Below are positions 1 through 64,000 of a stretch of 64,000 nt of DNA, piece after piece. The translations under genes were made by a program, and so were the position numbers. The notes beneath the pieces were generated by a model. It was not told the origin of the DNA and ran no database searches. It was given only the letters and a program-made list of their open reading frames with translations. This stretch comes from Deltaproteobacteria bacterium (lineage in GTDB: Bacteria > Myxococcota_A > Polyangia > Polyangiales > Houyiibacteriaceae). The stretch lies in assembly GCA_034670305.1 (NCBI GenBank), contig JAXMNT010000019.1, forward strand, positions 64,001 to 128,000, given 5' to 3'. Numbering within the stretch: position 1 is the first letter of the stretch; each line of letters starts with the position of its first letter.

Positions 1-1
1 G

Positions 2-577
2 ATCCATCGGAACGAGCTCAACCACGAGCAGCTGCAGCGCTGTGCACTCCGGGCGCTGCGGGGTGCGAACTTCGAGATGGTCCGGCCGCCGGGTTCGGCG
101 TTCGTCACCCTCACGTTCAACAACACCGCCGCCGAAGGCGTTGGCCGGACCCGGGCGCTCCGGGCCGAAGAAGACCACGCGACCATCACGCGAAACGCGG
201 ACGGCCACATGACGACCAGCGGCGGCACCGAGATCGGTGAAGTGCGGTTTCGGCTCGAGGGCAACGAGCGCACGACCGAAGCGCAGATCCAAGCGGTGCA
301 CAGCGCACTGCGCACCGCCATCCCCACGTTCCTCGACTGCCGGCGCAAAGCGGCCCGGCGCGAGTCGCCCTACGGTGAGGTGCAAATCGATCTCGTCATC
401 CGGCGCGGACGTGCGCAGGCGCGCACCCGTCGATCCACGGTGGCGGACGACCGGGGGCAACGCTGCCTGACCCGAGGGCTACAACGCACCCGGTTCGGCA
501 ACGAAGCCAACGGTCGCATTCGTCTGGTGGTCGAGTTCCGCCCGCGCCCCGGCGACATCGCCCCGCCGCCCCGCTGA
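2..577 (+). CDS. 5'-truncated protein with AgmX/PglI C-terminal-like domains
   Basis: The frame is open from the window edge (IHRNELNHEQLQRCALRALRGANF...). It has two segments of the C-hydrophobic-helix-F..beta pattern (QRCALRALRGANF; QRCLTRGLQRTRF) typical of this myxobacterial domain. Confidence 0.55.
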   Translation: MHRNELNHEQLQRCALRALRGANFEMVRPPGSAFVTLTFNNTAAEGVGRTRALRAEEDHATITRNADGHMTTSGGTEIGEVRFRLEGNERTTEAQIQAVHSALRTAIPTFLDCRRKAARRESPYGEVQIDLVIRRGRAQARTRRSTVADDRGQRCLTRGLQRTRFGNEANGRIRLVVEFRPRPGDIAPPPR

Positions 578-618
578 CGGGGCAGCACGGCGCTTCGACG
601 GCTGCTACAACCGGCGCG

Positions 619-1827
619 ATGACGCGCACCATTCGTTTGGATCAGCAGGACTCCTGGCTCCGCACGTTCGAGGCCACCGTGGTGGCGACCGAGTCGGTGC
701 CGCGGCCTTCCGGCCTGAAGAAGGGCACGGTGTACGACGGTCCGACCGCCGCCGTGATCCTAGACCAGAGTGCGTTCTACCCGGAGTCCGGCGGACAGAA
801 GGGCGACCACGGCGTACTGCGGTGGAGCGATGGAGAGGTGGACGTCGTCGACACACAGATCGACGAACACGGCCGAGTCCTGCATCTCGTGGGCGACTCG
901 GTACCAGAGGGGGTCGCGGTGCACGGCGTGCTCGATGCCGCACGGCGCCGCGCCCACATGTCGCTGCACACTGGGCAGCACATGCTCAGCCGCGCGCTCC
1001 TGGACGAAGGCGGGGTCACGGTCTCCTCTCGGCTCGGCGCCGAAGCCACCATCGATCTGGACCGGGAGCTCACCGAAGATCAGATCCGGTCCGCCGAGCG
1101 CCGCGTGCAAGACGCGATCGACGCCGACGGCGATGTGCGGGTGCTCTACCCGACCGACGCGGAGCTCGCCGCGATGAAACTCCGGCGCACCGTCAAAGTC
1201 GACGACGGAGTCCGGGTCATCGAGGTCGACGGCTTCGATCTCACGCCCTGCGGCGGAACCCACTGCACCCGCACCGCGCAGGTCGGGGTGATGCGGGTGC
1301 TCGAGTGGCAACGCAAGAAGGGCGGCATGCGGCTCGTGTTCGCCGCCGGACCACGCGCGCGTGACGTGCTCGTCGAGCGCAGCGCCGTGCTCGAAGCGCT
1401 CGCGTCGGAGTTCACCTGCGGTCCCACGGACGTGTCGGCGGCGGTGGCCAAACTGCAGCGCAGCTTGCAGCGCACCCGAGAGATCCTCGGCCTCACCCGC
1501 AACGCGTGGGCCCGCGCGCTCGCGGAGTTGCTCCACGACGAACGCGATGTCGTCCGCACGTTCGACGACGTCGACGTCGACGCCGTGCGCGCGCTCGCGG
1601 TGCTGCTCACGCGCGAAGGCGACCGCCTCGTCGTGCTCGCCGCCCGCACCGACCAAGCCCTCTCGGTCATCGTCTCCCGCGGCCCCACCCGCGACGACAC
1701 CCACGCCGGCCAACTCCTCGGCGCGCTGGCGAAAGCCTCTGGCGGCAAAGGCGGTGGCCGCCCCGAACGCGCCGAAGGCCGCCTCCCCGCGGACGCCGAT
1801 CTCGCCGCGTTGATGTCCGCGCTGTAG
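619..1827 (+). CDS. Alanyl-tRNA editing protein (AlaX-type, with C-terminal DHHA1-like domain)
   Basis: FYPESGGQ motif, zinc ligands HTGQH and CGGTH, and a C-terminal GGKGGG motif. Confidence 0.9.
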
Positions 1828-1847
1828 TTCGGAGCGGCCGACAAACC

Positions 1848-2176
1848 ACGGGCACGGGCACGGTCGGCTTCGGCTTCGGCGTCGGCTTCGGCGTCGGCGT
1901 CGGCATCGGCGTCGGCTTCGGCCTCGGCGTCGGCTTCGGCGTCGGCGTCGGCTTCGGCTTCGGCGTCGGCGTCGGCGTCGGCGTCGGCTTCGGCTTCGGC
2001 TTCGGCTTCGGCGTCGGCTTCGGCGTCGGCTTCGGCTTCGGCGTCGGCGTCGGCTTCGGCGTCGGCATCGGCGTCGGCATCGGCTTCGGATTCAGTCGGA
2101 TTCAGTCGGGTTCAGGCCAGGAGCAACACAACCCCCGAGGGCAAGGGCAAGGGCATGGGCACGGGCAAGGGCACCG
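1848..2176. repeat. Composite intergenic microsatellite: (GGCTTC/GGCGTC/GGCATC)n, short core, then (GGGCAA/GGGCAC)n
   Basis: A 6-bp periodic tract is visible at ~1864-2090 and a GGGCAM tract at ~2138-2175, between convergent genes. Confidence 0.95.
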
Positions 2177-2183
2177 GCCCGTG

Positions 2184-4658
2184 CTACGCCGGCGGTTCGG
2201 TCAGGGCCACGCGTTCCACCCGAGTGTCCGGCGAGAGGAAGTAGCCGGCGTCGTCCCGACACAGGATGCCTTCGAGGCCTCGTTTGCGGAGCTTGCTGAG
2301 GGTGACGTGGATGCGGTTGCGCGCGGCATCTCTCCGGATGCGTTCGCCCGGCCACGCGACTTCACGCAGCGCCTCCATGTCGAGCCGTTCCCCGGATCCA
2401 CCCAGCGACACGAGCGCATCGAGCATGCGGCGCTGACTGAGGTGGCGTCGCAGGTCCGACCATGCGCCGGTTGGCAGCCGGATGCACCGGGCTTCGATCC
2501 CGACCAGCATCGCGTCCGACGGGAACGCCGAGAGGCTCGACCCATCGAGCGCGCCCAGCGCACGCTCCAGCAGCCGCCGCGCGGTGCGCGCGTCATCCGA
2601 GAACGACGGTTCGCCCGCCTCGTCCATCCGGCGACGCGCGTCGTCGGTCCAGCGCGCCCGTTCATCGTCCGAAGCCGCAGCCCGCGCGCGGGCGAGCGAC
2701 AACCACGCGCGGTGCAGCCGCACGAGCGCGTCGAGGAGTGGATCGCTGCACCCGAACGCGCGACGCGCGGCCTCTTCGAGGTCGGTCTCGGCGTCGTGCA
2801 CCGCATCCAAAGAGGCGTGGGCCGCGGCACGCCGGCACAGGCCGAGCACGGTGGAGCGCTGGTCCCCCATCCGGCGCAGGTGGGGCAAGGCCTGGTCGTG
2901 GAGCGCGCACGCGGCTTCGGCTTCGTTCAGTTCGAGGCGAAGCGTGCCGAGGTTGCTCTGATGAATGCTCGCGAGGTGCCGCGCGCTGGCCGCGTCGAGA
3001 TCCTCGAGCGCGCGTTGGAAGCTGCCCTCCGCGAGCACGAGGTCGCCCCGCTCCTGTTGAAGCAACGCGAGGTTGGCGCGGACCGCGCCGAGTGAGCGCT
3101 GGTTGCCGCCGAGCGCCGCGAGCGCCCGCTCGTACCACCGCTCTGCGTCGTCGAGATCTCCTCGGTCGTGCGCCACGGCGCCAAGGTTCGCCAGGACCCG
3201 TCCCTGGGTGAACGCCGTGTCTCGGGCTGGGCCGAGTTCGAGCACCTGCTCGTACTGCGCCGCCGCGGCGTCCAGGTCGCGCTGGGCGTGGGACGCGAGC
3301 GCGCTTTGGAACCAGAGCTCCACCCGCGACGCGTCGTCGAGCCGTCCGCCCAAGTTGTCGAGGGTCGCGCGCACCATCTCGCGGGCCGCTTCGAACCGCC
3401 CGACCATGCGCAGACCCTCCGCGCGCGCCACGTCGAGGGCGGCCGCGAGGTCGACCGCGAGTTCTGATCGGTCGACCCCTTCGGTGAGCACGAGGATCTG
3501 CTCCGCGGGCCCGGCCGACCGGAGCACACTGCACGCCCGCAGCCGGACCCGAACCTGAGCCTCGAGACTCAGCGCTGTGGAGCCGGCATCGACGCGCCCG
3601 GCGACGTGGAGCACGTCGGACTCGTCCGCGGACGCGTCCTCGGCCACGCGCAGGTCGAGGCGGGCCATCGCGGCGGCGTGGTCCGACGCCCGCTCGGCCC
3701 GCGCGAACTCGCGAACCGCGTCGAAGAGCCGGAGGCGGCCGTCGACGAGTCGGATGAACGATCGGTCGACGAGCGACTGGAGCACGTCGCGCACCGTGCC
3801 TTGCGCCGGCTCGGTGAGGATGGCTTCGGCATCCACCGGGTCGAAGGCGTCTCGAAAGACGGACGCCTCCGACAGCGCGACCTTGGCTTGCTCGGTCAAC
3901 AGATCCCAGGACCACGCGATCGCACGCTGCAAGGTCGTGTGGCGCTGCGCGCCGTCGCGGTAGCCGCCCCGCAGCAGCGCGAGCCGCCCTTCCCCGTCGA
4001 GCGCGCCGCCCAGCAGAGACGCGCGCGCGGCCGCGAGTTCGATCGCAAGCGGAATGCCCTCGACCCAGCGCAGCAGCGCGAGTTTTCGCTCCTCGTCGAG
4101 TACGACGCCCGTCTGAGCGGCCAACCGTTCTTCGAGCAGTGCGTAGGCTTCCGAGCCCGCGCCTTGTTCGCTGGAGAGGGGTTCGAGCACCAGCAGGCGT
4201 TCGTGGCGCAAGCGCAGCCGTTCCCGACTGGTCACGAGCAAACGAACCTCCGGCGCGTGCACGCGCAGGTCCGCCACGAAGGACGCCACGAACTCGATCG
4301 CGTGATCCGCGTCGTCGAGCCAGAGCACCATCTGTCCGCGCGCCGCGAGCGCTCGGGTGACGTCCGCTTCGGTGGCGCCGGCGAGATCCAGCGCTCGCGC
4401 GATCTTCGCGATGCACCCCGCTTCGTCGCGCTCGTTGGCCATCGCGGCCACGGCCGACTCGCCAGACCAGCGCGCGCACAACTCCTCTGCCAACCGCGAC
4501 TTGCCGATGCCGGCGGTGCCGACGATCGTGATCGGCAAGGGTTGGCTCAACCACGCCTCGAGCTCCTCGAGTTCCTGGGCACGGCCCACGAACCGGGACC
4601 CCTCCGTGCCCACGTCGAGCGATGGCACCGGCCCGCTCCCCACAGCCGAGGTCGTCAT
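2184..4658 (-). CDS. STAND-type regulator: P-loop ATPase, TPR repeats, C-terminal winged-helix domain
   Basis: FVGR..EL and Walker A GTAGIGKS; LWLDDAD; GIPLAIELAA; TPR-like repeats; C-terminal 'LREVAWPGE...NRIHVTLSKLRK...GYFL'. Confidence 0.85.
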   Translation of the reverse strand: MTTSAVGSGPVPSLDVGTEGSRFVGRAQELEELEAWLSQPLPITIVGTAGIGKSRLAEELCARWSGESAVAAMANERDEAGCIAKIARALDLAGATEADVTRALAARGQMVLWLDDADHAIEFVASFVADLRVHAPEVRLLVTSRERLRLRHERLLVLEPLSSEQGAGSEAYALLEERLAAQTGVVLDEERKLALLRWVEGIPLAIELAAARASLLGGALDGEGRLALLRGGYRDGAQRHTTLQRAIAWSWDLLTEQAKVALSEASVFRDAFDPVDAEAILTEPAQGTVRDVLQSLVDRSFIRLVDGRLRLFDAVREFARAERASDHAAAMARLDLRVAEDASADESDVLHVAGRVDAGSTALSLEAQVRVRLRACSVLRSAGPAEQILVLTEGVDRSELAVDLAAALDVARAEGLRMVGRFEAAREMVRATLDNLGGRLDDASRVELWFQSALASHAQRDLDAAAAQYEQVLELGPARDTAFTQGRVLANLGAVAHDRGDLDDAERWYERALAALGGNQRSLGAVRANLALLQQERGDLVLAEGSFQRALEDLDAASARHLASIHQSNLGTLRLELNEAEAACALHDQALPHLRRMGDQRSTVLGLCRRAAAHASLDAVHDAETDLEEAARRAFGCSDPLLDALVRLHRAWLSLARARAAASDDERARWTDDARRRMDEAGEPSFSDDARTARRLLERALGALDGSSLSAFPSDAMLVGIEARCIRLPTGAWSDLRRHLSQRRMLDALVSLGGSGERLDMEALREVAWPGERIRRDAARNRIHVTLSKLRKRGLEGILCRDDAGYFLSPDTRVERVALTEPPA

Positions 4659-5258
4659 CTAGCGCGCAGCGACGCGCTGCAAACGGACTTCGCGCGGGCC
4701 CGTGTCGTCGGTGAACGAAACATCGACTCCGTCACCCAACGTCGCCACCGGCCGAATCGGCGTCACCTGGAAGAACGGTCCAGTCTCCGCACAGAAGTGG
4801 GCACCTTGGGTGCGAATGCCAGCGGATGTGGTGATCGCCACCAGCGCGGTGCGGCAGTCGCCCTCTTCCGCGAGAAAGATGCCTGCTTCGCTCTCGTCGG
4901 TCCGCGCGAGCACCGGCGTCTGGGTGCCGCCAAGCGTCTCTAGTTGTCCCGAGATGTCCGCGTCGCGGACCTGCATCTCGAGGCGGGAGGTCGGGTGGTC
5001 CGTCACCGAGATCTCGTGGGCGTCCGTGAGCGTGCCGCGGAACCACGCGGTGTTGGAGTCGAGCACGCTCTCGTCGCCGCACGTGTACGCGACGAACGCA
5101 TCCCCCTCGACGAGCACCGCCATCACCAGACCGGACGCGACGCCCGCGTAGACCGCCGGCCCTTCGTCGGTCGGGTTGCTGCAAGCAGGCAGCGCGACGG
5201 AGGTCGCGACGAGCGCCACCACCGCCACCGCCAGGTTGGTCCACCATCGTTCCCACAT
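4659..5258 (-). CDS. Hypothetical lipoprotein
   Basis: Hydrophobic signal with an LPAC lipobox; abuts the regulator start directly. Confidence 0.7.
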   Translation of the reverse strand: MWERWWTNLAVAVVALVATSVALPACSNPTDEGPAVYAGVASGLVMAVLVEGDAFVAYTCGDESVLDSNTAWFRGTLTDAHEISVTDHPTSRLEMQVRDADISGQLETLGGTQTPVLARTDESEAGIFLAEEGDCRTALVAITTSAGIRTQGAHFCAETGPFFQVTPIRPVATLGDGVDVSFTDDTGPREVRLQRVAAR

Positions 5259-5466
5259 GCCGCCAACCTATCAGTCAACTTCGAACCGGTGCCAGTGAAG
5301 ACCACCGCGCGCTCGTCGTGTCGAGCACCTTCGCCGAGGACATCCGAGGCCGGAGACCGAGGCAAGCCACGAAGACCGCAGCGAATCTCCCCGAACCCGC
5401 GGTCTTCGCGGATTAAGCGCTGAATAAGCGGAGCGTCATCCGGGCCTGACGCAGGCTGTCTGGACC

Positions 5467-7869
5467 ATGAATGGCTTTCGATCACGCGCTGGGCTCGTAC
5501 TTCTGATTTCGTTTGCGCTCGCTTGCGGCGACGACGACGGCATGACCGCCGACACTGGTCCGGGGGAGGACACCGGAGGGGGCGTAGATGCGCCGCCCAC
5601 CGACGACACGGGAGATGTAGACGCTGGCGGGGAAAGTGGCGTGGCCGCTGGACCCGGGCGGGGCGCGTCGATCGCCGTCGACGACGCGAACACCACCATT
5701 GCGGCCGCCAACAAGGCGACCGACGACGTCACGTTCTTCGATGTGGCCACCCTCACCGAACGCGCCCGCGTCTCGGTCGGGGACGAACCGAGCCTCGTCG
5801 TCTTCCACCCGGACGGGGAACGCGCGTTTGTCGTCAACCGCGGAGACGGCACCGTCTCCGAGATCACCGGCGTCACGGGCGACGCCCCTTCGGTGGCACG
5901 GACCATCGACGTCGGTCCCGAACTCGTCGGCGCGGCGCTCTCCCCCACCGGCGCGACGCTCTACGTCTCCAGTTGGACCGCCGGAACGGTGTTCTTGCTC
6001 GACACCAACGCGGGCAGCGTCTCCAGCGTGGACGTCGGCGGCGCACCGTACGCGGTCTGCGTCACGAACGACCTCGACGACGAAGACGGCGACGAGACCG
6101 TGTACGTCACCGACTTCTACGCGCGCGCCGTCGCCGGCCAGAAAGAAGCGGTCGACGGTTCACGTGAAGGCCGCGTCTTCCGGCTCGACGCAGCGGGCGC
6201 GGTCCAAGGCGAAACGCGGCTGTCGCCTGTGATGGTGACCGGCATCGAAGCCGCCATCGACGCGGCCGGCACGAGCGCGTTCCCGAACCAGCTCTACGCC
6301 TGCGACATCGCGAACGATCACCTCCACGTGACCTCGGTCGGCGCGTCGCCTGCAGCCTTCGAAGGCGGCACGGACTTCCGCCAGAACGTGCACGGCCTCG
6401 TGCACGCGGTCTCTCTGGCCAGCAACGCCGAAGTCGCGGAGCGCACGGTGAACCTGAGCCAGCTGGTCGCCGCCCTCCCGGGCGAGAAACGTTTCGTCGC
6501 GATGCCGATCAGCATGGCCTTCGTGCGCGGCACCCCATTCGGCTACATCGCCTCGCTCGGCTCGAACTCGGTGCTCCGAGTCTCCTACGAGGCGACCCCG
6601 CCGGTCGCGGGTTCTCCGTCCGGCGCCAACTTCCTGGCGACCGACCTCGCGCCGACCGGCATCGCGATCGCGGGCGGCCAGGCGTACACCTACAACCAGG
6701 TCGGACGCTCGATCACCCGCATCGATCTGGCCAGCCAGACCACCACGGACATGTCGGTCGCCTCCGCGCCGCAGCCGACGAGCGCCGCCGAAATCGAAGC
6801 GCTCCGCGGCGAACGTTTCTTCGACACGGGTCTCGCCCGCTGGTCGGCCAATGGCTGGGTCGCGTGCGCCGCCTGTCACCCGTCCGGGACCACCGACAAC
6901 GTGTCTTGGGTCTTCCCCGCTGGGCCCCGCCAGACGGTGGACACCTCCGCAACCTTCGACGAAGGCGGCGGCACGCAGCGCATCCTGAACTGGACCGCGA
7001 TCTTCGATGAAGTCCACGACTTCGAGCTCAACACGCGCGGCGTCGCCGGCGGCGTCGGCGCCATCGTCAGCGACCCCGGTCTCGACGCAGCCAACCGCAT
7101 CAACTTCGTCGGCGCCGGCGGTGTCGGCGACCCGACCAACGGCTTCAACGTCGGATCGGCCGGCGCCATCGCGCGCTCGGGCGCGGTGCCGGACGACTGG
7201 GACTCGATCGAGGCCTACATCCGCACCATCCGCACCCCCACCGCGGCGTCCACCGGAGACGTGGCCGCGGGACGGACAGTCTTCGAGACGGCGCGCTGTC
7301 AGAACTGCCATGGCGGACCGCTCTGGACACTCAGCGAGCGCTACTACACCCCGATTCAAGACGGCGACCTGCGCACCATCACCTTGGCGGAAGCCGGCGT
7401 GGCGGACGTGGGTGCGGTGCGGGCCGACCAGCTGCGCACCACCGACACTTCCGCGATGAACGTCATCGAGAACGACGCGAACGGCCCGCCGCAGCGTCAC
7501 TCCTGCGTGGTGCGCATCGTGGGCACGTTCGACGCGGACGGACCGGGCAACCGGGGCGCGGACGAGACCCGACAGAACGGCGGCAACGCCCAGGGCGTCG
7601 ACGGCTTCAACGTGCCTTCGCTGTTGAACATCGGCCTCGGCGCGCCGTATCTCCACAACGGGGCCGCCGAGTCCTTGGAAGACCTGCTCGACCCGAGCGG
7701 CGACTTCACCACCCATCTGCGCGCGGGCAACCAGGTGTTCGCACCGAGCGCGGAAGACATCGTCAACCTCGCCGCGTTCTTGCGCAGCATCGACGACAGC
7801 ACCGCGACGATCGCGGTGCCGGCCAACCAGCGCTTCTGCCCCGAAGGCGTCGTGCCTCCGACGCCCTGA
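5467..7869 (+). CDS. Lipoprotein with YVTN-type beta-propeller and di-heme cytochrome c peroxidase/MauG-like domain
   Basis: LAC lipobox, propeller repeats (PDGERAFVVN, SPTGATLYVS), two CxxCH motifs (CAACH, CQNCH) and FNVPSL..APYLHNG. Confidence 0.85.
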   Translation: MNGFRSRAGLVLLISFALACGDDDGMTADTGPGEDTGGGVDAPPTDDTGDVDAGGESGVAAGPGRGASIAVDDANTTIAAANKATDDVTFFDVATLTERARVSVGDEPSLVVFHPDGERAFVVNRGDGTVSEITGVTGDAPSVARTIDVGPELVGAALSPTGATLYVSSWTAGTVFLLDTNAGSVSSVDVGGAPYAVCVTNDLDDEDGDETVYVTDFYARAVAGQKEAVDGSREGRVFRLDAAGAVQGETRLSPVMVTGIEAAIDAAGTSAFPNQLYACDIANDHLHVTSVGASPAAFEGGTDFRQNVHGLVHAVSLASNAEVAERTVNLSQLVAALPGEKRFVAMPISMAFVRGTPFGYIASLGSNSVLRVSYEATPPVAGSPSGANFLATDLAPTGIAIAGGQAYTYNQVGRSITRIDLASQTTTDMSVASAPQPTSAAEIEALRGERFFDTGLARWSANGWVACAACHPSGTTDNVSWVFPAGPRQTVDTSATFDEGGGTQRILNWTAIFDEVHDFELNTRGVAGGVGAIVSDPGLDAANRINFVGAGGVGDPTNGFNVGSAGAIARSGAVPDDWDSIEAYIRTIRTPTAASTGDVAAGRTVFETARCQNCHGGPLWTLSERYYTPIQDGDLRTITLAEAGVADVGAVRADQLRTTDTSAMNVIENDANGPPQRHSCVVRIVGTFDADGPGNRGADETRQNGGNAQGVDGFNVPSLLNIGLGAPYLHNGAAESLEDLLDPSGDFTTHLRAGNQVFAPSAEDIVNLAAFLRSIDDSTATIAVPANQRFCPEGVVPPTP

Positions 7870-7889
7870 ACTCCAATCCCTCCTGACCC

Positions 7890-7930
7890 GAAACGGTCGC
7901 CCGCCACCGCGGGCGGCCGTTTCATTTTTT
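7890..7930 (+). terminator. Intrinsic terminator
   Basis: GAAACGGTCGCCCGC-CACC-GCGGGCGGCCGTTTC stem followed by ATTTTTT, ~20 nt after the stop codon. Confidence 0.85.
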
Positions 7931-7996
7931 CTATGGGCCGTGTCTTGGGCGCGGCCCGGTGACGCGAGGTCGAGCCAAGCGAGCAAGCCGCCGTGC

Positions 7997-8160
7997 GGCG
8001 AAGCCGATGCCGATGCCGATGCCGATGCCGATGCCGACGCCGATGCCGATGCCGATGCCGACGCCGACGCCGATGCCGAAGCCGAAGCCGAAGCCGATCC
8101 AGAAGCCGACGCCAATCCCGAAACCAGCCGATGCCGAGGTCCGAAGCCGAAACCGACGCC
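7997..8160. repeat. Hexamer microsatellite (GCCGAT/GCCGAC/GCCGAA)n
   Basis: Same unit family as the other tracts; the only GGCnTC-type tract in the opposite orientation. Confidence 0.95.
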
Positions 8161-8234
8161 GGATCTTCCGACGGGCGGGCGATGACTCACAGGGATGGTT
8201 GACCCCGGTGGTGGGTCCGTGGTCGAAACCGGCC

Positions 8235-8999
8235 ATGAACATCGAAGGCGCGGTCGCGCTGGTGACGGGTGGAGCCTCGGGGCTCGGAGAAGCAACGGTT
8301 CGACGGTTTGTCGGCGCGGGCGGCAAGGCGGTCATCCTCGACATGAACGCCGAACGCGGGGAAGCGATCGCGAAGGAGCTCGGCGACGCGGTCGTGTTCC
8401 AGAAGACCGACGTGACCGACGAAGCCCAGGTGCTCGCGGCCATCGACGCCGCTTCCAAACTCGGCACGCTCCGGGTGGCGGTGAACTGCGCTGGCGTCGG
8501 CTGGGCCGCGCGGACGATCAAACGAGATGGCACCCCGCACGACTACGACCTCTTCAAGAAGGTCATCGCGGTCAACCTCGTCGGCTCCTTCAACGTCATT
8601 CGACTCGCCGCCGGCGCGATGAGCCAGAACGACGCCATCGACGGGGAGCGCGGTGTGCTCATCAGCACGGCATCGATCGCCGCCTTCGACGGACAGATCG
8701 GCCAGGCCGCCTACGCCGCGTCCAAGGGTGGCGTCGTCGGCATGACGCTCCCCATCGCCCGCGACCTCTCCAAGAGCGGCATCCGCGTCATGGTGATCGC
8801 GCCCGGTACCTTCGACACCCCCATGCTCGCCGGCCTGCCCGAAGAGGTCCGCGAGAAGCTGGCCGCGGGCATCCCGAACCCGGCACGCCTCGGCAACCCT
8901 GACGAGTTCGCCGCCCTCGCCTGTCACATCGTCGAGAACGCGTACCTGAACGCGACGGTCATCCGACTCGACGGCGCGCTCCGCATGCCGCCCAAGTAG
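8235..8999 (+). CDS. SDR family 3-hydroxyacyl-CoA dehydrogenase (HSD10-type)
   Basis: [33 protein letters not shown] and C-terminal IRLDGALRM; true start taken as MNIEG. Confidence 0.92.
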
Positions 9000-9160
9000 T
9001 GCCCCCCGACCCACGTCGGGTCGGCCTCTGCGCCACCTGCCGCTTCGTGAAGAAGGTGGAGTCCGCCAAAGGCTCCACGTTCTACCGCTGCACCGAGCCC
9101 TCGCTCCCGAAGTACCCCAACCTCCCCGTCGTCGTCTGCCCCGGTTACCTGCGGGGGTGA
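8999..9160 (+). CDS. Small 4-Cys protein (53 aa), not in the ORF track
   Basis: GTG start overlaps the SDR stop. Translation: MPPDPRRVGLCATCRFVKKVESAKGSTFYRCTEPSLPKYPNLPVVVCPGYLRG. Third codon positions are GC-rich. Confidence 0.7.
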   Translation: MPPDPRRVGLCATCRFVKKVESAKGSTFYRCTEPSLPKYPNLPVVVCPGYLRG

Positions 9161-9190
9161 AGCGGGGGTGAAGCGGGGGCGGGCGTCCGA

Positions 9191-9581
9191 GGCAGCGGCA
9201 GCATCAGCGGCAGCGGCAGCGGCAGCGGCAGCGGCAGCGGCAGCGGCAGCATCAGCGGCAGCGGCAGCGGCAGCTACAGCTACAGCGGCTTCGGGCTCGG
9301 GCTCGGCGCCGGCTTCGGCTTCGGGCTCGGCGTCGGCGTCGGCTTCGGCCTCGGCTTCGGCTTCGGCGTCGGGCTCGGCATCGGCTTCGGCTTCGGCTTC
9401 GGCGTCGGCTTCGGCTTCGGCGTCGGCGTCGGCGTCAGCTTCGGCGTCGGCGTCGGCCTCGGCTTCGGCGTCGGCCTCGGCTTAATCGCAACCGGCTTCG
9501 GACCACGGCACGCGCCTCATGCTCTCCTTCGGTTTCGAACGAACCGAGGGCACGGGCACGGGCAAGGGCACGGGCAAGGGA
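9191..9581. repeat. Composite microsatellite: (GGCAGC)n + (GGCTTC/GGCGTC)n, core, then (GGGCAC/GGGCAA)n
   Basis: Directly visible, between convergent genes. Confidence 0.95.
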
Positions 9582-9598
9582 CAGCCGCCCTTGCTTCG

Positions 9599-10891
9599 CT
9601 ACGGGCGGCTGTAGCTGTTGTGGGTGTGGTGGTGGTGAAAGGGCCAGCCGCCGTCGGCGCCGTACCCGAGGATGCGCGCGCGGCGGAGCTCGTCGGCGGT
9701 GATGGCACCGTCGGCGCGCAGGGCACTCAGTTCGCGTTCGAAGTCGTCGGCCAAGGTCTCGTCGATGCCGAACACGCGCACGAGTGGTGTCGAGGCGAGC
9801 TTCGCGAACCAGTAAGCCTGCCGCTCCCAGTCGATGATGTTCTCTTCGGTGGTGCAGAAGTAGCCGTCGTTGTGCACGCCCGCGACACCGTTGTTGTTGT
9901 TGTCGCTGCCGTCGCCGCAGATGATCTGCGGGTTGTTGCTGCCGTCGGTCTGGTAGTAGGCGATGTCGAGGTCGTCGCCGCGGTGGGTCGACTCCGGGTG
10001 CCGCGGGGATCCGCTGTCGACACCAGGCGTCAGGCCGTTCGACTGGCTGAGATCCGCGAGGCCGATCGGCTGGGTGCCCGGGTATCGGAGCAGGACTTCG
10101 CACGCGGCGTACTGGACCAGCATCGTGAGGTCGCGCCGGAGGTACGAGTACGCGCGCGTGCTGCCGATGTAGTAGCCGGCCGTCTGCGCTTCGGTGCTCA
10201 GCGGATCTTGCGAGCCAGGCATCGCGATGATGTCCGTGCAGTCGGAGCCGACGCACTCCCAAGTCGGGCAACCGCTGGGCAACAGACACACGCCTTCGGT
10301 GCAGGTGCTGCCTTCCGGACAGGGCCCGGTCGGGGTCTCTGCGCTGCAGCGCGCGGTGCAGGCACCGTCGACGCACGCTTCGGCCCCTTCGCACACCCCG
10401 TCCGGGTTCTCGGGCGAACACACGCCGGCACCGCAGTACGAACCACACCCTGGATCACAGGACGTGTCCGCGGTCGCGACGCACGAACCATCGCCATCGC
10501 ACATGCCCGCGCAGGTGAACGCATCGCAGTCGGGCCAACAGATGGACCCTTCGGACTCCGACAGCCCCCAGCAGCGCGAGCCAGCGCCGCACTCGAGGCT
10601 CGAACCCGCTTCGCTGCACTCCGCCGATGCGCGGTTCATGCAGATGCCGAACACGCAGATGCCAGGGTTCGCCTCGGTGCCTTCGCAGTTGCTATCGCAC
10701 GTGCAGAGCGACCCGGGCGGCACCACCTCGGTGGGGCCGGCGTCGTTGCCCGCATCGTCGACCGAGAGCGCGTCCGTGGCGCCCGCATCGCTCGAGCCCG
10801 CGTCGGTCCCGACCATGGCGTCGTCGTCCCCGCAACCCCAGAGCGCGAGCCCGCACACCAACACACACCGCATCCACGTCGTTCGAATCAT
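9599..10891 (-). CDS. Cys-rich lipoprotein with C-terminal MepA-like (LAS) metallopeptidase domain
   Basis: LWGC lipobox and Cys-rich repeats. 'IGLADLS...RHPESTHRGDDLDIAYY' and a terminal HHHHTH resemble MepA zinc motifs. Confidence 0.7.
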   Translation of the reverse strand: MIRTTWMRCVLVCGLALWGCGDDDAMVGTDAGSSDAGATDALSVDDAGNDAGPTEVVPPGSLCTCDSNCEGTEANPGICVFGICMNRASAECSEAGSSLECGAGSRCWGLSESEGSICWPDCDAFTCAGMCDGDGSCVATADTSCDPGCGSYCGAGVCSPENPDGVCEGAEACVDGACTARCSAETPTGPCPEGSTCTEGVCLLPSGCPTWECVGSDCTDIIAMPGSQDPLSTEAQTAGYYIGSTRAYSYLRRDLTMLVQYAACEVLLRYPGTQPIGLADLSQSNGLTPGVDSGSPRHPESTHRGDDLDIAYYQTDGSNNPQIICGDGSDNNNNGVAGVHNDGYFCTTEENIIDWERQAYWFAKLASTPLVRVFGIDETLADDFERELSALRADGAITADELRRARILGYGADGGWPFHHHHTHNSYSRP

Positions 10892-11035
10892 CGCGTTCAC
10901 TTTTCGACGGCTGCGTCCCCCGCGCCGTCCCCTCCGGCCCGGTGGATGGCACCCGCCCGTGTCGGCCGCAACCGGTCGAACTGTGCACAGTCGGGACGGT
11001 TGGCGGAGCTCGGGCCTGCGTGACAGGGTTTGGGC

Positions 11036-11560
11036 ATGGCCGTCACCGACACGATCGCTCGCTTCGCCCCCAACTTCTCCATCGAGTCCGGCGACAGGAA
11101 CTTCGTCAAAGACGCCTGGGATCGACTCCACAAGGTTCCTGGTGGCAAGGCTGTCTTCTCGAAGTTGATCGGGCGGGTCGCCCCCTACACCGGCACCGTC
11201 GGTGCGAAAGTGGAGTCGCTCTCGATGGGTCGGGCCGAGGTCCGAATGAAGGACCGCCCCCACGTGCGGAACCACCTCAAGTGCGTACACGCGGTCGCGC
11301 TGGTCAACCTGGCGGAGCTCACCGGCAACGTCGCGCTCGCCTACTCCATGCCGAGCGACGCCCGATTCATCGTCGCAGGGCTGAGCATCGACTACCTGAA
11401 GAAGGCACGCGGCACCCTCAGGGGCATCTGCGAGTGCCCGGTGGTGACCTCGAACCAGAAACACGAGTACCAGGTCCCGGTGTCGATTCAGAACGCAGCG
11501 GGCGAAGAGGTCGCGCGCGTCACGCTGCGCACGCTGGTCGGTCCGAAGAAGAAGCACTGA
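11036..11560 (+). CDS. Hotdog-fold thioesterase (PaaI/DUF4442-like)
   Basis: NHLKCVHAVAL..LAE and IDYLKKARG motifs. Confidence 0.85.
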   Translation: MAVTDTIARFAPNFSIESGDRNFVKDAWDRLHKVPGGKAVFSKLIGRVAPYTGTVGAKVESLSMGRAEVRMKDRPHVRNHLKCVHAVALVNLAELTGNVALAYSMPSDARFIVAGLSIDYLKKARGTLRGICECPVVTSNQKHEYQVPVSIQNAAGEEVARVTLRTLVGPKKKH

Positions 11561-11563
11561 CGC

Positions 11564-12634
11564 GTGGCCAGTGCTGTCGAAGCCAGTGCTGTCGAAGCCA
11601 GTGCTGTCGAACCCGGTGCGATCGAACCCAGTGCGATCGAACCCTTCGTTCGAATGGCCCTGGGGTGCACCGAGCAGGCCTACCCCAACCAGATCGCGCA
11701 CCGACTCGACTCGGACGCGGACGCCCGGCTGCCCCGCGAGCTGACCCCCGTGTTCTACGGCTGCTACGACTGGCACTCGGCGGTCCACGGCCATTGGTTG
11801 ATCGCGCGCGCCGCGCGCGTCCTTCCTGGCTCCCCGATCAGCGCGCCGTGCCGTGCACAGCTCGAACGAAGTCTCACGGTCTCTGGGCTCGAGGCCGAAC
11901 ACGCGTACCTCTCCGCCCACCCGGGGTTCGAGCGTCCTTACGGGCTCGCTTGGCTGCTCACGTTGCATCTCGAGTTGCACGAGTGGGCGCACGACGACCC
12001 CCAGGCCGCATCCTGGAGTGCCCGGCTCGCCCCACTGGCCGGGCTCGCCGCAGAGCGGTTCGACGCGTGGTTGCCGAAGCTGCTCGGCCCGACGCGGAGC
12101 GGGACCCACGCGCAGACCGCGTTTTCGCTCGGGCTCGCGATCGACTGGGCGGCGCGGCTCGACTCGGACCGAGCCACGGCCTGGAAAGCGCAGGCGGTGC
12201 GTCTGCATGGGGGCGACCGCGACCTGCCTGCGCACCTCGAACCCGCCGGGGAAGACTTCCTCTCGGGAAGCCTCGGAGCCGCCGACCTGATGCGCCGGGT
12301 GCTGAGCGCCGATGACTTCGCCGCGTGGCTCGAGCGTGCGCTCCCCGACTTCGGGTCAATCCCCTGGCGCCCGGTGAAGGTCTCCGACGCGGCGGACGGT
12401 CGGCTGGCCCACCTCGATGGACTCAACCTCTCGCGTGCATTCCAGCTCGCTGGCATCGCCGCGGCGCTCCCGGCCGGACCCACGCGCGAGGCCGCGCTCT
12501 CCGCGTCGAACGACCACCGCGAGTTCGGGATCTCCGAGACGTTGGCGAACGCGAAGACCCACTACGCCGGGTCCCACTGGCTGGGAAGTTTCGCGATGTA
12601 CCTGCTGACCGAACGCGGCCTGCGCCCGCACTGA
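11564..12634 (+). CDS. DUF2891 family protein
   Basis: PVFYGCYDWHSAVHGHW, FERPYGLAW, HLDGLNLSRA and HWLGSFA. The N-terminus has 15-bp tandem repeats, so the start is uncertain. Confidence 0.85.
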   Translation: MASAVEASAVEASAVEPGAIEPSAIEPFVRMALGCTEQAYPNQIAHRLDSDADARLPRELTPVFYGCYDWHSAVHGHWLIARAARVLPGSPISAPCRAQLERSLTVSGLEAEHAYLSAHPGFERPYGLAWLLTLHLELHEWAHDDPQAASWSARLAPLAGLAAERFDAWLPKLLGPTRSGTHAQTAFSLGLAIDWAARLDSDRATAWKAQAVRLHGGDRDLPAHLEPAGEDFLSGSLGAADLMRRVLSADDFAAWLERALPDFGSIPWRPVKVSDAADGRLAHLDGLNLSRAFQLAGIAAALPAGPTREAALSASNDHREFGISETLANAKTHYAGSHWLGSFAMYLLTERGLRPH

Positions 12635-12655
12635 GTCTCGCGCACGCCGGCAGCG

Positions 12656-15600
12656 CTAGGGCACGAAGACTTCGCGCCGGCTCGCACCGGCGACCACCTG
12701 CACCGGAGTGAGCCTCATCGGCGTGGTCTCGTTCGCGAGCCACTGGGTGGCCTGGTCGGAGAACCGGTCGCTCTCGGGATCCCCACTCTGCCCGCCCGGC
12801 AGGATGTTGCGGCCCGTCGTCTCGTCGCCGCGCAGCGCCACGACCATCCGGAACACCGGGATCGATCCGAACCGGAACCGCGTGCCGCCGAAGCCACTGT
12901 TCGCGGCATCGAGCACGAAGTTGTCCCCGCCGCGGGGGAAACCGTCCAAGGGGAAGCGCGGGTCACCTTCGGTCAGATCCGGCGCGAGGGGAAGCGTCTC
13001 GGTGGTGATGGAGAAGCTGTCGGCGATGAACCCGAACGCGTCGTCGCCCTCGAGGAAGTCGGCGATGAGCGCATCGAACCGGGTCGTGTGCCGCAGACCC
13101 CAGCGCCAAGCGTCCATGTCCATGGAACCGAAGCCGCCGTCGGCGCCGTCCGGATCGGAAGCGAGGAACGCGAGCGCGTCGCCAAGTGCCAGGAGCGCGT
13201 CTTCGGTCGCAGTCTCCACCGGCGCGGTCTCCCGCACGTCGAAGAACGCGGACTCACCGGTGGCCGCGAGGAACGACGCGAGGTCGAGCGGGTTGGCGGC
13301 GCCGCGGCCTTCGATGAGTCGGGTCAGGATGCGCATGCGGCCGCCGCTGCCGGTCGGTGTGAAGGTGTTGGACGGGAACGCTTCGTCCCCGAACACACGC
13401 GCCTCGAAGGGTCCGAGCCAGGCGTTGAAGAGGGTCGTCGCGACCGAGTCGTTCGCGGCATCCGCGTCCGGGGCCGCGGCGTAGAACGTCTCGACGCCGC
13501 TGGCCGCCACGAAGCCCCGGTCCCGCCACCCCTCGAGCCGCGTCTCCACTTCGTCGAAGCGCGCGCTCGACGCGGTGTAGAGCGCAGCCAACCGGGCTTC
13601 GACCGAATCGGCCGGAGGGTCGCCCGCGGCGGCGGTGCGGCCGGCGTCGATGGCTTCGAGCACGAGCGGCACCATCAGTTCGCCGAGCGGTGACTTGATG
13701 TCCGCCTGCAGCGCCGCCATCGCGTCTTCGTCGATCGTGCCAGCCATCGCGCGCAAGCGCTCGTCGATGCGGTGCGCGCGGAAGTCCTCGTGCCACGGAC
13801 CGCCGATGTACCAGGGGTCGTTCTGCAAATCGTTGTCGAGCGTCATGTCGCCTGGGTCGTTGTTCGCGCTCACGACGAACCCGCGCGTGGGATCGATCGC
13901 CGCCGGGTACTCGTCCGCCGGCACGACGCAGGTGCTGTCGGTGGTGCCCATGGATTCGTCGACCCGGCCTTCGGGTGTCAGCGGCAACGTGAAGCCGCCG
14001 AAGCGGGTGCCGTCGATCAAGAAGTTCGGATGCGCGCCTTCCGACCACCGGCCGTCCAAGTCGCGGGGAAGGTGCGCGCGGCATGGCATCACCTGGTAGG
14101 GCAGGTAGAGCACGCTGCCGGTCGAGTCCGCCGCGACGACGTTCTGCGAGTACGCGACCAACGCGCCGGCGGACGCGCGCATCTCTTCGACGGTCTCGGC
14201 GTGGCCCCAGTCGTCGAGCGTGAGCGCGAAGTTCGGTCCGTCGAGCGCGGTGTAGTCGAAACTGATCGCGCGGATGACGCCGTCGTCGTCCTCGTCTTCG
14301 GGGATCACCCAGTCGCCGAGCAGGTTCACCGCGGTCTCTCCGGGACCCGCGTCGGCCGGACCGTCGACCGTGCGCCCTTCGATGCTGGTGATCAGCCGAC
14401 CGTCGTAGGTGACGTAGCGGGTGATGATCTCGGTGCGGCCCACGCTTCCGAGCGCCGGCCGATCGGCGATCTCGAACACCTCTTCCACCGCGACCAGCGC
14501 GCGCGACTCGGCGCCGAACCGCGTGGACACCGGCGCACCCTCGGCATCGAGCTCCAGCTCGTCCGCGTACCAGTCGGTGATGTCTCCGAAGAACTGCGTC
14601 TGGTTCCAAGCGACCCGTCCATTGGTACCCACCGCGAGCATCGGGATGCCTGGGAACACCAGCCCAACCTGTTGCGTGTCGCCGCCACCGAGCAGTTTCG
14701 TGTCGAGCCCCATCCGATAGAAGAGCGTCGGCACGCTGCCCGGCAGGTGCCCATCCGCCGCGAGGATCGCGGCGCCGTCGCGCGTCTGGTCGCCGGACAC
14801 CGCCCACGCGTTGGAGCCGAAGCCTTCGTCATGGGTTCGGCCGAGCCGGAGTTGCTGGCGGTCGGTGTGGGCGATGAGCCGATCGAGCGCCGAACCCATC
14901 GCGGGTCGGAAGCGGAGATCGACCCGGCTCGGTCGCATGGAGATCAGGGCGAGGTCGTCGCCGGTCGCGAGCCCCCAACCACCCGCCGACGTGTAGCCGC
15001 GGCTGTTGGTGACGCGAAAGAACGCGTCGAACAAACCCGCGCTGCGTTCTGCCTCCAGCGGCGCACCCTCGAAATGGGTCTCGAGCGCCGCGAGACCACG
15101 CGCCCGGCCGAGGTCGGTGGTCTCGTAGCCCAGCGAGTACGCGATGGTCACGGCGATCGCTGCGACGTCACGCACCGCGAAGTCCTCCATCAACTCGTGC
15201 GGCTGCACGGTGAAGAGCGGGGCGGCCAACGCGTACTCGCGGGGCCCGAACACTTCCCGCCGGCGCACCGCGGCGATGTACGCGTTCACGCCCTCGGCGA
15301 AGCTCTGGTAGAGCGCGCGCTGCTGGTCTGTGAGGCGCGCCATCATGCCGTCGAGCACCACGGTCGTGCCGGTGCCGCGCTGTTCGAGGTCCACGCCGAG
15401 CGCGTCTTGACCGAGCAGCGCGCTGATCGTGCCCTGCGAGAGCCGGCGCGCCATGTCCATCTCGAAGAACCGATCCCGCGCGACCACGAATCCCGACACC
15501 CGCGCCAGGTCCTCGCGGTTCTCTGCGTAGACGTGTGGCACGTCCGATTCGGTGAAGACGACGTGCGCCGCGCCACCGAGCCCGGGCAGCGTCCAGCGCC

Positions 15601-15784
15601 TCGACTCTTCCACGTCGCCGATCACCGGCGGCGGTTCGAGAAACGCATCGGTGCCGGCATCCAACGCGGGCGCGTCGGAGCCCGCGTCGCCCACCACGTC
15701 GTCGTCTCCGCACCCAAGCGTGGCGCACGCCGCCCACACGAACAGCCACCCACGCCCGCTCCACAACCGTCCCGGTGTCCCCAT
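12656..15784 (-). CDS. Penicillin acylase family (Ntn-hydrolase, S45) lipoprotein
   Basis: VPHVYA, ARDRFFEMD, GSNAWAVSG nucleophile, SANN and PGGQSGDP; LGC lipobox. Confidence 0.92.
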   Translation of the reverse strand: MGTPGRLWSGRGWLFVWAACATLGCGDDDVVGDAGSDAPALDAGTDAFLEPPPVIGDVEESRRWTLPGLGGAAHVVFTESDVPHVYAENREDLARVSGFVVARDRFFEMDMARRLSQGTISALLGQDALGVDLEQRGTGTTVVLDGMMARLTDQQRALYQSFAEGVNAYIAAVRRREVFGPREYALAAPLFTVQPHELMEDFAVRDVAAIAVTIAYSLGYETTDLGRARGLAALETHFEGAPLEAERSAGLFDAFFRVTNSRGYTSAGGWGLATGDDLALISMRPSRVDLRFRPAMGSALDRLIAHTDRQQLRLGRTHDEGFGSNAWAVSGDQTRDGAAILAADGHLPGSVPTLFYRMGLDTKLLGGGDTQQVGLVFPGIPMLAVGTNGRVAWNQTQFFGDITDWYADELELDAEGAPVSTRFGAESRALVAVEEVFEIADRPALGSVGRTEIITRYVTYDGRLITSIEGRTVDGPADAGPGETAVNLLGDWVIPEDEDDDGVIRAISFDYTALDGPNFALTLDDWGHAETVEEMRASAGALVAYSQNVVAADSTGSVLYLPYQVMPCRAHLPRDLDGRWSEGAHPNFLIDGTRFGGFTLPLTPEGRVDESMGTTDSTCVVPADEYPAAIDPTRGFVVSANNDPGDMTLDNDLQNDPWYIGGPWHEDFRAHRIDERLRAMAGTIDEDAMAALQADIKSPLGELMVPLVLEAIDAGRTAAAGDPPADSVEARLAALYTASSARFDEVETRLEGWRDRGFVAASGVETFYAAAPDADAANDSVATTLFNAWLGPFEARVFGDEAFPSNTFTPTGSGGRMRILTRLIEGRGAANPLDLASFLAATGESAFFDVRETAPVETATEDALLALGDALAFLASDPDGADGGFGSMDMDAWRWGLRHTTRFDALIADFLEGDDAFGFIADSFSITTETLPLAPDLTEGDPRFPLDGFPRGGDNFVLDAANSGFGGTRFRFGSIPVFRMVVALRGDETTGRNILPGGQSGDPESDRFSDQATQWLANETTPMRLTPVQVVAGASRREVFVP

Positions 15785-15986
15785 GCGCCCATCATAGAGA
15801 ACCCGGCCACCGCCGGTCCGCCCCGTCCTTGCAGCTGATGCGTTCAAGATCCGGACGATCTGCCACCCGGGGAACCATCGCGCTTAATCTATGAATCTCC
15901 ATGGGTTGCGGCTCTTGCTGGCGAACGATGCGCCAGTCTGTCCCAGGCTCCGGGTGCGCATGGCTTATACTTTGGGGCCACTGCTC

Positions 15987-16003
15987 TTGGTGCACCGTTT
16001 GCA
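15987..16003 (+). promoter_or_regulatory. Candidate sigma54 (-24/-12) promoter
   Basis: TTGGTGCACCGTTTGCA fits GG-N10-GC and ends 12 nt before the ATG at 16016. Confidence 0.5.
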
Positions 16004-16015
16004 AAGCCAGAACCC

Positions 16016-17548
16016 ATGACTTCCATCCCGCCCCGCAGCGCCCTTCTCTGCCTCGGTGTCACGCTCGCCCTCACCACCGCGTGCGTGGCCGCGGGCCCCT
16101 CGCCCGAGTTCGAGGAATACGAAGAAGTCGGCCAGCTCGAGTCCCTGCTCACGCCGGCCCAGCGCCGGGCGCGCGCCGCCCAGATCCGAGACGCAGCGTT
16201 CGCAAACGGCATGACCCAGGGCTGGATGTTGGCGGGCATCGCCGACGCCGAGACCTCGATGTCGCACTGTTGGTCGGAGCTCACCTGGGCATGCCAGGGA
16301 CCGAACAGCGCAGACTGCGGTGGTGGTCCCGTGGTCGCGGGTGCAGGCGACGGACCGTGTTCCATCCGCCAGGGCGGACTCGGCATGTTCCAGTTCGACG
16401 CGGGCACCTACGAGCAGACGCTGGCACGCGAAGGCGATCGGATCCTCAGCATCGCGGGCAACGTGGCGGCCGCGGTCGACTTCGTCGTCGCGATGGTCAT
16501 TCGCTCGGTCTACATCAGTGGCGTCGACAACGCAGCGCAGGCGATCGAATGGATGAACGGCGTCCGGGTGGGCAACGGTCGCTGGGACCCGTGGATCCGC
16601 ACCGTCACGCACTACTACAACGGCTGCACGCCGAGCGCCGGCTGCTTCCCCGAACGGTACGGACGCTACAGAGACTTCACGAGCGGCGTGCGCGACGAGA
16701 TGGGCGCGGACTTCTGGAGCGTGGACCAGTGGTCGGCCCAATGGGTCTCGCAGTCCTTCCCGCTCGCAGCGGCACCCTTCGAGCTCGCGCCCGGCGAGAC
16801 CTCGGCCGGCAACATCGTGCTCCGCAACACCGGCACCCAAGCGTGGACCCCTGGCGCCACCTTCCTCGGCACCACCGAGCCGCGCGATGTGGCGAGCCCG
16901 ATCGCTGGACCGGACTGGATCAGCGCCGGCCGGGCCGCGACGGTGGACCGAACCGTGGCACCGGGAGAGAACGGCACCTTCTCGTTCAGCGTGCAGGGCC
17001 CGGCGACGGCGGGCGACTACCCGCAGTTCTTCAACCTCGTGCAAGAGGGCGTGGCCTGGTTCAGCGCGCCCGCGGACGACCAGATGCAGATCCGGGTCAC
17101 CGTGGTGGCCAGCAGCTGTCCGGCGGGCGTCGGCTCGATGTGGACGTGCGACGGCAGCGCACGTCAGCGATGCATCACCGGCTCGGTCGAACGCACCGAG
17201 TGTCCGGGCGAGTGCGCCGACGGCGCGTGCCTCGGCGTGCCGGGCGACGAAGACGGCGACGGACACAACGACAGCGTCGACTGCGACGACACCGACCCGG
17301 ACGTCTACCCCGGCGCGGAAGACCCGTGCGGCGACGGAGTCGACTCCAACTGCGACGGCAACGATCTCTGTCCCGGCGAAGACGGCGGGCCGGGCACCGG
17401 CGACGGCGGCCCGGGCGCAGACGCAGGACCGGGCGGCGACTCGGGTCCGCGAGGCGGCGACATGGTCGTTGGCTGCTCGGCCAACGGTGGCGGCACGGGC
17501 GGCGCGGTCCTCCTCGCGCTCGCCCTGCTCTACCGACGGCGTGACTAG
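16016..17548 (+). CDS. Surface protein: lysozyme/SLT-like domain, NBR1-like Ig domain, acidic Cys repeat, MYXO-CTERM-type anchor
   Basis: AGIADAET...GLGMFQF...NV..AVDF...YYNG; LRNTGTQAW..VAPGENGTF; DEDGDG..DCDD.DP.VYPGA..C.DGVDSNCDG; GCS..LLALALLYRRRD. Confidence 0.75.
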   Translation: MTSIPPRSALLCLGVTLALTTACVAAGPSPEFEEYEEVGQLESLLTPAQRRARAAQIRDAAFANGMTQGWMLAGIADAETSMSHCWSELTWACQGPNSADCGGGPVVAGAGDGPCSIRQGGLGMFQFDAGTYEQTLAREGDRILSIAGNVAAAVDFVVAMVIRSVYISGVDNAAQAIEWMNGVRVGNGRWDPWIRTVTHYYNGCTPSAGCFPERYGRYRDFTSGVRDEMGADFWSVDQWSAQWVSQSFPLAAAPFELAPGETSAGNIVLRNTGTQAWTPGATFLGTTEPRDVASPIAGPDWISAGRAATVDRTVAPGENGTFSFSVQGPATAGDYPQFFNLVQEGVAWFSAPADDQMQIRVTVVASSCPAGVGSMWTCDGSARQRCITGSVERTECPGECADGACLGVPGDEDGDGHNDSVDCDDTDPDVYPGAEDPCGDGVDSNCDGNDLCPGEDGGPGTGDGGPGADAGPGGDSGPRGGDMVVGCSANGGGTGGAVLLALALLYRRRD

Positions 17549-17575
17549 GCCCCTCCGGCCTCCTCCCCAACTTCG
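17549..17575 (+). repeat. Partial copy of dispersed REP-like element
   Basis: These 27 nt are identical to the reverse complement of 47204-47230, and 25 of them are identical to 32525-32549. Confidence 0.85.
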
Positions 17576-17584
17576 AGCCTCCTG

Positions 17585-19849
17585 TTAAGAAGGCTCTTTG
17601 TTCTCGATCGGATCGGGGAGCGTCGGGTGGGTCGGGCTTCGTTTGGTCGGACGGTGACGCACCGGACGCACGATGAACGGCCGCTCTGCGTGCGCGCGCT
17701 CCGACGCCTTCTGAGCAGCAGCCGCCGCGAGCTCGAGCAGCCGCTGCTGGCTGCGCAGTTGGGCGCCCTCGTCTTCTGCCCTGGGCACCGGCGCGAAGGT
17801 CCCGTCGGCGCGGAGCTCGCGCGCTTTGACGTCGTCCGCCAGGGACGTCTCCAGGATCTCGTCGATGATGCGCTTTCGCAGTCCTTCGTCGTCGACCGGG
17901 AACATGACTTCGACGCGGCGGTGAAAGTTGCGCGGCATCCAGTCGGCGCTCGCCCCGAACACCAGCCGGCGTCCGCCCGCCTCGAAGTAGAAGATGCGCG
18001 TGTGTTCGAGGAAACGGTCCACGATGCTGCGCACGCGGATGTTGTGGCTGATGCCCGGCATCTGCGGACGCAAGCAACAGATGCCGCGCACGATGAGATC
18101 GATCTGCACGCCGGCCTGTGATGCCCGGTAGAGCGCCTGGATCACGTCGGCGTCCTGGAGCGAGTTCATCTTCGCGATGATGCGGGCGGGTTTTCCGGCG
18201 CGCGCGTAGGCGGCTTCGCGCTCGATCATGCCGAGCACGGATTCGTGAAGGCCAAGCGGCGCCGCGATGAACCGGCGCCACTCACGCGGTGCGGTGCAGG
18301 AGGTGAGCAGGTTGAAGAGCGCGGTGGCGTCGTGGCCGAAGTCGGCGCGCGCGGTGAACAAGCTCAGGTCCGTGTAGAGCGTGGCGGTCTTGGGGTTGTA
18401 GTTGCCGGTGCCGAGGTGGACGTAGCGCCGAAGCTGCGGTCCTTCGCGGCGCACGATCAGCATCACCTTGCAGTGCGTCTTGAGACCGACGAGCCCGTAG
18501 ACGACGTGCACGCCGGATTCTTCGAGGCGGCGCGCCCAGTGGATGTTGTTCTCTTCGTCGAACCGCGCTTTGATCTCGACGAGCGCGGCGACCTGCTTGC
18601 CGTTCTCTGCGGCCCGCACGAGCGCTTTGACGATCGGGCTGTCGCCGCTCGTCCGGTAGAGCGTCTGTTTGATGGCCAAGACATCGGGGTCGGAGGCCGC
18701 GCGCTCGAGCAACGCCACCACGGGGTCGAAGCTCTCGTAGGGGTGGTGCAGCAGCACATCGTTGGCCCGGATCACATCGAACGGATCCAGCTCGAGGTCG
18801 AAGGCCGGAGACGCGGCCGGCGTGAACGACACGTCCTGCAGATCCCGTCGACCGCGCAGCGGTTTGGCGAGCTCTCCGAGATCCGGGAGCGCGAGCGGCG
18901 CTTCCACCTGGAACACGAGTCGCGAGTCGACCTCGAGCGCCTCCTCCAGCACCGCGACCGCCTCCGGCGCGCAGTCGGCGCTGACCTCGAGCACCACCGA
19001 GTTGCCGCGGTCGCGCCGACGAACCTCCTCGCGGATCTCCTCGAGCAGGTCCTCCGCTTCTTCTTCGTCGATGCTCAGGTCGTGGTTCCGGATCACGCGG
19101 AACGTCCACGCGCCCCGCCGGGTGAACCCGCGGAAGAGCTCTTCGACGTTGTCGGCGATCACGTCGTCGAGCAGCACGTAGGCGCGGTGGGATTCGTCGC
19201 CCGGGCCTTCGCCGATCGCACCGGTCGAGTGCTCGTCCGGCAGCACGTTCGGGACCGCGATCAAGCGCGGCAACACCGCCGGCACCTGCACGACCGCGAA
19301 GGCCGGATCGCCATCCTCTTCGCCCGAGAGCATCACGATGAGGTGCAGCCGTTTGTTCGGGACGTGCGGGAAAGGATGCCCGGGGTCGAGTGCCAGCGGG
19401 GTCAGGATCGGAAACACCTGCTCCTGGAAGTACTGCCGCAGCCGCGCGCGTTTCTCGTCGTCCAGATCCGAGGGCCGGCGCAGGAGCACCCCCTCGTCCT
19501 CGAGCAACGGGAGGATCTGGCCGAGAAACGTCTCAGAGATCTCGTCGATCATCTCCCCGACCCGATCGGCGATCGCGTCGAGCTGTTCGCTCGGCGTCAT
19601 GCCGTCCGGCGGCGTCTCGGTGACACCCTCGGCGCGCTGCTCGAGCAACCCGGCGACGCGCACCATGAAGAACTCCTCCAAGTTCGATCGCACGATGGTG
19701 AGGAACTTGAGGCGCTCCAGCAGTGGCACGCTCGGATCCCGCGCTTCGTCCAGCACCCGCTGGTTGAACTCGAGCCAGCTCAGCTCGCGGTTCAAAAACA
19801 GCTCGGGGCGATCGAGCGCGTCGGTCGTCTCTTCGGCGGTGCCGTCCAC
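17585..19849 (-). CDS. ppk1: Polyphosphate kinase 1
   Basis: FLNRELSWLEFNQRVL, HPFP, LLHHPYESF, IKQTLYRTS, ARFDEENNI, GTGNYN and SADWMPRNF; probable GTG start. Confidence 0.97.
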   Translation of the reverse strand: MDGTAEETTDALDRPELFLNRELSWLEFNQRVLDEARDPSVPLLERLKFLTIVRSNLEEFFMVRVAGLLEQRAEGVTETPPDGMTPSEQLDAIADRVGEMIDEISETFLGQILPLLEDEGVLLRRPSDLDDEKRARLRQYFQEQVFPILTPLALDPGHPFPHVPNKRLHLIVMLSGEEDGDPAFAVVQVPAVLPRLIAVPNVLPDEHSTGAIGEGPGDESHRAYVLLDDVIADNVEELFRGFTRRGAWTFRVIRNHDLSIDEEEAEDLLEEIREEVRRRDRGNSVVLEVSADCAPEAVAVLEEALEVDSRLVFQVEAPLALPDLGELAKPLRGRRDLQDVSFTPAASPAFDLELDPFDVIRANDVLLHHPYESFDPVVALLERAASDPDVLAIKQTLYRTSGDSPIVKALVRAAENGKQVAALVEIKARFDEENNIHWARRLEESGVHVVYGLVGLKTHCKVMLIVRREGPQLRRYVHLGTGNYNPKTATLYTDLSLFTARADFGHDATALFNLLTSCTAPREWRRFIAAPLGLHESVLGMIEREAAYARAGKPARIIAKMNSLQDADVIQALYRASQAGVQIDLIVRGICCLRPQMPGISHNIRVRSIVDRFLEHTRIFYFEAGGRRLVFGASADWMPRNFHRRVEVMFPVDDEGLRKRIIDEILETSLADDVKARELRADGTFAPVPRAEDEGAQLRSQQRLLELAAAAAQKASERAHAERPFIVRPVRHRPTKRSPTHPTLPDPIENKEPS

Positions 19850-19881
19850 GCCGTGGTTGTGGCCGCTCCCGCGCGGTCCGG

Positions 19882-20604
19882 TCAAGCGTCGCCGCGCGCG
19901 ATCTGGGCGAAACGCCGAAGCAGCTGGGTGCCGTGGTCGGTGTCGCGCAGGCCCGCACCAAGCGCTGCGGGCGAAAACCCCTCCGCTTCGAGTTCCACTG
20001 CGCGCACGTCCAGGTACGCTCGGATCACCTCCGCATCCATCTCCGGATGGAACTGAACGCCCCAGGCCGAGGGTCCGATGCGAAAGGCATGGTTCGCATC
20101 CCGCGCGGCGACCGCCAGCCGCACGACCTCGAGCGCGTCGGGGTCCGGCAAGCGCGTCACGGACTGAACGTGGGTGGTCATGATGCACAGCGGGTCGGGC
20201 AAGCCGCCGAAGAGCCGGTCGGTCCGCGCTGCGGAGAGCGCTTCGACCACGGTCGTGCCCATCTGCCGCCCGAGCGGGTTGTTCTCCACCGTGCCTCCGA
20301 ACGCATCGGCCAAGAGCTGATGCCCGTAGCAGACGCCGAGCGTGGGCACGCCCTGCTCAACCTGTCGGCGCAGCCAACCCGCGCATCGTTCGGACCAGTC
20401 GGCGCGGTCGGTGACCATCGCGCCGCTCCCGGTGACGAGGATGGCCGACGGAGCCTCCGGGAGTGGCGCACCCGCCGCCACGTCGACGACTTCGGTCGCG
20501 ACGCCCAGTCCGAGCGCGAACCAGTCTTCGAAGTCCCCGCGTCGCGCAACGAGTGCGGGGAGCGCGCTGCCGACCTTCACCACGAGGATGGGCGACGCGC
20601 TCAA
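19882..20604 (-). CDS. Class I glutamine amidotransferase
   Basis: VTGS, LGVCYGHQ and VQFHPE; the TTG start overlaps the upstream TGA. Confidence 0.9.
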   Translation of the reverse strand: MSASPILVVKVGSALPALVARRGDFEDWFALGLGVATEVVDVAAGAPLPEAPSAILVTGSGAMVTDRADWSERCAGWLRRQVEQGVPTLGVCYGHQLLADAFGGTVENNPLGRQMGTTVVEALSAARTDRLFGGLPDPLCIMTTHVQSVTRLPDPDALEVVRLAVAARDANHAFRIGPSAWGVQFHPEMDAEVIRAYLDVRAVELEAEGFSPAALGAGLRDTDHGTQLLRRFAQIARGDA

Positions 20605-21563
20605 AACAAGTCCTCGAACTCGTCTTCCCAGCCGTCGGGTTCTCCGTCCGAGGCACCGGTCGAGCGCTCGCGGGGTGCCGTGTCGGGCGGACCGAAGAGG
20701 TCGAAGTCCTCGTCGGCGACGTCCAACCCATCGGGCGGCTCCGCTTCCACGAACGGTTGACTCGGGTGGTCGATGTAGCTCTCTTTCGGATCGCCTCGGA
20801 AGTGCGAGACCGGTTGGGGTGGCAGGTCGGGGGGCGCAAACGCAGCCCGCTTCACCACGCCTTCCGCAAGCGGATCGAGCAAGCGGCCGGGCCGGACGAA
20901 CCCCTGGCGGGGGTGGGCCTCGTTCTCGACCGTCGGGAGGGCGAAGGTGCTCCCCACGGACTTGAGCGCTTGGTCGTTCTTCTGGCCGACACGGAATGAA
21001 CCCCAGGTCCACACTTCGCGCCAGTCCGCGGCCAGCACCGGCTGCGCGAGCGGAAGGCAGAGTCGGAACTTCGGCCGCTTCGTGGTGTGCGACCAAGTGG
21101 TGTGCACGATGTGGTACCAGTCCGACCAGATCGCCGACGCCTCCTCGATGCCGATGCCCGCATCGAAGTCCTGCACCAGACACGAGATGTGGATCACGTT
21201 GTCGGACTCACGTCGTTTGCCCTCTTCGTAGAGCGCCGGCGACCACAACCGCAGGTCGGTCTTGATGCGACCGTGCGCTTTCATGACGAGCCGCTCGTAG
21301 GCTGCGCGCGCGCCTTCCTTGCCACCCTTCTTCGCGGCTCGGACCAGGATGCCCCAACGGCGGCCACCGAGACGCTCGCCCCGCTCGTACGATGCCCAGG
21401 CTTCTTCGATGCGCTGGATGTCCCGTTGAACCTGCCGCGCCATCTTCGGTTTGGTCTGAAACCGAAGAAGGCCGCTGGTGAGCTGTTGAAGCGTGAGCAC
21501 GTCCCGCGCGGGCGTCGTGTCGAACACCCTCTTGAACGTCGCAATGGCGAAACGCGAGGCCAT
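20601..21563 (-). CDS. Stand-alone AEP-like primase/polymerase-domain protein
   Basis: WSPA..RR..NV...LVQDFD (DxD), HTTWSH, PKFRLCLPL..PV and ND resemble the primase module N-terminal to VapE/D5 helicases; no helicase follows. Confidence 0.65.
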   Translation of the reverse strand: MASRFAIATFKRVFDTTPARDVLTLQQLTSGLLRFQTKPKMARQVQRDIQRIEEAWASYERGERLGGRRWGILVRAAKKGGKEGARAAYERLVMKAHGRIKTDLRLWSPALYEEGKRRESDNVIHISCLVQDFDAGIGIEEASAIWSDWYHIVHTTWSHTTKRPKFRLCLPLAQPVLAADWREVWTWGSFRVGQKNDQALKSVGSTFALPTVENEAHPRQGFVRPGRLLDPLAEGVVKRAAFAPPDLPPQPVSHFRGDPKESYIDHPSQPFVEAEPPDGLDVADEDFDLFGPPDTAPRERSTGASDGEPDGWEDEFEDLF

Positions 21564-21581
21564 TGCACAGAGTCTACCGCG

Positions 21582-21847
21582 CTAGCGGGCTGCTGAAGAA
21601 CGCCCGCTGGGCGTTCTTCAGCAGCCTGCCCCTTGCCCCTGCCCTTGCCTTTGCCCCTGCCCGCGCGCGTCGCGCGGCTTCGGAGCTGCGCCGGCGCAGC
21701 ACCGACCGATGCCCGGCGGCTTCGTGCTGGGCATCGGGCTCCGATTCGCGGCCCCGCCGTCGCGAAACACACGGCGTCCACGACGCGGGCAAGGGCAACG
21801 GCAAGGGCAACGGCAAGGGAGCAGGTCGCTTTTCAGCGACCTGCTAG
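21582..21847. mobile_element. MITE-like palindromic miniature element
   Basis: CTAG at both ends, imperfect 14-bp TIRs (10/14), terminal hairpins and nested inverted repeats; no credible ORF. Confidence 0.65.
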
Positions 21848-22668
21848 CGGGCCGACATCTCGACGGTGCAGAGACCGGTGCCTTCGGGCGACTGGGCGTA
21901 GGCCACGCAGCGGCCCTCGTCGGAGGGACAGGTGTCCGCATCGAGCGAACAGATCCGCGCGCATGTCATCTCGAAGAAGCCGGCGCAGGTGAGACCCGCC
22001 TCGCAGTCGTTGGGTTCGACGCACGGGTCCGCGACGCCGGCGGTGCCGGCTTCGCGGCAGTCGGTGTCCCCCATGGAACTGACGATGTAACAGCCTTCGG
22101 TCGGCTCACAGGCGGTGGTGTCGAGCACATCGCACGCTCGGGGCGCAAAACACTCCCCGAAGGCGACCTCGGTACCGTCGATCAGCACCCCGCTTCCGCC
22201 GCAGCGATGCCCTTCTTCACACGCCCCCGTGGTGTCCGCGCCACAGCAGATCTGGCCGCAGGTCCCGACGCCACGCTTCAGGAAACACGCGAGCCCGGCC
22301 GCGCACTGTTCGGTTCGTTCGCAGGCAGAGCCAGCCAGGCCGCGACCGGCCATCGGGACACACAGCGGCGCTTCGGTGTGCAGTACGCAGACCCCCGCGA
22401 CACAGCCGCTGGGTCCGGTGGGATCGCACGCCCCGCCGCACTCCATGGCGCCGACGTCTGGGGCCGGCGCGTCGGACAACGATCCGTCACGCCCGCTGTC
22501 GGAGGTGATGGGGGCATCGATGATGGACGCATCTCGGCGTCCTGAATCGACTCCCCCGTCGAACCCGCCATCGTCGTCACCGCATGCGCTTCCCGCGAAG
22601 ACCGCGAGAAGCGCTGCGAACCAGATCGAGCCAGTCGGCGATTGCACGTGTGGACAGTGTGTGCCCAT
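21844..22668 (-). CDS. Cys-rich lipoprotein
   Basis: GSACGDDD lipobox and repeated G..C....C..GL.C modules. Confidence 0.75.
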   Translation of the reverse strand: MGTHCPHVQSPTGSIWFAALLAVFAGSACGDDDGGFDGGVDSGRRDASIIDAPITSDSGRDGSLSDAPAPDVGAMECGGACDPTGPSGCVAGVCVLHTEAPLCVPMAGRGLAGSACERTEQCAAGLACFLKRGVGTCGQICCGADTTGACEEGHRCGGSGVLIDGTEVAFGECFAPRACDVLDTTACEPTEGCYIVSSMGDTDCREAGTAGVADPCVEPNDCEAGLTCAGFFEMTCARICSLDADTCPSDEGRCVAYAQSPEGTGLCTVEMSAR

Positions 22669-23445
22669 TCAGGGCATCACGCACACGCCCTCGTCGTCGA
22701 ATCCGCTCAGCCCGCCGCACTCGAGTGGCGCGGTGCAGGAGGGTTCCCCACCGCCAACGCGGCAGAGCTTGGCGCAGACGCCATCGGCCAGACACACGAG
22801 GCCGGGCGCACAGCTGTTGGAGGCGGAGCACTCTTCGCCCTCCGCGTCCATACCCGCGCCAAGACAGTCCGTGCTGCCGTCCCCGCCGATGGGGTAGCAG
22901 CCGGTGCCGGAGCGGGTGCAGTCCTGCGTGAGCAAGTTGCAGCCCGAAGGCGTGATGCACGCACCGAAGCCGAGGCTGACGCCGCCTTCGCCCGCGAAGT
23001 TCAAACAGGTCTCGCCCGCCGCCGTGTTGCAGTTGAGGTCCGACCCTCCGCAGCACACCAGCGCACAGACGTCGTTCTGACAGACGTGGCCTTCTTGGCA
23101 GTCGTTCGGTGCCGAGCAGGCGGCGCCAGTTCCGGCGGAGCCCGCCGCGACGCAGACGGGCATCATGCCGTCCCAGTAGCACCCTTCGCCGGCCGCACAG
23201 CCCGCGTTGGTTTCGAGGTTGCACGCACCGGCCGGGCACATCGCCGTCATGCCGCCGGTGTCGACCCCCATCATGCCGGTGTCGACCCCCATCATGCCGG
23301 TGTCGACCCCCATCATGCCGGTGTCGATCCCGCCGGTGTCCATGCCCGAAAAGGCATCGGTGCCTCCGTCCATGCCCATACGGGAGTCATCGTCACCACA
23401 ACCGACCAGCGCGAGCGCGGCCACCACCAAGACAAGCTTCCTCAT
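22669..23445 (-). CDS. Cys-rich lipoprotein, paralogue-like to the downstream gene
   Basis: GGAGG RBS, MRKLVLVVAALALVGCGDDD, 21-bp repeats encoding DTGMMGV, and the same Cys modules. Confidence 0.8.
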   Translation of the reverse strand: MRKLVLVVAALALVGCGDDDSRMGMDGGTDAFSGMDTGGIDTGMMGVDTGMMGVDTGMMGVDTGGMTAMCPAGACNLETNAGCAAGEGCYWDGMMPVCVAAGSAGTGAACSAPNDCQEGHVCQNDVCALVCCGGSDLNCNTAAGETCLNFAGEGGVSLGFGACITPSGCNLLTQDCTRSGTGCYPIGGDGSTDCLGAGMDAEGEECSASNSCAPGLVCLADGVCAKLCRVGGGEPSCTAPLECGGLSGFDDEGVCVMP

Positions 23446-23593
23446 GCGATCCTCCACCTTCGTTGTCCGAGGGAATGCGGGGCATCCCCTCGCTCCCAAC
23501 CCCTGCTTGGTAGCAGGGATGGCGCGCAAGTGGCAATTGGTTGCCACGACGCCAGTCGCGCGAAGCGAGCCAGGCCCGTAGCGGCAGCAAAGA

Positions 23594-25294
<1,701 letters not shown>

Positions 25295-25612
25295 CTACGC
25301 CCGTGTGGAGCACGCGGAGGGCGGCCGCGCACCGGGAGGGAACGCTACGGGGCGGTGGCTGCGTTGTCAACGCGAGGTCCCGGCCCGATCTCGGCTGCAT
25401 CTTTACAAACTGTTTACTTGTAAAGTGCCTGTGATGGCTGTTCCCCTGTAAAACACTGGGTTTCGGTCTTGACGCATTGCGTTGTTTTGGCTATTCCATG
25501 ATGCGTTGCGCAAGTCGTGTGAAATAGTAAACGCACGCCGGCCCTTGGGACGAACGCTCTGCGTCGTCACCGCAACTGGTCGATTGGTGGCAACTTCACC
25601 TTGGAGAATCAG

Positions 25613-26524
25613 ATGAGCATCGAAACCGTGGGTGTCGTGGGTTGTGGCCAGATGGGCCGAGGCATCGTGCAAGCGTGCGCAACAGCTGGTTTTCAGGTGA
25701 AAGCGATCAAAGCCACCGGCGGAGATCTGACGAAGGTCCAGGCGAAGTTCGACAAGTCGATCGGCCGGCAGCTGCAGAAGGGTCGGATCGACCAGGCGAC
25801 GCACGATCAGATCTTGGCGCGCATCGAACTCACGTCCGACCTCGCGTGCATCGCCGATTGCGATCTCGTCATCGAGTCCGCACTCGAAGACATGGAGACC
25901 AAAGTCGCGCTCCTTCGGGATCTCGAGTCCCGCATGACCAACGGGGCGGTGCTCGCCTCCAACACCTCATCGCTTCCGTTGAACGACCTGGCGGCGAAGC
26001 TCAACCGTCCGGCGCAGTTCCTCGCGCTGCACTTCTTCAACCCCGCCCACGTCATGAAACTGGTCGAGCTCGGCGTGACCGAGCAGACCGCCCCGGGTGC
26101 GCTGGAGACCTGCCGCGCCTTCTGCGTCGCCATCGGCAAGACGCCCGTGCAGGTCAGCGCGTCTCCGGGCTACGTGGTCAACCGCCTGCTCGTCCCGTAC
26201 ATGCTCCACGCCATCGAGACCCTCGAGAGCGGCATCGCGGGGCCGGGCGCCATCGACACCGCCATGCAGCTCGGCTGCAACCACCCCATCGGCCCGCTCG
26301 CGCTCGCGGACCTCATCGGCCTCGACGTGGTCATGGCCATGGCGACCACCTTGTCGCGCGAGCTCCAGGACACCCGCTACCGGATCCCCTCCACCCTGCG
26401 CGCCCTCGTCTCGTCGCAACAGCTCGGCTGCAAGACCGGCGTCGGCATCTACGACTACGCCGGCGAGCAACCCGTCCTCAACCCCGCCCTGCGCTTCACC
26501 CCGGTCGCGGACGCCGCCGAGTAG
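25613..26524 (+). CDS. 3-hydroxybutyryl/3-hydroxyacyl-CoA dehydrogenase
   Basis: GCGQMGRGI, ASNTSSL, HFFNPA, PGYVVNRL and HPIGPLALADLIGLD. Confidence 0.93.
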   Translation: MSIETVGVVGCGQMGRGIVQACATAGFQVKAIKATGGDLTKVQAKFDKSIGRQLQKGRIDQATHDQILARIELTSDLACIADCDLVIESALEDMETKVALLRDLESRMTNGAVLASNTSSLPLNDLAAKLNRPAQFLALHFFNPAHVMKLVELGVTEQTAPGALETCRAFCVAIGKTPVQVSASPGYVVNRLLVPYMLHAIETLESGIAGPGAIDTAMQLGCNHPIGPLALADLIGLDVVMAMATTLSRELQDTRYRIPSTLRALVSSQQLGCKTGVGIYDYAGEQPVLNPALRFTPVADAAE

Positions 26525-26539
26525 CGGGCTCCAAAAGCG

Positions 26540-26585
26540 AACGAAGAGAGAAACCAGCGCCCTCCCGCGCTGGCTTCTTTCGTTT
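26540..26585 (+). terminator. Probable terminator hairpin
   Basis: CCAGCGC/GCGCTGG stem with purine/pyrimidine extensions and a T-rich tail, after the stop codon. Confidence 0.55.
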
Positions 26586-26592
26586 CGAGTCT

Positions 26593-26860
<268 letters not shown>

Positions 26861-26914
26861 TAGCCTCTTCCTTCGGAAGTCGGCTCCTTCATCCTTCGGA
26901 CTCGGAGGGGCCTG

Positions 26915-27044
26915 GGTGGGCTTGCTGGCTCGGCGGCATTTTCATCGTGGCGGAGTGCTCGGCCGCCTCAAGGGTGCCTTCGGCCCCAGCCTTCGGAAGG
27001 CTGGCTTCGCCCTTGACCCGCCCTCCGCTCTCCACCGGGGGCGC
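26915..27044 (+). promoter_or_regulatory. Conserved structured non-coding leader, copy A
   Basis: Collinear similarity to the minus strand of 32552-32710; TCAAGGG/CCCTTGA stem enclosing hairpins. Confidence 0.7.
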
Positions 27045-27099
27045 ACAGAGTGCGCCGCCGAGCAACGTTGCTCATCTTCTTCGGCGCGAGGAGGCTCGG

Positions 27100-27411
27100 A
27101 TGATTGTTCTCGAATCTACTTTCGTTCTCGTTGGTGAGTTGCGCGATGTGCTGGCGGCGGTTTCTCGCAAGGACCGTTCGCTCGCGGACCAGATCCGGCG
27201 GGCGGCTCAGTCCGTCGTGTTGAACTGCGCGGAGGCACAGCATGCGCGCGGAAAGCGGAGCGTGGACCGTTTCTCCATCGCATACGGCGAGGCGAGCGAG
27301 TTGAAGGCGGCGCTGCGGTTGGTCCGGGTGTTTGGATACGCCGAGGTGGGTGAACCGGTGCTGCGGCGCTGCGATGAGGTCTGCGCAATGTTGTATCGCC
27401 TCAGTCGGTAG
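27100..27411 (+). CDS. Four-helix-bundle protein (23S IVS/bAvd-like family), 103 aa
   Basis: GAGGAGG RBS; LADQIRRAAQSVVLNCAEA...F.IAYGEASELKAAL signature; T-rich codons unlike the neighbouring genes. Confidence 0.88.
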   Translation: MIVLESTFVLVGELRDVLAAVSRKDRSLADQIRRAAQSVVLNCAEAQHARGKRSVDRFSIAYGEASELKAALRLVRVFGYAEVGEPVLRRCDEVCAMLYRLSR

Positions 27412-27462
27412 GTCGACACCGAGGCCCGCACAGGAGCGGGCCTCGGCCTCGGCTTCGGCTCC

Positions 27463-28023
27463 CTACTCCTCCGCGGGCGCGAAGTTCATCGCCACACCGT
27501 TGATGCAGTAGCGCAGCCCCGTCGGCTCCGGGCCGTCGGGGAAGACGTGGCCCAGGTGTCCGTTGCAGCGTGCGCACAAGACCTCGGTGCGGACCATGCC
27601 GAACGCGGTGTCGGCGTCTTCGAGCACCCGGCCGTCTTCGATCGGCGCGGTGAAGGAAGGCCAGCCGGTGCCCGACTCGAACTTCGTGGCGGATGCGAAG
27701 AGCGGCGCGCCGCATCCGGCGCAGACGTAGGTGCCAGCGCGGTGTTCGTCCCAGGTGCGGTCGGTGTACGGGCGCTCGGTGCCCTTCTCTCGAAGCACGT
27801 AGTACTGCGCTTCGGTCAGGCGCTCGCGCCACTCGGCTTCGGTGAGCACGAGTCGGTCACCGATCGGTGGCGCCGGTCCGAGCACGACTTCGTCATGGTC
27901 AGACTCCGAAGAAGCCGTGGTCGAAGACGCGCTCGGCGCTTCTCCACGGCTGCACCCGAGTGAGCCGCACGCCGCGAGCAAGGGAGTCGATGCGAGTCCG
28001 AAGAGGAAGTGGCGTCGTTGCAT
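27463..28023 (-). CDS. msrB: Peptide-methionine (R)-S-oxide reductase with Tat-like signal
   Basis: MQRRHFL leader; [28 protein letters not shown] and RYCIN. Confidence 0.95.
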
Positions 28024-28073
28024 ACAAGAGTCCTTACGTCGGGGCCCGCCCCCCGTTACGCGCGCGGGCATCC

Positions 28074-28468
28074 TTCGGATCGGCTTCTGCGTCGGCTTCT
28101 CTGCGTCGGCTTCTCTGCGTCGGCGTCGGCTTCGGCTTCTGCGTCGGCTTCGGCGTCGGCTTCTGCGTCGGCGTCGGCTTCTGCGTCGGCGTCGGCTTCG
28201 GCTTCTGCGTCGGCTTCTGCGTCGGCTTCTGCGTCGGCTTCTGCGTCGGCTTCTGCGTCGGCTTCTGCGTCGGCTTCTGCGTCGGCTTCTGCGTCGGCTT
28301 CTGCGTCGGCTTCGGCGTCGGCGTCGGCGTCGGCATCGGCTTCGGCGTCGGCTTCGGCGTCGGCGTCGGCGTCGGCTTCGGCGTCGGCTTCGGCGTCGGC
28401 TTCGGATTCGGCGTCGGCGTCGGACTCGGATTCGGATTCGGCTTCGGCTTCGGCTTCCGCCTCCGCCC
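28074..28468. repeat. Microsatellite (GGCTTC/TGCGTC/GGCGTC/GGATTC)n
   Basis: A ~390-bp tract of 6/12-bp periodicity between the dinB stop and the msrB start. Confidence 0.95.
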
Positions 28469-29662
28469 TCAGGAGCCGCCCGGCTTCCCGTCCGGCGGCG
28501 CGTCGACCAGGGTGCCGCGCACGATCGTGCCGCTGCCGAACTTGTGTCCGAGCGCTTGGGTGAGCGCTTCGATCTGTTCGCGTTTCTTCTTCCGTTCGTC
28601 CGGGAAGAGCACCGGCTCGGGCGGCCCACTCGTGAGCTCGCCGACGCTCACCCCGGTCAATCGAATGCCGCGGTGCAGGTCCTCGAACTTCGCGAGGAGC
28701 ACGCGTACGGCGTCGTAGATCGAGTCGGTGTCCGCCACGCTCTCTGGCAAACGCATTTGCCGGCTCCGGACCCGGTGGTTGCCGTACTTGATCTTGAGCG
28801 TGACCACCTGCGCGCGCAGGTCGAGTCGGCTGAGCCGGCCGGCCACCCGCGCCGACTGTTGCAAGAGCACCGGCTCGAGCTGCGCGGCGGTGTGTCGATC
28901 CTTCTCGAAGGTCTGCTCGGCGCCCAGGCTCTTCGCGCCCCGCTCGGACACCACTTCACGGTCGTCGATGCCGTGCGCGAACGCGTGGATGTGGCGGCCC
29001 CACGATCCGAGGAGGGACTCGAGCGCATCCGGGTCGGTGGAGGCCAGATCGCCGAACGTGTGAAACCCGCACGCATGAAGACGCTCCGCCGCCTTGGGGC
29101 CCACGCCCCACATGCGCTCGATTTTTAGCGGCGCGAGGAACGCGCGTTTGCCTTCCTCCGCGACCACCACCAGGCCGTCGGGTTTGTCGAGGTCGCTGGC
29201 CACCTTCGCGACGAACTTGTTCGGGGCGACCCCCGCGCTTCCCCGCAGCCCGGTCGCGTCGAAGATGTCCTGCTTGATGCGCTTGGCGATCGTGACCGGA
29301 TCCCCGATCGCCGCGCGGCTCCCGGTGACGTCCAAGAACGCTTCGTCCAGGCTCAAGCCCTCCACAATCGGCGTGTAGCGGTGGAAGACGTCGAACACGG
29401 CATCGCTGACTTCTTGGTAGCGCTCCATGCGCCCCGACACGACGACCGCGTGCGGACAGCGCTGCATGGCTTCGACCATCGACATCGCACTGCGCACCCC
29501 GAACTTCCGAACCTCGTACGAGGCGGCGGCCACCACGCCACGACGCGAGTGCCCGCCCACGATGACCGGCTTGCCCCGCAGCGACGGGTCGTCGAGCTGC
29601 TCCACCGACGCGTAGAACGCATCCATGTCGACATGCAGGATCCCGCGCTCCATCGCGCGCAT
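28469..29662 (-). CDS. dinB: DNA polymerase IV
   Basis: [31 protein letters not shown] and [11 protein letters not shown]. Confidence 0.96.
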
Positions 29663-29716
29663 GTTAGCAGCCGGGTGAGACGGTCTGTGCGCCGAGCACG
29701 CTCGGACGCGGGAAGC

Positions 29717-30271
29717 TCAGCTGAACTGCTTCAGGTGGTGCGCGCGACGCGTGGACGGATCGTAGAAGACGAACACCGAGCCGTGCATGTAGTACGAGTC
29801 CACCCGGGCGACGAAACGCCAGCCGTCCCCTCTCGGGGGATCGGGCGACTGGACCCAGACCGGCTCGCCGAGCTGGAGCCAGAGCTTGTCCTCCGGCCCG
29901 TACGCAGAGGCCGCTTCGATGAGGTGGGCTTTGCCGGAGTCGACCTCTGCGAACGTCGCGGGGCCTTCTTCGAATGTCTCCGCCCACTCCGATCCACGGG
30001 TCGGGTCGGCCGGTGGGCTGCCGTCCACGTCGACGAGCGTCCAGGTGTCGCCGTCCTGCTGTACGACGAAGGTCTCATCGACCGCGCCGGTGGCGAATCC
30101 GACACAGAGCGCGTGGTGTCCCGCGAGGTCGTCGAAGAGCACGCCGAGATCGAGCAGGACGAGCGGCTCGAAGAACCGCGGGTCGAGGCTGGGCTGGGTG
30201 ATCACTCGGGGCGGATGGCACACGTGCGGGCCCGAGGGCGAGAGTTCGAAGCGATGGACGGGAGGAGACAT
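29717..30271 (-). CDS. Hypothetical protein
   Basis: Coding-like codon bias; the C-terminal GEPVWVQ..F.ARVDS..G.VFVFY is weakly DUF1963-like; start uncertain. Confidence 0.55.
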   Translation of the reverse strand: MSPPVHRFELSPSGPHVCHPPRVITQPSLDPRFFEPLVLLDLGVLFDDLAGHHALCVGFATGAVDETFVVQQDGDTWTLVDVDGSPPADPTRGSEWAETFEEGPATFAEVDSGKAHLIEAASAYGPEDKLWLQLGEPVWVQSPDPPRGDGWRFVARVDSYYMHGSVFVFYDPSTRRAHHLKQFS

Positions 30272-30377
30272 CGGCGAACCATGCCTCGCGAAGCTGGTCT
30301 CTGACCAGAGCGCGGAGACTGGCAAGGCCATCGAGAGGTATGCTGCACAACTTGCCAGGATATGAATGGGGACGCTG

Positions 30378-30908
30378 TCAGTCACCGAAATCAACGCAGC
30401 TTACGGCGCGGCAACGAAAACACCGTGAACTCCCGGTCACTTGGTACCTGGTACAACGCTCTCCAACTCCACATTCGTCATCGTCGGCGCAGCGATCCCT
30501 TCCGCTTCTACACTCAAGTGCCACCGCTTGAGCTGCGCCGTCTCGGCGATAGCAACCCAGTGACACGCCGCAGTCTTCGAGGGGGCAATCACCGGTACAG
30601 CGATCAGGCAAGCACCTGTTCCGGCCATCAGGATCCGCAGAACAAACGCACCTTTCTCCTGCGGCGCAGTCCTCGCTTGTCGCGCAGTCATGATAGGTAC
30701 ATTCGTGTTGGGTAGATGAGATTCGATGGCACCTGCCCTCGACTCCGTCGGTGCACTCCGAGTGAGTCCTGCAGCCCACGCCTCCTGGTCCAGGAAACAA
30801 ACCGTCGAAGTCACGGGGTCCGAGATCGCAGCGATCGGCCACAACCCTCGGGTCGCTTTCCCAACTGGCGCATCCAACAACTAGGAAGAAGAGTAGGAAC
30901 CTCACCAC
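30378..30908 (-). CDS. Cys-rich lipoprotein with atypical codon usage
   Basis: VVRFLLFFLVVGC signal and many regularly spaced Cys residues; visibly lower GC. Confidence 0.6.
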   Translation of the reverse strand: MVRFLLFFLVVGCASWESDPRVVADRCDLGPRDFDGLFPGPGGVGCRTHSECTDGVEGRCHRISSTQHECTYHDCATSEDCAAGERCVCSADPDGRNRCLPDRCTGDCPLEDCGVSLGCYRRDGAAQAVALECRSGRDRCADDDECGVGERCTRYQVTGSSRCFRCRAVSCVDFGD

Positions 30909-30943
30909 CGGCACTCCCCCCGCAAAAAGTAGATCGAGTTGGA

Positions 30944-31792
30944 TCAGAAGGCCGTGACGACCAAGTCGCAGAAGGTGGCGCCGATGGGGCTCACGTCGCG
31001 GCCCTCGGTCTCGTGGCTGCCGAGCTCCACCGCGAACCCGCTCGTGGTCAGCGCGGTCTCGTAGTACGCGATGTCGCCCACCACGCGGCTGAAGGGCGCA
31101 CCGTCGCGCGTGACGTCGAGGACTTGTTGGTGCGTCTCGGCGTTCCACTCCGCCCGCACCCGATAGCTGGCGCCAGGCACCCAGGGCGCGCGCTCCCGGA
31201 ACGTCGTGTAGCTCATGAAGCCCATGCCCATGGGACGCGGTTCCAGGTCCACCCGACCGAAGAAGAGCGTCGTTCGATCGAGCCCGGGGGCGCGGGGCGG
31301 AAACACCTGCGCGCCGAGCCCACCGAGGTACCGCACGCGGGAAGGGGAACCGTTGCGCGTGAACCCGAAGAGGTTGTGGTTGAGGACGTCCCGGTCGAAC
31401 AGGTCTTCGCGCCACGGCCCGGTTTCGATCGTCATCTCGATCACGACCACCGGATGTTCGGTCCCGACCTCGCCGAAGGGGATGCGCAAGATCTCGTCCG
31501 CCGCCTCGACCGTGAAGAAACACCCGTCGCGTCGAACGAGTTCCGTCCCAGCCGAGCCAGCGTCGTCGTCGATCGAACCCGCATCGACCCCGCCGTCCAC
31601 CGCACCGCTGTCCGTGCCCGCATCCTCAGCGGCTGCGTCGACCGGATCGAACGCGTCGGAAGACGCCGTGTCGCCGCCCCCCGCATCGACCGCCGCGTCC
31701 AAGCCCACCGACGCGTCGTCCACCGAAGTCTCGTCCCCGCACGCCATCAACGCGCACAACAGCAGCGCCCAACACACGTGATTCAGCCCCAT
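30944..31792 (-). CDS. Hypothetical lipoprotein
   Basis: LMACGDE lipobox, acidic DAG linker and a beta-rich C-terminal domain. Confidence 0.7.
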   Translation of the reverse strand: MGLNHVCWALLLCALMACGDETSVDDASVGLDAAVDAGGGDTASSDAFDPVDAAAEDAGTDSGAVDGGVDAGSIDDDAGSAGTELVRRDGCFFTVEAADEILRIPFGEVGTEHPVVVIEMTIETGPWREDLFDRDVLNHNLFGFTRNGSPSRVRYLGGLGAQVFPPRAPGLDRTTLFFGRVDLEPRPMGMGFMSYTTFRERAPWVPGASYRVRAEWNAETHQQVLDVTRDGAPFSRVVGDIAYYETALTTSGFAVELGSHETEGRDVSPIGATFCDLVVTAF

Positions 31793-31846
31793 GGCCACGG
31801 AGTCTACCGCGAACCGCCCCCACACGCCCTGGACCCCCCGCACTCA

Positions 31847-32072
31847 GCGTCGGCGCTTCGGCTTCGGATTCGGATTCGGCTTCGGATTCGGATTCGGCAT
31901 CGGCGTCGGCGTCGGCGTCGGATTCGGCGTCGGCGTCGGATTCGGATTCGGATTCGGATTCGGATTCGCGTCGGCGTCGGCGTCGGTATCGGATTCGGCG
32001 TATCGGATTCGGCTTCGGCTTCGGCGTGGGCTTGGGCTTCAGCTTCGGTTTCGGATTCGGCATCCGCATCGG
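31847..32072. repeat. Microsatellite (GGATTC/GGCGTC/GGCTTC)n
   Basis: Abuts the stop codon of the decayed four-helix-bundle gene. Confidence 0.95.
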
Positions 32073-32426
32073 TCAGACCTGCAGAGCCGCCTTCACTTCG
32101 CGCGCTTCGCCAAGCGCGCGCGAGAACCCGTCCGGGTTCCGGCCGCCCCGTGCGCTCCGAGACTCCGCAATCAGCAACGGAATCGCTTGAGCCGCCCGCC
32201 GGAGCTGCGACTTCAGCGAGGCCTCGCGAATGCGAGGCAAGACCTCACGGACGAGAAGCGAGAGAAGAAGAAGCGACTTGTCGGTATTGCTGGTCTCTCG
32301 CGGGGTTCCTGCGGGCCCAGACGCCTTCGGCTTTCTTGGGGCCCTTGGAAACGGCTCTGGACCTGCTCGTCGCTTCGCTCCTGCGCGGGCCCAGAGCCTC
32401 CCGCGCGCGAGAGACAATACCAGCAT
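32073..32426 (-). pseudogene. Degenerate four-helix-bundle gene (in-frame insertion, last helix missing)
   Basis: MLVL[44 aa]DKSLLLLSLLVREVL..SLKSQLRRAAQAIPLLIAE..F.RALGEAREVKAALQV* aligns by eye with 27100-27411. Confidence 0.75.
32283..32421. repeat. Cruciform palindromic element inside the four-helix-bundle ORF
   Basis: Terminal IR GTCTCTCGCG/CGCGAGAGAC plus GGTATTG/CAATACC; two inner hairpins with CTTCG loops. Confidence 0.7.
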
Positions 32427-32471
32427 CGAGAACCTGCCTTGTGTACGCCGAGCGTGAACTCGCCCGAGGGC

Positions 32472-32549
32472 GCGTTTGTTGTCTGAGGGGGATGGCCACA
32501 TCCCCCTCCGGCCTGCGGGGCCAAGCCCCTCCGGCCTCCTCCCCAACTT
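32472..32549 (+). repeat. 78-bp REP-like double-hairpin element
   Basis: 74/78 identical to the reverse complement of 47206-47283. Confidence 0.9.
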
Positions 32550-32551
32550 GG

Positions 32552-32710
32552 GCGCCCCCAGCTGTCGGCGGGGTGGCGGGTCAAGGACGAGCCAGCGCCG
32601 CGTCAGCGGCGCGCCAGCGAAGCGGCGGGCATCGCGCCGGGCCGAAGGCCTCCTTGAGGCGCCGCCCCGCCGACCGCTACGCTGGACCATCCATCGGGCC
32701 AGCACCCACC
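32552..32710 (-). promoter_or_regulatory. Conserved structured non-coding leader, copy B
   Basis: Long stem GTCGGCGGGG..TCAAGGA / TCCTTGA..CCCCGCCGAC; collinear with copy A. Confidence 0.7.
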
Positions 32711-32748
32711 TCCACGAGAAGGGGTGTGACAGCTGCGGTTGTCGATTG

Positions 32749-32889
32749 CGGCGTCGGCCTCGGCGTCGGCGTCGGATTCGGATTCGGCTTCGGCGTCGGC
32801 GTCGGCGTCGGCTTCGGCGTCGGCGTCGGCTTCGGCTTCGGCGTCGGCCTCGGCGTCGGCTTCGGCGTCGGCTACCGCTAGCGCTTCCG
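32749..32889. repeat. Microsatellite (GGCGTC/GGCTTC)n
   Basis: Lies between leader B and the CoA-transferase B stop codon. Confidence 0.95.
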
Positions 32890-32890
32890 T

Positions 32891-33520
32891 CTACGTCCGC
32901 AGTTCGCCGCCCGTCGCTTCGCGCGCCTGCGCTTCGGTCACGCCAGGCGCCAGCTCGACGAGGCCGAAGTGATCGCCCTTGCAATCGAACACACCCAGAT
33001 CCGTCACCACGCGGCTCACCACGCCCACCGCGGTGAGCGGGAACGAGCACGTGGTCACGAGCTTGGGCTTGTTCTTCTTCGTGACGTGCATCGTCAGAAC
33101 CAGGATGCGCTTGGCGCCCGCCGCCAGATCCATCGCGCCACCGATGCCCATGGTCCGTCCTCCGGGGATGGCCCAGTTCGCGAGGTCGCCGTTGGCCGCG
33201 ACCTGCATCGCACCGAGGATCGCGAGGTCCACGTGGCCGCCGCGGATCATGCCGAAGCTCGTCGCGCTGTCGAACGTGCTGCCGCCGGTGACGATGGTGA
33301 CCGTCTGCTTGCCCGCGTTGATGATCTGCGCGTCCTCGTCGCCTTCGTATGGGAAGGGACCCATGCCGAGGATCCCGTTCTCGCTCTGAAGCCAGATGCC
33401 GCGCCCCTCTTCGAGGTGGTCCGCGACCAGCGTCGGCAAGCCGATGCCGAGGTTCACGATGCTGCCGTCTTCGATCTCGGCGGCGGCCCGTTGGGCGATC
33501 TCGATCTTGCTGAACGGCAT
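32891..33520 (-). CDS. 3-oxoacid CoA-transferase subunit B
   Basis: VNLGIGLPT, QSENG (catalytic Glu), SFGMIRGGHVD and GGAMDL. Confidence 0.95.
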   Translation of the reverse strand: MPFSKIEIAQRAAAEIEDGSIVNLGIGLPTLVADHLEEGRGIWLQSENGILGMGPFPYEGDEDAQIINAGKQTVTIVTGGSTFDSATSFGMIRGGHVDLAILGAMQVAANGDLANWAIPGGRTMGIGGAMDLAAGAKRILVLTMHVTKKNKPKLVTTCSFPLTAVGVVSRVVTDLGVFDCKGDHFGLVELAPGVTEAQAREATGGELRT

Positions 33521-34242
33521 CAGCTGCGCTCCCGTACCGTGCGGTACTCGATGTGGTCTTCGTGTTCGGGGACGTGGAGCACGCGCTGGACGAAGACGCC
33601 TGGCAGGTGCACGTCGTCCGGATCGATGTCGCCCAGCCCCACGAGCTCATCGGTCTCGACGATGGTCGTCTTGGCAGCGGTCGCCATGATCGGCGAGAAG
33701 TTGCGCGCGGTCCGCCAGAACCGAACGTTGCCGAACGGGTCGGTGCGGCGGGCGCGAATGAGCGCGTAGTCGGCGTGCAGCGCCTCTTCGAGCAGGTACG
33801 CGCGGCCACCGAACGTGCGCGTCTCTTTTCCGTCTGCGACCACGGTGCCCACGCCGGTCGGCGTGTAGAACGCCGGGATGCCAGCGCCCGCAGCGCGCAT
33901 GCGCTCGACGAACGTGCCCTGCGGCACGATGGTCACCTCGGCGCTGCCGTCGGCCATCATCCGATGCAGGTCCTCGTTGTTGCCCACGTAGGTGCAGACG
34001 ACCTTGCGCACGATGCCGGCGCGGATCCACGCGGCAAGCCCCTTGCCAAGGTTGCCGGCGTTGTTGCTGATGAGCGTCAGGTCCTTGGCGCCGTGCGCGG
34101 CGACGCCCGCGATGAGCGCTTCGGCGTTTCCGCACAGGCCGAACCCACCCACCATCAGCGAAGCACCGTCGGAGAGTCCCTCGAGCGCGTCTGCGACCGA
34201 GGAGCGAACTTTCGTTGTCATCTTGGTTCCTTCCGAGGTCAT
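33520..34242 (-). CDS. 3-oxoacid CoA-transferase subunit A
   Basis: VGGFGLCG, SNNAG, PQGTFVERMRAAGAGIPAFYTPTG and ARNFSP. Confidence 0.95.
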   Translation of the reverse strand: MTSEGTKMTTKVRSSVADALEGLSDGASLMVGGFGLCGNAEALIAGVAAHGAKDLTLISNNAGNLGKGLAAWIRAGIVRKVVCTYVGNNEDLHRMMADGSAEVTIVPQGTFVERMRAAGAGIPAFYTPTGVGTVVADGKETRTFGGRAYLLEEALHADYALIRARRTDPFGNVRFWRTARNFSPIMATAAKTTIVETDELVGLGDIDPDDVHLPGVFVQRVLHVPEHEDHIEYRTVRERS

Positions 34243-35507
34243 GCCTCGGCCTCGGCGATCGCGTCACCGACCTGGCGCACGCCATCGCGCAGGGTGTCTT
34301 CGTCGATGCAGAGCGGGGGCGAGAACACCACCGCGCCGCCCGGTCTTTTGACCTGTTTCGGTCCTTTGACGTGCACGTGGATCGCGCGCTTCTTCAGTCC
34401 GGCGCGGAGCCGATCCAAGCCGGCCGGATCGAGGGTCAGATCGAGCCCGCCGAGCAAACCGAGGGAACGCCTCGAGGTCGCGGAGGCGCACCGCTCCACC
34501 AACCCATCGAGTTCTTCGAGGAGCACCGGCTCGAGGGTGGCGGCGTTCTGGACGAGCCCTTCGTCGTCCATCACGCGGAGGGTCTCGAGCGCCGCGGCCA
34601 CGCCGAGCGGATGTGCGTGGTGCGTGAGCCCACACGCGAACACTTTGTCTTCAAACGCGTCTGCGACCCGCTCGTGCACCAACACCGCGCCGAGCGGCGC
34701 GTAACCGCTGGTGATCGCCTTGCCGCACGTGATCAGATCGGGCGCGAACTCGGGTTCGTAGAGCGAGGGCTCCACCCGTTCGAACCCGAAGAACGTGCCA
34801 AGCCGACCGAACCCGACGAGGACCTCGTCCATCACGAGCAGCGCGCCATGCGCCAGCGTCGCTTCCCGGATCTCGCGCAGTTGCCCGGGGCTCGGGATCA
34901 ACACCCCGTTCGCGCCGACAACGCTCTCCAGAAAGACGGCGCCGACGTTCTCTTCGAGTTCGAGCACGCGCGGAATGCTGGTGCCTTCGGTGCCCCAGTC
35001 CAGGTCGGTCACATGCACGACGCCGGGAAGCGCGGGCTCCACCACCGCGCGCCGCCAGTCGCCGCTGAGCGACACCGCGCCGAGGGTGGCGCCGTGGTAC
35101 GAGCGGTAGCGCGCGATCGACTTGTACCGACTGGTCACGAGCCGCGCGATCTTGAGTGCGTTCTCGTTCGCGTCTGATCCACCGAGCGTCAACAGCACCT
35201 TCGTGTAGCCCGGGGGCGCCTTCGCGAGGAGCGCTTCGGCCAGCGCCAGTTTCTCGGGGTAGACCGCGTTCGGCGGCGCGACGCAGAGCCGGTCCGCCTG
35301 CGCTTTGATCGCGGCCACGATCCGGGGATGGCCGTGGCCGACGTTCACTTGGTACACGAGCGCGCCGAGGTCGAGCACGGGGCCGTCGGGCGTCTCGAAG
35401 TGCACGCCTTCACCAGCGCCGAACGCCTGAGGCCGGGCACCCGATTGTGACTGCCAGGTCATGAAGAAGGGCCACGAAGATCGGTCGCTCACGAACATTT
35501 GCTCCAT
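34239..35507 (-). CDS. Class III PLP aminotransferase
   Basis: VGHGHP, GGSDANENA, SYHGAT, DEVLVGFGRLG and PDLITCGKAITSGY. Confidence 0.92.
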   Translation of the reverse strand: MEQMFVSDRSSWPFFMTWQSQSGARPQAFGAGEGVHFETPDGPVLDLGALVYQVNVGHGHPRIVAAIKAQADRLCVAPPNAVYPEKLALAEALLAKAPPGYTKVLLTLGGSDANENALKIARLVTSRYKSIARYRSYHGATLGAVSLSGDWRRAVVEPALPGVVHVTDLDWGTEGTSIPRVLELEENVGAVFLESVVGANGVLIPSPGQLREIREATLAHGALLVMDEVLVGFGRLGTFFGFERVEPSLYEPEFAPDLITCGKAITSGYAPLGAVLVHERVADAFEDKVFACGLTHHAHPLGVAAALETLRVMDDEGLVQNAATLEPVLLEELDGLVERCASATSRRSLGLLGGLDLTLDPAGLDRLRAGLKKRAIHVHVKGPKQVKRPGGAVVFSPPLCIDEDTLRDGVRQVGDAIAEAEA

Positions 35508-38476
35508 GCTGCGGATACCACGCCGGACAGCTCCAGCCACTCCTCTTCGAGCAGATCGAAGGGTGGCGCGAACCCAACCCGGCCGCCCGGAAGCGCCCAC
35601 ACCTCGAACGGGGCCGCCGTCATGTGCGCGAGAAACGCATCCCGTCGGTCGCCCACAGACGCGACCCGGTAGAGGCCTTCGCCCGAGAGCGCCACCCCCG
35701 CATCACGCAACGGCGTCAGCGACGCGTGCAGCAGCGCTCCGGCGTCCTCCGATTGAAGCGACGCAAGGTGCCTGAGCACGTGGTGCAGCACGACGAGCGA
35801 CAGCTCGCTCGCACCGCCGCTGGCCGAACGTGCGCCGTCTCCGAGCGCACGGCTGAAGTGGGCGAGCCCGAGCCGAGGAGCGGGCGCCCACAAGCGCACG
35901 TCGGGTTCGAATCCGAGGTCCGCGAACGGCCGATGCACCCCATCCTCGGAGAGGCTCCGGTAACCACCCGTCGCCGTTTCGACCGAGACGATCGGCACCC
36001 CTGCCGCACGAAGCCGCTTGAACGCGCTCCAGTGTTCCAGGAGAAGCGGCGCGCCGGTCTGCACCTGAACAGGCTCCGCGAAGACCGCGAGGATCTGGGC
36101 CGGGTCGATCGCCTCGACCGCAGCCTCGAACCGTTGGGCGTCCTCACGTGGATGCGGCAGGCGCGCGAAGCCTTCTTCGAAGTAGGGGCGCACGCCTTCG
36201 AGCGATGCGGGATCGCTGAGCGAACGCGCCGCCGCGGTGGTGTCCCCGACGAAGCCGCCCTCCAGCCCGAGCGCCACCGACGCCTTGGGACGCGCACCCT
36301 TCAGCACCCGGAGCACTTCGTCGAACGCACACCCGAGCGAGCCGCTCAACGCGACCATCGGCTGGTGCGGCGTCAGCGCCGAGAGGTACTCGAGTCCGCG
36401 CACCGTGGCGGGTGTGACCGTGTGGTGGAGCCGAAGATGTTCGACCACCGGTCCGTAGAGCCCGCCCCGTTTGGCGTAGTGCACGAGCGATGGCGGCGGG
36501 GTGCGAAGCAACGACGAACGAAACAGTGGCCCGCCGACGGTGCAGCCCGGCGCGCGGAGCGGCAGGCGGTAGTAGATCGCCGCGCCCTCTCCGCCGTACT
36601 GACCGTGCAGCCGGTACAGCTCGGTGGCGCCCAGCCTCCGGTTGATGCGACGCATCGCGCTGGTCGCGCCCACCCGCATGCGCCCGGTCATGAAATCGTA
36701 TCGAAGCGACCCGTCGCTCCGCCGCACCGCGGCGGCTGCGTGCACCAGCGCGCGTTTGAGCCGCATGCCGAGGCCAAGGCCGCGGGAGGTCGGGTCGAGG
36801 GTGGTGGCCACGACGTAGACCGTGTTCTGCCGGCCGCGGTTGAGGTCGCGGTCGGCGCCGTCCACGTCCACCCGCTCGAGCGGCACCCCGAGCGTCACCC
36901 CGAGCAAATCGATCGTTCCGTCCTCGGTCGGACGATCGGCGATGACCGCCACCCCCGCAGGATCCTCGAACGCGCGGGCGAGCTTCTCCCGCGGGTCGCG
37001 GCGCGCCGGTTCGTACACCCGTGCCTCGAGCGCGACGATCGCATCGAGCACCGCCTCCACTTCCTCGGCGTCGACCTGGCGCACGCGCACGTCGCGTGCC
37101 GGTCTCGGTGTCGCCGGCTCTTCGGTGGAAGATGTCTTGGTCGCGAGGCTCGGCACCGGCGGCGCGTCCCGCAGCGACCGCCGCGGCGGACGGAACTCGG
37201 ACGGCGCGCGCTCGGCCTCGATCCACTTCGCCGCAGCGCGCAGTACGTCGAACACGGCGTCGAGTTCCCGGTCGCCGAACGCACGAGAGAACCGAATGCG
37301 CACGGTGTGGTCGCTGGCGGGCAGCAGGCGGATGCCACTGCGCTCTGCGATCTCGATCAGGCCGTCGCGCACCGAGGATTCGCCGGCGACTTCGAACCCC
37401 GCCGACCACGCGCGCACGCGTGGATCGAGGATCAGATCCGGGAACCGACCCACGATCGCCTCGAACCGTTCGCGCACCTTGCGGGCGAAGACCTTCGCCG
37501 ACGGATGCGTCTCTTCGAGCGAGCAGACCGCCCGAAGCGCCGCCACCTGATCGGTCGTCGGGTGCTGCAACGCGGACGACGCGGGCAGCGGCACGTTCGC
37601 GGCGAGCACCCCGAGCTGGGCGCGCTTGCCAAAGCAGACGACGTCCGCCTCGAACTCGGGCGCCCACAAGAGCGCGCCGCCTGCGCCGAATCCGGTCTGC
37701 ACTTCGTCGCTGACGAGCGGCACCTCGTGCGCACGCGTGATCGTTCGAATCGCCCGCAGCGTCTCGATGGGCACATAACGTTCGCCACCGGCGCACTGAA
37801 CCGGTTCGAGCAGCACGCAGAGCACGTCGTCGCGTTTTCGGAGGAGTTGCTCGAGCGCTTCGGCGCCGCCATCGAGGGGGAGCACCGTCACATGCGCGCT
37901 CGGCGAGGTGCACAGCTGGTGGCTCGCTTGAAAGAGCAGTTCCGTCCGGCCGTGGAACCCGCGTTCGAAGGTCACGAGGTGGGACCGGACGGATCCCGCT
38001 TCCGCCGATGCCTGATGCAGCGCGGCGATGGCCACTTCCACCGCCTCCGCACCGGACGACGCGAATCCGATGTGGGGCAGGCCCGTCCCGTCTGCGACCT
38101 GCGCGATCAATCGAGCGAGTCGGTCCGCGGCGAGCTCCGCGTCACCGAACACCCCATCGAAGTACGCGGTCACGACGCTCCGCGGGCTGTAGCCCTCGGG
38201 CAGCGACGCGGTTTGGCTGGCGGCGTCGAGCACCGACACCCCATCCGGACTGACCGCAAACGCACTCGCGGACCCCAGCGGGTCGAGCACGAAGGGACGC
38301 GGGCGGGGCGGGGCACAGACCGCAACACGCGCGCGCCAGTCATCGGCGATGGGCTCGCCTCGGGGAAGCTCGATCCCGAGGGGCCGCCCGCGTTCGAAGA
38401 CGGAGGTCCGGGTCTCCGCCTCTTCTTCGCGGCGGTGACGCTCCTCGAGGGCCTCCAAATCACTGAACTGGGTCAC
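35489..38476 (-). CDS. Fusion: class III aminotransferase, GNAT acetyltransferase, degenerate second aminotransferase domain
   Basis: SGAEAVE, FHGRT, EPVQCAGG, DEVQTGFG and FGK; RGLGLG (GNAT motif A); then GGFVGDT, EPVQ and VETATG without the PLP lysine. Confidence 0.8.
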   Translation of the reverse strand: MTQFSDLEALEERHRREEEAETRTSVFERGRPLGIELPRGEPIADDWRARVAVCAPPRPRPFVLDPLGSASAFAVSPDGVSVLDAASQTASLPEGYSPRSVVTAYFDGVFGDAELAADRLARLIAQVADGTGLPHIGFASSGAEAVEVAIAALHQASAEAGSVRSHLVTFERGFHGRTELLFQASHQLCTSPSAHVTVLPLDGGAEALEQLLRKRDDVLCVLLEPVQCAGGERYVPIETLRAIRTITRAHEVPLVSDEVQTGFGAGGALLWAPEFEADVVCFGKRAQLGVLAANVPLPASSALQHPTTDQVAALRAVCSLEETHPSAKVFARKVRERFEAIVGRFPDLILDPRVRAWSAGFEVAGESSVRDGLIEIAERSGIRLLPASDHTVRIRFSRAFGDRELDAVFDVLRAAAKWIEAERAPSEFRPPRRSLRDAPPVPSLATKTSSTEEPATPRPARDVRVRQVDAEEVEAVLDAIVALEARVYEPARRDPREKLARAFEDPAGVAVIADRPTEDGTIDLLGVTLGVPLERVDVDGADRDLNRGRQNTVYVVATTLDPTSRGLGLGMRLKRALVHAAAAVRRSDGSLRYDFMTGRMRVGATSAMRRINRRLGATELYRLHGQYGGEGAAIYYRLPLRAPGCTVGGPLFRSSLLRTPPPSLVHYAKRGGLYGPVVEHLRLHHTVTPATVRGLEYLSALTPHQPMVALSGSLGCAFDEVLRVLKGARPKASVALGLEGGFVGDTTAAARSLSDPASLEGVRPYFEEGFARLPHPREDAQRFEAAVEAIDPAQILAVFAEPVQVQTGAPLLLEHWSAFKRLRAAGVPIVSVETATGGYRSLSEDGVHRPFADLGFEPDVRLWAPAPRLGLAHFSRALGDGARSASGGASELSLVVLHHVLRHLASLQSEDAGALLHASLTPLRDAGVALSGEGLYRVASVGDRRDAFLAHMTAAPFEVWALPGGRVGFAPPFDLLEEEWLELSGVVSAAWSKCS

Positions 38477-38508
38477 GCCGCTCCTCTAGCAGTCTGGCGA
38501 AGCAGCGG

Positions 38509-39414
38509 TCAGCCGGTCGATCGGGTTTTCGTCTTGCCGGGTTTGGCCGACCGTTCGATGAACTCGATGACCAGATCGGCCACGTCGATGCCGGTGGCGG
38601 TCTCGATGCCTTCGAGCCCGGGCGAGGAGTTGACCTCCATCACGACAGGCCCGCGGTTGGCGCGAAGCAAATCGACGCCGCAGAGGTTGAGGCCCATGGC
38701 CTTGGCCGCGGTGACCGCGGTCTTGCGCTCTGCCGGCGTGATCTTCACTGGGGTGGCCGTTCCGCCCCGGTGGAGGTTCGAGCGGAAGTCGCCCTCCTTG
38801 CCCTTGCGCAGCATCGCGGCGACGACTTTGTCGCCGACCACGAAGCAGCGCACGTCTTCCCCGCCAGCCTCTTCGATGAACTCCTGCACGAGGATGTTCG
38901 TGTTCACCCCGGCGAACGCTTCGATGATGCTCTCGGCGGCCCGCTGCGTTTCTCCGAGCACGACCCCAATCCCCTGCGTGCCTTCGATGAGTTTGATGAT
39001 GACCGGCGCGCCACCGAGCATCTCGAGGATCTCTGCGGCTTGTCCGGTGCGGCTCGCGAAGATGGTGACCGGGAGCCCAACGCCCTTGCGGGCGAGCAAC
39101 TGTAGGCTGCGCAACTTGTCGCGCGAACGGCTGACGGCGACCGACTCGTTCACCGGCCACACCCCCATCATCTCGAACTGCCGCAGCACCGAACATCCGT
39201 AGAACGTCACCGAAGCACCGATGCGGGGAATGACCGCGTCGTACTTCGGAAGCTTCTTCCCCATGTACCGGACCGAGGGAGCGTTCGACGTGATGTTGAT
39301 GTAGCAACGCATGTGGTCGATCACGTCGATGTCGTGGCCGCGCTTCTTCGCAGCTTCGACGAGGCGGGTGTGGGAGTAGAGCGTTTCGTTCTTGCACATC
39401 AGCGCGAGTTTCAT
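38509..39414 (-). CDS. rimK: 30S ribosomal protein S6--L-glutamate ligase
   Basis: [39 protein letters not shown] and [13 protein letters not shown]. Confidence 0.95.
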
Positions 39415-39591
39415 GGGGTTCCTTTGTGACCAGCTGCGAGTAGAGGCGGGAGGGTACGAGTATGCGCCGCGCCCAGGGGATTCGTTTGCGGTGCTGTGAG
39501 CGACGTCCGGTGGCCGGTTGCGGAAAGCGCGCCCTTCGTGGTTGCGCGTGTGGCGCTGCCGCTGAGCACCGACCGACGTCCGGGCGCCGTG

Positions 39592-40386
39592 CTACAGCGC
39601 GAGGCTGAGCTGCGCGGAAGCCGTGCCCTCGAGTACGAGTGGCCGGTCCTGCGCAGCGACCAGGATCTCGACATCCGGTCCGAGCGCCTCGCGCGCCACC
39701 CGCGCCGCTTTGGCGGGACTGTTCGCCTTCTGCGAGAGGTGCATCAACACGACCCGCTCGAGCGGACCATCCCGAAGCGCACTCAGGAGCGCGGCGGTCT
39801 GCTCGTTGGCCAGGTGCCCGCCCACCCCGGCGATGCGGTTGCGCACGAACGCCGGATACGGGGCCATCCGAAGCAACTCGAGGTCGTGGTTGCTCTCGAG
39901 CAACAGAGTGCGGCAGCGCGCCAAGTGTTTGGGGAGCGACTTCGGGATGCGGCCGAGGTCGGTCACGATGCCGACGCAGTCGTGCTGATCTCGGACCACC
40001 AGCGCCACTTGTGGGGCGTCGTGGGGGACCGGAGAGGAGTCGAACTTCAGCCCGCCGATCCGGAACCGGCTCTTGCGGGCGTAACTTCGGGTGGGCACGA
40101 CGGCCGGGAGTTGGATGCGCTTTTGGGTCTCCGGGGTGATCCAGACCCGCGCGCGGAGCACTTTCGAGACCCGCGCCGCGTGGCCTACGTGGTCTCCGTG
40201 CGCGTGGGTGAGCACGATGCCATCGAGCGAATCGAGGGAGAGATGCAGCACGTCGCGTACCGTATTGCGGACCCGGCGGGCGCTCAGACCGGCGTCGACG
40301 AGCACCCGCGTTCCCCCGGACTCGAACAGCGTGGCATTGCCGCCACTTCCGCTGCCGACGATGGTGACCCTCACAACGGGTTGCAT
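39592..40386 (-). CDS. MBL-fold metallo-hydrolase (YycJ/WalJ-like)
   Basis: GSGSGGNA, THAHGDH, PHDA, TDLG, LESNHD, GHLAN and LMHLS. Confidence 0.9.
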   Translation of the reverse strand: MQPVVRVTIVGSGSGGNATLFESGGTRVLVDAGLSARRVRNTVRDVLHLSLDSLDGIVLTHAHGDHVGHAARVSKVLRARVWITPETQKRIQLPAVVPTRSYARKSRFRIGGLKFDSSPVPHDAPQVALVVRDQHDCVGIVTDLGRIPKSLPKHLARCRTLLLESNHDLELLRMAPYPAFVRNRIAGVGGHLANEQTAALLSALRDGPLERVVLMHLSQKANSPAKAARVAREALGPDVEILVAAQDRPLVLEGTASAQLSLAL

Positions 40387-40418
40387 AGCACGCCTCGCCT
40401 GCCCCAGACTCGCGTCAC

Positions 40419-41525
40419 GTGAGCGAAGAGACCACCCTGCCCCCCTACGACAGCATCTTGCTCGTCTCGTTCGGGGGTCCCGAGGCCCGCGAAGACGTCA
40501 TGCCGTTCCTCGAGAACGTCGTGCGCGGCAAGCGCGTGCCGAAGGAGCGGCTGCTCGAGGTCGCCGAGCACTACCAGCTCTTCAACGGCAAGAGCCCGCT
40601 GAACGACTGCAACCGCGCGTTGCTGGACGCGCTGCGGGTCGAGCTGGACGCGAACGAGATCGAGCTGCCGCTCTACTGGGGCAACCGCAACTGGCACCCC
40701 CTGCTCGCCGACACCCTGCGCGAGATGAAGGCGGCCGGCCGCAAACGGACCCTGGCGATCGTGACCTCGGCCTACAGCAGCTACTCAGGGTGCCGCCAGT
40801 ATCGGGAGAACATTGAGGCAGCCCGGGCGGAAGTCGGCGACGGTGCCCCGGAGGTCGACAAGGTGCGCGTGTTCTACGACCACCCGCTCTTCATCGAGAC
40901 CATGGTCGAGCGCGTGCAGCAAGCCCTGGCGATTTTGCCCGAGGGCGAGCGGGAGTCCGCGCGCATCGCGTTCACCGCGCATTCGATCCCAGTCGCCATG
41001 GCGGACCACTGCAAGTACGCGGAACAGCTGGAGGAGACCTGCCGGCTCGTCGCCGAACGCCTCGAGCGCAGCGACTGGCAGCTCGTCTACCAGAGCCGGA
41101 GTGGCCCGCCCTCGGTGCCTTGGCTCGGCCCGGACGTCGCGGAACATGCGCGCGCGCTCTCGGTGATCGGCGTCGAAAATTTGGTCGTGGTGCCGATCGG
41201 CTTCGTCGCAGACCACATGGAGGTCGTGTTCGACCTCGACCGGGAGCTCGCCGAGATCTGCGACGAACACGACATCCAGCTCGTGCGCGCACGAACGGCC
41301 GGGACCCACCCGAAGTTCATCGAGATGCTCCGGGAGCTGGTTCAGGAGCGCCTCGGCCTCGTCGATCGGCGCCGCTCCCTCTCGAGCAGCGGACCCATGC
41401 CGGACGTGTGCGCCACCGACTGCTGCCTCTACCCGATCCGCCGAAAGGGCGACTCGACCGAAAAGACGCTGACCCCGGACCTGCTCGAAGGCCACGACTC
41501 GGTGAAGGACACGCTGCCCGAATAG
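40419..41525 (+). CDS. hemH: Ferrochelatase
   Basis: SFGGPE, GNRNWHP, FTAHSIP, YQSRSG, WLGPD and GFVADHMEV.FDLD. Confidence 0.95.
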   Translation: MSEETTLPPYDSILLVSFGGPEAREDVMPFLENVVRGKRVPKERLLEVAEHYQLFNGKSPLNDCNRALLDALRVELDANEIELPLYWGNRNWHPLLADTLREMKAAGRKRTLAIVTSAYSSYSGCRQYRENIEAARAEVGDGAPEVDKVRVFYDHPLFIETMVERVQQALAILPEGERESARIAFTAHSIPVAMADHCKYAEQLEETCRLVAERLERSDWQLVYQSRSGPPSVPWLGPDVAEHARALSVIGVENLVVVPIGFVADHMEVVFDLDRELAEICDEHDIQLVRARTAGTHPKFIEMLRELVQERLGLVDRRRSLSSSGPMPDVCATDCCLYPIRRKGDSTEKTLTPDLLEGHDSVKDTLPE

Positions 41526-41781
41526 AGTTTCGCCGCGTCGACGTTCTGGGGGACGCGCTGCACACGTGCCCCACGTCAGGGCGTCGGCGGACGGTCGTAC
41601 CAGGCCGCGCGGCTGAGCTGTCGCACCACGACCACGGTGCCGACGGCGTACTGCACGACAGCGCTCGGCAGCGCGAGGGGAAGCGAGAGCGTTCGTTGAA
41701 CCATCTTCATGGACAACACCCTCGCAGCCCAATGTTTCGAACCGATGTCGGTGCCGTGAAATCGACGCCACCGGGACGCGT

Positions 41782-43125
41782 TCAGATCCCGTACTGCTTT
41801 CGTTTGCGCCACAGGGTCGCGCGGCTGATCCCCAGCTGCTCGGCGGCCTGACCAAGGTGGCCGCCGCACGCGGCCAGCGTGGCCCGAATGGTCTGCTCTT
41901 CGCTCCGGGCTTTCGTGGGACGGACCGGCGCATCCGAGCGCAGCTCGGGCGGCAACTCACTGCGAAGGATCTCCGGACCGCGGCCGACCGCAAAGGCGTA
42001 CTCGACCACGTTCCGCAGCTCCCGCACGTTCCCGGGCCAGCTGTGATCGAGCAGCGCCCGCATCGCTTCGGGGGCCACCGACTCCACGAGCCGCGGGCCG
42101 AGCCGATTGCGCTCGGCGATGAACCGCTCCGCGAGCGCCTCGACGTCGCCGCGTCGGTCGCGCAGCGGCGGCAAATAGATCGGCACCACGCGCAGTCGGT
42201 AGAGCAGGTCCTCGCGAAACCGCCCCGCCTGCACTTCGTCGCGCAGCGCCCGGTGCGTCGCGGCGATGAGCCGCACGTCGACTTGAATGGGATGGCTGCC
42301 GCCGACCGGCAACACCTCCCGCTCTTCCAGCACGCGCAGGAGCTTGGCCTGCAAACCGATCGGCAGCTCGGCGACCTCGTCCAGAAAGAGCGTGCCGCCG
42401 TGCGCACGCACGAAGATGCCGTCGCGTTTCTGACTGGCACCGGTGAACGCCCCCTTCTCGTGCCCGAAGAGCTCGCTCTCCATCAACGTCGGGCTCAGCG
42501 ACGCGCAGTTGATCGACACCATCGGACCGGCGGAGACCGGACTCTCGGCGTGAATCGCCCGCGCGATGAGCTCTTTGCCGGTGCCGCTCTCTCCGCGCAC
42601 GAGCACCGTCGCGTGGGTGTCCGCCACGTTGCGACAGACTTGGAAGACGGCGTGCATGGCTTCGTCGACGCTCGTCAACTCGTGAAAGTGTTCGCCGCGC
42701 GGGGTGTAGTTCGGCGTCTGTGTGGTGTCGGGCACCAGCACCTCCACCCCGCCGAGGAACGCGCCCGCGTCGTCGAAGAACGCCCGTGCGGTTTTGCGGA
42801 GCCGCACCGGACGACCGTCCGCGTGGTGCAACGTCAGCGCCGCGTCCTCGACGACGCCTCGCTCCGAGATGCCGCACCCGGACGCACAATGGCGGCAACG
42901 GTTGCCCGCCCCGCACGGCTGACCGAGCACGTCGCCGGCCTTGAATCCGAGCAGCCGCTCCGCCCCATCGCTCCAAAAGAGGATCCGCCGGTCGGCGTCC
43001 ACGACGAAGACGACCGCGTCGGGCAGCAGCGAAGCGAGCGCCGCCACCGAAGCGCCTCCCCCGACCGAATCGACCCACCGGTCGAGGGGTTCGGTCGGCC
43101 GGAGCATGGGCAGCAGATGTTTCAT
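41782..43125 (-). CDS. PAS-domain sigma54-dependent transcriptional activator
   Basis: GESGTGKE, ESELFGHEKGAFTGA, FREDLLYRL, WPGNVREL and a Fis-type HTH; Cys-rich PAS domain. Confidence 0.95.
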   Translation of the reverse strand: MKHLLPMLRPTEPLDRWVDSVGGGASVAALASLLPDAVVFVVDADRRILFWSDGAERLLGFKAGDVLGQPCGAGNRCRHCASGCGISERGVVEDAALTLHHADGRPVRLRKTARAFFDDAGAFLGGVEVLVPDTTQTPNYTPRGEHFHELTSVDEAMHAVFQVCRNVADTHATVLVRGESGTGKELIARAIHAESPVSAGPMVSINCASLSPTLMESELFGHEKGAFTGASQKRDGIFVRAHGGTLFLDEVAELPIGLQAKLLRVLEEREVLPVGGSHPIQVDVRLIAATHRALRDEVQAGRFREDLLYRLRVVPIYLPPLRDRRGDVEALAERFIAERNRLGPRLVESVAPEAMRALLDHSWPGNVRELRNVVEYAFAVGRGPEILRSELPPELRSDAPVRPTKARSEEQTIRATLAACGGHLGQAAEQLGISRATLWRKRKQYGI

Positions 43126-43168
43126 CAGCGTTTCATGTGTTTCATGAAGAATGTTTCAAATGAAACAT
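43118..43168. promoter_or_regulatory. Probable enhancer-binding sites
   Basis: GTTTCA four times, plus the perfect IR ATGTTTCA-AA-TGAAACAT (43151-43168). Confidence 0.65.
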
Positions 43169-43227
43169 AGCAGGTGAACGACGCTTGTAAAACACGCACT
43201 TTCTCCGCATTTCGATACTCGACTGGA

Positions 43228-43243
43228 TGGCACGGACATTGAA
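43228..43243 (+). promoter_or_regulatory. Candidate sigma54 promoter
   Basis: TGGCACG-GACA-TTGAA (perfect -24, one mismatch at -12), opposite a sigma54 activator gene. Confidence 0.65.
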
Positions 43244-43255
43244 CTACGGAGCGGT

Positions 43256-44107
43256 ATGGATGCGACGTCGATCTTGCTGCTGGTGGCCCTGGGAGCGCTC
43301 TCGCTCGGGCTCACCCTCGGCGTGCTCGGCGGTGGCGGCTCGGTGCTGGCGGTCCCGCTTCTGGTCTGGGTGGCAGGGTACGAGCCGCACGTGGCCATCG
43401 CGATGTCGCTCTTGATCGTCGGCGCGACCAGCGCCTCGTGCACGGTGGCCCACCACCGCAGTGGCAACGTCGATGTGAAGACCGGCGTGCTCTTCGGTGC
43501 GTTCTCGATGGTCGGTGCCTACGCCGGTGGCAGCGCGGCCGGCGCGATCCCGGGCAACTGGCTGCTCGGTGCGTTCACGGTCGCGATGGTGGCCGCCGCG
43601 GTCGGCATGTTGCGTGGCCGCAAGCCGCTTCGCGAAGTGAAACCATCCAAGCTGCAGGCCGCCGCGCTCGGCGTCGCCCTTGGTGCATTCACCGGCCTCG
43701 TGGGTGCGGGCGGCGGGTTCCTCGCGGTGCCGCTGCTGACGCTCGTCCTCGGCATGCCCATGCGCAAAGCGATCGGCACCAGCTCCCTCGTGATCGCCAT
43801 GAACGCCACTGCAGGCTTCATCGGCCAAGCGCAGCACACGTCGATCGACCTCGGGGTCGCGGTGGGGCTCGCGGTGGTCGCCACCGTCGGTGGTCTGGTC
43901 GGCGCCCGCATCGCCGCCCGCGCGCCGGTGCAGCTGTTGCGCAAAGGCTTCGCAGTGCTCGTCCTCTGCCTCGCGACCGCGCAGTTCGCGCAACTCGTCG
44001 GCCCGGACGCATTCGTCGACCACCCCTGGATCGTGGTCGCGACCGCAGCACTCCTCGCGTCCCTCGCCCTCGCCCGCGCCATCCGCCCCTCGACGTCCCC
44101 CAGCTGA
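43256..44107 (+). CDS. Sulfite exporter TauE/SafE family protein
   Basis: [21 protein letters not shown] and AIGTSS; polytopic membrane protein. Confidence 0.92.
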
Positions 44108-44118
44108 TCCAGCGCTGA

Positions 44119-44330
44119 GGCATCGGCATCGGCGTCGGCATCGGCTTCGGTTTCGGCTTCGGCATCGGCATCGGTTTCGGCATCGGCTTCGGCATCGGCT
44201 TCGGCATCGGCTTCGGCTTCGGCATCGGCTCCGGCTTCGGCTCCGGCTTCGGCTCCGGCTTCGGATTCGCCTTCGGGGTCGGTCAGGATTCAGGGCAAGG
44301 GGCACGGGCAAGGGCACGGGCAAGGGGCAC
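44119..44330. repeat. Composite microsatellite: (GGCATC/GGCTTC/GGCTCC)n, core, then (GGGCAA/GGGCAC)n
   Basis: Same order as 1848-2176 and 9191-9581. Confidence 0.95.
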
Positions 44331-44381
44331 ATGCAGGGCGTGCGTCTTGTTGGCGTGCGGGTGCCGGAGTAAGGAAGCCGG

Positions 44382-45227
44382 GTGACTCTTCGATTGCTCT
44401 CGACCTGTGTCGTCTCCCTCTCGCTCGCCGCACTCGCGGGCGGCTGTCCGCGCAGCGGATGTCCCACGACCCCGCACACGGACCCCCACCGGCTCCTGGA
44501 GTCGCATCGGTCCCTCCACCGCACCATCACCGCGCTGCGGGGCGAAGCGCGGGTCGACCAGCGCGGCCAGGACGGCCGGATCCGCGGCACGATCTTGATG
44601 TACCTCCAACGTCCGGACCGGGTTCGGTTCGATGCGATGACCCAGCTCGGACCGGCCGCGGTGTTGACCAGCAACGGCGCCCGCTTCCAGCTCCTCGACA
44701 TGCGCGAGAACCGCTTCGTCGAGGGACCCACCTGCCCGAGCAACATCGCGCGTCTGCTCGGCGTGCAGGTCGGCGGCGCGGAACTGACCCGGTTCCTCTT
44801 CGGCGACTCGCCACGGCTCGAGACCGACGACGTCACCCTCGCGTGCGGCGAAGAAGGGTACCTGGTCACGCTCACGGCCGAAGACGGCCGCCACCAGGAG
44901 CTCGCGTATGCGGTGCGGGAGTACGATCTCACCGCGCCACCGGAAGCACAGCACGTCCGGCTGCGGCGCTCGGAGCTCTTCCGGGCGGACGGCACCACCG
45001 AGTGGCGCGCCACCTACGAAGACCACCACGTCCTGACCGATCCGCTGGACCCCGAGGGGCGGGGCGTCGCCATTCCGTTCCGAGTCCGGTTCGAGGACCC
45101 CGCGCGCGGCGCGGACACCTTGGTGAAGATCAAGGAACTCGAGATCGTGACGACGGAACCTTCGCCCGAGGTCTTCGTGCAAACGGCGCCACCGGGGCTG
45201 ACACCCGAAGAAGCCGTCTGCGAGTAG
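44382..45227 (+). CDS. Lipoprotein, LolA-like/DUF4292-like fold
   Basis: LAGGC lipobox; LRGEARV..RPDRVRFD pattern. Confidence 0.65.
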   Translation: MTLRLLSTCVVSLSLAALAGGCPRSGCPTTPHTDPHRLLESHRSLHRTITALRGEARVDQRGQDGRIRGTILMYLQRPDRVRFDAMTQLGPAAVLTSNGARFQLLDMRENRFVEGPTCPSNIARLLGVQVGGAELTRFLFGDSPRLETDDVTLACGEEGYLVTLTAEDGRHQELAYAVREYDLTAPPEAQHVRLRRSELFRADGTTEWRATYEDHHVLTDPLDPEGRGVAIPFRVRFEDPARGADTLVKIKELEIVTTEPSPEVFVQTAPPGLTPEEAVCE

Positions 45228-45325
45228 AACCTTGGCCGATGGGCGCTCGGTCGAGGGGGGTCGATCGCCTGGCGTCGATGGCGGACCGGTTGCTTCCTCG
45301 GTCGGGCCAAGGGTAGAAGGGCTGC

Positions 45326-45871
45326 ATGACCTCCGCCCTCCGGACCCCGTTGTGTGTCGCCGTCGTCCTGCTCTTCGCGTGTGGGGGTGGCGGACTCTAC
45401 GGATTCGCCCGGGAGTACAGCCCGCTGAGTGCCGAACGCGATCACATGGAGGGCTCGACCGAGATCTCCTACGAAGAGGTGCGTCGGGACCCGGTCGACT
45501 TCCAGAGCACCACCGTCGCGTGGTTCGGAGTGGTCACCGATCTGAGCATCGACGAAAGCGGCGCGGGCACCATCTCGATGACCTACCGGACGCTCGCCGC
45601 CCGCAACCTGTGCAGCGACGAGACCTCCGGCTCCTGTCGCGTCACGGTCTCCGAGCGCGAAGGCGGACCGTTCTCTGCCACCGTGCAACTGCGGCCCGAA
45701 GAACAAGCCGGCGAAGACCGCCTGTGGCGGGGATCGCTCGTGAAGATCTACGGGCACCCGAACGGTGAGTTCGACGAACAGGGCGGCCCCATCCTCGTGA
45801 CCGACTGGCACCGCCACTGGCCGCGAGGCGCGTACGTGACCACCGGCGCCCGCGCTTCGATGCGCCGCTGA
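45326..45871 (+). CDS. Lipoprotein, possibly Slp/OB-fold-like
   Basis: LFAC lipobox; YEEVRRDP..F...V.WFGVV. Confidence 0.6.
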   Translation: MTSALRTPLCVAVVLLFACGGGGLYGFAREYSPLSAERDHMEGSTEISYEEVRRDPVDFQSTTVAWFGVVTDLSIDESGAGTISMTYRTLAARNLCSDETSGSCRVTVSEREGGPFSATVQLRPEEQAGEDRLWRGSLVKIYGHPNGEFDEQGGPILVTDWHRHWPRGAYVTTGARASMRR

Positions 45872-45881
45872 TCGTCTCGCG

Positions 45882-46712
45882 ATGATCCTGGTCACCGGCA
45901 CCAAACGCTCCGGGACGTCCATGTGGATGCAGGTGCTGCGTGCGGCCGGGATCCCGGTCCTTGGCGAAGCGTTTCCGAGGGACTGGGAAGAGGTCCTCGG
46001 CGCCGCGAATCCGGGTGGCTTCTTCGAGTCGCACCTGCGCAGCGGGGTGAACTTCGAGACCAACCCCCACCCCCGTACCGGCGTCTACCTGCGACCGGAC
46101 GAGACCCGCCTGACCGCGGTGAAAGTGTTCGTGCCCGGGGTGCTCCGCAGCGACTTGGCATTCGTCCACAAAGTGCTCGCCTCCATCCGCAATTGGCGCG
46201 AATACCACGGCTCGATCCTGCGGCTCTACGCGATGGAAGCCGAGGCCCGACACGGCGAAGGCCAAGAGCCGTTCCCGCACCTCACCCCGACCCTCGAGTG
46301 GTGGCGGGAGAACTTCGCGTTGATCGCCGACTTCGGCATGCGCCGCTACCCGATCCACATGACGGCGTACGAGTCGGTCGTCGCCACCCCCGAAGACGTG
46401 ATCCCCGAGGCGCTCGGTTGGCTCGGAACCGGCGACGTCGAACAGGCGCTGGCGGCGGTCCGCCCGGAGCTCCGGACCCACGACGTCGACGCACTGGGCG
46501 ACGTGCCGGACATCGACTCCGCGACCGCGGACGTGCTGGACGAACTCTACGCCCGGGTCCGGGACCGGCGCCCACTCGACGAAACATTCGTGCGGTGCCT
46601 CAACGAGACCAACACCCGGCTCGCGCCGCGGATGGCAGAAGAGCTCAAGCGGGTGCGCGCCCGGCGCCAGGAAATCGTTCGCGAACGAATCGCGGACGCC
46701 AAGAGCGGGTGA
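45882..46712 (+). CDS. Sulfotransferase-like protein
   Basis: ILVTGTKRSGTS (PAPS-binding-loop-like), NP.GFFE and YES.V..P. Confidence 0.7.
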   Translation: MILVTGTKRSGTSMWMQVLRAAGIPVLGEAFPRDWEEVLGAANPGGFFESHLRSGVNFETNPHPRTGVYLRPDETRLTAVKVFVPGVLRSDLAFVHKVLASIRNWREYHGSILRLYAMEAEARHGEGQEPFPHLTPTLEWWRENFALIADFGMRRYPIHMTAYESVVATPEDVIPEALGWLGTGDVEQALAAVRPELRTHDVDALGDVPDIDSATADVLDELYARVRDRRPLDETFVRCLNETNTRLAPRMAEELKRVRARRQEIVRERIADAKSG

Positions 46713-46731
46713 GCGCTGGTACCCTGGGCGC

Positions 46732-47136
46732 ATGTTCGACGTGCTCAGTCGCAGCCACGTGCTGCCGGTTCTCTCGGTCGGAAGCCTCACGCTCGGGGGT
46801 GCGTGTGGGCAACCTGGGGAGCTGATTCAACCGGAGACACTCCAAGACAGCGCCGAGCTGGCCTGCGACTGGCTCTTCCAATGCTACGAGTCGGAGTCGA
46901 TCATGCTCTTCATGAACGAAGAGAACTGCGTCGCGACCAACTTCCTCCCGATGCTCGAGTACCTCGTCGACTACTACAGCGCGCAGGGCGAGATGTGCGG
47001 CGAAGCGGCGCTCGAGTACTACATCTGCAAGGGCGCCATCTACTCGGTCCCGGACTGCGACAAGGACATCCGGCGCTGCGAGAGTTCGCGCGACCGGTTC
47101 GACATCTTCTGCATCATGGACGACGAGCGCCCCTGA
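46732..47136 (+). CDS. Small Cys-rich lipoprotein
   Basis: GGACG lipobox and regularly spaced Cys residues. Confidence 0.6.
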   Translation: MFDVLSRSHVLPVLSVGSLTLGGACGQPGELIQPETLQDSAELACDWLFQCYESESIMLFMNEENCVATNFLPMLEYLVDYYSAQGEMCGEAALEYYICKGAIYSVPDCDKDIRRCESSRDRFDIFCIMDDERP

Positions 47137-47205
47137 GCCGTGTCCGGTCGAGAGCGCTATCAAGCGCTGAAGACCGTCAAAGTGCGCAGCACTTTGCGCG
47201 AAGCG

Positions 47206-47283
47206 AAGTTGGGGAGGAGGCCGGAGGGGCTTTGCCCCGCAGGCCGGAGGGGGATGCGCCCATCCCCCTCGGACAACAAACGC
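47206..47283 (-). repeat. 78-bp REP-like double-hairpin element
   Basis: 74/78 identical to 32472-32549; lies between convergent genes. Confidence 0.9.
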
Positions 47284-47295
47284 TTCGGCCGAACG

Positions 47296-48714
47296 TCAAG
47301 GAGCGTCCTCCAAGGTCGGCGGGTCCACCGGCGCCACGCGGTGGGCGACGTTGCCGCCCACCATCTCGTAGAGATACGAGATGTACCCCTGGTCCGCATC
47401 GGCGGCGTCCTTCGGCAGGTAGCAGGTCCGGAACCTCACGTCCGCGGGCGGACCAAAGAACGACGCCGCGACCGACAAGCGCGGTGGCTGCATCGGCGGC
47501 CCGGAAGCGAGGCGGCCGCCCTCGAGTCGAACGCACTCGATGCCCTCGGCCGAGCAGGCCAACACACATGTTCCGTCCGAGCTGACATCGACGCGGGTGG
47601 CTTCGTAGCGGAGTCGGTGCACGACCCGGCCGCCGACGCGCACATGCCAACCGTCGTCCGCTTCCACGACGCGCCCCGCCCCGTCCAGCCCGAACCCACG
47701 TTTGTGGGCGCCAGCGAAAGGCGGGTCCGCGGGCGCCATGGTCCATCCACCCGAACGCCACGGGGCAGGTCCATCGAAGGGCATGCTTGGACCCACCCAT
47801 CGACCGTCTTCGATGGCGTGGATCGGCCGCTCTCCAGTGAGGAGGCGCAGGTGGTTCCCGTCCGCCGAGAACTGATGGTGCTTCGCGTCCACGGTGCGGA
47901 CGTCCAAGACGACGGTCACGTTCGCGTCCTCCTCTTCGAGTGCGGTGACCACCTTGAGGCCCTGCGTCCAGCTGACGCGCGCGAACGGACAGTCGACCGC
48001 GGGGCCGTCCTCCAGCCATTCCCCAAGGACCGGATCGAAGACGAAGAAGGTCTCGTGTTCTCGAAAGACCAACCGCCCGCCGCGCACGTACACGGGGGTG
48101 AGTGGCTGGGGGAGCGCCGCGACGTGGGTCGGTCCATCCTCAACGAGCGCGTACACGCCCATGCCCCACACGACGAAGACCTGCGCGCCCAGATGAAACG
48201 CCCCGGCGGGTGCCCCGCGGCCGACGAACCCGCCTTCGCTCGGTTGTCTGCGGTAGACCTGCTCTTCGTTCTCGTCCGCCTCCGACTGCGCGATCTGCTC
48301 CTCGAGCTCTTCGAGGTAGGCGCGCTCCCCGAGCGTGTCGGAGTAGCTTCCGTAGCCTCCGTACCCCCCGTCGTAGCCGCCGTCGTAGTAGTCGTCGTCG
48401 TCGAGCAGGTGATCGAAGAGGTCGCTCAGCGAGACCCGGGTGAGATCGGGATCGACCGCGCCGCCGGGCAGCGGCCCACTGCCGTCGTCGTCCTCCAGCC
48501 GATCCCGGAAGAGTTCGGTGGGCGGTTGATGAATCCAGTCGACGACATCGGTGCTCGGTTCCAGCGGCGCCAGGCCATGCACCAAGGCCCAGTCCTGCCA
48601 GACGAGGAACTCCCCGATCGCGAACGCGCCTCCGCCCTCGGTGCGCTCCTCTGCCAACGCGAACAACCACTCCACGAAAAAGTGATCCACCCGCCGCTCG
48701 AGCGTCGTCTCCAC
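47296..48714 (-). CDS. Hypothetical protein
   Basis: 472-aa ORF with protein-like composition and a Y/G/D-rich segment; no family recognised. Confidence 0.6.
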   Translation of the reverse strand: METTLERRVDHFFVEWLFALAEERTEGGGAFAIGEFLVWQDWALVHGLAPLEPSTDVVDWIHQPPTELFRDRLEDDDGSGPLPGGAVDPDLTRVSLSDLFDHLLDDDDYYDGGYDGGYGGYGSYSDTLGERAYLEELEEQIAQSEADENEEQVYRRQPSEGGFVGRGAPAGAFHLGAQVFVVWGMGVYALVEDGPTHVAALPQPLTPVYVRGGRLVFREHETFFVFDPVLGEWLEDGPAVDCPFARVSWTQGLKVVTALEEEDANVTVVLDVRTVDAKHHQFSADGNHLRLLTGERPIHAIEDGRWVGPSMPFDGPAPWRSGGWTMAPADPPFAGAHKRGFGLDGAGRVVEADDGWHVRVGGRVVHRLRYEATRVDVSSDGTCVLACSAEGIECVRLEGGRLASGPPMQPPRLSVAASFFGPPADVRFRTCYLPKDAADADQGYISYLYEMVGGNVAHRVAPVDPPTLEDAP

Positions 48715-48756
48715 CGGTTCGAGCGTATCTGATCCGGGCCGAATCGGCCTACGGGA

Positions 48757-49497
48757 TCACTTCGAGGGCCGCATGCGGAGCGCCCACTCGATGAGCATCA
48801 TGCCGCCGACGTAGACGACCAACACCATCGCGTGGCCGGCCAACAAGTGGGAGCTGCCGCCCACTGGGCAGTGGAGTTCCAAGACGACGTTGCCCGCGAG
48901 CCCGGCCGCACACGCCGCGTGCAACCGCCCAAGCGAATCGCCCCGGTCGAGCAGGCGAAGCAAGGCGTAGATGGGCAGCCCGAGGGCGAACCCGTAAGTC
49001 GCGCACGGTGTCGCGTGGGAGAGCAGACCGCCGGCCTCGCCGGGCCGCATCGCCACGTGATCGTGCACCCCCGGGATCAGCACCAGACCAAAGGTCGCGA
49101 CCACGCATAGGATCGGGAACGCCCAACGGCGCCATCCTTCGAGCGCGGGCCGGTGAAGCGGCCGCAGCGCCATCGTGATCGAGCCGAGCACGAGTACGGC
49201 GAAGCTCCCGAGGTACATCGCGAGCAGGTGGGGTGGGTAGTCGGCGAGGTCGGCGCGCGGTCCGGTCACGAGCGTCAGGCCGACGACCATGAGAAATCCG
49301 AGCACCCCGAGCATGCGGCGGGTCGAACTCGCCTGCGACTTGAGCCGGAACGCCGGCTTCTTCTCCGCCGTGGCGATCTGTTTCGAGACCCCCGCGAAGA
49401 GGGCGTCCAGGTCGGCAACCCCCCCGTCTTGGGCGGTTCCGAGCAACGGCTCGAGGGAGTCCCGGTCGACGTCGTCGTTCAGGGAGGTGTCGGTCAT
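48757..49497 (-). CDS. NrsF/DUF1109-like membrane anti-sigma factor
   Basis: Multiple TM segments, TPCA and LHCP..HL..GH; ATGA overlap with the ECF gene. Confidence 0.8.
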   Translation of the reverse strand: MTDTSLNDDVDRDSLEPLLGTAQDGGVADLDALFAGVSKQIATAEKKPAFRLKSQASSTRRMLGVLGFLMVVGLTLVTGPRADLADYPPHLLAMYLGSFAVLVLGSITMALRPLHRPALEGWRRWAFPILCVVATFGLVLIPGVHDHVAMRPGEAGGLLSHATPCATYGFALGLPIYALLRLLDRGDSLGRLHAACAAGLAGNVVLELHCPVGGSSHLLAGHAMVLVVYVGGMMLIEWALRMRPSK

Positions 49498-50036
49498 TGC
49501 ACGTCCCCTTCCAACCACACTTTGAGTTTCGCGTACGCCCGATGGGCGCGGACGCGCACTGCGCCTTCGGTCGAGCCCACGATCTCCGCGATCTCGCGGT
49601 AGGGCCGCTCCTGAAACCAGTGCAGCTCGATCACTTCACGCTGCGAATCGGGCAGCCGCGCCAGGGCTGCTTGGACCAAGGTGGCCCGTTCCTGAAGTTC
49701 CATGCGCGAACGCTCCGCCACCGGCGCTTGCTGGAGGTCGACGTCCACGTCGACGTGTTTGCGGCGCTTCTTCTTGCGCCAATGCTCCCGCACGAGGTTC
49801 ATGGCGATGGTCAGGAGCCAGGGCCGCAGCCGGGCACCGACCCGGAAGTCCCGGCGCGCCCCATGGAGCCGGAAGAAGGTGTGCTGGGTGATCTCCCGCG
49901 CCAGTTCCTCGTCCCGGAGGTGACGGCGCGTCATGCCGAAGATGATCGGGGCGTAGCGCTCGAAGAGGGCCCGAAACGCCGCGTCGTCTCCAGCCACGTA
50001 CGCGGCCATCAGCTCTTCGTCGGTCGCATCCGCCAT
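49494..50036 (-). CDS. ECF RNA polymerase sigma factor
   Basis: TDEELM..GD..AF..LFERY, WLLTIAMN, LP..QREV and EIAEIVG.TEGAVRVRAHRA. Confidence 0.93.
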   Translation of the reverse strand: MADATDEELMAAYVAGDDAAFRALFERYAPIIFGMTRRHLRDEELAREITQHTFFRLHGARRDFRVGARLRPWLLTIAMNLVREHWRKKKRRKHVDVDVDLQQAPVAERSRMELQERATLVQAALARLPDSQREVIELHWFQERPYREIAEIVGSTEGAVRVRAHRAYAKLKVWLEGDVQ

Positions 50037-50134
50037 CCGAGCGCAGGCTACCGCCTTTTGACGGATGAGCATCCATGGAAGCACCGACCACACACCTCCC
50101 CCTACGCGCTCTCCCCGATCCAGTTACAGGGGGC

Positions 50135-50160
50135 CGGTTTCGGCTTCGGCTTCGGCTTCC
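50135..50160. repeat. Short (GGCTTC)n tract
   Basis: About 4 units in a divergent promoter region. Confidence 0.7.
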
Positions 50161-50195
50161 GCGCCGCTCCTCAAAACCAAGTATGCTGCCGCCCC

Positions 50196-51551
50196 ATGGA
50201 CGCGGCTCAACTCAAAGACATCTTCGCAGAACGCGGCATCCGCAAAGTCAAAGTCGGCGGATTCGACGTCGACGGCCTGCTTCGCGGCAAACTCATCTCG
50301 CTCGAGAAGTTCTGGTCCTCCGTCGAGAAGGGGTTCGGCTTCTGCGACGTCATCTTCGGCTGGGACATCGGCGACGTGCTCTACGACAACGCCACCGTCA
50401 CCGGCTGGGCGACGGGCTACCCGGACGCGCTCGCGAAGATCGATCTCTCGACCTTCCGGGTGCTCCCCTACGAACCCGACACGGCGTGTTTTCTCGTCGA
50501 CTTCTACCGGGCCGACGATCAGAAGCCGCACCCGGCCTGTCCGCGCAACCTGCTCAAGCGCATCGCCGCCCGAGGAGAGAGCGCGGGCTACCATGCCACC
50601 TTCGCGTGCGAGCTCGAGTTCTGGGTCTTTCGCGAGTCTCCGGAGTCGCTTCGCGAGAAACGCTTCGGGGACCTCAAGCCGCTGAGCCCGGGCATGTTCG
50701 GGTACTCGTGGTTGCGCGAAGGCCAGTACGCGCCGCTGGTGCACGACCTGCTCGACACCTGCACGGCGTTCGACATCGAGGTCGAGGGGTTTCACACCGA
50801 GACCGGCCCCGGGGTGTGGGAAGCCGCGATTCGCTACGACGACGTCGTGCGCGCGGCCGACAAAGCCGCGCTCTTCAAGACGGTCGTCAAGCAGGTCTGC
50901 AGCCGGCACGACCTGAGCGTGACGTTCATGGCGAAGTGGAACGCGGCGCTGCCCGGATCGAGCGGCCACCTGCATCAGTCGCTCTGGGACGGCTCGGGCA
51001 AGACCAACCACTTCGCAGACAAGAAGGGCGGGCTGAGCGACATCGGCAAACGCTACGTCGCGGGTTTGGTCCGAACCGCACCCGAGCTCACCGCGCTCTA
51101 CGCCCCCTTCATCAACTCGTACCGGCGGTACGTGCCGGGCATGTGGGCCCCGCTCACGTCCAGCTGGGGCATCGAGAACCGCACCTGCAGCGTGCGGGTC
51201 ATCGGCGGCCCGCCGAGTTCGGCAGTGCGCGCGGAACTGCGCCAGACCGCCGCCGACCTCAACCCCTACATCGCCATGGCGACCGCGCTCGCGGCAGGGC
51301 TTCACGGCATCGAGTCCGCGCTCGAGTTGCCCGAGGAGACCAAGGGCGATGCGACCGCATGCGAGAGCGACTTGCACCTGCCGCAGACGCTCCACGAAGC
51401 CACCGAGAAGCTCAAAGCGAGCGACGTCGCCAAGCAGCTGCTCGGCGAGCCGTTCGTCGATCACTACGCGCGCACCCGCGAGTGGGAAGTCCGCCAGGCC
51501 CGCAAAGCGGTCACGGACTGGGAACTCGCCCGCTACTTCGAGTCGGTCTGA
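50196..51551 (+). CDS. Glutamine synthetase family protein (likely amine gamma-glutamyl ligase)
   Basis: ELEF, HTETGPG..E, FMAK..GSSGHLHQSL, NSYRR and ENRT; the flap reads MWAP rather than YEAP. Confidence 0.9.
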   Translation: MDAAQLKDIFAERGIRKVKVGGFDVDGLLRGKLISLEKFWSSVEKGFGFCDVIFGWDIGDVLYDNATVTGWATGYPDALAKIDLSTFRVLPYEPDTACFLVDFYRADDQKPHPACPRNLLKRIAARGESAGYHATFACELEFWVFRESPESLREKRFGDLKPLSPGMFGYSWLREGQYAPLVHDLLDTCTAFDIEVEGFHTETGPGVWEAAIRYDDVVRAADKAALFKTVVKQVCSRHDLSVTFMAKWNAALPGSSGHLHQSLWDGSGKTNHFADKKGGLSDIGKRYVAGLVRTAPELTALYAPFINSYRRYVPGMWAPLTSSWGIENRTCSVRVIGGPPSSAVRAELRQTAADLNPYIAMATALAAGLHGIESALELPEETKGDATACESDLHLPQTLHEATEKLKASDVAKQLLGEPFVDHYARTREWEVRQARKAVTDWELARYFESV

Positions 51552-51587
51552 CCGGCGCCTCCTCTGCTGCCCTCTGCTGAGATCACG

Positions 51588-53327
51588 ATGAAACTACCCA
51601 AGTTCCTCCGGCCCGGATTCGTGGGCCGCATCGCCCAACAGCCGATGCGCCTGCCGCGGCTCAAGCCCTACGTGCCGCGGCCCGAAGACCCGACGATCTT
51701 CTGGTTCAACAGCGAGCGCAAAGACATCGTGCGCGAGGTCTCCGACCGCATCACCGCGAAACACTCGGTCGACCGGCGCCGCATGGAGCTCGTGCTCAAC
51801 GACGCCGCCTACCACGAGGTGCGCCGACTCGAGTCCCAGAAGGACGCGGAGTCCAAGGAGCACCTCGGCTACTGGCGCGGGTTGATGCGCCGCATCGCGC
51901 GGATGAGCGACGACGAAAAACGCGACGCGCTCCGAGACATCGTCTTCCGCATGGCCAACGACGTCGCCGGCAACTTCGATCCGCGCGTCTATCAGCTGAG
52001 CAAACACGCGGTGCCTCGTTTGCTCACGGGCGTCATGCGACCGTCGAGTCTGCCCGAGGTGCTGCCGAGCGGCGAGTCCGAGTCGGTCATCGATCGGCTG
52101 CTTCGGGTCGAGGGCCAAGTGGACCTGCTCAAACGACTCGAGAAGAAGGGCACGCTCGTCTACGTGCCGACCCACTCGAGCAACCTGGATTCCATCGTGC
52201 TCGGCCGGGCGCTCGAAGTCTCCGGGCTGAGCCCCTGCATCTACGGCGCGGGCAAGAACCTGTTCACGAACCCGATCATCTCGTTCTTCATGCACAACCT
52301 CGGTGCCTACCGCGTCGACCGGCGCGTGACCGCGAGTGTCTACAAAGAAGTGCTCAAGCAGTACTCGCAGGTGATGATCGAACGCGGGTACCACTCGCTC
52401 TTCTTCCCGGGCGGCACGCGAAGTCGGAGCAACTTGCTCGAGACCCATCTGAAACTCGGACTCGCGGGTTCGGCCGTGAACGCGTTCTGCAACAACCGGG
52501 TCCACGGCGTCGACCGCGACGTGTGGTTCGTCCCGACGACGATCAACTACGAGCTCGTGCTCGAAGCCGAGACCCTCATCGAGGACTGGCTCAAGATCGA
52601 AGGCAAAGCCCGCTACATCATCGACGACGACGAGTTCTCGCGCGTGGATCGCTGGGTGGCGTTCTTCCGCAAGGTGATGGGCCTCGAAGCGGCCTGCGTG
52701 ATCCGGTTCGGCACACCGGTCGATCCCTTCGGCAACCCTGTCGACGACGATGGACGCTCCATCGCGCCTTCGGGGCACACGATCGATCCCGGCTCTTACG
52801 TGCTCCGGGCGGGCAAGCCGGTGTTCGATGCGGAGCGGGACGCGGCGTACACCAAAGACCTCGGCGACGCGCTCGTGAAACGGTTCCGGGAAGAGACCGT
52901 GCTCATGTCCACGAACCTCGTCGCGCATGTGCTGTGGCGACGGCTCGTCGCCGCGACGCCCAACATGGATCTGTTCGCGCGCCTCCGCGTGCGCGGAGAG
53001 GTGAACGTGTCGCGCGCTGAGTTGGAAGCGGAGGTGGGCGCGCTTCGAGACCGGTTGCTGGAACTCGAAGCGGAGGGCGCGACGCGATTGAATCAGTCGC
53101 TGCACGACGACACCGCAGAAGAACTCGTCACGCGTGCCCTGAGCGTGTGGGACGGCTACCACACCCGGCAGCCGGCCAAGAACCTCGGCGTCGACATCAC
53201 CGCGGACGATCCAGCGATGTTGCTCTACTACCAGAACCGGCTCGGGCCGCTGGCGCCCGACGTGGTGACCGAAGAGTGCCACGTGGAAGCCGCGCGCGAG
53301 ATCGGAACGCTGGGGGCGGTTCGATGA
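51588..53327 (+). CDS. Glycerolipid acyltransferase (PlsB-like)
   Basis: PTHSSNLD (HxxxxD), GAGKNL, GAYRVDR and FFPGGTRSR. Confidence 0.85.
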   Translation: MKLPKFLRPGFVGRIAQQPMRLPRLKPYVPRPEDPTIFWFNSERKDIVREVSDRITAKHSVDRRRMELVLNDAAYHEVRRLESQKDAESKEHLGYWRGLMRRIARMSDDEKRDALRDIVFRMANDVAGNFDPRVYQLSKHAVPRLLTGVMRPSSLPEVLPSGESESVIDRLLRVEGQVDLLKRLEKKGTLVYVPTHSSNLDSIVLGRALEVSGLSPCIYGAGKNLFTNPIISFFMHNLGAYRVDRRVTASVYKEVLKQYSQVMIERGYHSLFFPGGTRSRSNLLETHLKLGLAGSAVNAFCNNRVHGVDRDVWFVPTTINYELVLEAETLIEDWLKIEGKARYIIDDDEFSRVDRWVAFFRKVMGLEAACVIRFGTPVDPFGNPVDDDGRSIAPSGHTIDPGSYVLRAGKPVFDAERDAAYTKDLGDALVKRFREETVLMSTNLVAHVLWRRLVAATPNMDLFARLRVRGEVNVSRAELEAEVGALRDRLLELEAEGATRLNQSLHDDTAEELVTRALSVWDGYHTRQPAKNLGVDITADDPAMLLYYQNRLGPLAPDVVTEECHVEAAREIGTLGAVR

Positions 53328-54262
53328 GCGGGCGCACACTGAACGTCGGGGTGCTCGGGGGCGGCGGCTTCGGCCGCGCCATCGCCGCGGCCGCCGTACG
53401 CAATGGACACGAGGTGTTGCTTTGGAGCCGGCGCGCGGCGGACATGAAGGGCACCACCGCGGTGACGCACCTCGCGGAGCTCGCCGCCAACGACGTGACG
53501 TTCTTCGCGGTGCCGTCTCCGTACGTCGAAGACCTCGCGAAGGAACTCGGCGCCCATCTCGATGGACGCCATCAACTGGTGCACGTGAGCCGCGGCCTGG
53601 TCGGAGACGACCTCGAACCGATCTCCCAGGTGCTCCGCCGCGTGACGCCTTGCCGCCGCATGGGCGCGCTCGCAGGACCACTCGTCGCCGAGGCGCTCGC
53701 CGACGGGAGCCCGAGTGGCGCCATCCTCGGCAGCCGCTTTCGCGAGGTCTCCGACACCGTGCGGCTTGCGATCGGAAGTCCGAAGCTGCGGGTGTACGAC
53801 TCGCGCGACATCGTGGGCGTCGAGTTCGCGTCGGCCATGGTCGGACTGCTCGCGCTCGGGGTCGGCTACGGCCAAGGGGTGGGCGCGGGGCCCGCTTCGC
53901 TCGCGGTCTTTCTCACCCGCGCCCTGCACGAGGCCGCACGACTCGCGCCTTCGCTCGGCGCCGACCCTGCGACGCTCCAAGGACTGGCCGGCGTCGGCGA
54001 CCTGCTCGCGGTGGTCGCTGGCGACGATCGTCCGGAGATCCTCCTCGGGCGCGCCATGGCCCAGGGCAAGACGCTCGCCGACGCGGCGTCGACGGCCGGA
54101 ACCCACATCGAAGGGGTGCAGATCGCGCGCCGCCTGAGCGCACACGCGCGCCGGTTGCAACTGCCGGCCCCGATCACCGACACCTTGGTGGGCGTCATCG
54201 AGGGCATGAGCGCGGAAAAGGCGATGCAGGCCCTCATGGCGCGGGACGTCGGGACAGAGTAG
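53324..54262 (+). CDS. GpsA-like NAD(P)H glycerol-3-phosphate dehydrogenase homologue, divergent
   Basis: GGGGFG, AVPS, LAGP, DIVGVE, GLAGVGDL and IEG; the KN and SRN motifs are absent. Confidence 0.8.
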   Translation: MSGRTLNVGVLGGGGFGRAIAAAAVRNGHEVLLWSRRAADMKGTTAVTHLAELAANDVTFFAVPSPYVEDLAKELGAHLDGRHQLVHVSRGLVGDDLEPISQVLRRVTPCRRMGALAGPLVAEALADGSPSGAILGSRFREVSDTVRLAIGSPKLRVYDSRDIVGVEFASAMVGLLALGVGYGQGVGAGPASLAVFLTRALHEAARLAPSLGADPATLQGLAGVGDLLAVVAGDDRPEILLGRAMAQGKTLADAASTAGTHIEGVQIARRLSAHARRLQLPAPITDTLVGVIEGMSAEKAMQALMARDVGTE

Positions 54263-54271
54263 GAGATCGGG

Positions 54272-55450
54272 ATGTCAGACCAGTCAGACGACGCCCCCAA
54301 GGTCGTGGCGTGGAGTTTTCCCACCCGAGTGCTCTTCGGAGTCGGCAGCGCGCAGCGCGTGCCGGAAGAAGCGAAGGCTCTGGGCGCGACCAAAGCCTTC
54401 CTCGTCACCGACGAGGGCGTGCGCCTTGCGGGTCTGGTGGATCCGGTGGCCGAAGCCCTGGCCGAAGCCGGCATCGAATGCACCATCTGTGACTCGATCT
54501 CGTCCAACCCACTCGAATCCGAAGTGCTCGGCGCCGCGGATGCGTTCCGGAAAGCCGGCGCCGATCTGGTGGTCGCCATCGGCGGGGGCAGCCCCCTGGA
54601 CGTCGGCAAACTGGTGCGCCTCGCCGCCACCCATCCGATGCCGCTCGCGCAATACGACGACGCGATCGGCGGCGACGCCAAGATCACCGAGCCGGTCCCG
54701 CCCATGATTGCCATCCCCACCACCGCCGGCACCGGCAGCGAAGTGGGACGCAGCGGCGTCGTGACGTTGCAGGCGACCAACCGCAAGACAGTGATCTTCG
54801 CGCCCAAGCTGATGCCGAACGTGGCGATCCTCGATCCCAAGATGACCGAGACCATGCCCCCGCGGACGACCGCTGCGACCGGCATCGACGCACTCACCCA
54901 CTGCATCGAAGCCTATTGCGCGCTCGGCGATCATCCGATGGCCGATGCGATCGCGCTCGAAGGCATCGCGTTGATCCACAAGCACCTCGAGAACGCGGTC
55001 CGCGACGGCAAAGATCTCGACGCGCGCGGCGGCATGCTCAAGGCCGCCATGATGGGTGCGGTCGCGTTCCAGAAGGGCCTCGGCGCGTGTCATTCGCTCG
55101 CCCACCCGCTCAGCGCCGAGCACCACATGCACCACGGCCTCGCCAACGCGCTGTGTCTGCCGGCCGTGCTCGACTTCAACCGCAGCGCGGTGCCCAACAA
55201 GATCGCGGTGGTCGCTCGGCTCCTCGGTGCCCGGGGTGGCGACCAAGAGACCTTGGCGTTCGAGTGCGCCGGCGCCGTCCGCGCCCTTCGCAAGAAGGTG
55301 GGCCTGCCCGATGGGCTCGAGGCCGGTGAGATCCCTGAGGACGACCTCGAGCGCCTGGCCGGTCTCGCGTTCGAAGACGTCTGCCACACGATGAACCCCC
55401 GCCCCTGCACGGTCGACGACCTGCTCTCGCTGTACAAAGCGTCGTTCTAG
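54272..55450 (+). CDS. Iron-containing alcohol dehydrogenase
   Basis: GGGSPLD, IPTTAGTGSE, GIDALTHCIEAY, HSLAH and HHGLANA. Confidence 0.95.
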   Translation: MSDQSDDAPKVVAWSFPTRVLFGVGSAQRVPEEAKALGATKAFLVTDEGVRLAGLVDPVAEALAEAGIECTICDSISSNPLESEVLGAADAFRKAGADLVVAIGGGSPLDVGKLVRLAATHPMPLAQYDDAIGGDAKITEPVPPMIAIPTTAGTGSEVGRSGVVTLQATNRKTVIFAPKLMPNVAILDPKMTETMPPRTTAATGIDALTHCIEAYCALGDHPMADAIALEGIALIHKHLENAVRDGKDLDARGGMLKAAMMGAVAFQKGLGACHSLAHPLSAEHHMHHGLANALCLPAVLDFNRSAVPNKIAVVARLLGARGGDQETLAFECAGAVRALRKKVGLPDGLEAGEIPEDDLERLAGLAFEDVCHTMNPRPCTVDDLLSLYKASF

Positions 55451-55468
55451 CCAGTCGGCCATCGCCAG

Positions 55469-55614
55469 GACTCAGCGGCAGCAGACTCCGCGGCAGCACC
55501 AGACTCAGTGGCAGCTTCAGACTCAGCGGCAGCAGCAGACTCAGCGGCAGCAGCAGACTCAGCGGCAGCTTCAGACTCAGCGGCAGCAGCAGACTCAGCG
55601 GCAGCAGCAGACTC
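55469..55614. repeat. Tandem repeat, unit ~GACTCAGCGGCAGCAGCA (18 bp, ~8 copies)
   Basis: Directly visible, between convergent genes. Confidence 0.93.
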
Positions 55615-55670
55615 GAGCCCTCGCCGAGCGGGTCTGGACAACCTTCTTCATCCTGGCCAATCGAGCTCGC

Positions 55671-56651
55671 TCAACGGGCATACGCGTTCTGCCACGAGCG
55701 CTCGAAGGTCGTTCCTGGCTCGAGTGGCTCGTCGACCAGGACAGAACTCTTGAGTTCGCAGTGACGGACCTGCTCGAAGGTGTAGTCGACGCTCAGTCGC
55801 ACCTGCATCGGGGCGTCGGGGTCGTCTCGGTCCAGCAGTTCGTAGAACTCGCACGAGTCACCCACGACCGCAAAACACCTTGACCAACTCTTGGCGAGGA
55901 TGTGGTCGAGTACACCAGCGGCCTGAGCCCGCGACGCGTCCTCGGCCGTGAGCGCGGAGCGGTTGACGGCAGCCGCCGATTGCGCGGCCGCGATCCCAGA
56001 AGACACCCGCCGAATCAGCTGGATGGGACTTAGGCCGGCCATTGGGATGTGGCTCACGTCGATGTCGATCCCACCAAGGGTCGAGATGTACAACAGGTCC
56101 GCCCCGAGTCCGGCCACGAGTCCACCCGCCACCTGAAAGATGCGCGCGATGCCCCGAAAGAGCCCGCGGCGCTCGCGTGGCGCCGTCCGTGCGCGCTCCT
56201 CCCGAGCTTCCAGTTCCGCTTGGAGTGCCGCTGCGGCTTCTTCGCGCCCGTCGAGCCGGAGCCAGTCCACCGGCCCATCGAATCGATGAACGGGCGCGTC
56301 GCGCACCGTCAGCCAAGAACCCGCGCTGGCGGAGGGAATCGCGTTCACGGTGATCTTGGTGTGCATCAACACCGTCTCGCCGCTCGCCATGCGCGCCGGT
56401 ACGTACCCGAGGGTGTCCTGCAGCTGCGCCTGGGAAAGGACGGTCGCTTCGAAGACGATGTCGGTGTGCTGGGCCAGCGCGGTCGCGAGTGGGGGTGCCT
56501 GGTGGTCCCAGACCTCTTTGAAGAACGGCGGATCGTCGAGGTCGTCGTACGCCACCTCGCACGCGTCGTCGAACCGCTCCGCGACCACGAGTTCAGACAG
56601 GGTCGGGCCACACCCGAGCAAACACACCACCACCAGGAATGTGCGAATCAT
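55671..56651 (-). CDS. Hypothetical lipoprotein
   Basis: [14 protein letters not shown] signal/lipobox. Confidence 0.65.
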
Positions 56652-56747
56652 GCGGGGAGGGTCGCCGCTCCGCCGCGTCGCGCCAACCTCTTTCACACCC
56701 ACGACCCGCTGCCCTTGCGGCGCGAGAAAAAAGTCGGAGAGTGGAGT

Positions 56748-56999
56748 GTGTTTCGGTGGCTCGCACTTCAGCTGATCAAACTGTACTGGTGGACGCTCTC
56801 GCCCCTGCTTGGCGAGGTCTGCCGGTTCGAACCGTCTTGCAGCCGGTACACGGCGGTGTGCATCGAGCGGTTCGGAGCCGCGAAGGGATCCTGGCTCGGT
56901 GCCAAGCGGATCTGCCGCTGTCATCCGTGGGCGGCGGGTGGCTTCGATCCACCACCCGACACACTCGAGAAGGCGGAACCCTCGGGCGCAGAAGGTTAG
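56748..56999 (+). CDS. yidD: Membrane protein insertion efficiency factor
   Basis: LY...SPL....[16 protein letters not shown]...[15 protein letters not shown] start with a GGAG RBS. Confidence 0.92.
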
Positions 57000-57508
57000 A
57001 AGACCCAGCCCCAGTTCAGCTGCAACACGACGTCCAGCTGCACGCGGCGCACCTGGCCGTACACCCGCCAGTCCGCGCGAATGCCGAGCCCGCCCCCGAA
57101 CGAAGAACCACTGTCGAGCGACCAGGTGGCGCCGAGCAAGATGCTGCCCATGATGCTCGCGTCGCGCACGCTCCGATCCACGTCGAGCAGGACGCGGGTG
57201 GCGAGCTCGGACCGGACGTACGCGCCGCGAAACGGCTGCCCGTAGACGTACGTGTCGAGCCCGGTTCGAACCCCGATCTCAACCCGCTCGGTCCCGACCA
57301 GCGGGCCGAACCCGAGCACGAGCCGGTCATGAAGCTGCAGCTCCAGGTCGACACCGACGAGGGTCGGGCCGGAGCCGCCGGAACCGCTCAGACCGAGACG
57401 GGTCTGCGCCTCGGCTTGGGGCGCACACGCAAAGACGCTTGCCACGAAAAAGAGCCGCGTCGCCCACCAGCGCCACGAGCGACCGGCCGGCTGGCGAGTT
57501 CCCCCCAT
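56996..57508 (-). CDS. Hypothetical secreted protein, possible small beta-barrel
   Basis: Signal-like AEA-Q, alternating beta strands and a C-terminal WGWVF. Confidence 0.55.
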
Positions 57509-57823
57509 GGAACGTCGATGTCTCAGACGACCCGTTCTATTCCCGAGCCGCGTACGAATTCGAAGGCACGTCGGCAGCGTGCTGGTTTCTCTGGCTAGCA
57601 ATCTCATGCTCGATGAAGCCGATACGAACGGCACAATGGACATCTTCATCGCCGCCTCGTTCTGACGCATCTGTCCTCATGTGTGGTGCGGGCCAGGCGG
57701 ACTCTCGGGTGTCGGGGAGGGGTCGGATTCTGGCCTGGCGACGCGAGCGACGTGGGATGAGCTGTAAGCTCCCGAGGAGTGGCGCGTTGGGATGACGGTC
57801 TCCCCGCCTTTCTCCCAACTGAT

Positions 57824-57905
57824 GCGTGGCGGGCCTACACGGGCATCAACCACGCTCTCCAGAAGCGTGGCGGGCCTACACGGGCATCAACCACGCTCTC
57901 CAGAA
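57824..57905. repeat. Exact 41-bp tandem duplication
   Basis: GCGTGGCGGGCCTACACGGGCATCAACCACGCTCTCCAGAA occurs twice. Confidence 0.95.
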
Positions 57906-57978
57906 CGAAGGCACGACGACCATGACCGCCAGCTCGCCACGGCAGGGGACGCCCCGACGACGACGACGACCAGATCGG

Positions 57979-59217
57979 ATGGCGATCCGACTCGGGCGCG
58001 TCCCGCTCTTGGTGGCGATGGCCTTGGCGAGCGGGTGCATCCGCCAGCCGGACTCGTCGCACGGATACGAGACGATTGAGTGCCCGAATGGCGAGCACGG
58101 GACCGTGATGATGGGCTGCCCCGAGCTCGCCCACGAGAGACCCTGCGAAGACCCCGATCACGAGCGCGACGACTGTGAGTCGCCCGAGGAGTCGCCGCCC
58201 GACGAGCCGGCCGAGCCCCAGGAGGTCACCCTGAACGCGCAGTTCGTGGACGACCACTGCGAGGGGATCCCGGGCACGGATCCCTCGGTGCCTCTCTACG
58301 TCGCGGTCGACCGCTTCCTCGGCGAACGGCCGATGCATCGCTGCCGAAGCCCCCTGCCCTGCACGCAGGACGGAGACTGCGGCAACCCCACGCTCACCTG
58401 CCAACACAACCAGTGTCAGGGGGAGACCCTGTGTGCATCCGACGAAGACTGCGAAGGGGTCGGAACCTGCGTCTCGAGCATCCGCGCCGACCACCTCCGC
58501 ATGCAGCAACGAGATTGCCGGGTGGCCGAAGGTGGCTTCCAGGCCAGCGAGCTTCGATGCGGGGGCATCCCGACCTACCGGTATCGCGGTGAACGACGAG
58601 CGGGGGCGACCTATGACTTGAGCGTCTACTCCGCCGACCTCGACGACCATGAACCACTGACCGAGCTCACCCTGCCGGGGCCGGGTGGCGCCGAGCCACC
58701 GCCCTGTCGGGAGGACCGTGCCTACCAGCGATCGCTGCCGGGCTTCCCCCGTGGGGGTCTCGCGACGCTGCCAGCCAACCGGGTGCGGCTCCGTCGGACC
58801 ACCAGCGGCACCCGGGGAACGAGCAGCTATGGCACGACCTACGAGCTCGTCGTCGATCCCGCCGGCGTGCTGGACCGAGACCTCCCGTTCCGCATTCAAC
58901 CCTTCCGGACTCCGCTTCCCTACCTCGGCCGCTTCTTCCCGACGAGCCGCGGCGAGCTCCTTCGCTCCCTGGAGCTGCAAAGAGGGAGGGTCGTGGTCTT
59001 GGTCAGTGAGGACGCCAGCGAACGCCACGTGACCCGATTCAGCCCGTCTGGAGACGGGACCCTCATTTGTCAGCACACGGTCGACTTCAGTGGTGGCATG
59101 CAGCTGTCGGGCACGCCGGTCGAGTTCACCTGGCGGCGCACTGCAGTGGACGAGACGCACCCCGGTGAGTGCGACAACTCGGACGAAGGCTGGAGCTCCA
59201 GCAGCAGCCTCCGATAG
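57979..59217 (+). CDS. Cys-rich lipoprotein
   Basis: MAIRLGRVPLLVAMALASGC lipobox and C..D.DC motifs. Confidence 0.65.
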   Translation: MAIRLGRVPLLVAMALASGCIRQPDSSHGYETIECPNGEHGTVMMGCPELAHERPCEDPDHERDDCESPEESPPDEPAEPQEVTLNAQFVDDHCEGIPGTDPSVPLYVAVDRFLGERPMHRCRSPLPCTQDGDCGNPTLTCQHNQCQGETLCASDEDCEGVGTCVSSIRADHLRMQQRDCRVAEGGFQASELRCGGIPTYRYRGERRAGATYDLSVYSADLDDHEPLTELTLPGPGGAEPPPCREDRAYQRSLPGFPRGGLATLPANRVRLRRTTSGTRGTSSYGTTYELVVDPAGVLDRDLPFRIQPFRTPLPYLGRFFPTSRGELLRSLELQRGRVVVLVSEDASERHVTRFSPSGDGTLICQHTVDFSGGMQLSGTPVEFTWRRTAVDETHPGECDNSDEGWSSSSSLR

Positions 59218-59243
59218 TCCTGGGCGACAAGGACATAGGACGC

Positions 59244-59280
59244 CGGCATCGGCGTCGGCATCGGCTTCGGCTTCGGCCTC
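59244..59280. repeat. Short (GGCnTC)n tract
   Basis: About 6 units. Confidence 0.8.
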
Positions 59281-59385
59281 CAACTTCAGCAGGCCCGGTG
59301 TGCGCACACCCACACCTCTCAATAGTTAGAAGTGGTACTTCCAACTTTCATGAACCGGGTCGGTGGGCAAGAGGTAGAGGATTCG

Positions 59386-60501
59386 ATGAACCAGCAGACG
59401 TTCCAGGTGCCGATTGAGACGACGAAGCGACGCCGCTCGCTCGCGCTCCCTCTCATGTTGCTCCTCGTCGGCCTCGGATGCGGGGACGACGATGTCCGGA
59501 CGCCGGACACCGGTGGGATGCGCGACGCGGGCGCTGGTCTCGATGCACCCCCCTCGGATGCGCCCGCCTCCGACGCACCCGCCTCCGACGCACCCGCCCC
59601 CGACGCGCCGACCCTCGACGCGGCCGCCGCCGACGCACCACCTGGAACAGACAGCGGACCCAGCACCGGTCCGAGCGCGCCGGGTCCGCACACCGCGACC
59701 ACCATGGAGGACACCGTCATGCGCGCCGGTCGCACCATCCCGGTCGTCGCGTATGTCCCGGACCGCGACGCCGCGCCTCTGGTGGTGTTCTTCCCCGGGT
59801 TCCAGCTCGGCTCGGAGCGCTACGCGGCGCTGTGCGAGCACGTCGCGTCGCACGGGTTCCTCGTCGTGCGGGCCGATCCGCCCGCGTCGTTCACGAGCGC
59901 CGACCACGTCGCGATGCGGGACGACGCCGTGGCGGTGATCGACTGGGCCATCGCGACGTTCTCTCCGCCGGCCGGGGTCGGCGCCATGGGGCACAGCCTC
60001 GGAGGCAAGGTCTCGACCATGCTGGCGGGCGTCGATGGACGCGTGACCGCGCTCTTCGGCATCGACCCGGTGAACGGCGCCAGCCCCTTCGGCGGATACA
60101 ACGAGACGATGCCGGACGTCGTGCCTTCGGTGACGTCGGGCCTCGGCATCGCGGTCGACTTCATCGGCGAGACCACCAACGGCACTGGAGGATCATTCGG
60201 CATGGCGTGCGCGCCGCTCGACCAGAACTACCAGACGTTCTTCGAGGGCTCGACCAGCGCGACCTGGGCCGCAGAACACACCTTCGAGGGCGCCGACCAC
60301 ATGGACTTCGTCTCCGACACCTCCGGCTGCGGGTTCACCTGCTCGGCCTGCACCGCGGGAAGCGCGGACCCAGCCACGGTGCTGCAAGGCACGTACACCC
60401 TCGCGGCGGCGTTCTTCCTCCGGCACCTCGACGGCGACACCGCGATGGACGCCTTCCTCACCGGAACGCCTCCCACCGGGGTCACCGTTCGGTCCCGGTG
60501 A
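59386..60501 (+). CDS. Alpha/beta hydrolase lipoprotein, chlorophyllase-like
   Basis: HVASHGF.V, GHSLGGK, GIDPVNG and DHMDF; LGCGDDD lipobox. Confidence 0.85.
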   Translation: MNQQTFQVPIETTKRRRSLALPLMLLLVGLGCGDDDVRTPDTGGMRDAGAGLDAPPSDAPASDAPASDAPAPDAPTLDAAAADAPPGTDSGPSTGPSAPGPHTATTMEDTVMRAGRTIPVVAYVPDRDAAPLVVFFPGFQLGSERYAALCEHVASHGFLVVRADPPASFTSADHVAMRDDAVAVIDWAIATFSPPAGVGAMGHSLGGKVSTMLAGVDGRVTALFGIDPVNGASPFGGYNETMPDVVPSVTSGLGIAVDFIGETTNGTGGSFGMACAPLDQNYQTFFEGSTSATWAAEHTFEGADHMDFVSDTSGCGFTCSACTAGSADPATVLQGTYTLAAAFFLRHLDGDTAMDAFLTGTPPTGVTVRSR

Positions 60502-60519
60502 GAGAAGCCACCGCCTCCA

Positions 60520-61748
<1,229 letters not shown>

Positions 61749-61752
<4 letters not shown>

Positions 61753-63506
61753 GAGAGTGGCTTCAAGTTCGCTGCAACATCGGTTCGGTAGGCCTTGAGC
61801 GCCGGCACCAGCCCGGCAAGTGCCCCGCCCAGACACACGACCAGCACCACCGCCGCTTCGATGGGAAGGAACGTGAAGGCGTCGGGACGGAACCCGGCCG
61901 CTTCTTCGACGCGTGTGCTGGCCACTGCCACGAGCATGTGGCCGAGCACCACACCGAGCAAGGCTCCGCGTAACGTCAAGACCGCGGCCTCGCCGACGAT
62001 CGCACCGAACACCGTCCTTCGGCTCGCGCCGATCGCGCGGAGGATCGCCACCTCCCTTCGGCGCTCGTTCATCGTGTTGTAGATGGCGACCAAGATGGAG
62101 AGCACACCGAGGATGACGACCAAGATGCTCACCATCAGGAAGAGCACATCCACGCTGCCCACGATGCTGAAGAGGTTGCGGATCTGTTCGCTCACGTCCG
62201 CGACCTGGATCTCCGGTTCCCGGTTCAGACGCGACAAGAGCATGCCCTTGTGCACCCCGCCCCGCGGGAAGATGAGCACCGAACTCAGCCCTGCTTCGTT
62301 CGTCCCCGGAATCAGCGCCCCGCCCGCGTGTTCTTCGATCGCGAAGAAGCTGTCGAGGTTGATGAAGACGACCTTGTCCACCGGGGTGCCGGTCTCCTTC
62401 AGGATGCCGACGACGGTCCAGAAGTGTTCGTGGTCGTGGGCGTGTCCACCCTCCACCCCGTGGGTGGGTTCGATCTCCGCGCCGACCACGATGCCGAGCG
62501 CGCGCGCGACTTCGGCGCCGACAACCGCTTCGAAGACCCCATGGCTTCCATGGTCGTGGCCATGGTGCCCGTGGTCGTCGTGGTCGTCGTGGCCGCCGTG
62601 GTCGTCGTGGCCGTCGTGGTCGTCGTGGTCGTCGGTGTGTTCGTCGGCGTGTTCGTGTTCGTCGGCGTGTTCGTGTTCGTCGGCGTGTTCGTGTTCGTCG
62701 GCGTGTTCGTGTTCGTCGCCGTGTTCGTCGGCGTGTTCGTGTTCGTCGGCGTGTTCGTGTTCGTCGGCGTGTTCGTGTTCGTCGGCGTGTTCGTGTTCGT
62801 CGGCGTGTTCGTGTTCGTCGGCGTGTTCGTGTTCGTCGGCGTGTTCGTGTTCGTCGCCGTGTTCGTCGCCGTGTTCGTGTTCGTCGCCGTGTTCGTCGCC
62901 GTGTTCGTCGCCGTGTTCGTCGCCGTGTTCGTCGCCGTGTTCGTCGCCGTGTTCGTCGCCGTGCTCGTCGCCGTGTTCGTCGCCGTGTTCGTCGCCGTGC
63001 TCGTCGCCGTCGCCCGTGTGTTCGCCGAGTCCGGTGGCGCCGACGGAGCGCAACGTCTCGAACAGACGGGCGCGGTCGAACGTGAACGGACGGCCGGCCG
63101 AGAGTTTGTCGGCGCCCTCCCCTTCGGGATGCGGGAAGTGCTCGTCGAAGAGCGCGTCGGTCGTCGCCACGACGCGGTACCCACGGAAGGAGTCACCAAG
63201 CGCGTAGGGCACCGCCATCGCGACGGAGTCGTCGTCCTCGAGCTCCAGCCACCGGCGCATCGGCATCAGACCGGGGCTCTGGTCCATGTGGTAGACGGCG
63301 TTGAGCACGAGCTGCAGCGCGGAACCCGGCGCGCCGATCACGATGGAATAGCCCTCGCCCGGCTTGAGAAAGTGCCGCTCCATCTGGTCCTGCAAGAGCA
63401 AGATCCCGGTGACGAGCATCACGCCGAGCGCGACGCTGAGCGAGGTCAGCGCCGACGAGAGCCGTCGCTGCTGGATCTGTCGGAGGATCAGCTGCCAGAC
63501 ACTCAT
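61749..63506 (-). CDS. ABC transporter permease (MacB/FtsX type) with long His/acidic insertion
   Basis: GAPGSALQLVLNAVYH, ALGDSFRGYRVVAT and MNERRREVAILRAIGA; (DEHG)n/(DEHEHA)n insertion. Confidence 0.92.
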
Positions 63507-64000
63507 TGGCTCAACTCCTCGAGCTCGACCACGTCGTCGAAACGCGCCGTCACCCGCTCTTCGTGGGTGACCAGCACCAGCGTGGCGCCCTCTTCGGCCA
63601 CCACTTCGTCCAGCAGCTTGAGCACTTCATCGGACCGCTTGCCGTCGAGGTTCGCCGTCGGCTCGTCGGCCAGCACCACTTTGGGTTCGTTGATGAGTGC
63701 ACGGGCGATGCCCACGCGCTGCTGCTCACCCACCGAGAGCGTCCCGGGCCGAGCACCCATGCGGTGACCGAGGTCCACCCGCTCCAGGAGCTTCTGAGCC
63801 CGCTTGGTCGCCTCAGCGGTCGTGCGGCCGGCGAACGAACCAGCGAGCGCCACGTTCTCCCGCGCGGACAACGCCTGCAGCAGGTTGAAACTCTGGAAGA
63901 CGTATCCGATGTGCTGCGCCCGGTACTGGTCGATCTCCGGCTCACTCATCGTGCCGAAGTCGACGTCTCCGTGACGCACCGTGCCGGACGTCGGGGTGGT
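63503..64000 (-). CDS. ABC transporter ATP-binding protein (LolD/MacB type), 5' end outside the window
   Basis: IGYVFQSFNL, LSVGEQQRV, LADEPTANLD and VTHE. Confidence 0.93.
   Translation of the reverse strand, partial: TTPTSGTVRHGDVDFGTMSEPEIDQYRAQHIGYVFQSFNLLQALSARENVALAGSFAGRTTAEATKRAQKLLERVDLGHRMGARPGTLSVGEQQRVGIARALINEPKVVLADEPTANLDGKRSDEVLKLLDEVVAEEGATLVLVTHEERVTARFDDVVELEELSQ

Follow-up and report, generated by a model that had tools for sequence, protein, structure and literature searches.

The window, by which we mean the whole 64,000-nt stretch of DNA that was analysed, contains two copies of a structured leader, copy A (plus strand, 26915-27044) and copy B (minus strand of 32552-32710), each followed by a gene, or the remnant of a gene, for a four-helix-bundle (4HB) protein of the PF05635/TIGR02436 family. 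Their neighbours are genes for a 3-hydroxyacyl-CoA dehydrogenase, a CoA transferase, and a Y-family polymerase. The parts of copy A and its cassette, followed by the two parts of copy B, are as follows:

26583-26859, plus strand: upstream hexanucleotide/trinucleotide array, (CAG)n and (CAGCAA)n, read from the sequence
26860-26913, plus strand: two upstream mini-hairpins forming one module, their triloops reading TTC on the sense and GAA on the antisense strand
26867-26879, plus strand: mini-hairpin CTTCC-TTC-GGAAG of the upstream module
26914-26920, plus strand: GGGTGGG, a G-rich box present in each of the three leader types
26928-26934, plus strand: 5' arm of stem P1, GCTCGGC, pairing with 27057-27063 (covariation)
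26944-26949, minus strand: -10-like hexamer CACGAT, whose first base forms the last P2 pair and whose A is the first unpaired base
26949-26964, plus strand: 5' arm of stem P2, 16 nt, pairing with 27020-27036; read on the antisense strand, the putative promoter spacer
26966-26971, minus strand: -35-like hexamer TTGAGG (TTGACG in most T1 copies)
26968-26974, plus strand: 5' arm of stem P3, TCAAGGG, pairing with CCCTTGA at 27010-27016
26976-26984, plus strand: hairpin H1, GCC-TTC-GGC; on the antisense strand GCC-GAA-GGC, a CCGAAGG-type mini-hairpin
26986-27004, plus strand: hairpin H2, 8 bp, loop CGG
27020-27036, plus strand: 3' arm of P2 (covariation)
27037-27056, plus strand: G-run and then hairpin P4 (GGCGCAC-AGA-GTGCGCC), opposite the -10-like element
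27057-27063, plus strand: 3' arm of P1, GCCGAGC (covariation)
27060-27073, plus strand: small hairpin GAGCA-ACGT-TGCTC, overlapping the 3' arm of P1 (alternative pairing)
27100-27411, plus strand: 4HB gene, 103 aa, PF05635 (E 2.6e-14) and TIGR02436 (E 3.3e-16)
27419-27446, plus strand: GC-rich hairpin 3' of the gene, 11-bp stem, without a T run
32453-32705, minus strand: copy B leader, type T2 (L010 match, 103.6 bits including its insertion)
32073-32426, minus strand: copy B gene remnant (30.4 bits, under the Pfam cut-off of 33.8)

Copy B is a decayed copy carrying two small insertions. A hairpin-rich insertion of about 80 nt (about 32551-32470) interrupts its P4 loop, a second one, about 130 nt long and bounded by inverted ends (about 32414-32283), splits its gene after the fourth codon, and the gene is truncated at its 3' end. 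The first-pass annotation of this DNA had described collinear sequence blocks shared by A and B, a core stem that covaries between them (TCAAGGG/CCCTTGA in A, TCAAGGA/TCCTTGA in B), an outer stem that differs in sequence and still pairs, and an inner hairpin expanded in B. All of these were found as stated, the expansion consisting of two hairpins in B versus one in A. The multi-branched fold that it had placed within 26915-27044 is also present, but is larger than that span, with P1 (26928-26934/27057-27063) and P4 (27040-27056) reaching outside it or lying at its edge.

Both copies belong to a family of 40 strong leader copies that a covariance-model search identified in this genome. The 4HB gene lies directly 3' of the leader in 36 of the 40, at 35-60 nt past P1; conversely, 36 of the 47 PF05635 matches in the genome carry a leader. 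A 22-nt core pattern gave 36 matches in the genome versus none for the reversed control. Of 150 other genomes from the order, 15 also carry the family, and every relative inspected has a 4HB-like open reading frame 0-50 nt 3' of the leader. Three leader types, T1, T2, and T3, were recognised. Because MAFFT, given all three, put the 3' half of T3 in the wrong place, the covariance model was built from T1 and T2, and the copies were then re-aligned with it. The types differ at the position of H2, where one or two different hairpins stand in the other leader types, while the upstream module of two mini-hairpins is common to T1 and T3 copies and its stems covary between copies (GTCC/GGAC vs ATCC/GGAT). 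A pairing partner for the GGGTGGG box was sought by eye, and none was consistent.

A multicopy cassette, made up of the mini-hairpins, the leader, the 4HB gene, and the GC-rich hairpin, has the leader in its left part and sits amid hexanucleotide arrays. The GC-rich hairpin is the right end of the cassette and is retained in gene-less copies: the leader persists in four derivatives without a gene, three of which (C22, C18, and C54) have the 3' hairpin as well. Nearly every cassette is bordered by arrays with a 6-nt unit, which are direct repeats rather than inverted pairing arms, and the cassette types occupy type-specific arrays. Genome-wide, we counted 1505 arrays of period 6n, totalling 187 kb. 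The cassettes are chromosomal, dispersed, and located among housekeeping genes. No PHROGs or PADLOC family was found for the 4HB protein. A search of the whole window against Rfam, which had been proposed as a check on the initial reading, gave no match at the gathering score; with E values up to 10, the region 26400-33200 yielded just chance matches, in which the repeat arrays hit models of microRNAs and leaders. Whatever the verdict on its function, the element is a well-supported, strand-specific family of structured DNA or RNA that is absent from Rfam.

The multi-stem fold of the leader is real, with strong covariation in P1, P2, P3, and the inner hairpins. In an alignment of 47 copies from four genomes, 92.2% of the paired cells were complementary, as opposed to 72.5% in shuffled alignments, and none of 500 shuffles reached the observed value; the alignment was fitted to the structure, which favours this result. 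The covariation score was 0.454 versus 0.137 after shuffling and at most 0.10 with the pairing partners slid, and 27 of the 39 pairs change on both sides, confirming in a larger alignment the covariation first noted between A and B. P1 (5 of 6 pairs changing on both sides; 97.8% paired) and P2 (16 of 17 pairs) differ in sequence in every lineage and always keep their pairing. P3, which with P2 forms a continuous stem of about 28 bp, retains the sequence TCAA/TTGA, although its inner three pairs flip in some lineages (e.g., TCAACCC/GGGTTGA in L103), and its sole recurrent uncompensated change is TTGAC to TTTAC. Single-sequence RNA folds of A and B were not significant (z = -1.35 and -1.31), whereas DNA folds of the leader gave z = -2 to -8. 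The DNA folding energies favour neither strand, the antisense being the more stable in four of six lineages.

Two independent tests, based on (i) the mismatches in P2 and (ii) the hairpin loops, point to the gene-antisense (template) strand as the one that folds. The first of these is the comparison of G-T with A-C asymmetry suggested in the first-pass annotation. At polymorphic P2 sites within groups, A·C combinations outnumbered G·U by 19 to 1, an excess that recurred among fixed mismatches (4 vs 0), in a count by covariance-model columns (11 vs 1), and in an independent further genome (6 vs 0). Sense-strand transitions in the adjacent gene bodies (G>A 55, C>T 43, T>C 26, A>G 9) exhibited no comparable bias (19:1 vs 81:52, Fisher's exact test, p = 0.002). 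Some sites point the opposite way: the small number of wobble sites that are polymorphic or fixed outside P2 are of the G·U type (3-4 vs no A·C), and a sense T·G at P2 position 12, also of the G·U type, is conserved in 10 single-copy lineages.

The second test used 96 triloop hairpins, all distinct and each with a stem of 4 bp or more. The motif C-GNA-G occurs on the antisense strand (C-TNC-G on the sense strand) in 51 of them, with all four nucleotides at N, and on the sense strand in just two. It had been claimed that the loops of A and B are of the GAA mini-hairpin type on the antisense strand; this is true of H1 of copy A, but not of H2 (CCG) or P4 (TCT). Mini-hairpins of the forms GCGNAGC and CCGAAGG are described as very stable as DNA and less so as RNA (PMC13037366), and the same source places GNA mini-hairpins in the phage G4 origin, ssiA of RSF1010, and the promoters of phage N4. 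From the loops and the strand bias, the folded molecule would be DNA rather than an antisense RNA. An antisense non-coding RNA directed against the 4HB gene would fit the strand data, as tolerance of G·U on the antisense strand suits RNA as well as DNA; however, neither a promoter nor a terminator can be seen for it, its start would have to lie inside or beyond the 4HB gene, and the perfect GC stems of 16-18 bp and the C-GNA-G triloops are of the DNA type, with RNA forms reported as much less stable (PMC13037366). We consider this explanation very improbable.

The same tests bear on a sense-strand RNA, which might be either a 5' regulatory leader of the 4HB gene or a guide of the seekRNA or bridge-RNA kind that directs insertion into the hexamer arrays with a transposase acting in trans. 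The position of the leader in what would be the 5' untranslated region, the alternative hairpin that overlaps the 3' arm of P1, the conserved T·G in P2, and the G·U-type sites in P1 and P3 are all in its favour, whereas both strand tests point the other way and Rfam contains no matching family. Nor do the loops favour it: a structured RNA with UUCG loops had been suggested, and the TTCG-containing loops are by register triloops and not UNCG tetraloops.

The guide version of this idea received some encouragement from another genome, G192, in which an IS110-family transposase has the GL-P----SG motif found in IS1111 elements. A homologous structure (39.9 bits; at the locus, E about 1e-7) follows this gene on its 3' side, the position in which seekRNAs are encoded. 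This structure is accompanied by about 15 nt of the start of the 4HB gene, within a non-coding part of about 870 nt, and may therefore be a captured cassette fragment; the G192 element had no relevant Rfam match, just chance-type ones. Furthermore, the structure is absent from the IS110-family elements of four other carriers (G012, G057, G070, and G149), and the genome of the window, at 96% completeness, has no match to PF01548. Type-specific occupancy of the arrays would suit a guide, yet a comparison by eye of the leader loops with the flanking arrays gave short GC-rich matches, none of them consistent. We therefore regard a sense-strand RNA, in either form, as unlikely.

Read on the antisense strand, the arm formed by P3 and P2 resembles a promoter. 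The hexamers reported for the two copies, TTGAGG-N16-CACGAT in A (26971-26944) and TTGAGG-N18-TACGCT in B (32654-32683), are exact. Across about 26 lineages, tallied from printed sequences, the antisense arm reads TTGAC, TTGAG, or TTTAC, then 16-18 nt, and then NACNNT in 24, the spacer being 16-18 nt in all of them. The -35-like box is TTGACN, TTGAGG, or TTTACN in 24 of 26 lineages, with TGGACG or TCGACG in the two that deviate. In the -10-like element, the A at -11, which is the first unpaired base, is present in 26 of 26 lineages, the C at -10 in 25 of 26, and the T at -7 in 24 of 26. The promoter-like boxes face the 4HB gene, and the strand that folds is the template of that gene. Of the Frpo-type promoter geometry originally proposed for this element, the -35-like and -10-like boxes, their spacing, and their orientation are retained in most lineages. 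The agreement is less good in the strength of the hexamers, which in copy A match 7 of 12 consensus positions, and in lineage G012 (17 copies), where the -10-like element is CACTCA or CACGAA/CACGAG and lacks the T at -7.

An ordinary double-stranded promoter on the antisense strand, firing into the upstream array, would account for the conservation of the boxes and of their 16-18 nt spacing, and the arrays do lie directly downstream of such a start; the stems would then serve something else, such as cruciform extrusion. That proposal leaves the covariation of P1, P2, and P3 and the strand-specific loops unexplained, and the hexamers are too weak for a duplex consensus scan, which with an E. 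coli-type consensus found no sites at A and B. We judge it very improbable.

The best available reading, unproven and held tentatively at somewhat short of even confidence, is that the leader is a hairpin promoter for the 4HB gene that operates only in single-stranded DNA. When the antisense strand is single-stranded, the P3 and P2 duplex would form, with one arm carrying both the -35-like and the -10-like boxes. The first base of the -10-like element would close this duplex and leave the invariant A unpaired, creating what amounts to a pre-melted fork-junction promoter, and the GNA mini-hairpins and the closing stem P1 would hold the fold together. Host RNA polymerase is predicted to bind the hairpin promoter in the single-stranded state alone. 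Transcription would probably begin opposite the C-run (the sense G-run), in the G-run/P4 region that is the predicted start of an RNA made on the antisense template, and would proceed into the 4HB gene. A second role for this RNA, as is described for Frpo/ssi signals, could be to prime synthesis of the complementary strand.

Much of this evidence would serve equally well if the folded template strand were instead a site for a recombinase, nickase, transposase, or primase, that is, a cassette end used in copying or moving, comparable to an integron attC site, a REP or IS200/IS605 end, or a primase-type ssi. The strand and loop data that favour the promoter favour such a site as well. It would also suit the multicopy nature of the cassettes and the gene-less derivatives that keep both ends, as is typical of mobile elements, and the retention of the TCAA/TTGA sequence while adjacent pairs covary. 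CCGAAGG mini-hairpins are recorded in primase signals (PMC13037366), and folded sites, attC and REP among them, are reported targets of IS1111-family elements (PMC11187229). A site of this kind leaves unexplained, however, both the constant distance of 16-18 nt to the invariant A...T and the fixed position and direction of the leader relative to the start codon. Nor could any enzyme be tied to the cassettes: the 11 Y1_Tnp (HUH transposase) genes of the genome lie elsewhere, in an element of their own whose long inverted ends are unrelated to the cassette, no IS110-family transposase was found in the genome, and none of the three reverse transcriptase (PF00078) genes is beside a cassette. No target duplication or empty site was found for the cassette; reads beside the array of a copy in four DNA runs gave family variants and short contigs, with no empty site or informative joint. 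On balance, we think it rather unlikely that the leader is primarily a site of this type.

If the leader is a single-strand promoter, as we tentatively prefer, a source of single-stranded DNA is needed. Transfer, uptake, and the lagging strand had been put forward in the first-pass annotation. We found no support for any of the three, because the cassettes are chromosomal, lie among housekeeping genes, and are not consistently oriented with respect to replication. Relative to local GC skew, 30 of 38 copies in the window's genome share one orientation, an arrangement in which the lagging-strand template would be the sense and not the antisense strand, versus 6 of 18 in a complete relative; exposure at the replication fork was accordingly rejected as the source. 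In a blastn comparison, the leader had no match among 72,556 plasmid records and 50,697 phage records.

Conjugative plasmids, rolling-circle replicons, and both filamentous and isometric phages are known to have promoters and priming signals that act in single-stranded DNA, and in each case it is obvious where the single strand comes from. Here, what looks like the design of a single-strand promoter recurs about 40 times in one chromosome, and in at least 15 other genomes of the order, always before a single gene family. If the promoter reading is true, it tells when the 4HB genes are expressed, and it implies that the cassettes pass through a single-stranded stage. The PF05635/TIGR02436 family (23S rRNA intervening-sequence protein, a relative of Avd) is very large, and to our knowledge its function is known only in diversity-generating retroelements. 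For the best-studied intervening sequence (IVS), the protein is described as apparently not made in vivo (PMC4990558). We offer, as a doubtful extension, that cassettes with IVS-type, Avd-like 4HB genes are mobile by way of template-strand single-stranded DNA, with the gene switched on only in that form, the leader priming the second strand, and the arrays representing landing sites or by-products. Were this so, it would explain why 4HB open reading frames look promoterless or silent in duplex or rRNA contexts, it would give the unusually dense microsatellites of Polyangiales an origin linked to a function, and it would provide a first handle on a very large protein family.

Among known systems, the ORF-bearing IVSs of 23S rRNA, as in Coxiella burnetii, resemble these cassettes in their protein family (PF05635/TIGR02436), in being small and selfish-looking, in having gene-less derivatives, and in the short tandem repeats to either side. 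Unlike IVSs, the cassettes are not located in rRNA, with no rRNA in the window, and their leader is a self-contained upstream element with signals on the antisense strand, there being no RNase III stem around the open reading frame. The seekRNAs, which are encoded in the non-coding part downstream of the IS1111 transposase, and the bridge RNAs resemble the leader in being structured non-coding elements of 80-180 nt on multicopy, site-specific elements (PMC11187229), and the IS1111-type element of G192 holds the homologous structure in its downstream non-coding part. They differ in that the genome of the window has no DEDD transposase (PF01548), such an association being met just in the G192 element, in that the strand tests are opposite to a sense RNA, and in that no consistent guide-target match was seen by eye.

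With the GNA mini-hairpin signals of single-stranded DNA, the leader shares C-GNA-G on the functional strand, including the CCGAAGG of ssiA; those signals are characterised as short and as read by primases or the N4 virion polymerase (PMC13037366). The leader, in contrast, combines several mini-hairpins on a structure of 140-170 nt with sigma-70-like boxes. Single-strand origins of the ssoA type, found in rolling-circle plasmids and integrative and conjugative elements, and the minus-strand origin of M13 are strand-specific folds of single-stranded DNA, roughly 150 nt long, with promoter-like boxes that the RNA polymerase of the host recognises. The cassettes, unlike the replicons that use those origins, have no Rep gene or double-strand origin, and the orientation of the leader and its distance to the 4HB start codon are fixed, which would be needless for a pure priming site.

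The final comparison is with Frpo/ssi of the F plasmid, in which a single strand folds so as to imitate promoter DNA in duplex form (Masai and Arai 1997, as cited in PMC11541004) and the transcript is said to act as mRNA or as primer (PMC11541004). The leader differs from it in several respects. It is chromosomal, with 40 copies per genome and housekeeping neighbours, rather than confined to a leading region next to oriT, and it has no sequence similarity to plasmids or phages by blastn. It is GC-rich, with a weak -10 element and no A+T-rich UP element, it is multi-branched with a closing stem, and the gene that it serves encodes a 4HB protein rather than an anti-defence protein, SSB, or PsiB. 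What the two have in common is the arrangement itself: in Frpo/ssi, one arm carries both the -35 and the -10 element, and the strand that folds serves the gene 3' of it as template (PMC11541004), just as the -35-like and -10-like boxes of the leader share one arm of the folding template strand.

Two copies of the leader lie in the window, together with hexanucleotide arrays:

26583-26859: hexanucleotide array
26915-27075, + strand: copy A leader, 35 nt 5' of an ORF of 103 aa
27100-27411, + strand: copy A ORF, 103 aa; PF05635, 23S_rRNA_IVP (E 2.6e-14), and TIGR02436, "four helix bundle protein" (E 3.3e-16)
31860-32070: hexanucleotide array
32705-32453, minus strand: copy B leader, 5' of a decayed ORF
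32740-32900: hexanucleotide array

The collinear blocks, core stems and antisense hexamers described in the first-pass annotation were all found in place in copies A and B. An Rfam search of the window matched no family to the leader, and blastn of the leader against plasmid and phage collections returned no match. The genes adjoining both copies are housekeeping genes. A gene for a Y-family (DinB/UmuC-type, IMS) DNA polymerase separates the two cassettes (28469-29662, minus strand), probably by coincidence. In sense notation, the leader is built as follows:

P1: closing stem, its sequence different in each lineage
J1/2: single-stranded, 10-14 nt, with the 3' end A-N-S-G-T
P2: stem of 16-18 nt, its sequence different in each lineage, with a three-base junction next
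P3: TCAAGGN/NCCTTGA, enclosing hairpin H1, one or two more hairpins and CTTCG; then CCC and the 3' arm of P2
G-run: after the 3' arm of P2; some types add hairpin P4 here, and the 3' arm of P1 then closes the structure

The covariation claimed for these stems was borne out. Among 47 aligned copies from four genomes, 92.2% of cells pair, relative to 72.5% in shuffles (a level reached by 0 of 500); 27 of 39 pairs had changed on both sides, and the covariation score was 0.454, compared with 0.137 when shuffled and at most 0.10 with partners slid, all on an alignment that was fitted to the structure and so favours it. The stems are apparent in the raw sequences of lineages that have no arm sequence in common. 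Within P3, TCAA/TTGA is conserved as sequence, and the inner three pairs flip from GGG/CCC to CCC/GGG in two lineages. A small hairpin, GAGC...GCTC (27060-27073), with equivalents in leader types T2 and T3, overlaps the 3' arm of P1, so that the two are mutually exclusive; this alternative could be relevant to a switch at the RNA level.

The leader core pattern matched 36 places in the 7.93-Mb genome (reversed control, 0), and a covariance model trained on T1 and T2 leaders found 40 strong copies. PF05635 matched at 47 places, 36 of which have a leader, and 36 of the 40 leaders are followed by such a match. The remaining 11 matches constitute a fourth cassette type whose leader is structured differently: a 10-bp hairpin (loop GAAAA) comes first, six CCCTTG/CCGTTG-like units then form a conserved internal mini-array, and several GC hairpins follow, with no TTGAC box (sites include C14:16486, C15:131727, C1:298705, C32:46375, C5:239589 and C63:24547). 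Types T1, T2 and T3 pair with three diverged four-helix-bundle (4HB) proteins, and the cassette order is constant: hexanucleotide array, mini-hairpins, leader, gene, GC hairpin, hexanucleotide array. Cassettes are often clustered 1-6 kb apart, sometimes in mixed types, with arrays in between (C46:57813 and C46:58823; C11:27301 and C11:29261; C1:195449, 200927 and 206494).

The four gene-less leaders (C22:10036, C18:54470, C54:5125 and C1:200927) are deletion derivatives. In the first three, the 5' part of the leader is fused to the GC hairpin normally found 3' of the gene; everything between the leader's 3' part (P2 3' arm or P4 loop) and that hairpin is deleted, roughly what an RNA begun at the G-run would span. 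Copy B was broken by two small insertions, one within a leader hairpin loop and one behind the fourth codon, and its ORF scores 30.4 bits with PF05635, under the Pfam cut-off. The first insertion, ~80 nt, hairpin-rich and MITE-like (about 32551-32470, in the P4 loop), also occurs in the T1 leaders at C28:6854 and C68:36083, its structural position differing among the three. The second, which measures ~130 nt and is bounded by inverted ends (GGTATTG...CAATACC), interrupts the gene (about 32414-32283), and a similar element lies upstream of the PF05635 match at C32:46375.

Arrays of 6-nt units number 1505 genome-wide and occupy 187 kb. One half of the unit is fixed and the other variable (CAG-NNN, CCG-NNN). 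Such arrays flank 4HB cassettes both here and in relatives of other families, and the unit family tracks cassette type (CCGAAG-like with T2, CCGCTT-like with T3, CCGATT/CCGTGT-like in a related genome, G057). The flanking repeats run direct, not inverted, and arrays left and right of a cassette usually share one orientation.

Counting the window's own genome, the leader was found in 4 of 61 genomes of relatives and, with an improved model, in 16 of 151 genomes of the order, across six families; copy numbers from the order-wide search are lower bounds (at least 19 in G070 and at least 14 in G057). In a phylum-wide sample, G192 was the only further genome to score. On a complete Polyangiales MAG chromosome, 17 of the 18 related 4HB loci have an upstream plus-strand leader match, one partial. 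All relatives inspected have a 4HB-like ORF 0-50 nt downstream of the leader, and 6-nt arrays precede most of their leaders. We conclude that the fold is real; it is conserved in six or more families of the order and always accompanies 4HB genes.

Leader function was placed on the template strand by two independent tests. In the first, transition-type mismatches were counted in the P2-plus-junction arm after identical copies had been collapsed and the copies sorted into lineages, so that no inherited state entered more than once:

Polymorphic within groups, P2 and junction: A·C 19, G·U 1
Fixed in multicopy groups, P2 and junction: A·C 4, G·U 0
Single-copy lineages: A·C 5, at scattered sites; G·U 10, all at one homologous position
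P2 polymorphic, by model columns: A·C 11, G·U 1
P2, independent genome G012: A·C 6, G·U 0

The single G·U position is T·G, and the corresponding site is T·T in the T1 leaders of the window's genome; in G012, one A·C is retained although both adjacent pairs covary. Mutational bias does not account for the A·C excess, given the sense-strand transitions in the adjacent genes (G>A 55, C>T 43, T>C 26, A>G 9; 19:1 versus 81:52, Fisher's exact test, p = 0.002). As a sense A·C is an antisense G·T wobble, P2 is under selection for antisense-strand pairing. The asymmetry that the first-pass annotation had proposed to examine is thus present in P2, while the few wobble-type sites outside it (two in P1, one each in P3 and P4) are all G·U, with no A·C, which runs against antisense folding and speaks for a sense RNA.

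The second test concerned loops. Among hairpins that have three-nucleotide loops and four or more perfect pairs, 96 are distinct; 51 of these are C-TNC-G in sense orientation (TGC 20, TTC 20, TAC 6, TCC 5), and hence C-GNA-G on the antisense strand, and just two show C-GNA-G in sense orientation. A UNCG tetraloop reading was rejected, as the register is that of a triloop and the stems would not pair in the other. GCGNAGC-type mini-hairpins are described, in portions of PMC13037366 and PMC3201870, as extraordinarily stable as DNA and much less so as RNA; loops of this kind favour DNA as the folded molecule. An antisense RNA would share the folding strand but not this preference for DNA, and is improbable. 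DNA folding energies alone pick no strand, antisense being more stable in four of six lineages.

Promoter geometry was read from the sequences of about 26 lineages. From the P3 loop outward, the antisense 3' arm carries a -35-like box, the P2 arm as spacer (16, 17 or 18 nt in every lineage) and NACNNT. The box is TTGACG, TTGAGG, TTGACC, TTTACT or TTTACG in 24 lineages; two have TGGACG or TCGACG, with a compensating change on the other arm. Just one uncompensated change recurs in P3, TTGAC to TTTAC; the lac promoter, for example, functions with TTTACA as its -35 element. In NACNNT, the -11 A is present in 26 of 26 lineages, the -10 C in 25 and the -7 T in 24. The first base of the hexamer forms the last P2 pair and its A is the first base unpaired, and with a C-run opposite, the putative -10 region would be pre-melted. 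The template-side arm would run on through P4, the P1 3' arm, the ribosome-binding site and the gene, so that an RNA begun opposite the C-run would be the 4HB mRNA.

The single-stranded-promoter geometry claimed earlier therefore holds for the antisense boxes, their 16-18 nt spacing and their facing the gene, but the hexamers are weak: copy A matches 7 of 12 consensus positions, an E. coli-type consensus scan returned no promoter at copies A or B, the G012 lineage (17 copies) has no -7 T, and an UP-like A+T tract is absent from the leader. The same scan bears on an outward-firing duplex promoter, which we consider very improbable. Judged from sequence, the best mechanism is, tentatively, a hairpin promoter or priming signal working on single-stranded DNA. 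A single-stranded-DNA recombination or priming site without promoter function would suit the strand tests, less so the boxes facing the gene, and seems unlikely.

As to the source of single-stranded DNA, cassettes share one orientation relative to local GC skew in 30 of 38 cases in the window's genome, which would make the sense rather than the antisense strand the lagging-strand template; the figure in the complete relative is 6 of 18. None of the three reverse transcriptase genes in the genome adjoins a cassette, and DNA contigs from four runs added nothing decisive. A link to Y1-type transposases was rejected, as the 11 genes lie in an unrelated element (PF01797, ~235 aa; C20:45721, C31:83470, C38:23649, C68:18551 and seven more). 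Its bounds are inverted repeats of ~100 nt, unusual for IS200-type genes.

A sense RNA leader or guide was weighed chiefly on G192, which has 11 near-identical leader-model matches (39.9 or 38.5 bits). There the structure begins at the end of an IS110-family transposase gene (372 aa) with a GL-P----SG motif, within the ~870-nt non-coding part downstream. According to sections of PMC11187229, this motif is that of IS1111 elements, which encode a guide (seekRNA) in that downstream part and insert in potentially folded sites (attC, REP). The position of this homologous structure in the seekRNA-encoding part keeps the guide in play. However, ~15 nt matching the start of a T2-type 4HB gene follow, so that the structure resembles a captured piece of a cassette; PF01548 matched nothing in the window's genome, the structure is missing from the IS110-family elements in four other carriers (G012, G057, G070 and G149), and both strand tests (P2 mismatches, loops) favour the template strand. 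We regard a sense RNA as quite unlikely. At G192 loci L159-L164, the IS1111-type element is ~2 kb, a 24-nt tandem repeat follows the leader and gene start, and a TTGACA box lies 27 nt from the right end.

The single-stranded promoter reading has parallels. According to PMC11541004, Frpo is a folded single-stranded-DNA promoter feeding the gene on that strand, and by analogy the leader, a folded template strand reading into its gene, may follow the same logic. GNA mini-hairpins are known, from parts of PMC13037366 and PMC3201870, in the phage G4 origin, phage N4 promoters and RSF1010 ssiA, whose CCGAAGG is the antisense sequence of H1 here. For the Coxiella 23S rRNA intervening sequence, PMC4990558 indicates that the protein is apparently not made in vivo. 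The structured part of the cassettes is a self-contained upstream element, and a promoter active only on single-stranded DNA, if true, would speak to that puzzle of non-expression.
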